Shown here: piece after piece, positions 1 to 23,470 of the stretch | How positions within the stretch are numbered: position 1 is the stretch's first letter | Layout of the letters: each line of letters starts with the position of its first letter | IMG/VR virus record: IMGVR_UViG_3300021431_000070 | Coordinates: 1-23,470 of that record | From: a virus | DNA: 23,470 bases | Reading direction: 5' to 3' (one strand) | Made by a program: the position numbers and the translations under genes | The notes under the pieces: model-generated | Seen by the model: only the letters and a program-made list of their open reading frames with translations | The model's database searches: none | Told to the model about the DNA's origin: nothing

Positions 1-127
1 TGATGGCAACATTTGAACAATTAGCAAAGGCCAATGCCCAGATCAGGACCACTGACATCAAGGGCAAGGATTATGCAGAGGTCAACCAGAGGATTAAAGC
101 CTTCCGCATGGTTTACCCGGATGGCGG
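1..127. repeat. Terminal direct repeat (copy 1), identical to 23344-23470
   Basis: Read directly: tgatggcaacatttgaacaattagc...ccggatggcgg occurs at both ends. The ORF at 3..560 is the continuation of the ATG at 23346. Confidence 0.95.
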
Positions 128-560
128 AATCATGACCGCATTAGTCAGCAATGAGGGAGGGATAGCAGTATTCCATGCCACAGTTACTGACAACAATGGC
201 CACATCTTAGGTGAAGGCACTGCATACGAAAAAGAGAACTCTTCTTTCATCAACAAAACAAGCTACATTGAAAACTGCGAGACATCTGCAGTAGGAAGAG
301 CATTAGGCATGGCAGGGTTTGGAATTGATACTTCTGTGGCTTCCTATGAGGAAGTAGCCAATGCAATGACACAGCAGAAGAAAGAGGAACGCATCACCCA
401 GGAAGAAGCCGATGTACTGGAGGCGATGATTTCCGCAGTCAAGGCTAATGATCCAATTGATGAACGCATTGGCAAGATCTGCAGCGCTTATGGTGTCCGC
501 TCCCTGAATGAGCTCACATCATCCCAGTATGCCAAGTTAGTAAGGCAGTTGGATAGGTGA
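3..560 (+). CDS. Rad52/Sak-family single-strand annealing protein (recombinase)
   Basis: The motif ENCETSAVGRALGMAGFG resembles the conserved Rad52/Sak signature (E-x-x-A-[VI]-x-[RK]-A-L-x-x-x-G-x-G). It lies immediately upstream of SSB and a resolvase-like nuclease. Its ATG overlaps the stop of the preceding gene across the circular junction. Confidence 0.55.
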   Translation: MATFEQLAKANAQIRTTDIKGKDYAEVNQRIKAFRMVYPDGGIMTALVSNEGGIAVFHATVTDNNGHILGEGTAYEKENSSFINKTSYIENCETSAVGRALGMAGFGIDTSVASYEEVANAMTQQKKEERITQEEADVLEAMISAVKANDPIDERIGKICSAYGVRSLNELTSSQYAKLVRQLDR

Positions 561-565
561 CAGCC

Positions 566-784
566 ATGTGGATCCTGAGGAGAAGCAATGAAAATATCAG
601 GGAAATCCTATATGACCGCTTCCTGATAGATGGCTCCGGGGAATGGAGAGTAGTTCCGGGTAAAAAGGGAGCCATTAACATTCCGCTCCAGTTCAGGAGC
701 AAAGCGGAAGCGGAAAGAGAAATGAAGCGAGCAATAGAAAAAGAGCCCTGGTGGGATTATGAAATTGATGAATATTTGAGGTGA
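566..784 (+). CDS. Hypothetical small early protein
   Basis: Open frame in a tightly packed operon. AGGTGA SD lies 5 nt upstream of the ATG at 566 (the track's GTG at 557 is less likely). Confidence 0.5.
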   Translation: MWILRRSNENIREILYDRFLIDGSGEWRVVPGKKGAINIPLQFRSKAEAEREMKRAIEKEPWWDYEIDEYLR

Positions 785-787
785 AAA

Positions 788-1150
788 ATGAACAAAGTGA
801 TTTTAATTGGCAGATTAACTGCAGACCCTGACAGCAAGGAGAAAGTAACTGCCTTCAATTTAGCGGTAGACCGTAAGTTTAAGAAAGATGGAGAGAAGAA
901 CACAGACTTCCCAAGATGCGTAGCCTTTGGAAAAACTAAGGAGTTTATTGATAACTACCTGAAGAAAGGCACAAAAGTATGCGTTGAGGGCGAGATCAGA
1001 ACCGGAAGCTATCAGACTATGGATGGATCCAGCAGGCACACTACTGATGTGTATGTGGATAATGTGGAATTTGTGGAAAGTAAGGCCAAGACAGTAGCGC
1101 CACAAGAAGGCTTTGCAGAAGCAGATGATGATGCCCTTCCATTCGAATGA
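788..1150 (+). CDS. ssb: Single-stranded DNA-binding protein (OB fold, acidic C-terminal tip)
   Basis: N-terminus MNKVILIGRLTADP, and a C-terminal acidic tail ADDDALPFE typical of bacterial and phage SSB. GAGGTGA SD. Confidence 0.9.
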   Translation: MNKVILIGRLTADPDSKEKVTAFNLAVDRKFKKDGEKNTDFPRCVAFGKTKEFIDNYLKKGTKVCVEGEIRTGSYQTMDGSSRHTTDVYVDNVEFVESKAKTVAPQEGFAEADDDALPFE

Positions 1151-1461
1151 ATAGCAAGAACAAAGGAAAAAGGGGAGAGCTTGAAGTGGCGCACATCCTA
1201 CAAGATCGTGGATTTGATGCCAGACGATCCCAACAGTACTGTGGAGCAACCGAAGATGCAGCGGATGTGGTAGGCCTTCCTGGCTATCACATAGAGGTCA
1301 AAAGGTGCGAAAACATCCGGCTGATGGACTGGATCCGGCAGGCAGAGAGGGATGCAGGGGAGAATGTTCCTCTGGTGGTATTCAGGCAGAGCCATGAGAA
1401 GTGGAGAGTTGTATTGGATTTTGAAACTTTTTTAGAAATTATAGGAGGAAACAAGCAATGA
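1147..1461 (+). CDS. PD-(D/E)XK-family nuclease, probable Holliday junction resolvase
   Basis: GELEV ... DVVG ... HIEVK arrangement (E / D / E-x-K). Small size, ATGA overlap with ssb, and a position inside the recombination module. Confidence 0.55.
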   Translation: MNSKNKGKRGELEVAHILQDRGFDARRSQQYCGATEDAADVVGLPGYHIEVKRCENIRLMDWIRQAERDAGENVPLVVFRQSHEKWRVVLDFETFLEIIGGNKQ

Positions 1462-1796
1462 GGGAAAACCTTCCAAGAGTAAGCAAAACAGTTGAGTACT
1501 ATCTCAGAAAAGACAAGAAGTGCAGAGCATCTGATGATCATTTATACATGTGCATTGTCAGGGACATCTGCAGATTTAAGAATGTGCCTTTTGCAGAACT
1601 GACCTTTAGGGATGTCATGGAGAACCGGGCAGAGCTTGGGATTCCAAAGTTTGAAAGCATCAGAAGATCCAGACAGAAGCTGCAGGAGGAATACCCGGAT
1701 CTCAGACCATCTAAGCCAGTAGTTCAGAAGAGAACGGAACTGGAGAGAGAATATCGCCAGTGGGTGCAGAAGGGGCTGAGTAAGTATGCCGAGTAA
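1458..1796 (+). CDS. Hypothetical early protein
   Basis: Open frame with ATGA overlap to the upstream gene. No motif recognised. Confidence 0.5.
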   Translation: MRENLPRVSKTVEYYLRKDKKCRASDDHLYMCIVRDICRFKNVPFAELTFRDVMENRAELGIPKFESIRRSRQKLQEEYPDLRPSKPVVQKRTELEREYRQWVQKGLSKYAE

Positions 1797-2256
1797 TGGA
1801 AAGAACTCTACACTGTTTTATCATGATTGGCTGCCTACATTTGAGAAGATGTCCAATGAGGATGTTGGGATAGTGACCAAAGCACTCCTCCAGATGGATA
1901 GCACAAATGTGGTTCCGGACCTATCTGACCACCCTTTAGCTGACCTTGTTTTTACTGTTTATAGTGCCTTTGTTAAGAAGAATAGAGAGGCCTATAACCA
2001 GACTTGTGAACGCAGAAGCCTTGCTGCACAAGAGCGAGAGGATGCCAAGAGGCACAATTGTGGTTCTGAAAGCACAAAAAGCACAATTGTGGTTGATAAG
2101 GATAAGGAGAAGGAAAAGGAAAAGGAAAAGGATAAAGATAAGGATAAGGTAAAGGTAGCTAAAGCTGTGAAATCAAAAAACAAATTTAATAATTTTGCTC
2201 AGAGAGAATACTCAGAAGCGGAAATGCAAGAAATAGAAGAACAATTATACAAGTAG
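1786..2256 (+). CDS. Hypothetical protein with DUF6291-like N-terminus and (D/E)K low-complexity tract; possible replication-associated protein
   Basis: The N-terminal FYHDWLPTFEKMSNEDVGIVTKALLQM resembles the DUF6291 / replisome-organiser-like N-domains of Firmicutes phages (from memory). Internal DKDKEKEKEKEKDKDKDKVK. Confidence 0.45.
   Translation: MPSNGKNSTLFYHDWLPTFEKMSNEDVGIVTKALLQMDSTNVVPDLSDHPLADLVFTVYSAFVKKNREAYNQTCERRSLAAQEREDAKRHNCGSESTKSTIVVDKDKEKEKEKEKDKDKDKVKVAKAVKSKNKFNNFAQREYSEAEMQEIEEQLYK
2095..2154 (+). repeat. Ten tandem hexanucleotide units GAWAAG (coding DK/EK repeats)
   Basis: gataag gataag gagaag gaaaag gaaaag gaaaag gataaa gataag gataag gtaaag, read directly. Preceded by a 14-nt exact direct repeat GCACAATTGTGGTT at 2052-2065 and 2081-2094. 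Confidence 0.9.
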
Positions 2257-2268
2257 GAGGTTATTAAC

Positions 2269-2463
2269 ATGAAAACAATGTACATTTGGCAGGTCAAGGC
2301 AGTTGTGTGGGATGACCACAGAGCAATACGGAGGACATTTAATGTAGTGGCTACTTCAATTGAGGAGGCTACTAAGATTGTAAGGGGAATGTCTCCTGAG
2401 TTCGCAGATGGTCATATCGAATCAATTGTAAGTAAAAAGGAATACTTTGGCGGAGTGAAATAA
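2269..2463 (+). CDS. Hypothetical small protein
   Basis: Strong SD (AGGAGG) 8 nt upstream of the ATG. Packed within the operon. Confidence 0.55.
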   Translation: MKTMYIWQVKAVVWDDHRAIRRTFNVVATSIEEATKIVRGMSPEFADGHIESIVSKKEYFGGVK

Positions 2464-2882
2464 TGAGCATATCTCAAAGAAACCTTTTAAGGGAATACCG
2501 CTTCCTGAAGATCCGGATCAGGAGACTGGAGAAGGAGATCGAGGAACTCCAGTTGGATGCACAATCTGTTAGTGGGGTCAGTTATGAGGAGAGGCTGGCC
2601 TCCAACAGATCGCAGGAGGCACCATTTGAGAAGCTGGTGTTCAGGATCCGGGAGAAGGAGGCAAAAAAACTTGAGCTCTTGAATGAGCTGTATGCAAAGG
2701 TGGATGAAGTGGAGGCTATTATTGCAAGTGTTGAGGATGAACGCAAAAAGGCCATTCTTGAGTTTCATTACCTGGATGCAATGAAGTTTGAGGATATAGC
2801 AGACAAAATGAACTACTCTGTGGAGCGGATCTATCAGCTCCACAGGGAAGAGATAAGGAGGATAGAAGATGAAAATAACTGA
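2463..2882 (+). CDS. Sigma-70 region-4-like HTH protein, probable late-gene transcriptional activator (ArpU/RinA/DUF1492-like)
   Basis: The C-terminal ILEFHYLDAMKFEDIADKMNYSVERIYQLHREEIRRI matches the region-4 type HTH pattern. N-terminal coiled coil. It sits in the last part of the early region, upstream of terS. Confidence 0.6.
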   Translation: MSISQRNLLREYRFLKIRIRRLEKEIEELQLDAQSVSGVSYEERLASNRSQEAPFEKLVFRIREKEAKKLELLNELYAKVDEVEAIIASVEDERKKAILEFHYLDAMKFEDIADKMNYSVERIYQLHREEIRRIEDENN

Positions 2883-3117
2883 AAAGCAGTTAGAAGAATA
2901 CCTGATGGATATATATAAATATCACACTGAAAAGGCTAACCTTCTTCATGAAGAATCTGAAGTTCATAATCTTGAGGAGGCTTATAAATTAGGTCAGCAT
3001 GATGGAGCAATCAGTACAGCCGGTGCGATTATGCTCTTATGCTTTGGAGGAGAGAAAACTTTCAACTTGTGGCAAGCTGCCAGAGAGCAGGTAGAGGAGG
3101 ATCCGGATGAGCGTTAG
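2869..3117 (+). CDS. Hypothetical protein
   Basis: AGGAGGA SD, open frame, operon context. Confidence 0.5.
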   Translation: MKITEKQLEEYLMDIYKYHTEKANLLHEESEVHNLEEAYKLGQHDGAISTAGAIMLLCFGGEKTFNLWQAAREQVEEDPDER

Positions 3118-3140
3118 TTTGTGGAGATGGGCTGAAGAAT

Positions 3141-3374
3141 GTGACAGCCGGATCTGTGTTGGTGATTGTGACTTGTGCAGTCATGAAGAGGAGGAAGAGG
3201 ATGAGTGACTACCAGGCGGAGAGCTTCAACAGAGTTAAAGGAGCCATGTGCAAAGCCTTCTGTATTTCAGATCTGAATTGCAAATGGTGCATTATGAGGA
3301 AGCTTACTCCGGGGACAGCAGGCAAATATAAAATCAAGGACTTACTTTGGAAACCAAGAAGGAGGGCAAAATGA
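3141..3374 (+). CDS. Hypothetical small protein (start uncertain: GTG 3141, ATG 3184 or ATG 3201)
   Basis: Track ORF. ATG 3201 is preceded by GAGGAGGAAGAGG. An overlapping 29-codon Cys-rich frame (3119-3208) also stays open, so coding assignment here is ambiguous. Confidence 0.35.
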   Translation: MTAGSVLVIVTCAVMKRRKRMSDYQAESFNRVKGAMCKAFCISDLNCKWCIMRKLTPGTAGKYKIKDLLWKPRRRAK

Positions 3375-3640
3375 GCAGATACATTGAAGCGGATGCGTTG
3401 GAAGAAATAAAAGAGATTGCGGATGATGCTTTTGAGTGGGGAGTTTACGTTGTCAAAATGTCTGCAATCAGAGAACAGCCGACAGCCGATGTGGTTGAAG
3501 TCGTGAGATGTGAGGATTGCAGGTATTGGGATAATCGCTTTGATGTTATGGTATGCAATCTTACAGACGGAATGAAAGGAGCAAGTGATTATTGCAGTTT
3601 CGGAGAAAGGAGAGAAGATGACGAGAGAAGAAGCCATTGA
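3371..3640 (+). CDS. Hypothetical protein with Cys cluster (CEDC...C...C)
   Basis: AAGGAGGG SD upstream of the ATG at 3371, the internal Met of track ORF 3347..3640. Confidence 0.5.
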   Translation: MSRYIEADALEEIKEIADDAFEWGVYVVKMSAIREQPTADVVEVVRCEDCRYWDNRFDVMVCNLTDGMKGASDYCSFGERREDDERRSH

Positions 3641-3956
3641 AGTTATCAGAAATCTGCAAATCAACATTGGCAGACGAAATGGGAAACATTTGATCCAAGT
3701 CGCAATGAACATGGCAATCGAAGCACTTGAGAAGTACGAAGAAGCATACGAACATGGTTGGACGGAAGCCGAGTGCAAGTATAGAGAAATCCTTGAGCGT
3801 AAGCGTGGGGAGTGGATTCAAATAGAGGATGTAGATGCAAATGGTAATGCATTGTATGAATGTCCATTCTGTCGCAAAAGTGATTGTCACGCTGTTTCAC
3901 AGACTGTTAGCTACTGTCCGAACTGCGGTGCGGATATGCGAGGTGAAGATGTTTAA
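3618..3956 (+). CDS. Hypothetical protein with C-terminal zinc-ribbon-like motif (CPFC...CPNC)
   Basis: GGAGAAAGGAGAG upstream of the ATG at 3618. CPFCRKSDCHAVSQTVSYCPNCG. Confidence 0.5.
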   Translation: MTREEAIEVIRNLQINIGRRNGKHLIQVAMNMAIEALEKYEEAYEHGWTEAECKYREILERKRGEWIQIEDVDANGNALYECPFCRKSDCHAVSQTVSYCPNCGADMRGEDV

Positions 3957-4104
3957 GTTATTATTCGCTGTAATAGCTGCAGCTGTGATCCTGCTTCTGA
4001 TCATTGTGACTGTTGCCGGGATCCTGGAGGCTAAAGAGATGGAATGGCAGAATAAAACCATCATCAAGCAGGAAAAAGAAGAGGATGATGAACTATTACA
4101 GTAA
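3949..4104 (+). CDS. Small single-pass membrane protein
   Basis: MFKLLFAVIAAAVILLLIIVTVAGIL is a hydrophobic helix, followed by an acidic tail. GAGGTG lies just upstream. The ATG at 3949 overlaps the previous gene's end. Confidence 0.45.
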   Translation: MFKLLFAVIAAAVILLLIIVTVAGILEAKEMEWQNKTIIKQEKEEDDELLQ

Positions 4105-4127
4105 ATTACAGTAAGGAGTGTGATATT

Positions 4128-4190
4128 ATGCTACTGGAAGAAAGTTCAATTTTTTGCTTGCTTTTAGTTGAACCACCTCCTTTCTTGTAG
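4128..4190 (+). promoter_or_regulatory. 20-codon leader-like mini-ORF (MLLEESSIFCLLLVEPPPFL) between the early region and terS
   Basis: AAGGAG at 4113-4118, 9 nt before the ATG at 4128. Contains Pro-Pro-Pro. Stop at 4188-4190, 21 nt before a terminator-like hairpin. Confidence 0.3.
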
Positions 4191-4211
4191 AATATTAGGT
4201 TGTACGCAAAG

Positions 4212-4238
4212 AGAATCAGACCCCATCTGGTTCTTTTT
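4212..4238 (+). terminator. Intrinsic-terminator-like hairpin immediately upstream of terS
   Basis: AGAATCAGA (4212-4220) / loop CCCCA / TCTGGTTCT (4226-4234), 9 bp with one G-U pair, followed by TTTT-G-T. An A-tract lies upstream. Confidence 0.55.
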
Positions 4239-4255
4239 GTATTTAGGTGAAAATT

Positions 4256-4555
4256 ATGGCTAATGAACAAAACTTAAAGCCAAGTGAATATAAGTTAAGC
4301 CAAGAGGAAGCCAAGAAGGGTGGTATCGCATCTGGCAAAGCCAGAAGGGCAAGAAGAACCTTGAAGGAAGAGCTCCTTCTGATGCTGTCAGATCCGGAAG
4401 TGCAGGAGAAACTTTCAGCTGCAATCATGAAGAAGGGCATGGATGGAGACATCCGGGCATTTGAAGTGATAAGGGACACCATAGGCGAAAAACCTAAGGA
4501 TGTGTTCGACATAAACTCGAATGAGATAAACATAAGGATCACTGACGATGATTAA
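4256..4555 (+). CDS. terS: Terminase small subunit
   Basis: Immediately upstream of and overlapping terL. N-terminal basic motif KKGGIASGKARRARR is typical of small terminases in Firmicutes phages. AGGTGA SD before the ATG at 4256. Confidence 0.7.
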   Translation: MANEQNLKPSEYKLSQEEAKKGGIASGKARRARRTLKEELLLMLSDPEVQEKLSAAIMKKGMDGDIRAFEVIRDTIGEKPKDVFDINSNEINIRITDDD

Positions 4556-5774
4556 CCTGAGTTTATCAAGTAAACTATTTGCGCCTAAGTTTAGACCTTA
4601 TCTTACAGACTATTCACACAGATGGGAAATGTATATGGGCTCTGCCGGTTCCGGCAAGAGCTTTTTTATTACCCAGAAGTTACTGGTCCGGGCGTTAATG
4701 CACCCCTCCGCCCGGATCGCTGTCTGTAGGCGCTATGGCACAACCCTGAGGAACTCGTGTTTTGCACTCTTTAAGGATATCCTCAAGAGCTGGAAGATTA
4801 AACAATACTGCAATGTCAGAGAGACAGATATGCGAATCACTCTGCCGAGTGGTTCAGAGTTTATCTTCATTGGTTTGGATGATGAAGAGAAGCTCCTCTC
4901 CATTGCAACTATGGATGCCATATTTGTGGAAGAGGCTTATGAGGTTCCTAAGGAGATCATAGACCAGATTAACCTCAGACTTAGAGGCGGACATGAGCAG
5001 CAGATTATCCTGGCATGGAACCCGATCAGCCGGAACTCCTACCTCTATGAGCTGTGGAGTGATCCTCCGGCTGGATCCATTTGCATCCATTCCACTTACA
5101 AGGACAACCCATTCCTGGACGATGTCTATATTGCTTCACTGGAAGAGCTGCGGAGCCGTAACCCACAGAAGGCCCGGATCTATTGCGATGGTGAGTGGGG
5201 AGTTAATACAGATGGCCTTGTGTTCAAGAACTGGAAGGTAAAAGAGTTTGATGAAATGGAACTGGCAAAGACCTTCCGCAGAAGATGCGGTATGGACTTT
5301 GGTTATCAGGATCCATCAGCGATAGTGGACAGCCTCTATGATGAAGAGCACAAACGCATCTATGTGAGCAATGAGTTCTACAAGACCGGGCAGACATTAG
5401 ATGAACTGGCAGAGGCGATCAGGCGGATGCACATGGAGAAGAGCAAGATCCAGTGCGATGCAGCAGAGCCGAGGACAATAGACTTCTTCAAGCGCCAGTA
5501 CATCAATGCGGTTCCTTGCGTGAAGGGTCCTAACTCAGTAGAGGCGAGGATAATGTTCCTCCAGAACCATGAGATCATAGTGCATCCCAGATGTGCCAAT
5601 GTGATTATGGAGCTGGAGAACTTTAGCTATGTTAAGGACCGCAAGACCGGGGAATATACAGACAACACAACACATGAGTATAGCCACAGCCTTGATGCTT
5701 TGGGCTATGCATATTCAGATATATACACAAGAAGCAAACTAAGGACCTTTGACAAAGGAGTATTGGGATTATGA
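4548..5774 (+). CDS. terL: Terminase large subunit (PBSX/Terminase_3-like)
   Basis: Walker A GSAGSGKS near the N-terminus. 408 aa. A C-terminal nuclease-like region with conserved acidic residues. Position between terS and the portal. Confidence 0.9.
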   Translation: MINLSLSSKLFAPKFRPYLTDYSHRWEMYMGSAGSGKSFFITQKLLVRALMHPSARIAVCRRYGTTLRNSCFALFKDILKSWKIKQYCNVRETDMRITLPSGSEFIFIGLDDEEKLLSIATMDAIFVEEAYEVPKEIIDQINLRLRGGHEQQIILAWNPISRNSYLYELWSDPPAGSICIHSTYKDNPFLDDVYIASLEELRSRNPQKARIYCDGEWGVNTDGLVFKNWKVKEFDEMELAKTFRRRCGMDFGYQDPSAIVDSLYDEEHKRIYVSNEFYKTGQTLDELAEAIRRMHMEKSKIQCDAAEPRTIDFFKRQYINAVPCVKGPNSVEARIMFLQNHEIIVHPRCANVIMELENFSYVKDRKTGEYTDNTTHEYSHSLDALGYAYSDIYTRSKLRTFDKGVLGL

Positions 5775-7102
5775 TCCAGTTTTATTTGCGTAAAGATGAA
5801 CCTATCACAACACTGCAGTTGGGCGATATTGTCAGCTCATTCTTAACAAACTGCATGCCAGCCATGAAAAAGAGATATAACTACTACATTGGACAGCAGA
5901 AGATCCTGCAGAAGGTAAGCGAGGATCCTAACCGCCCTTGCAATAACATTGTGTGTAACTTTGTTAAGAACATTGTAAACACCTATGAAGGCTATGCGGT
6001 TGGTGTTCCGGTTACATATGCCTCAGATGATGAAGGCTTTGAACATCTGGAGGATATACTTAAGTATAACGATGTAGCCGATGAAGATGCAGAGCTCTTC
6101 CGGAATGGCCTGATCTATGGCAGAGCTGCAGAGATCTGTTACCTGGATGAAGATAAGAATGAGCGCTTCAAAGTACTCGACAGCATGGGGACCATCCCGG
6201 TATATGATGATACCTTGGATGGTAACCTGATCTATGCGATCCGGCTGTGGCAGGAGAACATTGGGGCATCTCTTAACGAGACATACATGGCAGAGGTCTA
6301 TGATGACCGCTATGTAACCAGATACAAAAGCGCTGAGGGCTTTCAGTCCTTCCAGTTTGTGTCTCAGGAACTGCATGGATTCCTTCAGGTGCCTATCACA
6401 TTCTTCTCCCTGAATACAGAAGAGGAAGGCATTGCAGATACCATCTTCTCCCTTCAGGATGCATATAACTCCCTGATCAGCGACAGCATTGATGATTGGG
6501 ATGCCTTCTGTGATGCTTACTTAGTTCTTAAGGGAGCAGTAGCAGATGGCGAGGATCTGGAGAACATGAAGGCATACAGAACCCTCATGTTAGATGCGGA
6601 TGCCTCTGCTGAATACCTGGTTAAGAACACCTCCTCCACAGAGATCGAGCACCTCATGGATGCGGTAGAGGAGAAAATCAGAGAAATGAGTGCCTGCCCT
6701 AACTTTGCCAGCGAGAACTTTGGCACAAGTTCCGGCATAGCAATCAGATACAGATGCATGGCCCTGGAGAATAACACTGCCTCCATTCTAAATAACTTTA
6801 AGAAGGCCCTGCAGAGGCGCATAGAACTCTTAGCTGAAACACTCATGGACTCAGAAGCGCTCTGGAGGGATGTCAGCATTACCTTTACCAGAAATCTGCC
6901 GATTAACACCAGCGACATTGCAAGTGAGATCAATCAGCTCCGGGGCCTTGTTTCTGACAGAACACTTCTTGCACAGCTTCCGTTCATCACGGATGTGGAA
7001 GAAGAGATGGAAGAGATCAAGAGGCAGAAGCTGGAGAACTTGGAGGTTTATACATTTGCTTCCCCTGCAGAGGAGGTAGAGGATGGCATTGAAGAGGAAT
7101 AA
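5771..7102 (+). CDS. Portal protein (SPP1 gp6-like)
   Basis: 443 aa directly after terL with ATGA overlap. NIVCNFVKNIVNTYEGYAVG-type N-terminal region and an acidic C-terminus typical of SPP1-family portals. Confidence 0.85.
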   Translation: MIQFYLRKDEPITTLQLGDIVSSFLTNCMPAMKKRYNYYIGQQKILQKVSEDPNRPCNNIVCNFVKNIVNTYEGYAVGVPVTYASDDEGFEHLEDILKYNDVADEDAELFRNGLIYGRAAEICYLDEDKNERFKVLDSMGTIPVYDDTLDGNLIYAIRLWQENIGASLNETYMAEVYDDRYVTRYKSAEGFQSFQFVSQELHGFLQVPITFFSLNTEEEGIADTIFSLQDAYNSLISDSIDDWDAFCDAYLVLKGAVADGEDLENMKAYRTLMLDADASAEYLVKNTSSTEIEHLMDAVEEKIREMSACPNFASENFGTSSGIAIRYRCMALENNTASILNNFKKALQRRIELLAETLMDSEALWRDVSITFTRNLPINTSDIASEINQLRGLVSDRTLLAQLPFITDVEEEMEEIKRQKLENLEVYTFASPAEEVEDGIEEE

Positions 7103-7916
7103 GTACTGGAGAGACAGATATGCCAGGGAGATCATAGATCTGTATGATAAAGAGCTGGCAATGGTAGCCGAAGATCTCATGAAGATCTACAACATCACAG
7201 CGGAGCAGATCATCAATGAAATGATGATTGTATATCAAGACATCATCAATGACTCTGTAGATGGCAAGCTTCATGTGAATGACCTGTACAGATATAACCG
7301 CTACTATAAGCTCCTCTCTTCCATGCAGAAACGCATGACCGCCTTAGGCAATAAAGAGATCAAGTTAATTGAGCCGGTGCTGATGGACATGTACAAGAAA
7401 ACCCAAGAGATGGTCAGCAATGAGTTTGGCTTAATTGACTTCTTCAATGAGATAGAAGCAGAGAGAGCTATCAACATGGTATGGTGCTCTGATGGGCGCA
7501 ACTGGTCAGATAGGCTGTGGAATAACAAAGGGCTTCTGCTGAATGACTTACAGCAGGGGCTTTTTGATGCCATAGCAAATGGAACCGGTGTTAGACCATT
7601 AAGGGATAAGCTAACCAAAGACTTTAACTTGAAAGGCAACTATGTTGCTGAGAGGCTTGTGCGGACCGAGCTGAGTTACTGCCATAACAAGGCAGCCTTA
7701 GACAGATACCGCCAGGCAGGCATAGAGTACTATGAGGTAGAGGACACAGAGGACTGGCCAGGATCCGGAAAGCATCCGGAGAGGGAGTGCATGGAGTGCA
7801 AGCGGATCTCTGATGAATCACCTTACAAAATAAGCATGGCAGCATTTGGAGTGAATTGTCCGCCAATCCACCCTAACTGCAGATGCACGATCATTCCGGT
7901 TATTGAAGGGCTGTAA
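7083..7916 (+). CDS. Head morphogenesis / minor capsid protein (Phage Mu F, SPP1 gp7-like)
   Basis: NWSDRLWNNK and VRTELSYCHNKAALDRYRQAG motifs, plus the C-terminal Cys/His cluster HPNCRCTI. Follows the portal. Confidence 0.85.
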   Translation: MALKRNKYWRDRYAREIIDLYDKELAMVAEDLMKIYNITAEQIINEMMIVYQDIINDSVDGKLHVNDLYRYNRYYKLLSSMQKRMTALGNKEIKLIEPVLMDMYKKTQEMVSNEFGLIDFFNEIEAERAINMVWCSDGRNWSDRLWNNKGLLLNDLQQGLFDAIANGTGVRPLRDKLTKDFNLKGNYVAERLVRTELSYCHNKAALDRYRQAGIEYYEVEDTEDWPGSGKHPERECMECKRISDESPYKISMAAFGVNCPPIHPNCRCTIIPVIEGL

Positions 7917-7926
7917 GCCCTTTTTT
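7906..7926 (+). terminator. Weak intrinsic terminator overlapping the stop codon of the head morphogenesis gene
   Basis: AAGGGCT / gta / AGCCCTT 7-bp stem followed by TTTT. The short stem and 3-nt loop lower confidence. Confidence 0.4.
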
Positions 7927-8003
7927 AATGCGTATATATTCGAGGGCTCTTCGGAGAACTCAGCAGAGGGCAGAGAGATCTGAACTCAGAAAGGAAAAAG
8001 AAT

Positions 8004-8570
8004 ATGGAAGAAAACAAAGCTCTTGAAACTCAGGAATTAGAAGAGGGTCAGGACACCAAGACTTACTCGCAGGCAGAGGTTGATGCATTGCTTCAGGCAG
8101 AGACTGACCGAAGAGTAACATCTGCTCTTAAAAAGGCAGAGGAAAAGAACAAGGCCAAAGTGAAAGAGGCTGAGAAACTCGCAGCAATGAACTCCCAGCA
8201 GAAGTATGAATACGAACTGGAGCAGAGGGAGAAAGCCATTGTTGAGAAAGAGAGAGCCCTTGCACTGGCAGAGAACAAAAATGAAGCAGCTAAAATCTTA
8301 GAAGAGAAGGGCTTAAGCCTTCAGCTCGTTGACTTTGTAGTGGCTGAGGATGCCGAGACGATGAGTGCTAACATCAAGTTACTTGATAAGGCATTTAAGT
8401 CATCTGTTAAGGCAGAGGTAGAGAAGAGACTGGGAACCAACATTCCTAAGAAGAACCTTCCTCCGGATGAAGCCATCAACAGAGAACAGTTCCGCAAGAT
8501 GTCACTTGCCGAGCAGGCAGAGCTGTATAGGACTAACCCTGAACTCTACAATCAACTTACGAAAGGATAA
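8004..8570 (+). CDS. Capsid scaffolding protein (DUF4355-like)
   Basis: Highly charged coiled-coil protein. The motif YSQAEVDALLQAETDRRVTSALKKAEEK is typical of phage scaffold proteins. Directly upstream of the capsid gene. Confidence 0.8.
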   Translation: MEENKALETQELEEGQDTKTYSQAEVDALLQAETDRRVTSALKKAEEKNKAKVKEAEKLAAMNSQQKYEYELEQREKAIVEKERALALAENKNEAAKILEEKGLSLQLVDFVVAEDAETMSANIKLLDKAFKSSVKAEVEKRLGTNIPKKNLPPDEAINREQFRKMSLAEQAELYRTNPELYNQLTKG

Positions 8571-8578
8571 AAGAGAAA

Positions 8579-9376
8579 ATGGCAAATACAGTTTATGCTA
8601 ACAAGGTAATTGAAAACAAAATGGCTGACATGCTTACAACTAAGTTAGACATGGCTCAGTTCTTCACAACTGACTATTCTCTGACAGAAGCTGCAGGCAT
8701 GGTCAAAGAGATCCACACTTATACCGCTTCCGGTAACGTAGAGCGCCTGAATCAGGGAGTTGGCAACACTTCCGTAATCGAGGGAAGCTTTGCTTCCGCT
8801 CCGTACACAGTAAAGGTCCTTCAGGGCAAAGGTGTGTACTATGACGAAGAAGCTATGAAGGATCCGTTCATCGTTGATGTCATCATGAGAGGCATGGCAG
8901 ACAAGATGGTTAACCAGATCGCAGCAGAAGCAGTTACAGAGTTTGGCACAGCTACTCTTACCCAGGCATGTGACTTCTCCACAACTTCCAGCAGCTATGT
9001 ATTCAACGCAATCGTTGATGCAATCGGCAAGCTGAATGTTGAGCAGGAAGAAGGCTTCTTCATCCTTGCTAACCCATCCGCTCAGGCATATCTCCGCAAA
9101 GGCTTAGGCCAGGATCTCAAATATGTAGAGGCATTTGCTAAGACCGGTTACATCGGTTCTGTAGTAGGCCTTCCGCTCTTCATCACCAAAGCAGTTCCGA
9201 ACAGCACAATGTTTATCGCTAACAGAGAAGCTGTCACGAACTTTATTAAGAGAGGTGTTGAAGTAGAGCAGGAAAGAGACGCTGACACCAGAAAGAACAG
9301 CCTTTTCATCCGCCAGTGCAATGTTGTTGCTCTTACGGATGCAACTAAAGTTGTTAAACTCGCACCAAGCGCATAA
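8579..9376 (+). CDS. Major capsid protein
   Basis: Position after the scaffold, 265 aa, strong codon usage and high-expression context. No separate prohead protease is seen. Confidence 0.75.
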   Translation: MANTVYANKVIENKMADMLTTKLDMAQFFTTDYSLTEAAGMVKEIHTYTASGNVERLNQGVGNTSVIEGSFASAPYTVKVLQGKGVYYDEEAMKDPFIVDVIMRGMADKMVNQIAAEAVTEFGTATLTQACDFSTTSSSYVFNAIVDAIGKLNVEQEEGFFILANPSAQAYLRKGLGQDLKYVEAFAKTGYIGSVVGLPLFITKAVPNSTMFIANREAVTNFIKRGVEVEQERDADTRKNSLFIRQCNVVALTDATKVVKLAPSA

Positions 9377-9391
9377 TTCAGGAGGTAGGCA

Positions 9392-9703
9392 ATGGCACTC
9401 TTAGATAACATCAAAACAGAATTAGGTATCAGCGATACCAGCAAAGATGATCTGCTGTCATTGCTTATTACCAATGAGCAGACAAATGCTCAAACCATTA
9501 CCCACAATGAAGATGTAGCAGATGATGAAGTTCTGATCCAGAGGATGGTGATCTGGAGATACAACACTCTTGGATCTGAAGGACTTACAGCAGAGAACTA
9601 TAGCGGAGTAAGTTATTCTTATACCGCTGACTACCCTGCTGATATTGATAGGCTTCTGAAATCCCACAGAAAGATTAGGGTCATTAAAAATGCTCAATCG
9701 TGA
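9392..9703 (+). CDS. Head-tail connector protein (gp6-like / DNA packaging protein)
   Basis: The N-terminal LLDNIKTELGISDTSKDDLLSLLI pattern is typical of Phage_connect_1 proteins. First gene after the capsid gene. Confidence 0.7.
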   Translation: MALLDNIKTELGISDTSKDDLLSLLITNEQTNAQTITHNEDVADDEVLIQRMVIWRYNTLGSEGLTAENYSGVSYSYTADYPADIDRLLKSHRKIRVIKNAQS

Positions 9704-9983
9704 AATGGTAGCCGTAACTCTCCAGTCATTCTCCAGTGAGCTGGACAGTTATGGACAGAAGCAGATCGCTCCGGCAAAGGACTTCATCGACATGGTGATC
9801 AAGCCATACAGCAATGCCAATGTAGATGATCCTCGCTTTGAGGATGTGGAGATCATTGGACTCACTAAGGCTGAGGTTTCCATTAACAACCGGATTATGC
9901 TTTCCTCCGGAGAGACTTATGAAGTACTTCATGTACAGCCGGGGGAAAGATATAACCAGGTATTCATGAGGCGGAGAGCATGA
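9690..9983 (+). CDS. Head closure / head-tail adaptor protein
   Basis: Size (97 aa) and position in the neck module. Confidence 0.5.
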   Translation: MLNREMVAVTLQSFSSELDSYGQKQIAPAKDFIDMVIKPYSNANVDDPRFEDVEIIGLTKAEVSINNRIMLSSGETYEVLHVQPGERYNQVFMRRRA

Positions 9984-10420
9984 GTAAGTTTGTGATAGGC
10001 CTTGAGCAGCTTAATCTGACTATTGATCAGATGAAGAATGCAGACCTAAGCATTCCCTTAGGCAGAGCCGGTGCTCTGGTGGAAGGGGAAGCAAAAAAGA
10101 ATGTGACCGGATGGGGCATGGGAGGTAATGGAGAGCTAAGGAACTCCATCCTCTATACCGTTAATGACAATCAGGCGCAGATAGGCACCAATGTCTACTA
10201 TGCGCCTTATGTTGAGTATGGCACTGGTTTATTTGGTCCTGCAGGGGCAAGGATATACCCAAGACATGCAAAGGTGCTCCATTGGACAGACAGAGATGGC
10301 GAACACTTTGCAAAATCTGTTAAGGGTATGAAGCCAAGACCATTCATGCATCCGGCACTTACTCAGAACCGCACAAAGGTATTGGAAATCTTCAGGAACT
10401 ATTTCAGAGGTTTGAAATGA
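9980..10420 (+). CDS. HK97 gp10-family neck/tail-completion protein
   Basis: GELRNSILYTV and YAPYVEYGTG motifs are characteristic of the HK97 gp10 family. Confidence 0.8.
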   Translation: MSKFVIGLEQLNLTIDQMKNADLSIPLGRAGALVEGEAKKNVTGWGMGGNGELRNSILYTVNDNQAQIGTNVYYAPYVEYGTGLFGPAGARIYPRHAKVLHWTDRDGEHFAKSVKGMKPRPFMHPALTQNRTKVLEIFRNYFRGLK

Positions 10421-10776
10421 TTGATTACAACAAAGAAGTAAAGGAAGCGCTTGATCAGGTGCTTCCTGCTTATTATGAACTCTTTGCGGATGGATCCATT
10501 CCGCTCCCGGCTATCACTTATCAGGAGTACAGCAACTATGATGCAGCATGGAGCATGGAAACTACCGGAATTGGCTACAGTTACATACAGTTTATGGTAA
10601 AGGTTTGGGCGAATAGCAAAGCAGATGCAGAAACCTATGCGCTTCAAGCAGATCTGGCCATGCGGAAACTTGGCTTCCACAGAGTTTCTGGTGATGAAAT
10701 GGTTGTGGATAACCAGATATGCAAGCTGAATCTTTACGAAGCGCTGGCAAAAGAACAATACGAACAAGGAGAATAA
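10417..10776 (+). CDS. Tail terminator / tail completion protein
   Basis: 119 aa, immediately upstream of the major tail gene with ATGA overlap. Confidence 0.5.
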   Translation: MIDYNKEVKEALDQVLPAYYELFADGSIPLPAITYQEYSNYDAAWSMETTGIGYSYIQFMVKVWANSKADAETYALQADLAMRKLGFHRVSGDEMVVDNQICKLNLYEALAKEQYEQGE

Positions 10777-10779
10777 TAA

Positions 10780-11187
10780 ATGGCAGGATATATCACAAAG
10801 GGCATGAAGCTCTCCTACAGCTCTGACGGAAGCACCTACACTGACCTTGTAGGCCTTCAGGAGTTCCCGGATATGGGCGGAAACAAGGACTCTGTTGAAG
10901 TCACCACTTTCGATGATGCTGCACATGTATATCGCAACGGCATCGAGAACTATGGCGACAGCATCTCATTCACATTTCTCCATGACGCAACGCAGTTCAC
11001 AACGATGGCTGCATGGACCGGAGAAATGTTCTGGAAGCTGTCCATCACAGATGGTGAAAATGATGCAATTGACACAACTGCTACATGGAAGGGTGAGCCT
11101 TCTGTACAGTTCAATGGCAAAGGCATCAATGAGGCTCTGACAGATACTCTTAACATCACACCAACCACAGCTATCACCTGGGCGTGA
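10780..11187 (+). CDS. Major tail protein
   Basis: 135 aa. LVGLQEFPDMGGNKDSVEVTTFDD is typical of phi13/TP901-1-type major tail proteins. Followed by the chaperone pair and tape measure. Confidence 0.8.
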   Translation: MAGYITKGMKLSYSSDGSTYTDLVGLQEFPDMGGNKDSVEVTTFDDAAHVYRNGIENYGDSISFTFLHDATQFTTMAAWTGEMFWKLSITDGENDAIDTTATWKGEPSVQFNGKGINEALTDTLNITPTTAITWA

Positions 11188-11204
11188 GGCTGAAGGTATT
11201 GGAG

Positions 11205-11245
11205 GGGAGGAAGGTTTTACTTATGCTTTCTCCTCCCTTCCTCCC
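11205..11245 (+). other. Perfect 10-bp purine/pyrimidine hairpin between the major tail and chaperone genes
   Basis: GGGAGGAAGG (11205-11214) pairs with CCTTCCTCCC (11236-11245), with a 21-nt loop. No U-tract follows. Confidence 0.5.
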
Positions 11246-11264
11246 ACTTAAAAAGGAGAAAGAT

Positions 11265-11609
11265 ATGTATTACGAATTTACTGTAAATGACAGAACATAC
11301 AAATTGAAACTGAGAACCCGAGATATTGTGGATGTAGAGAAGAAGCTGGGCAAAACTCTGCTGATGTTATTTGGAGAAAAATACAACCAGATTCCATCTT
11401 TAGAGGTGTGTGCGCTCCTGATCCATGCAAGCATGCAGAAGTATGAGCATGGCATCCGCTATGAGAATGTTCTGGACATCTTAGATGAATACCTTGAAGA
11501 GCACAGCTATCCTGAGCTGATGAATGTGCTTATTGGTATCTATGAGGCTTCCGGATTAATTCCTAAATCTGATGAAGAGAAAGAACTGGAAGCAGAAGCA
11601 AAAAACTAA
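11265..11609 (+). CDS. Tail assembly chaperone (G-like, zero-frame product)
   Basis: AAGGAGAAAG SD before the ATG at 11265 (track ORF 11184 starts too early). Acidic C-terminus. Ends in the slippery heptamer. Confidence 0.75.
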   Translation: MYYEFTVNDRTYKLKLRTRDIVDVEKKLGKTLLMLFGEKYNQIPSLEVCALLIHASMQKYEHGIRYENVLDILDEYLEEHSYPELMNVLIGIYEASGLIPKSDEEKELEAEAKN

Positions 11610-12019
11610 CCGGAGCAGAGGAGAATGACCCCTCTGCTCTTTTAACTGGTTATATCTTCACTCTCCGCAACTGGTGCCTGATTGCCGGGCTGATGGAGGA
11701 GGACTTTTGGGAGCTTGATTTTGGAGAGGCTAAGCGTTACATGCTGGCTGCCAACATCCGCCAGAGGGACTCAGCCAAGATGCAGGCAATCAATTCCTAC
11801 AAACATGCTCAGTTAATGATATATGCCATCGCAAGAGGCTTAGGTGAAAAGGTAGAGTTCCCTGAGCTTCATGCTCTATATCCGGAACTGTTTGGGGAGA
11901 AGGACAAAGAGGATGCGGAGATTCAAAGGCAGAATGCAATAGCAGAAAAATCAATTAACAACTTCATGGCATTTGCAAGCAATTGGAATGCCAGATTTGA
12001 GGAAGATTCAAATGAATGA
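11265..12019 (+). CDS. Tail assembly chaperone, -1 frameshift extended form (GT-like, about 251 aa)
   Basis: The -1 frame is open from 11576 to 12019, overlapping the end of the G ORF. Track ORF 11693..12019 is the distal part of this frame and lacks its own SD. Confidence 0.7.
11600..11639 (+). promoter_or_regulatory. -1 programmed ribosomal frameshift signal: slippery A_AAA_AAC plus downstream hairpin
   Basis: Zero-frame codons GCA AAA AAC TAA. The heptamer spans 11600-11606, followed by a 6-nt spacer. The stem is GAGCAGAGG (11613-11621) / CCTCTGCTC (11631-11639) with a 9-nt loop, then TTTT. Confidence 0.75.
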
Positions 12020-14039
12020 AGGCTTATATGTAACAATAGAAGCGGATGACAGCAAATACCAGGCAGCGATGAACCGGGTGCAGTCAGCCACCAAACAGAC
12101 CGCCTCACAGATCGAGATGGCTATGGAGGCTGTGCAGATCGCACTCGGTCCGGAAATGGTTCAGGCTGCAGAATCCGCAGGATATTCTTTGGAGAAACTT
12201 GGCGAGGTACTCCTTAAGATTAAGTCAAAGGGCTTATCTCTTGATGACTCCCTTGATGCTCTTAAGCAGGCTTTAGGAGAATTAGGAGTACAAGCGGAGC
12301 AGGCCTCTACGAAAGTACAGTCAGCCTCCACTAAATCAAGCGGAGGCTTCAGCAGGATAGGCATGGGGGCAAAGGTGTTCCTGGCAAATATGGCAGCGAT
12401 GGCAGTGCAACAGTTTGCACAAATGGCACAGCAGGCACTCGGCAATGTAGTTAGCTGGGCGAATCAGACCGGCAACAGTTTTGCTTCCTGCTTTGCGGAT
12501 CTAAGCGCATCAGCCAACCAGATGAAGAACCAGCTTGGCGCAGCATTTGCATCCCTGCTTCAGACGTTATCGCCTGTTATCATGCAGATTATCAGTTATG
12601 TCATTGTATTAGCTGATGCACTATCTCAGGTATTCGCTGCGCTTGGTGGTAGATCTACTTACTTAAGAGCCAAGAAAAACTTTGGCGGAGTAGGAGCTGC
12701 AGTCGGTGGAGTAGGAGCTGCAGCCGCAGGAGCTAATAAAGAACTCAAGAAAACTCTTCTTGCATTTGATGAACTTAACCAGATGCAGGATAACTCTTCC
12801 TCCGGAGGCGGAGGTGGAGGAGGCGGTGGCGGTGGTGCCGGTGGTGGCATTGGCGATCTGTTTGAAGAAGCACCACTTGCTACAGAGGGCCTGCTTGGCA
12901 TGTTCAATAAACTTGCCTCTGTTGTTGGTCCTATTTTTAAAGAAGTAGGGAAGTTTATTGATGATAACCTTCTTTATCCAATATCAAAGGGCGTACCTGG
13001 TGCAATGACCGCCTTAATGGGTATTTTTGAGCATGATAAAGAAAAATTTATTAGTGGCTTGGATGAGATGCAGGAAGGCATTGCAAATACCGAATGGCTC
13101 AAAAAGGTATCTCAGGCCATTGCAAATGTTTTCAAATTCCTTATGTCTATTCCTCTTAAGATCAAGAAAGTAATCTTACAAGCTGGTCTTGATATTGCGG
13201 AAGGGCTCCGCCCCGTGCTTGAGTTTTTTGGCATAGATGTAGATGGCTTTGTGTCAAACCTGCAGACAGCCATTGATAAGACTGATGAAGGCATTGAGAA
13301 GAACGAGAAATACTGGGACACATGGAACCAGTGGTATGAGGGCTCAATAACCACAGAAGAGATGATTAAAGCCCAGGACAGACTCAAGGGCGCTGTTGGG
13401 CAAAACACTAGCGCACTTAGGCAATATATTGACATGTACCCGGAACTTTCTGCAGCAGGAGAAACAGCAAGCACTATTGTTAGAAAAGCATTAGGAAAAA
13501 CCAAAGAAGGTGCAGACACTGTTAAGGGCGGAATTGATAGCGCAGCCGGATCCATTAGAAATCTTGCAAGCTCTGCCCCTAACTTCAATGGCATTAACAA
13601 TGGCCTTAAAGGTATTGGAAGCCAGGCGGATAGCGTAAGCGGTAAAGTGTGGGCCCTTAAGAACGCTCTCAATAATCTCTCTGGAACTACAGCGACAGCC
13701 ACAATCCAAGCAGTTACAAGCGTAATCAATGGTTTAACCAGACGATACGCAGAAGGCGGTCATCCGGAAGTAGGTCAGCTCTTTATCGCAAGAGAGGCAG
13801 GCCCTGAGCTTGTAGGTACAATGGGCGGAACTCCTACTGTTGCTAACAATGCTGACATCATCGCTGGTATTGAGGCTGGTGTCTACAATGCATTCATGAG
13901 AGCAGAAGGCGGTGCCGGTGGTGGAAGTACTACCACAGAGGTCAATGTATACATGGATAATGAAGTAGTAGCAAGAGCTGCACTTGCAGGGCAGAGCTCA
14001 CTGAACAGAAGATACAATGTATCTGCCTATGCGCATTAA
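12012..14039 (+). CDS. Tape measure protein (675 aa)
   Basis: Largest ORF directly after the chaperone pair. Ala/Gln/Gly-rich helical composition. The ATG at 12012 overlaps the GT stop (ATGAATGA). An 11-Gly tract lies at 12804-12836. Confidence 0.85.
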   Translation: MNEGLYVTIEADDSKYQAAMNRVQSATKQTASQIEMAMEAVQIALGPEMVQAAESAGYSLEKLGEVLLKIKSKGLSLDDSLDALKQALGELGVQAEQASTKVQSASTKSSGGFSRIGMGAKVFLANMAAMAVQQFAQMAQQALGNVVSWANQTGNSFASCFADLSASANQMKNQLGAAFASLLQTLSPVIMQIISYVIVLADALSQVFAALGGRSTYLRAKKNFGGVGAAVGGVGAAAAGANKELKKTLLAFDELNQMQDNSSSGGGGGGGGGGGAGGGIGDLFEEAPLATEGLLGMFNKLASVVGPIFKEVGKFIDDNLLYPISKGVPGAMTALMGIFEHDKEKFISGLDEMQEGIANTEWLKKVSQAIANVFKFLMSIPLKIKKVILQAGLDIAEGLRPVLEFFGIDVDGFVSNLQTAIDKTDEGIEKNEKYWDTWNQWYEGSITTEEMIKAQDRLKGAVGQNTSALRQYIDMYPELSAAGETASTIVRKALGKTKEGADTVKGGIDSAAGSIRNLASSAPNFNGINNGLKGIGSQADSVSGKVWALKNALNNLSGTTATATIQAVTSVINGLTRRYAEGGHPEVGQLFIAREAGPELVGTMGGTPTVANNADIIAGIEAGVYNAFMRAEGGAGGGSTTTEVNVYMDNEVVARAALAGQSSLNRRYNVSAYAH

Positions 14040-14051
14040 GGAGGTGAACCG

Positions 14052-14420
14052 ATGGCAGTTAAACAGATGATAATTGTTGATGGTGTTGGGTTCACTCCTT
14101 CAGAGATGACAGTCAACATCCAGAATGTTAATGCAGCAGATTCTGGAAGAGTTCTGAATGCCAATGCCACCATGTACACCAACCGGCTGACAAGGAAGTA
14201 CAAGATCCAGCTGTCTTGGTGGGGACCTGATCCGGAAGAGACTAAACGGATCCTGCAGGCATTTGCTCCTGAATACTTCTGGGTAAGGTTTACAGATCCA
14301 CTCACAAATGCACTGACCACTAAGCAGTTTTACTGCGGAGATCAGAGCATTCCGGTCAAAACATGGCTCAGCAATAACAAGAGATACAGCAAAGTAAGTT
14401 TTAATATAATTGAGAGGTAG
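14052..14420 (+). CDS. Distal tail protein (Dit)-like small tail protein
   Basis: Position immediately after the tape measure. At 122 aa it is short for a Dit, so the assignment is positional only. Confidence 0.45.
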   Translation: MAVKQMIIVDGVGFTPSEMTVNIQNVNAADSGRVLNANATMYTNRLTRKYKIQLSWWGPDPEETKRILQAFAPEYFWVRFTDPLTNALTTKQFYCGDQSIPVKTWLSNNKRYSKVSFNIIER

Positions 14421-14423
14421 CTA

Positions 14424-16409
14424 ATGATTTCCACATCACAAGATTGGAAAGATTATACAGCGGAATCCAATGTTTTCCAGATTAAGGCAGTGCTCACACC
14501 AGTGGTAGGCGCTGCTCTTAATTTGACCGGAGATGATTTTATGGGAGGGTCTGTAAGGTTTACAGATGCCTCCTCCTCTGGGCAGAGTTTCAACATTGGT
14601 TCTGTAATATCTAACAGCTTCAAATGCACACTGAATAATCAGGATGGCAAGTTTGATGGCTTCAGATTCCGGGGCGCAACCATTGCGGTCCAGTTTGGAG
14701 TCATCTATGAGGATGAATCAGCGGAATGGATTGACCGTGGCATTTATACAGTTGAGATGCCATCGACACTTGGCAAAACCATTCAGCTTGTTGCCTATGA
14801 CTTCATGGATAAGATGAACCGGGCATACATCGGCAAGGATGGAAATGGTGATATTGTTTTTCCTATCTATTCTCAGGCACTTGCGCAGGCGCTCTGTGAT
14901 TATTGCGGAGTCTCCTATGATGAGGACTTTTGGAGCATCAGCTCAAACCTTGAAATAGATGGATTTGAGTATAACGAAAGCACCACATGTAGAGAAGTAC
15001 TCTGCTGGATCTGCCAGATTAACTGCGGATTCGCTCGCATGAAGAATGATGGCAAAATGAAAGTGCAGTGGTACTCATCTGGAAATGCTGAGGTTCTGAG
15101 TGATGCACTGGATGGCGGAATCATGAATCCGTGGGGTTCAGATGAGACTGCTGATGGTGGAATCATGGATCCATGGACTGTGGTTCCTGATATAGATGGC
15201 GGTTATGCTCTGGATTATTCTGTGAGCAAAGTATCTGCAATCTCTGTAGGATCAGAGGATGTAGAGATAACCGGTGTCAGGGCATATGTTCCAAACACAG
15301 TTGATGCTTTTAACTTCTCTACAGCAGGAGCACCAGGATATATTCTGGAGATTAAAGACAATGCACTTGTTAATGATGAAAATAAGGAAGTAGTAGCAAA
15401 TGCCATCTGGCAGACCTTAAAGGGCATCAAACTCAGACCTTATAATGCAACTATCTATGGAGATCCGGCTTATGAGGCAGGCGATCTGATTGCAATCTCT
15501 GACTATTTAGGCAGAGTTTTTGTTTCCTATGTCACTAACATTACTTTTAATCTGAATGCCTTGGAGACAATCAGCTGCGGAGCTGAGACTCCGGCAGACA
15601 TGGAGAACTCTTACTCTAACCCAAATACATCTGTAATGGCTGGTGCTGTCGTTAATGCATATGATTACATCCAAGCAAAGAAGATCTCAGCGGACTATAT
15701 CTCTGCCGGAACAATCGAGGCAACTGTAGTTGCAAAGGACTTCAAACTTGAGGGCGGTTCAATCTCAATCGAAACAAATGATGAAAATGCCGATTGGATT
15801 AACCTTAACTTAAATAGTGGCACTGGAAGATATACAAGTAACACCTCTCCAACTGTTATGGGAATTGCTGCGGAGTACGATTATTATGCGGACTTTATAG
15901 GCAACAGAAATGTAATGGCTGGCCTTGAGGTAGGCAGATGGGATGGACAGACACAAACCCAAGTTTTAACCGCAGATGCAATGGGCAATGTCTACATCAA
16001 TGGAAACGGAACTGCAAAGTTTAGTGGGTCTGTCACAGCAACCTCGTTTGTTAACTCTTCACGCATTGACTTGAAAGAGAATATTAAAAAGGTTGATTCT
16101 GTTTTAAACAAGATCAAAGATGCGGACATCCTCTCTTTTAACTTCATTGATGATGCAAAAGAGCGCATAGGTCTTGCGATCGGTGGCAAGTACAATGTGC
16201 CGGAGGAAGTAGTTGCTAAAGATGAGGATGGAGAAGATCAAGGTGTAGACCTTTACACAATGGTTTCAATGGCATGGAAGGCTATCCAGGAACAGCAAGA
16301 AATCATAGAGCAGTTAGAAACAAGGGTGGAAGTGTTAGAAAAGAAACTGAATCCTTTTGGAAAGATAACAGACATCATAAAAGGAGATAATGATGGCAAT
16401 ACAAATTAG
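14424..16409 (+). CDS. Tail-associated (Tal / prophage tail endopeptidase-like) protein with C-terminal S74-type intramolecular chaperone domain
   Basis: 661 aa in the Tal position. The C-terminal SSRIDLKENIKKV ... GLAIGGKYNVPEEVV ... VDLYTMVSMAWKAIQEQQEIIEQLE (nt 16056-16406) matches the auto-cleaving Peptidase_S74 chaperone pattern. Confidence 0.7.
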   Translation: MISTSQDWKDYTAESNVFQIKAVLTPVVGAALNLTGDDFMGGSVRFTDASSSGQSFNIGSVISNSFKCTLNNQDGKFDGFRFRGATIAVQFGVIYEDESAEWIDRGIYTVEMPSTLGKTIQLVAYDFMDKMNRAYIGKDGNGDIVFPIYSQALAQALCDYCGVSYDEDFWSISSNLEIDGFEYNESTTCREVLCWICQINCGFARMKNDGKMKVQWYSSGNAEVLSDALDGGIMNPWGSDETADGGIMDPWTVVPDIDGGYALDYSVSKVSAISVGSEDVEITGVRAYVPNTVDAFNFSTAGAPGYILEIKDNALVNDENKEVVANAIWQTLKGIKLRPYNATIYGDPAYEAGDLIAISDYLGRVFVSYVTNITFNLNALETISCGAETPADMENSYSNPNTSVMAGAVVNAYDYIQAKKISADYISAGTIEATVVAKDFKLEGGSISIETNDENADWINLNLNSGTGRYTSNTSPTVMGIAAEYDYYADFIGNRNVMAGLEVGRWDGQTQTQVLTADAMGNVYINGNGTAKFSGSVTATSFVNSSRIDLKENIKKVDSVLNKIKDADILSFNFIDDAKERIGLAIGGKYNVPEEVVAKDEDGEDQGVDLYTMVSMAWKAIQEQQEIIEQLETRVEVLEKKLNPFGKITDIIKGDNDGNTN

Positions 16410-16872
16410 ACGAGGTACAAATGCGAATTGGGAATCCAATTACGGAAATATTGTAAGCGGAGAGCCAGCGATCACAACAGACAGTGAGCGGTTTGTAGTA
16501 GGCACATCAGTAGGGGCATATGCAGAGTTCAGCAATATCAATGTAGTGGCAGAACCATACAACTTTGCGGAGTCTTATATCGTTGGACAACTATGTAACT
16601 ATGGTGGGCAGACATATAAATGCCTTGCCCCAACAAGCGGAACATGGGATTCAACAAAGTGGGGAGCGGTTACATTGTCAAATGGCATTTTATCGGCAGA
16701 GGAATATTTGGAACTTGCAAGGCTGATGGCATCGGCATATAGCAATTCAGCAACATACTTCCAAGGACAGTTTGTCACATATGGTGGCAATGTCTACGAA
16801 GCGAAGCAAAACATAACCTCTGCGGAATCATGGAACAGTAGTCACTGGAATAAGATAGGAAGTGCATCATGA
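16390..16872 (+). CDS. Tail fibre protein (Mtd_N/HylP-like N-terminus; two CBM5/12-like aromatic repeats)
   Basis: The N-terminal IQIRRGTNANWESNYGNIVSGEPAITTDS is typical of fibre N-domains. Repeats: YIVGQLCNYGGQTYKCLAPTSGTWDSTKW and YFQGQFVTYGGNVYEAKQNITSAESWNSSHW. Confidence 0.65.
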   Translation: MMAIQIRRGTNANWESNYGNIVSGEPAITTDSERFVVGTSVGAYAEFSNINVVAEPYNFAESYIVGQLCNYGGQTYKCLAPTSGTWDSTKWGAVTLSNGILSAEEYLELARLMASAYSNSATYFQGQFVTYGGNVYEAKQNITSAESWNSSHWNKIGSAS

Positions 16873-17273
16873 ATATAGCGAATTTATTTAAGAACGTATT
16901 ATTAGCAAGCCACCCTGTTGGGAGCATTTATATTACAACAGACGGCTCATTTAACCCTCACGAAAAATGGGGGGGGTCATGGGAACTACTAAAAGATAAA
17001 TTTCTTGTAGGTGCTGGAAGTAACTACACATTGGGAGCAAGTGGTGGTGAAGCTACACACACATTGACAGTAGCAGAGTTGCCGCCTCATAGTCATCCTG
17101 TCAACATATTTACAGGAAGCGGTTCGATCAATGGTGGTATTTCAACCTATGCCAATGCTTCAAGAGGTGGCTCACAGTATTCTGCTTTTGGCGACACAGC
17201 CGAACAGCAAGGTAAAGCCCACAACAACTTGCCCCCATACACAGCAGTAAATATGTGGTTGAGAACCGCATAG
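16869..17273 (+). CDS. Tail-collar-domain fibre/baseplate protein (cassette ORF A)
   Basis: PVGSIYIT ... GGEATHTLTVAELPPHSHP ... HNNLPPYTAVNMW is the Phage Tail Collar pattern. ATGA overlap with the fibre gene. Contains an in-frame G8 tract. Confidence 0.8.
   Translation: MNIANLFKNVLLASHPVGSIYITTDGSFNPHEKWGGSWELLKDKFLVGAGSNYTLGASGGEATHTLTVAELPPHSHPVNIFTGSGSINGGISTYANASRGGSQYSAFGDTAEQQGKAHNNLPPYTAVNMWLRTA
16969..16976 (+). repeat. G8 homopolymer inside ORF A (codons TGG GGG GGG)
   Basis: Counted directly. A +1 or -1 G change leads to a stop within 7-9 codons. Confidence 0.95.
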
Positions 17274-17277
17274 CATA

Positions 17278-17300
17278 GCATCCTCTTTCCGTGAGGATGC
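17278..17300 (+). other. 8-bp hairpin just after the ORF A stop
   Basis: GCATCCTC / tttccgt / GAGGATGC. No U-tract. Its 5' arm can alternatively pair with the ORF B SD (CCTCTTTCC 17282-17290 with GGAAAGGGG 17301-17309). Confidence 0.5.
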
Positions 17301-17314
17301 GGAAAGGGGAATAA

Positions 17315-17647
17315 GTGAACATCAAAAATGTTTTGAAGAATATTGCAAAAATTCTTCCACAAAAACTAACAACAGACGACATCAAAATTGACACGGCAAA
17401 CGCTACAAATGTCGTTGTTCCAGCAGGTGGAACAACGTGGAGTTCGGTAGATGTGCCGAGCAATCGCAAAATGCTTGCTTGTGTTGGATTCTATTGGACA
17501 GGCACGAATGGAACAAATTTAACTCCATACTGCTTTCGTCAAGACCTACCAAATCATATGCAGTGTGCTTTGAGGAATTGGTCGAATTCACAAGCGACAG
17601 TGACTATTTATTTCTCCTACATCTATATAGATGTTGTGGGGGGGTAA
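17315..17647 (+). CDS. Cassette ORF B: small putative receptor-binding/tip protein with shared N-terminal motif (GTG start)
   Basis: The GTG start is supported by the conserved N-terminus MNIKNVLKNI, as in ORFs A, C and D, and by a GGAAAGGGGA SD. Ends ...DVVGG-TAA, encoded by GTG GGG GGG TAA. Confidence 0.6.
   Translation: MNIKNVLKNIAKILPQKLTTDDIKIDTANATNVVVPAGGTTWSSVDVPSNRKMLACVGFYWTGTNGTNLTPYCFRQDLPNHMQCALRNWSNSQATVTIYFSYIYIDVVGG
17638..17644 (+). repeat. G7 homopolymer at the end of ORF B, abutting TAA
   Basis: Counted directly (17638-17644), followed by TAA at 17645-17647. Confidence 0.95.
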
Positions 17648-17668
17648 CTAAACTCCTAGCCTATCTGT

Positions 17669-17697
17669 CATCACTCCTTAACAGAAAGGCGGTGATG
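17669..17697 (+). promoter_or_regulatory. Hairpin sequestering the SD of ORF C
   Basis: CATCACTCCTT (17669-17679) pairs with AAGGCGGTGATG (17686-17697), with one bulge, one G-U pair and a 6-nt loop. The 3' arm is the SD region of the ATG at 17700. Confidence 0.5.
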
Positions 17698-17699
17698 GT

Positions 17700-18155
17700 A
17701 TGAACTTGAAGAACCTTTTTAAGAATATTCTTAACAACACCAAAAAAGTAGCAGTAGAAAAGGCATGGGAAAGCACCTCGTATTCAACGTATAGCGGAAC
17801 GGCATCGTTTTCGATTGAATCATATAGATGCTACAAAGCTGGCGACTTGCTGTTCATGTTTTGCAAAGGCACTACAACCTCTCAAATGACAAATGCAATG
17901 ACAATGCCACTTGTAAAGATACCGATTACTGTAAGACAAATGCTTGTTGGGGCTGCGGTTGTAGGTGGTACGAACTATCCGCTTGTCAACACAGTTACAA
18001 GTAGCGATAGTCAGTGGATGGCACAAGGCATTGCGTCAACAGTACCATCCAATACAGCAATTTATTTGTGGGCTGTCTATTTGATTGGAGAATTGGGGGG
18101 GGTAATACTTAACCAACTTCACGCACTCCTTGGAAGGAGGTGCGTGGCATGGTAA
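17700..18155 (+). CDS. Cassette ORF C: small putative receptor-binding/tip protein with shared N-terminal motif (extended form as sequenced)
   Basis: N-terminus MNLKNLFKNIL. With the G8 tract as sequenced, the frame continues 17 codons past GELGG and stops at 18153-18155, overlapping the ORF D ATG. Confidence 0.6.
   Translation: MNLKNLFKNILNNTKKVAVEKAWESTSYSTYSGTASFSIESYRCYKAGDLLFMFCKGTTTSQMTNAMTMPLVKIPITVRQMLVGAAVVGGTNYPLVNTVTSSDSQWMAQGIASTVPSNTAIYLWAVYLIGELGGVILNQLHALLGRRCVAW
18095..18102 (+). repeat. G8 homopolymer near the end of ORF C
   Basis: Counted directly. With G7 the ORF would end TTG GGG GGG TAA (…GELGG-stop), exactly like ORF B. Confidence 0.95.
18120..18146 (+). promoter_or_regulatory. 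Hairpin sequestering the SD of ORF D
   Basis: CACGCACTCC (18120-18129) pairs with GGAGGTGCGTG (18136-18146), with one bulged G and loop TTGGAA. The 3' arm contains the GGAGGTG SD of the ATG at 18149. Confidence 0.5.
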
Positions 18156-18541
18156 CAAACCTTATGAAGAACATTCTCTACAAACTTGGGCTGATTGCCG
18201 ATTACATTGTGGAACGTGGCACAAGCGGAATATGGACTTATCGCAAGTTGGCGAGTGGTGATGCTGAATGCTGGGGAACAACCTCAAAAGTTGCAAACAT
18301 TAATATAGCGCAAGGAAATATTTATACAAGTCAAGAACTAACAGAAGCCTTTCCTTCCACTCTCTTTACAGATATTAAAGCAGTTGAAGTTTCGAAAGGC
18401 TCTTATGATTCTAATACAGGAATCTTTGGTTCTGCATGGAATTTAGATGCACACGTTGTTAGAGCAACAGTTTTCAGAGGAAACTCTTCCACCAACAACA
18501 CAGTCAACTTATCTTTTCATTTGTTAGGGAAATGGAAATAG
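18149..18541 (+). CDS. Cassette ORF D: gp53-C-terminal-like small fibre tip protein with shared N-terminal motif
   Basis: MVTNLMKNILYKL, then IVERGTSGIWTYRKLASGDAECWG, a pattern I recall from small fibre-tip domains of Firmicutes prophages. AAGGAGGTG SD before the ATG at 18149 (track GTG 18140 is less likely). Confidence 0.6.
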   Translation: MVTNLMKNILYKLGLIADYIVERGTSGIWTYRKLASGDAECWGTTSKVANINIAQGNIYTSQELTEAFPSTLFTDIKAVEVSKGSYDSNTGIFGSAWNLDAHVVRATVFRGNSSTNNTVNLSFHLLGKWK

Positions 18542-18550
18542 GAGAAACCA

Positions 18551-18766
18551 ATGAAAGACAAAATAACAAAACTCATTGATGTGAAGAGCATCATGACTTT
18601 GGCACTTGTGGGGGCATTCATCTATGGCTTTGTCACCAAGATGATAACTCCATCGCAGTTCTTTAACATCTTCACTGTGATCGTGAGTTTCTACTTTGGG
18701 ACACAGTATCAGAAGAATGCTGAAACACAAGAGGCATCTATCAAAGCTTTTAAAACAGAGGAATAG
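18551..18766 (+). CDS. Holin (two predicted transmembrane helices)
   Basis: 71 aa. Hydrophobic segments IMTLALVGAFIYGFV and FFNIFTVIVSFYFG, with a charged C-terminus. Lies upstream of the endolysin. Confidence 0.7.
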   Translation: MKDKITKLIDVKSIMTLALVGAFIYGFVTKMITPSQFFNIFTVIVSFYFGTQYQKNAETQEASIKAFKTEE

Positions 18767-18769
18767 TAA

Positions 18770-19090
18770 ATGGCATTAGACATTATAAGCTGCATTCTGG
18801 GTGGAGGAAGTTTGGTTACACTCCTGATCTTCCTGATCCAGAGGCACGACACCAGAAACAACGAACTACACAGACTATCAAAACAGATGGATAAGCTGGA
18901 GAAGGACATTGTCCGGACCCAGCTTCTTCTTTTGATGGAAAGTTATCAGTCTGGTCAGGAATCAGAAATCATGATTGTAGCAGAGCACTACTTTGCTGAT
19001 CTGGATGGTAACTGGTACATGACAACCCTCTTCAACAAGTTTGTTGAGGAGAACAAAATAGCAGAGCCTGAATGGCTCAAAAAGGAGTAG
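18770..19090 (+). CDS. Membrane-anchored lysis-cassette protein (function unknown)
   Basis: N-terminal hydrophobic helix ILGGGSLVTLLIFLI, then a coiled-coil-like segment. Located between the holin and endolysin. Confidence 0.45.
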   Translation: MALDIISCILGGGSLVTLLIFLIQRHDTRNNELHRLSKQMDKLEKDIVRTQLLLLMESYQSGQESEIMIVAEHYFADLDGNWYMTTLFNKFVEENKIAEPEWLKKE

Positions 19091-19093
19091 AAC

Positions 19094-19999
19094 ATGGCAA
19101 GAATGACAGTAGCTGATTGGATCAAGCGCCTTAAATATGTTGAGGCTAACAGAAGGACCTACTACAGCAACCGCTTCCCGGAGAACTGTGGCCAGATCCA
19201 TGCAGGCGGAGTACAGTCTTATGATTGTATTGGCCTTGTAAAAAGCATCATCAATGAGCCGGATATTGTATATAAAACGGAACCGGTTGGGTATTATGTA
19301 ACTCCGGGCAAAGTTATCCCTGACACAACAGAGAGGGGCATCCTGAATCTTTGCAGTGATGTTAGTTATGGCTTTGGAAACTTAGTTCCGGGCGAATACT
19401 TATATATGAATGGTCATGCCGGTGTTTATGTAGGTGACTTTACGGATCCAAGCGGAGTGGTCAATGTAATCGAATGCACTCCGGCATTTGGCGGTGGTGT
19501 TGTTACATCCTATGTGGATGGCGCAGGAAGAAGATGGAACCATAGAGGCGGTTATCAGGTAATGGCATGGGGAGCGCATGGCAAACTCTCCAAGTACATT
19601 GACTATGGCGCACAGCCGAAACCACAGCCGGGTAAAATCACAGTAGATGGTGAGTGGGGCTTTGCTACTACCGCACTGGCTCAGAAGGTATTTGGCACTG
19701 AGGTGGATGGCGAAGTTAGTAATCAGGACACTAACTGCAGAAAATACTGCCTTAACTGTGTACCGAAATCAGAAGCAAATGGCTCTTGGGTTTGGAATGA
19801 TTCCTCCGGCTATTCCCCTCTGATCGGAGCGATCCAGAAGAAACTGGGTGTTAGAACAGATGGCAAGTTTGGACCGGACACGATCAAGGCCCTCCAGAAG
19901 CAGCTCAAGGAAAATGTAGATAAAAACCTTGAGATTGATGGCTATTGTGGACCTGAAACAGTGAAGGCATGGCAGAAGTTCCTGAACAGCAAAATCTGA
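19094..19999 (+). CDS. Endolysin: N-terminal NlpC/P60-type (C40) cysteine peptidase plus three C-terminal PG_binding_1-like repeats
   Basis: YDCIGLVKS (Cys nucleophile) and GHAGVYVG (His). Repeats VDGEWGFATTALAQKVFG, TDGKFGPDTIKALQKQL and IDGYCGPETVKAWQKFL. Confidence 0.8.
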   Translation: MARMTVADWIKRLKYVEANRRTYYSNRFPENCGQIHAGGVQSYDCIGLVKSIINEPDIVYKTEPVGYYVTPGKVIPDTTERGILNLCSDVSYGFGNLVPGEYLYMNGHAGVYVGDFTDPSGVVNVIECTPAFGGGVVTSYVDGAGRRWNHRGGYQVMAWGAHGKLSKYIDYGAQPKPQPGKITVDGEWGFATTALAQKVFGTEVDGEVSNQDTNCRKYCLNCVPKSEANGSWVWNDSSGYSPLIGAIQKKLGVRTDGKFGPDTIKALQKQLKENVDKNLEIDGYCGPETVKAWQKFLNSKI

Positions 20000-20003
20000 T
20001 GCG

Positions 20004-20025
20004 TTGGTTCAGTTTTGGTTCAGTT
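20004..20025 (+). repeat. Arm-type repeat block, left of the attP core (2 x TTGGTTCAGTT)
   Basis: The 22-nt TTGGTTCAGTTTTGGTTCAGTT is repeated exactly at 20225-20246. Confidence 0.85.
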
Positions 20026-20055
20026 GATGCCAACGAAGCCCTAAAATAAAGGAAA

Positions 20056-20107
20056 GAGCACCTGACTCTTAATCAGGGTGTGCAGGGTTCGAGCCCCTGG
20101 AGGCGCA
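20056..20107 (+). tRNA. Partial tRNA-Lys(CUU): 3' portion only (D-stem 3' strand, anticodon arm, variable loop, T arm, acceptor 3' strand); probable attP core
   Basis: Anticodon stem CCTGA/TCAGG with loop CTCTTAA. T arm CAGGG-TTCGAGC-CCCTG. Acceptor 3' strand GAGGCGC plus A. No matching 5' acceptor strand (GCGCCTC) or D-loop upstream. Confidence 0.75.
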
Positions 20108-20119
20108 TCGGTTAAAAAT

Positions 20120-20161
20120 AGCGGAAAACCTTGAAATAATAGGCTTTCCGCTTATTTTTTT
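20120..20161. terminator. Bidirectional intrinsic terminator between the late operon/tRNA fragment and the lysogeny operon
   Basis: AGCGGAAA (20120-20127) / TTTCCGCT (20145-20152), followed by TATTTTTTTT on the + strand and by ATTTTT on the - strand. Confidence 0.7.
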
Positions 20162-20207
20162 GCTCTTCTAAAACTTGTTAAAGTTTGCAAAAGTTTAGTA
20201 AAATTTG

Positions 20208-20246
20208 GGTTCAATTCTGGTTCATTGGTTCAGTTTTGGTTCAGTT
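20208..20246 (+). repeat. Arm-type repeat block, right of the attP core (4 x GGTTCA-containing units)
   Basis: GGTTCAATT (20208), GGTTCATT (20219), GGTTCAGTT (20227) and GGTTCAGTT (20238), all in the same orientation as the two left copies. Confidence 0.8.
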
Positions 20247-20592
20247 AGATCCGCTTAAATTCCCATAAAAAGATTCCAACCACAGCGACTACCGCCAGAA
20301 CCACAAAAATAATAAACTGCTGCATAACATACTGCTCTGAAAATAGGGCAAGTATAACTCCGGCAAAACTGGTGCAGAGTGCTGCGATGCATCCAGGGAG
20401 CACAGCCCACTTATTGCACACCACCATGATCAGCCCAGTTATGAAGTACAAAATGATAAAGTACAGCATGAAGTCAGCTATTACATTAGTGTCGAGCATT
20501 GAATCAAAGAAACTGCCTACAAAGGATGCAAAAGCCAGACCCATTGCATACAGCATAGCTAAAATCCCTAATATTATTCGTAATACTCTCAT
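20245..20592 (-). CDS. Polytopic membrane protein co-transcribed with the integrase (candidate superinfection-exclusion / lysogenic-conversion gene)
   Basis: 115 aa with about four hydrophobic helices. The GGAGGGG SD overlaps the integrase stop codon. Located between int and attP. Confidence 0.6.
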   Translation of the reverse strand: MRVLRIILGILAMLYAMGLAFASFVGSFFDSMLDTNVIADFMLYFIILYFITGLIMVVCNKWAVLPGCIAALCTSFAGVILALFSEQYVMQQFIIFVVLAVVAVVGIFLWEFKRI

Positions 20593-20601
20593 AATCCCCT
20601 C

Positions 20602-21630
20602 CTATATTGCTAAATCTTTATATAATTCCTCTGTTTTCTCATTCTCCTCCAGGATGTGACTGTAAGTCTGCAAGAATATAAGTTCAGAATGCCCCATAAG
20701 CGCTGCGGCCTTCTTTGTACTTATAATTCCCCTCTGGCAAAGATAATAAAGTTCACTGGCTCTGTTGTGCCGGAAATGATAGAGTGTTATATCAGGTATT
20801 CCAATGGCATTCAAAATCCGCTTTTTGAAACATCTGTATGCAGATTTTGTCATGAGCGTTCCATCCTTTTTGTGGAATAAAAGCAGATTACTTCCATTAT
20901 CATCTATATACTTACGTATATACTTAAGTAGTTGTTCCGGAATAGGCAGGTCCCTAACAACTTCTGTTTTGGTTCCCTTTAAATTAGGGTTATTCCCATC
21001 AAACTCTACTGCTTTGGTTACATGGAGTACTTTCCGCTTTAGATCCAGATCAGAGCGAGTGAGAGCCAATACTTCCCCTGGTCTTAATCCAAATGCCAAT
21101 AGAATGTTGACAAACATCCGCTCCATAGGAGGAAGGTCTGCTTCCCTGATCTTTTCCTTTTCCTTATCTGTAAAAGCTCTTTTTTCTTCCGGCTTACGTT
21201 TCTTAAGCTCCAACTTTTTAGCCGGGTTAGAAGTTATGATTCCATCTTCTATGGCTGTGTCAAAAATCTGATTGAGTGTAAGGCGCAAGATCTCCGCCAT
21301 TCTTCTTCCGGCATATTGGTTTACAATTTGCTGGCAGTCAGATTTTGTTATTTTCCTAAGTTCAAGCGCATCAATAACATCAAACTTCTTCAGGGCAGAA
21401 GAATACATTTCTCTTGTCTTTGCGCTCTTATTGGCCTTGTAAATAGTAAACCACTTTTTACTATAAGCGCCAAAAGATATATCTGATGGGTTTTTTGTTT
21501 TTGATGCTTGTACAAAATACTCCCTGATATTGCGATCCAGTTCTGCCTGACTGGATCCATAGAAGTGCTTCCTGATCCGGGAGCCATCAGATTTAAAACC
21601 CACTTGAAGGTATTTATGGTATTTTTTCAT
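20602..21630 (-). CDS. int: Tyrosine site-specific integrase
   Basis: C-terminal catalytic pattern: LRPGEVLAL (Arg), HFRHNRASE (H-x-x-R), GHSELIFLQTYSH (His...Tyr). N-terminal SAM-like domain. Adjacent to the tRNA-derived attP. Confidence 0.9.
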   Translation of the reverse strand: MKKYHKYLQVGFKSDGSRIRKHFYGSSQAELDRNIREYFVQASKTKNPSDISFGAYSKKWFTIYKANKSAKTREMYSSALKKFDVIDALELRKITKSDCQQIVNQYAGRRMAEILRLTLNQIFDTAIEDGIITSNPAKKLELKKRKPEEKRAFTDKEKEKIREADLPPMERMFVNILLAFGLRPGEVLALTRSDLDLKRKVLHVTKAVEFDGNNPNLKGTKTEVVRDLPIPEQLLKYIRKYIDDNGSNLLLFHKKDGTLMTKSAYRCFKKRILNAIGIPDITLYHFRHNRASELYYLCQRGIISTKKAAALMGHSELIFLQTYSHILEENEKTEELYKDLAI

Positions 21631-21648
21631 AGAACCACCTCCTCACAG

Positions 21649-22278
21649 TTATCTTACTGCGCTCTGGAAGGCAATGGCCTTGCCTATGATCCGGATCTGG
21701 TTGAGTTCCTCGCCCATATAAACCATAGGAGCATAAGCAGGGTTTTCTGCATTTAATGTCATGGTTTGATGCTTCTTGTCATAGTAGACTCGTTTTAGTG
21801 TTGCTTCATCCCTGATAATGACTGCAGCTATCTCTCCATTTTCCACATCCGGCTGTTGATGGATAAAAACATAATCGCCATCTAATATCCTGGCATTTAT
21901 CATGCTGTCACCCTTTGCAATCAGAACCAGATCGGCTGCATCCGGAGCATCCTCAACTGTAAGATATTCCGCTTTTTGATTTGTAACTATTGGCTCTCCA
22001 CATGCGATTTCACCTAATACTGGGATTTGGCGGAATTTAACCTTCTGGAAACCATAATTTATAAGAGTTTGCGGAGGTTCTTCCCATCCCATAATAACCG
22101 CAGGGGAAATATCCAAAGCATCAGCAAGGGCTTTTATTTTGTCTCTTTTCATGTTGGCAATATCGCCAGACTCCCATCTGGAGATGGTTCCCTCACTAAC
22201 ACCAACTGCATTAGCCAACTGCTTCATTGTTAAGCCTAACTCATTGCGCCTATTGTATATAATTTCCTTAATGTTCAT
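21649..22278 (-). CDS. CI/LexA-like repressor: N-terminal XRE-type HTH plus C-terminal S24 autopeptidase domain
   Basis: LGLTMKQLANAVGVSEGTISRWESG forms the HTH. AKGDSM (Ser) and ATLKRV (Lys) form the dyad. GGAGGG SD 7 nt before the ATG at 22278 (the track start at 22293 lacks an SD). Confidence 0.9.
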   Translation of the reverse strand: MNIKEIIYNRRNELGLTMKQLANAVGVSEGTISRWESGDIANMKRDKIKALADALDISPAVIMGWEEPPQTLINYGFQKVKFRQIPVLGEIACGEPIVTNQKAEYLTVEDAPDAADLVLIAKGDSMINARILDGDYVFIHQQPDVENGEIAAVIIRDEATLKRVYYDKKHQTMTLNAENPAYAPMVYMGEELNQIRIIGKAIAFQSAVR

Positions 22279-22308
22279 AATATATCCCTCCATCTTGTGT
22301 GGACCTTA

Positions 22309-22336
22309 ATTATACCGCAATCTTGCGAATATGCAA
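22309..22336 (-). promoter_or_regulatory. Putative leftward (repressor) promoter
   Basis: On the minus strand: -35 TTGCAT (22331-22336), 16-nt spacer, -10 TATAAT (22309-22314). Overlaps the degenerate operator copy at 22322-22337. Confidence 0.5.
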
Positions 22337-22337
22337 A
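22322..22337. promoter_or_regulatory. Degenerate operator copy (12/16 match)
   Basis: CTTGCGAATATGCAAA versus the consensus CTTGCGTAAACGCAAG. Confidence 0.35.
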
Positions 22338-22362
22338 TAAAATATATAAAACTACATTAAAA

Positions 22363-22378
22363 CTTGCGTAAACGCATT
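22363..22378. promoter_or_regulatory. Operator copy overlapping the -35 of the rightward promoter (14/16)
   Basis: CTTGCGTAAACGCATT. Its last two bases are the start of TTGACA. Confidence 0.6.
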
Positions 22379-22405
22379 GACAAACAAAAAACATGGTGGT
22401 AGTAT
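22377..22405 (+). promoter_or_regulatory. Rightward early promoter (PR-like)
   Basis: -35 TTGACA (22377-22382), 17-nt spacer, extended -10 TGgTAGTAT (22397-22405). 31 nt upstream of the cro-like ATG. Confidence 0.65.
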
Positions 22406-22406
22406 A

Positions 22407-22422
22407 CTTGCATAAACGCAAG
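22407..22422. promoter_or_regulatory. Operator copy just downstream of the -10 (15/16)
   Basis: CTTGCATAAACGCAAG. Confidence 0.6.
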
Positions 22423-22436
22423 AAAGGAGGAGAAAG

Positions 22437-22646
22437 ATGTTCGACCAGAAGAAGTTAAAAGCTCAGATGGTATTAAAAGGAATGACAGCTGCAGAACTCT
22501 CTAAAGTATTGGATATTGACCCATCCACCTTCCATAGAAAGATGCGTAATGATGGCAGCTTTACCAGGGAAGAGATCAACACGATCATCCAAGTACTCGA
22601 AATTGAGAACCCGGCTGATATTTTTTTTGCAAAAGAACTTGCGTAA
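22437..22646 (+). CDS. Cro-like / XRE-family HTH early regulator
   Basis: 69 aa. GMTAAELSKVLDIDPSTFHRKMRN forms the HTH. Divergent from the repressor. AAAGGAGGAG SD. Confidence 0.8.
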   Translation: MFDQKKLKAQMVLKGMTAAELSKVLDIDPSTFHRKMRNDGSFTREEINTIIQVLEIENPADIFFAKELA

Positions 22647-22653
22647 ACGCAAG
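22638..22653. promoter_or_regulatory. Perfect 16-bp palindromic operator copy at the 3' end of the cro-like gene
   Basis: CTTGCGTAAACGCAAG (18-bp palindrome with flanks ACTTGCGTAAACGCAAGT). It overlaps the cro stop codon, 231 bp from the copy at 22407. Confidence 0.6.
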
Positions 22654-22666
22654 TAAGGAGGACCTA

Positions 22667-22816
22667 ATGAACAAGAAATTATTATATTTTGCCCTGGTCA
22701 TACTTCTGGTTGTCATTGGTTTGGTTTTCTGCCTTGTAAGGCTGAGCATCTCCCGAAGCAATGAAACGATCAGCAGAGTAGACCGGCACATTGAGGAGGT
22801 GTTAGGAAGTGACTAA
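22667..22816 (+). CDS. Small single-pass membrane protein (49 aa, below the ORF-track cutoff)
   Basis: AAGGAGGA SD (22655-22662) before the ATG at 22667. My own translation is MNKKLLYFALVILLVVIGLVFCLVRLSISRSNETISRVDRHIEEVLGSD. The stop overlaps the next gene. Confidence 0.5.
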   Translation: MNKKLLYFALVILLVVIGLVFCLVRLSISRSNETISRVDRHIEEVLGSD

Positions 22817-23162
22817 TGAATTATCTTGCAAGGACTGCATCTGGACTCAGACGGATGTCAACAAATTTCCTTGTAACAGATGCAGAAGAGCTTACGTGGA
22901 CCATTACAAAGCTCAGACCATTAACACATGGGTCACAGATGTCCATAAAGCCATTTCGGAGTTAAGAAGGCTTAAATCATTCGATTGTTATGACATTGAT
23001 GATATTCAATTCGATTCCTATGGGACAACAATCATGATGATGGGCGATGCGGTTCCTGAAATGGCGAAAGAGCTACACACAGATCATACCGAGACAGATC
23101 ACTTTAACCACTTACAGATTGGCTCATTAGATTTTGTTTCCCGGAGGTATGAAGATGGCTAA
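22809..23162 (+). CDS. Hypothetical early protein with N-terminal CxxC-x13-CxxC zinc-ribbon-like motif
   Basis: GTG start preceded by GAGGAGGTG. CKDCIWTQTDVNKFPCNRC. Confidence 0.5.
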   Translation: MTNELSCKDCIWTQTDVNKFPCNRCRRAYVDHYKAQTINTWVTDVHKAISELRRLKSFDCYDIDDIQFDSYGTTIMMMGDAVPEMAKELHTDHTETDHFNHLQIGSLDFVSRRYEDG

Positions 23163-23346
23163 GCGCTGGCAGACCATTACAGAGCTGAAGAGGGATGGAT
23201 GGAGTGAGAGCCAGCTCCGCAGGATCGCCAGATCTGATGAAGCTCACAAGTACTGCCGGAGGACCAGTGAGAGAGGGAAATACCAATTTGATACCTATGC
23301 CTTAAACAGCAAGGCACCATATTTAGACAAGATAGGAGGAAACTGA
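23155..23346 (+). CDS. Small basic protein, possible HTH DNA-binding protein (excisionase-like?)
   Basis: GGAGG 7 nt before the ATG at 23155. WQTITELKRDGWSESQLRRIA ... GKYQFD loosely resembles excisionase/HTH_17 proteins. Its stop overlaps the ATG of the annealase gene across the circular junction. Confidence 0.35.
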   Translation: MAKRWQTITELKRDGWSESQLRRIARSDEAHKYCRRTSERGKYQFDTYALNSKAPYLDKIGGN

Positions 23347-23470
23347 TGGCAACATTTGAACAATTAGCAAAGGCCAATGCCCAGATCAGGACCACTGACA
23401 TCAAGGGCAAGGATTATGCAGAGGTCAACCAGAGGATTAAAGCCTTCCGCATGGTTTACCCGGATGGCGG
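23344..23470. repeat. Terminal direct repeat (copy 2), identical to 1-127
   Basis: Read directly. Confidence 0.95.

Follow-up and report, generated by a model that had tools for sequence, protein, structure and literature searches.

Background

Hypermutable poly-G tracts in receptor-binding genes have been described in Campylobacter phages of the Fletchervirus group. In the work of Sorensen et al. (2021, Cell Rep 35:109214; summarised in PMC12633550, cited in PMC12823448 and PMC10877375), receptor-binding genes reportedly carry G runs of 7-11, and frameshifts within them give rise to subpopulations that differ in receptor use. These phages are the only established case of poly-G in phage receptor-binding genes. 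Homopolymer contingency loci are known from bacteria including Campylobacter, Haemophilus, Neisseria and Bordetella (PMC2831843, PMC1891110, PMC8355987). In T2, T4 and other lytic phages, short repeats lead to reversible frameshifts and bet-hedging (Gomez, Barrick & Waters 2025, PMC12633550), and such repeats are reported to be under-represented in the tail-fibre genes of coliphages (PMC12633550).

The host range of temperate phages of the gut and rumen is poorly understood, and the known diversifiers are retroelements and DNA inversions. For example, the invertible G segment of Mu, the invertible C segment of P1 and the diversity-generating retroelement that acts on Mtd in BPP-1 all provide alternative tail-fibre tips within one lineage. 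At the level of translation, hairpins that sequester the Shine-Dalgarno sequence (SD), together with overlapping stop and start codons (ATGA), couple neighbouring genes in RNA coliphages and in many operons.

Here we analyse a small temperate, siphovirus-like phage of gut Bacillota (Firmicutes) that carries three poly-G tracts in a four-gene cassette of tail-tip proteins (ORFs A-D). The whole stretch of DNA analysed, referred to as the window, has 23,470 nt and consists of a circular 23,343-bp genome and a 127-nt terminal overlap. A previous sequence-only reading of this DNA had proposed that the tracts serve phase variation, an interpretation to which our comparison of related sequences lends support. 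The runs are probably hypermutable contingency tracts kept by selection in the cassette and, since tract lengths differ between otherwise identical phages, they probably act as reversible switches that set the tips of the virion. Poly-G switching would thereby extend to uncultured temperate Bacillota phages, in many lineages and with independent placements of the tracts. The literature searched yielded no description of poly-G tracts in phages of Firmicutes or in temperate phages of the gut.

The locus shares features with each of the systems named above. Tract 1, together with the 5′ tracts of two related prophage fragments (L030 and L023), would work in the manner of Fletchervirus. The Fletchervirus phages, however, are lytic myoviruses whose Gram-negative host itself uses poly-G phase variation, whereas the present phage is a 23-kb temperate siphovirus-like phage of Bacillota. 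Its tips are small separate ORFs with a common N-terminal motif, and two of its three tracts lie at the ends of genes; their length there shifts the stop codon with respect to a hairpin and the start that follows. In its mode of action the phage appears to match the Fletchervirus system, yet it stands outside that group, as judged from the lack of a DNA match, its portal and its temperate genes. The bacterial contingency loci resemble it in tract type and length, in the on/off logic of frameshifts and in polymorphism among near-identical genomes. They differ in that the present tracts belong to a phage structural operon and that the 3′ tracts would act on a downstream gene, whereas the usual site is a promoter or the gene itself. 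Compared with the T2 and T4 loci, the tracts are poly-G, are concentrated in a tail-tip cassette and belong to temperate phages known only from metagenomes.

The outcome would be that of the Mu, P1 and BPP-1 systems, and a protein with an Mtd_N domain adjoins the cassette, recalling the Mtd of BPP-1, but the mechanism is different. A retroelement or invertible segment was considered and rejected: the genome contains no template/variable repeat pair, no direct repeats longer than 34 nt and no inverted repeats of at least 30 nt, and neither a reverse transcriptase nor an invertase was found among the subset of ORFs scanned. As in classical translational coupling, a hairpin holds the SD of the next gene, and the reading frame upstream runs onto the start codon of the gene downstream and ends there. 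The difference is that a mutable homopolymer would here decide whether the upstream ribosome reaches the hairpin, an arrangement of which no description was found in the literature searched.

Results and discussion

The phage and its tip cassette

An integrase and a CI-like repressor among its genes mark the phage as temperate. Its portal is at most 35% identical to the portals of Firmicutes siphophages, megablast of the cassette DNA against 50,697 phage records gave no match, and an exact look-up of the Mtd_N protein returned nothing. The features of the cassette are collected in Table 1.

Table 1 Features of the tip cassette and its surroundings (positions in the window)
Feature	Position	Strand	Remarks
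Fibre/adaptor protein, Mtd_N + CBM5/12	16390..16872	+	directly upstream of the tip cassette
ORF A, 134 aa, Gp10_C ("tail-collar" type) tip protein	16869..17273	+	N-terminal motif MNIANLFKNVLL
Poly-G tract 1, G8	16969..16976	+	inside ORF A (W34-G35-G36), gene intact
A/B junction hairpin	17281..17310	+	CCUCUUUCC pairs with the ORF B SD GGAAAGGGG
ORF B, 110 aa, GTG start	17315..17647	+	ends VVGG-TAA
Poly-G tract 2, G7	17638..17644	+	ORF B end, immediate-stop state, TAA 17645-17647
Type-1 junction	17645..17703	+	TAA, second-frame TAA 17649-17651, hairpin 17664-17703 over ORF C SD and start
ORF C, 151 aa as sequenced	17700..18155	+	134-aa body ending ELGG (to 18101) and 17-aa read-through tail
Poly-G tract 3, G8	18095..18102	+	near ORF C end, read-through state
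Type-2 junction	18103..18155	+	TAA, second-frame TAA 18110-18112, hairpin core 18119-18147, overlap ATGGTAA
ORF D, 130 aa, last tip gene	18149..18541	+	conserved gene, LIADY..GTSGIWTY...GKWK*

The gene preceding the cassette encodes a product with Pfam matches to Mtd_N (E=1.7e-7) and CBM_5_12 (E=1.5e-9) and a PHROG tail fibre match, and it is kept upstream of the cassette in all related loci. ORF A, with 196 homologues, matches Pfam PF21939 with 70.9 bits (curated cut-off 27, E=2.7e-19) and aligns with the C-termini of PHROG tail proteins. For ORF B, an AlphaFold2 model (pLDDT 91) predicts a small beta-sandwich tip domain with an N-terminal helix. A fold search with it gave weak matches (E ~0.02) to C-terminal domains of R-type pyocin fibres and to a snail lectin, which are consistent with a tip-like beta-sandwich and from which we draw no identification. 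Homologues of ORF B stand alone or form the C-termini of long fibre proteins, and the domain excludes the GG tail. The last 116 aa of ORF D match the tail-fibre family phrog_2712 (E=1.3e-10). This gene carries no tract, is always the last of the cassette in relatives and is followed by a holin-like gene.

All four proteins share the N-terminal docking motif MN-x-x-N-L-F-K-N-I/V-L, and therefore they probably compete for one fibre site. Genes for receptor-binding or tail-tip proteins carry poly-G here as in Fletchervirus; in the cassette, the tracts lie in these genes or at their ends. No promoter- or terminator-like sites above chance were found in the cassette.

The three tracts are located where the sequence-only reading had placed them, each with T on either side, and no further G or C run reaches 6 on either strand of the 23,470-nt window. 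The statement that they are the only long homopolymers holds for G/C and not overall, given A7 at 2663-2669, T7 at 20155-20161 and T8 at 22621-22628. With G8, G7 and G8, the tracts have the length at which slippage can occur (about 7 or more G/C).

Base composition and codon use

An analytic estimate gives 1.0-1.1 G runs of 7 or more per strand, in agreement with the figure of about one previously put forward, and 0.27 runs of 8 or more. The presence of three runs per genome is thus unremarkable in itself (P ~0.1). The clustering of all three within 1,134 nt, already thought improbable in the sequence-only reading, has a chance probability of about 1e-3 after correction.

GGG is the rarest glycine codon of the genome (44 of 419, 10.5%). 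GGG-GGG encodes only 3 of the 50 Gly-Gly dipeptides in plus-strand ORFs, and those three are the tracts. Of 6 contexts in the window's clade, 5 encode the ORF A Gly-Gly as GGG-GGG, which is retained down to 46% protein identity; among distant homologues the count is 0 of 57. Interruption of the tracts by synonymous changes, which had been named as evidence against phase variation, is seen in no relative of the window's clade. As expected of a contingency locus, the tract is kept against codon bias and is not needed by the protein.

In related DNA whose G+C content is close to that of the genome, runs of at least G7 are depleted (3 in 165 kb versus 5.4 expected). The low-GC loci contain 10 G runs of 8 or more, with 0.30 expected, and zero on the opposite strand. 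An unstratified test over all 80 distant loci gave no enrichment (12 G runs of 8 or more versus 12.5 expected) because high-GC loci dominate the expectation. The enrichment appears only after stratification by G+C, and the claim is therefore limited to low-GC loci.

Tract lengths differ between related phages

Tracts of uniform length among close relatives would have spoken against switching. Such uniformity was not found: lengths differ among the assemblies compared, the polymorphism being one between assemblies, some of which possibly come from the same animals. Locus L111 is 99.64% identical to window positions 12890-17084 (4,195 nt), and the sole gap is at tract 1, G7 versus G8. L013 and L014 show no mismatches over 2,658 nt and a single gap, G9 versus G8. 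In the 5.2 kb compared between L097 and L099, the differences are G8 versus G7, a second indel and a single substitution. Length polymorphism among near-identical genomes, a further mark of contingency loci, is thus present. Exact-sequence look-ups recovered one and the same ORF B body from 33 contigs with G8, 2 with G7 and 1 with G9, and a second ORF B body from 13 contigs with G8 and 2 with G9. The skewed frequencies (33:2:1) imply that switching is too slow to equalise the alleles.

Tract 1 is in frame in ORF A (TGG GGG GGG, read as W-G-G), and, as previously stated, gain or loss of one G brings an early stop. We place this stop 4 codons later with G7 and 7 codons later with G9. The G7 allele of L111 cuts ORF A into 40 and 96 aa. 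Broken ORF A alleles were found in at least 6 protein clusters, and one of them recurs on 16 contigs. In the L003-type lineage all ORF A alleles are broken (at least 10 contigs) and none is intact, for which a decaying pseudogene in that lineage is an equally good explanation.

Other members of the family have tracts as well. In the prophage fragments L030 and L023, runs of G8-G11 lie about 20-25 codons from the starts of tandem Gp10_C genes. Two of the six 5′ tracts in these fragments (one per locus) leave the gene intact, and four disrupt it. On the sequences compared, this is an independent placement. Poly-G runs are also present in L021, L040 and L052. Those of L069 were rejected as phage-cassette tracts, since they adjoin a host pilin-like gene. 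Two contigs, L103 and L126, end 11-21 nt past a tract, a hint of assembly bubbles.

The 3′ tracts lead into junctions with three outcomes

ORF B ends with Gly-Gly followed by a stop (GTG GGG GGG TAA), as the sequence-only reading had it. The same ending had been claimed for ORF C at tract 3 and is contradicted by the frame from ATG 17700, which reads TTG GGG GGG GTA ATA. With G8 the TAA at 18103 is out of frame, and ORF C consequently goes on for 17 codons (VILNQLHALLGRRCVAW) to the TAA at 18153-18155, where it overlaps with the start of ORF D (ATG at 18149). A Gly-Gly-TAA end would need the G7 allele.

Both 3′ tracts open onto three different stops. At tract 2, G8 gives a 19-codon read-through to TGA 17701-17703, which overlaps the ORF C ATG (ATGA), and G9 or G6 gives a stop at the second-frame TAA. 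At tract 3, G7 stops at TAA 18103-18105, G9 or G6 at TAA 18110-18112 and G8 at the end of the read-through tail. The tracts are so placed that gain or loss of one G would cut ORF A short or shift the stop of ORF B or C by 17-19 codons, as is characteristic of contingency loci, in which a single-nucleotide change alters expression.

This design is conserved. In each of the 25 junction instances, about 12 of them distinct, one frame stops at 0, another at +4 or +7 and the third at +41 to +56 nt. The read-through stop in all 25 lies 1 or 4 nt past the first base of the next start codon, with an overlap of ATGA, ATGGTAA or GTGTTAA. The type-1 junction recurs in L001, L097, L110 and L114 behind unrelated ORF bodies; the type-2 junction is also found in L106, L109, L113 and L128. 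A single 90%-identity cluster contains all three frame states and both junction types. Among homologues of ORF C, P0155 reads through into a type-1 tail, while P0156 is in the stop state and ends VGGGN. Where a tract-bearing ORF type is last in its cassette, the tract is absent (L111, GTG GGA TAG) or G6 (L138).

Junction structure was judged by per-sequence folds, shuffle z-scores and comparison of initiation regions within the genome. Of the 29 initiation regions in the genome, those of ORFs B, C and D show the most structure. The C/D hairpin ranks first (-20.7 kcal/mol, z=-4.0), with CUCC in its core pairing with the ORF D SD GGAG(G). The A/B hairpin, retained in L001 and L111, ranks second (-20.1 kcal/mol, z=-3.5), and the B/C hairpin, of moderate stability (-13.3 kcal/mol, z=-1.7), ranks third. 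The D/holin junction is unstructured. SD-sequestering hairpins are present in every junction variant, and the sequences of their arms differ. With the stop overlapping the next start and the SD sequestered, the layout is that of termination-reinitiation. A consensus fold computed with RNAalifold gave no usable information, since the two types of junction were misaligned by MAFFT, no known RNA family in Rfam matched, and pattern scans of IMG/VR for the junction gave few further contigs, two of them chance matches.

A proposed switch and its alternatives

We propose the following mechanism. Slipped-strand mispairing in replication would add or drop one G. Tract 1 would be a classical in-gene switch, ORF A being made at G8, with a stop 4 to 7 codons on at G7 or G9. 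The earlier view of the tracts as switches applies in this form to tract 1 only; tracts 2 and 3 leave their own genes on and set the position of the stop. In two frames the ribosome would end at the TAA or 4-7 nt later, while in the third it would move 17-19 codons through the hairpin that hides the SD and end on the start codon of the next tip gene. Only this read-through frame would open the hairpin and permit re-initiation. Each 3′ tract would then be a switch of the downstream gene and would at the same time put a short tail on the upstream protein or remove it. In the window genome, A would be on; ORF B is in the stop state, so that ORF C is probably poorly translated; ORF C is in the read-through state, which would couple ORF D to it.

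We put forward tentatively, as quite possible, that the 3′ tracts are a previously undescribed mutable gate on translational coupling, which with the in-gene switch would give a reversible mix of virions, and that this is widespread in gut and rumen Bacillota prophages. The conserved three-frame junction suggests simple homopolymer control of a neighbouring gene through coupling. If this is true, the chain of gates and the in-gene switch would yield a heritable, reversible mix of tip combinations from one phage.

The 3′ tracts might instead serve the upstream protein. A basic, hydrophobic C-terminal tail of 17-19 aa, such as VTKLLAYLSSLLNRKAVMV, would alter or disable tip B or C, possibly through trimerisation or docking, and the stop on the next start would be ordinary gene packing. 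Read-through does predominate across lineages (about 10 of 15 distinct junctions), and tails are alike within a junction type. We nevertheless consider this unlikely, given that the anti-SD/SD hairpin dictates the sequence of the tail, that tail substitutions are mostly non-synonymous and that the same ORF body with a different junction type has a wholly different tail. Furthermore, tract and tail are missing exactly where no tip gene comes downstream, and the read-through stop is always on the next start codon. Programmed recoding would offer another account of the junctions, in which a -1/+1 frameshift on G GGG GGG, or transcriptional slippage, yields the short product and the extended one at a constant ratio, and variation of tract length from genome to genome is incidental. 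The G run is formally slippery (X XXY YYZ) and SD-like, a stop codon and hairpin lie downstream, and frameshifting is common in phage tail operons. Recoding sites are normally of fixed length, however, whereas the tract, and hence the default frame, varies from G6 to G9 among relatives, and the hairpins start 16-19 nt past the tract instead of at the 5-9 nt typical of -1 stimulators. Together with the absence of an Rfam match, and with tract 1 and the 5′ tracts of L030 and L023 left unexplained, this makes recoding quite improbable.

Exchange between phages provides a further possible role. Poly-G-TAA might be mainly a module boundary, a recombination site shared between phages without a function as a switch. 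The same ORF body is found with either type of junction and the crossover falls exactly at the tract, as seen in L128 for an ORF B of the L001 type and in L114 for the window's ORF C; moreover, junction DNA is conserved between unrelated ORF bodies. Such a boundary accounts neither for the tract inside ORF A nor for the design with stops in three frames, and it also leaves unexplained the one-G differences in otherwise identical genomes and the 5′ tracts of distant prophages. As the main role it is very unlikely; as a side effect it would fit with the switch model. Chance runs, or sequencing and assembly errors at homopolymers, would be favoured by the unremarkable number of runs in 23 kb and by the coverage of the window contig of about 12x. 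Against them stand the clustering of the tracts, the conservation of their positions across lineages, the recurrence of alleles in many independent samples and assemblers (33 contigs, and 16 for one broken ORF A) and the organisation of the reading frames around the tracts. We regard chance or error as having almost negligible probability.

The state of the tracts also affects how these genomes are read. Automated annotation splits or mis-ends the tip genes, resulting in "MGGSW..." fragments and in 143-aa versus 160-aa forms, so that predicting host range from a single assembly may overlook silent tips.

The poly-G tracts and their cassette

Three poly-G tracts lie in a cassette of four small putative tail-fibre tip genes, ORFs A to D: tract 1 within ORF A and tracts 2 and 3 towards the ends of B and C. 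The sequence-only reading had placed them correctly, each flanked by T, and had called them the only long homopolymers of the genome. This stands for G and C, with no other run of at least 6 on either strand, and has to be limited to those bases because A7, T7 and T8 runs occur elsewhere; the latter could serve as internal control homopolymers at read level. As had been estimated, about one G run of at least 7 is expected per strand, and three tracts within 1.1 kb are improbable by chance (corrected probability about 1e-3). GGG is the rarest glycine codon (44 of 419), and GGG-GGG encodes only 3 of 50 Gly-Gly dipeptides, all three being the tracts. The TAA abutting tract 3 had been taken for the end of ORF C and proved to be out of frame with G8; the ORF runs for 17 more codons to a stop that overlaps the start codon of the next ORF.

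Positions of features in the window
Feature	Position	Strand
A7 run	2663-2669	
Mtd_N + CBM5/12 domain protein, directly upstream of the four small ORFs	16390-16872	
Tract 1 (G8)	16969-16976	
Tract 2 (G7)	17638-17644	
ORF C	17700-18155	
Tract 3 (G8)	18095-18102	
ATG of the ORF after C	18149	
TAA stop of ORF C	18153-18155	
34-nt direct repeat	19992-20025, 20213-20246	
T7 run	20155-20161	
Membrane-protein ORF	20245-20592	(-)
Tyrosine integrase	20602-21630	(-)
CI/S24-type repressor	21649-22293	(-)
T8 run	22621-22628	
Identical ends	1-127, 23344-23470	

The window ends are identical over 127 nt, so the assembly is circularly closed and its 23,343 bp represent the whole of a small phage genome, and the presence of an integrase and a CI/S24-type repressor marks the phage as temperate. 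Terminase and portal bear only a distant likeness to those of Firmicutes siphophages (portal at most 35% identical), and none of 50,697 phage records matched the cassette at the DNA level. ENA contig ERZ12302815 NODE_4749 carries an identical cassette. Two copies of a 34-nt direct repeat (88% identical, core TTGGTTCAGTTTTGGTTCAGTT) flank the gap between the lysin gene end and a membrane-protein ORF, and could represent an attachment-site or regulatory repeat.

In the Bordetella phage tropism determinant, Mtd_N forms the N-terminal domain. A template/variable repeat pair is absent from the genome, and the ORFs scanned included no reverse transcriptase. All four small ORFs share an N-terminal motif (MNIANLFKNVLL, MNIKNVLKNIAK, MNLKNLFKNILN, MVTNLMKNILYK). 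ORF A carries a Gp10_C 'tail-collar' domain (Pfam E=2.7e-19), ORF D matches the final 116 residues of a PHROG tail-fibre family, and members of the ORF B family are either small stand-alone proteins or the C-termini of long fibre proteins. An AlphaFold2 model of ORF B (pLDDT 91) consists of an N-terminal helix and a six-strand beta-sandwich, whose best structural matches, all weak, are R-type pyocin fibre C-terminal domains and a snail lectin. We infer that the cassette encodes alternative fibre-tip (receptor-binding) modules with a common docking helix. In the 232-aa protein P0161 a D-type domain (GTSGIWTYRKW...GLWR) is fused to a B-type domain; thus tip domains behave as modules that a single polypeptide can string together.

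Tract length among relatives

The metagenome contig L111 shares 99.64% identity with window positions 12890-17084, and the sole gap in these 4,195 nt falls in the ORF A tract, which is G7 in L111 and breaks ORF A into pieces of 40 and 96 aa. Database proteins starting 'MGGSW...' or 'MQNGGGTW...' are downstream pieces of such broken alleles (at least 6 clusters). In a lineage typified by locus L003, 10 or more contigs, obtained in several studies, have G8 in place of the required G7; the broken allele was seen again when sampling went through the neighbouring gene, with one instance of G9, and no intact ORF A allele of this lineage is on record. The Gly-Gly of ORF A is invariant across the protein family and is written GGG-GGG in none of 57 distant homologues; in the window's clade this spelling is used in 5 of 6 contexts, at protein identities as low as 46%. 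The protein can do without the tract; the window's clade retains it. As a separate observation, the G7 allele (window 16966-16980; L111 4076-4090) reads aaaATGGGGGGG, which places an ATG in the reading frame of the C-terminal 96 aa; the putative fragment, named 'MGGSW...' by gene callers, is without the docking motif.

Tracts 2 and 3 vary likewise. Loci L013 and L014 are identical across 2,658 nt save for G9 versus G8 at the ORF B end, and in a 5.2-kb comparison of L097 with L099 the differences are G8 versus G7, a further indel and a single substitution. Exact-sequence look-ups returned G8, G7 and G9 alleles of one ORF B body on 33, 2 and 1 contigs, and G8 and G9 alleles of another on 13 and 2, counts for which the sampling, through exact-protein look-ups, is partly biased. 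The A3/A2 indel right after the ATG of a holin-like gene (L097 4865, L099 2676; 75 versus 61 aa) may be either an assembly error or a second, small site of slippage.

The GG tail lies outside the B-type domain, which in tract-free homologues ends Y-[IL]-Y-[IV]-D. When an ORF of the tract-bearing type closes the series of tip genes, it either has no tract (L111 4409-4816, GTG GGA TAG) or has only G6 beside the remnant of a deleted D-type gene (L138 972-1460), which suggests deletions ending at the tract. The same ORF body (at least 90% identical) occurs with either of two unrelated junction types (L128 4812, L114 3126; P0189-P0193), and the change from one type to the other falls precisely at the G-run/TAA; the tract therefore doubles as a boundary for recombination between cassette modules. 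Two independent contigs, L103 (end at 2521) and L126 (end at 4291), terminate 11-21 nt past a junction tract, as would fit an assembly-graph branch at a heterogeneous tract, though this is only suggestive.

Junction hairpins and reading frames

The regions 5' of the B, C and D starts are the three most structured among 29 initiation regions in the genome (-19.8, -13.3 and -20.7 kcal/mol versus a median near -6). In each predicted hairpin the Shine-Dalgarno (SD) sequence of the following ORF is paired with a CUCC/CUUUCC stretch (z = -3.5, -1.7 and -4.0, respectively). No SD-pairing structure of this kind was found at the D/holin junction, and the cassette holds no Rfam match and no promoter-like or terminator-like sites above chance. 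Every junction variant has a predicted hairpin, with differing arms (CAUCAC/GUGAUG, CACGCAC/GUGCGUG, CACAC/GUG.UG).

At all 25 junction instances analyzed (about 12 distinct), one frame after the tract meets an immediate TAA, the second stops 4 or 7 nt on, and the third stays open for 41-56 nt, traverses the SD hairpin and stops 1 or 4 nt beyond base 1 of the start codon that follows (ATGA, ATGGTAA or GTGTTAA). The window has ORF B in the immediate-stop state and ORF C in the read-through state. All three forms (immediate-stop, delayed-stop and read-through), together with both junction types, occur within a single 90%-identity cluster.

Distribution of poly-G in Gp10_C loci

Scanning a genome collection for Gp10_C relatives yielded 80 loci in MAGs of Clostridia and Bacilli; the titles of many contain sample names that refer to ruminants or to other guts, and a ruminant origin is presumed from these sample and MAG names. 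The 34 loci below 40% G+C contain 10 G runs of at least 8 (0.30 expected) and 5 of at least 10 (0.01 expected), with no such G runs on their other strand; at 50% G+C or above, G runs are strongly depleted (1 versus 34 expected). Two distant low-GC prophage fragments, L030 (723-2435) and L023 (2457-3976), each contain three Gp10_C genes in tandem, with G8-G11 some 20-25 codons past the start; per locus one tract leaves its gene intact and the other two are disruptive, one case being ambiguous. A third locus, L051, has an intact G8 gene of this kind. Poly-G thus occupies differing positions within the Gp10_C family, which is difficult to account for unless the capacity for switching is under selection.

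Separately, a 28% G+C Bacilli MAG (L069) holds two copies of the conserved element 'tgtttrctatatgcaaac-G10-tatttta' (3274-3283 and 5800-5809), one just upstream of a prepilin-like gene, in what looks like host-side poly-G phase variation adjoining the prophage region.

Mechanism and comparison with known systems

The tracts are most likely contingency loci that would change length by slipped-strand mispairing. Tract 1 would be an on/off switch of tip A. At tracts 2 and 3, ribosomes in the stop frames would halt before the hairpin and leave the next SD closed; in the open frame they would melt it and terminate at the next start codon, where re-initiation may follow. Each 3' tract would thereby act as a switch for the tip gene that follows it, besides determining whether the protein before it carries a short tail. 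That tract length decides translational coupling to the next gene is our reading of the anatomy alone.

The tail itself might be the functional point, which we consider unlikely. Programmed recoding at the tracts is improbable, given that tract length differs between relatives and that the hairpins lie 16-19 nt from the tract. That the tract serves solely as a recombination linker is improbable too: observed crossovers lie exactly at the tract, but this account leaves the remaining evidence unexplained. An artefact or chance origin is very unlikely.

No account of poly-G switching in temperate Firmicutes phages, or of a homopolymer gating translational coupling, came up in the literature searched. 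Hypermutable poly-G in receptor-binding genes is described for Campylobacter Fletchervirus phages (Sorensen 2021; summarised in PMC12633550), and a 2025 Nature paper on gut phages cites Fletchervirus as the example of phage poly-G tracts (PMC12823448). Gomez et al. describe contingency loci in T2 and T4 and an under-representation of short repeats in coliphage tail fibres (PMC12633550). The Fletchervirus system is the closest known; the window phage would work in a similar way and does not belong to that group.

Follow-up and report, generated by a model that had tools for sequence, protein, structure and literature searches.

A candidate poly-G-gated translational coupling module between tail-tip genes of a small temperate phage

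Introduction

Translational coupling by the unmasking of structured initiation regions is classical, with the MS2 coat>replicase pair and the ribosomal-protein and atp operons as familiar cases, and it is constitutive. In Neisseria, Campylobacter, and Helicobacter, 3'-terminal repeats alter C-termini or fuse ORFs, an effect described at the level of the protein. Repeats of this kind, simple-sequence repeats at 3' termini, figure as a theme in at least one published account (PMC5320596). Among phages, those of Campylobacter (Fletchervirus) have hypermutable poly-G tracts in the genes for their receptor-binding proteins (Sorensen et al. 2021, Cell Rep 35:109214, as cited in PMC10579305), and contingency loci have been reported in T2 and T4 (PMC12633550). 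A close analogue of the locus described here comes from a bacterial pilus operon, pil1 of S. gallolyticus, in which a leader peptide with a GCAGA pentanucleotide repeat undergoes phase variation with attenuation (Danne et al. 2014, PMC3894217). In pil1, the repeat number sets how far the upstream ORF is translated, and longer translation destabilises a downstream stem-loop, raising downstream expression.

The window, by which we mean the whole stretch of 23,470 nt that was analysed, is a 23-kb temperate phage in which a conserved module of 40-55 nt joins small tail-tip genes. As in the phage loci above, homopolymers are concentrated in host-recognition genes and tract length changes the product. 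The Campylobacter-phage tracts reportedly lie inside the ORF and turn that protein ON or OFF, with switching said to have been shown experimentally; the tract here, in contrast, occupies the last two codons and picks between two termination sites, and the control of the next gene that we propose is read from sequence. The likeness to pil1 is that repeat number sets the extent of upstream translation, but where pil1 joins a leader-peptide repeat to a transcription-terminator stem-loop, here a homopolymer ends a structural gene and is followed by an SD/AUG hairpin with a stop-start overlap, in a phage. With classical coupling the junctions share a paired downstream SD and AUG, a structure that upstream ribosomes would open, and ATGA-type overlaps; they differ in that an adjacent upstream homopolymer can shift the frame into or out of the hairpin. 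As with the bacterial 3'-terminal repeats, the tract lies near the 3' end and a frameshift swaps the C-terminal tail rather than abolishing the protein, but the alternative tail is here what the SD hairpin of the following gene encodes when read through, and its frame stops at that gene's start codon. Three known kinds of system come together in the gate that we propose: contingency loci with poly-G tracts in phages, translational coupling gated by a hairpin, and a leader peptide under repeat control, as in pil1. An earlier, sequence-only reading of this DNA knew of no prior description of such a locus; the exact combination was indeed not found in the literature, but each ingredient is known, and pil1 comes close (PMC3894217).

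Layout of the tip-gene junctions

All features described below lie on the + strand. A gene for an Mtd_N/CBM_5_12 tail-fibre protein (16390..16872; Pfam) precedes tip gene A (16869..17273), and its stop overlaps the A start (ATGA) in a weakly folding region with no hairpin. Gene A has a Gp10_C-type tip domain (Pfam, E 2.7e-19), with PHROG matches to the C-terminal ends of long tail proteins, and contains an in-frame G8 tract (16969..16976; tGG GGG GGG, Trp-Gly-Gly) that stays a homopolymer in relatives. There is no tract at the A>B junction, where the upstream stop (TAG 17271-17273) precedes a hairpin (17281..17310; -19.9 kcal/mol) predicted to hide the SD of B, GGAAAGGGG; read-through is impossible there, and the hairpin is conserved in two relatives (L011 and L016).

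Tip gene B (17315..17647) begins with GTG and is in the short state, ending ...VVGG-TAA: its G7 tract (17638-17644; gtG GGG GGG) is followed directly by its stop (TAA 17645-17647). A latent extension frame of 20 open codons (17644..17703), reached only by one added G or by a -1 slip, reads GGVTKLLAYLSSLLNRKAVMV and stops at a TGA (17701-17703) that overlaps the ORF C ATG (17700). This frame is in actual use in a homologue, L055 (P0007, 129 aa), which has G8 and identical flanks. The B>C hairpin (17664..17703) has the anti-SD CACTCCTT in its 5' arm (17664-17679) and both the SD and the start codon of C in its 3' arm (17686-17703). Tip gene C (17700..18155) is in the extended state. Its G8 tract (18095..18102; ttG GGG GGG Gta) is followed by a TAA (18103-18105) that is out of frame for ORF C, which therefore reads 17 codons past the tract (18102-18152), across the hairpin, to a stop (TAA 18153-18155) overlapping the ATG of ORF D (18149). 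The structure at C>D (18112..18153) consists of an outer stem (18112-18115/18150-18153), which pairs a linker with the start-codon region, and an inner hairpin (18119-18130/18135-18147), which pairs an anti-SD with the SD AAGGAGGTG. Tip gene D (18149..18541) matches the C-terminal end of the PHROG tail-fibre family phrog_2712 (positions 584-699 of 700). The G7, G8, and G8 tracts all lie within 1.2 kb of tip-gene sequence.

These coordinates, obtained by direct reading, bear out the sequence-only reading in every detail of the architecture that it had ascribed to both B-to-C and C-to-D (tract, TAA, SD hairpin, and ATG), in its claim that G7 ends B before the hairpin while G8 carries C through it to the next start (ATGA and ATGgTAA), and in its claim that the third phase stops almost at once, which it does after 2-3 codons in the window junctions (GGT AAC TAA and GGT AAT ACT TAA). 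A change in tract length thus alters the product, the three phases giving the tails VGG*, VGGV...(17-20 aa)*, and VGGGN(T)*. The resemblance of the two extension peptides, to which the same reading had pointed, is real and largely results from common nucleotides, the anti-SD CTCCTT encoding Leu-Leu and the SD, AGGAGG or AGAAAGG, encoding Arg-Arg or Arg-Lys. An AlphaFold model of C, built from 3 sequences (pLDDT 57), gives a weak hint of an N-terminal helix, a beta core, and a helical extension. Four features had been absent from the earlier description: the A>B hairpin, the G8 tract inside A, the outer stem pairing the start-codon region, and the recurrence of the module in relatives.

Folding of the junctions

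Both junctions are predicted to form stable stems that pair the SD of the next gene. The B>C hairpin has a dG of -13.3 kcal/mol (z -2.6), and the C>D structure reaches -20.4 to -20.7 kcal/mol (z -3.7), with none of 200 shuffled sequences folding equally well. When the 30 gene starts of the window are ranked by local folding energy, the three tip-gene junctions take places 1, 2, and 4, and their probability of a paired SD (0.81-0.91) is the highest of the 30; among these starts, such hairpins are a feature specific to the tip junctions. Significant hairpins are present in both window junctions and in eight of the nine junction sequences from relatives (z -2.1 to -6.0); the structure masking the SD and start lies inside the upstream ORF and has a dG of -13 to -22 kcal/mol, with a weak case of -7.7 kcal/mol in L023. 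Whether the stems are kept in homologous cassettes can be answered from their arms, which vary in sequence yet stay complementary (CACGCAC/GTGCGTG, CATCAC/GTGATG, GCTA..CCCAA/TTGGG..TAGC, and GCAAAG/GTTTTGC); between the two window hairpins, aligned by distance to the ATG, six pairs have changed on both sides with pairing retained. This evidence for structure rests on folding z-scores for each sequence and on direct comparison of the arms. A MAFFT alignment of the junctions was structurally inconsistent, and a covariance model built from four C-type junctions was too narrow, scoring the other variants at 9-14 bits, amid false matches.

Several known elements were considered as the identity of these stems and rejected. 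An intrinsic terminator or attenuator does not fit, as there is no terminator-like site at 17281-17310, 17664-17703, or 18112-18153 and the stems are followed by a start codon, where a terminator has a U run after its GC-rich stem. A search of Rfam 15 returned a single chance miRNA match (E 0.81). By eye, the linker ACTTAAC fits the RYYYAAC motif of an integron attC-like site, but it has no GTTRRRY partner.

Recurrence in related phages

In related phages known from metagenomes, the same module recurs at ~15 junctions, set between tip genes that are unrelated. Distances from tract to start, at 55, 46, 46, 43, 43, and 40 nt, all leave a remainder of 1 when divided by 3. No stop interrupts the extension frame in any of the seven sequence variants of the module, while the other two frames have 9 and 12; this statistic, like that of the phase, is to be read with the junction variants being homologous and so not fully independent. 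The claim that the extension frame is conserved extends from two junctions to 7/7 variants, in all of which it is open and in phase with the next start, its stop overlapping that start as ATGA, ATGgTAA, GTGTTAA, or ATGTTAA. Directly 3' of the tract, every junction has TA[AG], so that Val is always coded GTA. The module also behaves as an independent mosaic unit: between the B junction of the window and that of L005, identity is ~50% upstream, 94.5% within the 55-nt junction, and 54% downstream, and the mosaic breaks exactly where the tract and the start codon lie. A scan of metagenomes with a degenerate DNA pattern returned mainly chance matches and CRESS-virus-like stem-loops, the only new and genuine junctions being L023, L033, and L046. 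These observations support taking the architecture for a module conserved under selection rather than for a chance likeness of two paralogous junctions, and its reading as a translational-coupling module is well supported because phase, open frame, TA[AG], and hairpin are common to the seven variants.

Among GenBank phages, megablast found no match to the locus and tblastn none to the Mtd_N protein. Tip gene D has distant matches only, to the tail-fibre ends of Acutalibacteraceae and Eggerthella phages, and a scan of a genome collection gave a distant locus in a Lachnospiraceae MAG. The same scan gave a 13-kb contig in a 'Bacteroidales' MAG, but the bin is unreliable and a Bacteroidales host conflicts with the strong SDs; we rejected it.

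A proposed poly-G gate

We posit, with a probability of roughly 0.55, that the module is a poly-G-gated coupling element between successive tail-tip (receptor-binding tip) genes, in which the phase of the tract sets the coupling. The downstream tip gene would have its SD and start codon buried in a stable hairpin, and one frame is kept open through this hairpin, its stop overlapping the downstream start (ATGA, ATGnTAA, or GTGTTAA); ribosomes finishing the upstream gene in this frame would melt the hairpin and reinitiate, as in classical termination-reinitiation coupling. The tract, which encodes the C-terminal Gly-Gly of the upstream protein and has TA[AG] immediately after it, would choose among three outcomes: (i) the upstream ORF ends at once, 16-19 nt short of the hairpin, and the junction is uncoupled; (ii) the ORF crosses the hairpin, which couples the junction and adds a tail of 17-20 aa to the protein; or (iii) a stop follows 2-6 codons later and the junction is again uncoupled. 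In the window, A>B would then be fixed in the uncoupled state, B>C would have its gate closed (G7), and C>D would have its gate open (G8).

The coupling may govern downstream expression, plausibly by changing a ratio, which is more likely than strict ON/OFF control. The sequence-only reading had favoured the latter, one tract state keeping the SD paired and the other opening it. This does not sit well with the A>B hairpin, which is equally strong and is never read through, implying that such hairpins are not absolute blocks or else that B is hardly made, nor with the closed-gate genotype, which recurs. This is the genotype of the window, with its B gate closed; it assembled into a circle and was met again in several samples, and for these reasons it is probably viable.

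Homologues differ in tract length. In the B family, G7 in the short state here stands against G8 in the extended state in L055 (84% identical, same flanks); in the C family, G8 in the extended state here stands against G9 in the third frame in L056 (58% identical, same flanks). All three tract phases thus occur naturally at the same site. Such differences in length are seen only between homologues at these two levels of identity. Identical or near-identical copies show none, as judged from consensus assemblies (five contigs for B, all encoding an identical 110-aa protein, 3-4 for C, and five for the L002 type), and a search of 15 billion proteins returned none of 28 hypothetical tract variants. 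At the consensus level, then, high-frequency switching does not show, and the reversible switch proposed earlier gains no support, every independent assembly of a given gene having the same tract length. A sequencing artefact as the source of the lengths was rejected, since assemblies from ENA, Logan, and NCBI agree on these states. Tracts of G7-G9 are at the lower edge of the lengths known to be hypermutable. Slippage may still be frequent and reversible enough for bet-hedging over the tips carried per virion.

Alternatives to the gate

The alternative that survives best, possible but on balance doubtful, is that the module serves coupling and has a mutational weak spot in place of a switch, the extended state being its functional design. 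The tract would be kept as the code for a conserved Gly-Gly end and as microhomology at the left edge of the junction at which tip cassettes are swapped, and the short and third-frame forms (B here, L013/L046, L023, and L056) would be sporadic frameshifts, tolerated since a hairpin would do no more than throttle translation. The extended state does dominate (10 of 15 contexts, against 4 in the short state and 1 in the third frame), every gene lineage keeps one tract length, the mosaic breakpoints coincide with the tract and the start codon, and the A>B junction works without read-through. A liability, however, should be broken by synonymous GGN changes, and no such change occurs in ~15 diverged contexts, even though GGG is the rarest Gly codon (10%) and only three of the window's 50 Gly-Gly pairs are coded GGG-GGG, these being exactly the three tracts. 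Also speaking against a weak spot are the stop right after the tract, conserved even when out of frame, the second stop retained shortly downstream in the third frame, and the persistence of the short state across several independent samples.

Recoding in place of DNA switching, whether RNA polymerase slips or the ribosome shifts frame on the G run, would let one genotype make both short and extended products; the shares of ribosomes that couple and of tip protein that has the tail would then be fixed. The short-state tract, G GGG GGG, is a formal X XXY YYZ heptamer from which a -1 slip lands exactly in the extension frame, and elsewhere the phage uses A AAA AAC (11600-11606), a canonical -1 site. 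A programmed -1 frameshift calls for a slippery heptamer with a structure 5-9 nt downstream, and this spacing fits only the C-type junctions, where the outer stem starts 5 nt past the TAA and 8 nt past the tract; at the short-state B junction of the window, the structure starts 22 nt past the tract, too far for a -1 stimulator. A G9 state would require a +1 shift, so that no single mechanism would serve throughout, most genes have no need of recoding, being in the extended frame already, and transcriptional slippage is documented mainly on A/T runs; we consider recoding unlikely. It is most improbable that the hairpins serve RNA processing, RNA stability, or DNA recombination, with poly-G lengths as assembly noise and the frame logic as coincidence, for although inverted repeats are located at cassette boundaries, the SD and start codon always lie within the 3' arm, the phase is kept and the frame stays open, there is neither a terminator-like tail nor an Rfam family, and tract lengths are reproducible between independent assemblies.

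Implications

On a minimal reading, the module is a conserved connector, and it sets the boundaries at which tail-tip cassettes recombine. A far broader proposal, which we advance tentatively, is that a family of small, temperate siphoviruses whose hosts are Gram-positive, probably clostridial and human-associated, carries a portable poly-G gate in which slippage by a single G would heritably and reversibly toggle coupling into the next tip gene, cascading onward, so that a clonal population hedges over the receptor-binding tips on its virions, while the gate doubles as a standard connector for cassette exchange. If the gate works as we infer, a tract, a hairpin, and an overlapping stop and start would make up a compact, portable part acting on the expression ratios of several tip proteins, not on the ON/OFF state of one. 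Phage contingency loci would then extend past Campylobacter and T-even phages to temperate phages of Gram-positive commensals, and the gate would join inversion systems and diversity-generating retroelements as a third means by which a phage with a fixed genome diversifies host recognition.

Tail-tip locus and genome context

Four small tail-tip ORFs, A (16869-17273), B (17315-17647), C (17700-18155) and D (18149-18541), lie together with the gene for an Mtd_N/CBM_5_12 protein (16390-16872) between those for a 661-aa tail protein (14424-16409) and a holin-like protein (18551-18766). Apart from a short motif at their N-termini (M-N/I-I/L-K-N-L-F-K-N-I/L), A-D have nothing in common. A itself is a Gp10_C domain. 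The matches of A and D fall at the very C-terminus of long tail-fibre families (phrog_5717, positions 990-1150 of 1150; phrog_2712, positions 584-699 of 700), and the four ORFs are therefore stand-alone fibre-tip domains.

The genome is that of a small temperate siphovirus, with a large terminase (4548-5774), an SPP1-type portal (5771-7102), a scaffold (8004-8570), a tail tube (10780-11187), a tape measure (11973-14039) and two minus-strand lysogeny genes, an integrase (20602-21630) and an S24/HTH repressor (21649-22293). An exact 127-nt end repeat (bases 1-127 = 23344-23470) is the signature of a circular assembly with a unit of 23,343 bp, and related contigs measuring 23,248 and 23,394 bp point to complete genomes of equal size. 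A canonical tail-assembly-chaperone -1 frameshift site is present at 11597-11609, where A AAA AAC (11600-11606) immediately precedes TAA 11607-11609 and the -1 frame is open (11610-12019) into an ORF (11693-12019) that precedes the tape-measure gene.

Architecture of the junctions

At the B>C and C>D junctions, the sequence-only reading had described a poly-G tract backed by TAA at the end of the upstream gene and a hairpin sequestering the Shine-Dalgarno (SD) sequence of the next, and all of its features are found where it placed them. At B>C, G7 (17638-17644) leads into the TAA that ends B (short phase); one more G would add 20 codons, up to a TGA (17701-17703) overlapping ATG 17700. At C>D, the TAA after G8 (18095-18102) is out of frame, and C continues for 17 codons to TAA 18153-18155, which overlaps the ATG of D at 18149 (extended phase). 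The third frame stops within 2-3 codons at both junctions. Folding yields both predicted hairpins (B>C, -13.3 kcal/mol, z -2.6; C>D, -20.4 kcal/mol, z -3.7), each with the SD and part of the start codon in its 3' arm. Aligned by distance from the ATG, they have the same geometry (4 bp, a 1-nt bulge and 8-10 bp), with six pairs altered on both sides and pairing kept. When 30 gene starts of the window are ordered by local stability, the tip junctions, three in number, take places 1, 2 and 4 (place 3 is no true start but the tail chaperone's -1 frameshift extension); they also show the highest SD-pairing probabilities, 0.81-0.91.

Other elements had gone unnoticed. At A>B, the SD is sequestered by a hairpin of equal strength (17281-17310, -19.9 kcal/mol), with no tract present and the A stop upstream of the hairpin; this hairpin is kept in relatives (window 17271-17318; L011 1565-1630; L016 6715-6785) at -19.9 to -22.8 kcal/mol. 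If continued beyond TAG 17271 and an internal TGA, the A frame would end on a GTGA overlapping the B start, in a phase relation to that start identical to the one at the poly-G junctions. In C-type junctions, an outer stem joins the linker just 3' of the TAA (e.g., CUUAAUU) to the opening codons of the downstream gene (AUGAUUAAG); its sequence varies by junction variant, being ACCA/UGGU in the window (18112-18115/18150-18153) and UAACU/AGUUA in locus L012. The same stem occurs in relatives L001, L002, L013, L033, L012 and L011, its linker arm lying 5-12 nt past the post-tract TAA. Finally, A itself contains an in-frame G8 (16969-16976), tGG GGG GGG, encoding Trp-Gly-Gly of a WGGSW motif. The tract is in frame in all relatives (L011 1226-1233, L012 6295-6302, L016 6425-6431), having become G7 in L016 through a G-to-T substitution (Leu-Gly-Gly) with no indel; placed early in the gene, it would be a classical ON/OFF tract.

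Related loci and mosaic exchange

Four search routes (exact holin look-up, Mtd_N-protein profile scans, a degenerate DNA pattern, and searches with the B and C proteins) led to about 15 different junction contexts from metagenomic phages, representing seven junction sequence variants (B-type, C-type, L001-type, L033, L015-1, L023 and L012). The usual gene order is an Mtd_N protein, one to three tip genes ending in a G tract, a last tip gene lacking a tract, and a holin. Five DNA-pattern matches (L020, L021, L029, L048 and L049) proved unrelated: they are G6-8 - TAATACTAAAC - C5-7 stem-loops between AGTTCCAATAGTTCCA repeats and look like replication origins of small circular ssDNA viruses.

The junction behaves as a mosaic unit of its own, since the points at which identity breaks are precisely the tract and the start codon. 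Window B and L005 share ~50% identity upstream, 94.5% over the 55-nt junction and 54% downstream; C and L005_160 share 98% upstream and 63% in the junction. With the G tract as left and the start codon as right breakpoint (window 17638-17700 and 18095-18149 vs L005, L006, L013, L015, L016, L055 and L056), the 40-55-nt junction is swapped independently of both flanking genes. L006 is a natural recombinant in which B (100% identical) is joined directly to a D-type gene. A distant relative on a 55-kb bacterial contig, L012 (Lachnospiraceae MAG, JAZRYR010000027.1, 6108-7452), follows the same logic in other sequence, with an A-type gene carrying an in-frame G8, a tip gene ending in G8+TAG (extended), a 43-nt junction and an ATGA overlap; it hints at a clostridial host range of the module.

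Probable selection for translational coupling

We posit, with a probability of roughly 0.55, that the junction is a conserved translational-coupling connector in which the poly-G tract gates the entry of upstream ribosomes into the hairpin, the gate being closed in the short phase and open in the extended one. The distance from tract end to next start is 55, 46, 46, 43, 43 or 40 nt; every one of these values is 1 mod 3, and the extension frame therefore always ends in ATGA, ATGnTAA or GTGTTAA. This frame contains no stop in any of the seven variants, as against 9 and 12 stops in the other two (product of shuffle probabilities 0.01, the variants not being fully independent). A significant SD-sequestering hairpin is found in 8 of 9 junction sequences from relatives (z -2.1 to -6.0; L023 is weak), and its arms vary yet stay complementary (CACGCAC/GTGCGTG, CATCAC/GTGATG, GCTAUGCUCCCAA/UUGGGGGUGUUAGC, GCAAAG/GUUUUGC). 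From what de Smit and van Duin reportedly found for the MS2 coat gene, a hairpin in the range of -13 to -22 kcal/mol would depress independent initiation strongly. A ribosome ending at the post-tract TAA would cover only ~12 nt downstream, opening the outer stem but leaving the inner SD stem paired; since the inner stem begins at +16 to +19, beyond this reach, the hairpin would stay closed in the short phase.

The extension tails resemble the tip-gene N-terminal motif x-I/N-K-N-L-F-K-N-L (window C 18102-18152; window B +1 frame 17644-17700; L015 6494 ff.; L023), with z 5.2 against shuffled tails for L023 (VTQLLKNLFREV), 3.3 for L015-1 and 0.8-2.4 for the others. Such tails could be remnants of the 5' end of a cassette, or else mimic the motif functionally.

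Tract phase and rival explanations

GGG is the rarest Gly codon (10%), and the three GGG-GGG pairs among 50 Gly-Gly dipeptides in the window are the three tracts; no synonymous interruption of the tract was seen in any context, and the homopolymer is maintained. TA[AG] always stands right behind the tract, even out of frame, and the third frame meets a second stop soon after. All three phases occur naturally at the same site: in the B family, gatgttgt-G7-taactaaactcc (window, L004, L006, L060) gives 110 aa and the same flanks with G8 (L055) a 129-aa protein ending GGVTKLLTYLSSLFNRRVVMA; in the C family, G8 (window, L004, L010, L058, L005) is accompanied by G9 in L056, ending ...EVGGGN. Across the 15 contexts, 10 are extended, 4 short (B, L013, L046, L023) and 1 third-frame.

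The interpretation that tract length is a heritable, reversible switch is thus only partly borne out. Junction structure and its conservation are solid, and the coupling design itself is likely; an adaptive, reversible switch is less certain and must be considered tentative. The maintained homopolymer, the stops behind it and the natural phases speak for it. Against it, no read-through is possible at the A>B hairpin; a closed gate is unlikely to be a dead end, because the closed-gate window genotype assembles as a circle and recurs; 28 hypothetical tract variants, covering seven genes, are all absent from 15 billion proteins; and phase is fixed within each gene lineage across independent assemblies, which are consensus assemblies blind to minority alleles. 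B has the same phase on all 5 of its contigs (NCBI, Logan and ENA), the L002-type gene has G8 in five loci, L013 and L046 both have G7, and L015-2 and L016 both have G8 despite differing junctions.

The strongest rival, doubtful but serious, holds that the extended state is the design, that the tract supplies a Gly-Gly end and recombination microhomology, and that the short and third-frame states arose by frameshift mutation and are tolerated. Recoding, with RNA polymerase or the ribosome slipping on the G run, is improbable: a -1 slip in the short state leads exactly into the extension frame, but the spacing to structure at the window B junction (22 nt) is wrong and the G9 state would require a +1 shift. 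An artefact, or another function of the hairpins, is very unlikely, given reproducible tract lengths, SD and AUG in the 3' arm every time, no terminator tail and no matching Rfam family.

Relation to known systems

Hairpin-masked translational coupling is textbook knowledge. PMC10579305, citing Sorensen 2021, presents poly-G contingency loci in receptor-binding genes as established in Campylobacter phages, and for T-even and other phages a wide distribution of contingency loci is claimed (PMC12633550). The nearest mechanistic analogue of the poly-G junction is Streptococcus gallolyticus pil1, where leader-peptide repeat number sets ribosome travel and hence the melting of a downstream stem-loop (PMC3894217). 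The sequence-only reading knew of no precedent in a phage fibre locus, and our literature search for a homopolymer tract combined with translational coupling found none. What would distinguish the connector proposed here is a tract at the last two codons with two designed termination sites, an SD/AUG hairpin in place of a terminator, and portability, joining alternative tail-tip cassettes; most of the novelty rests on the proposed switch behaviour.
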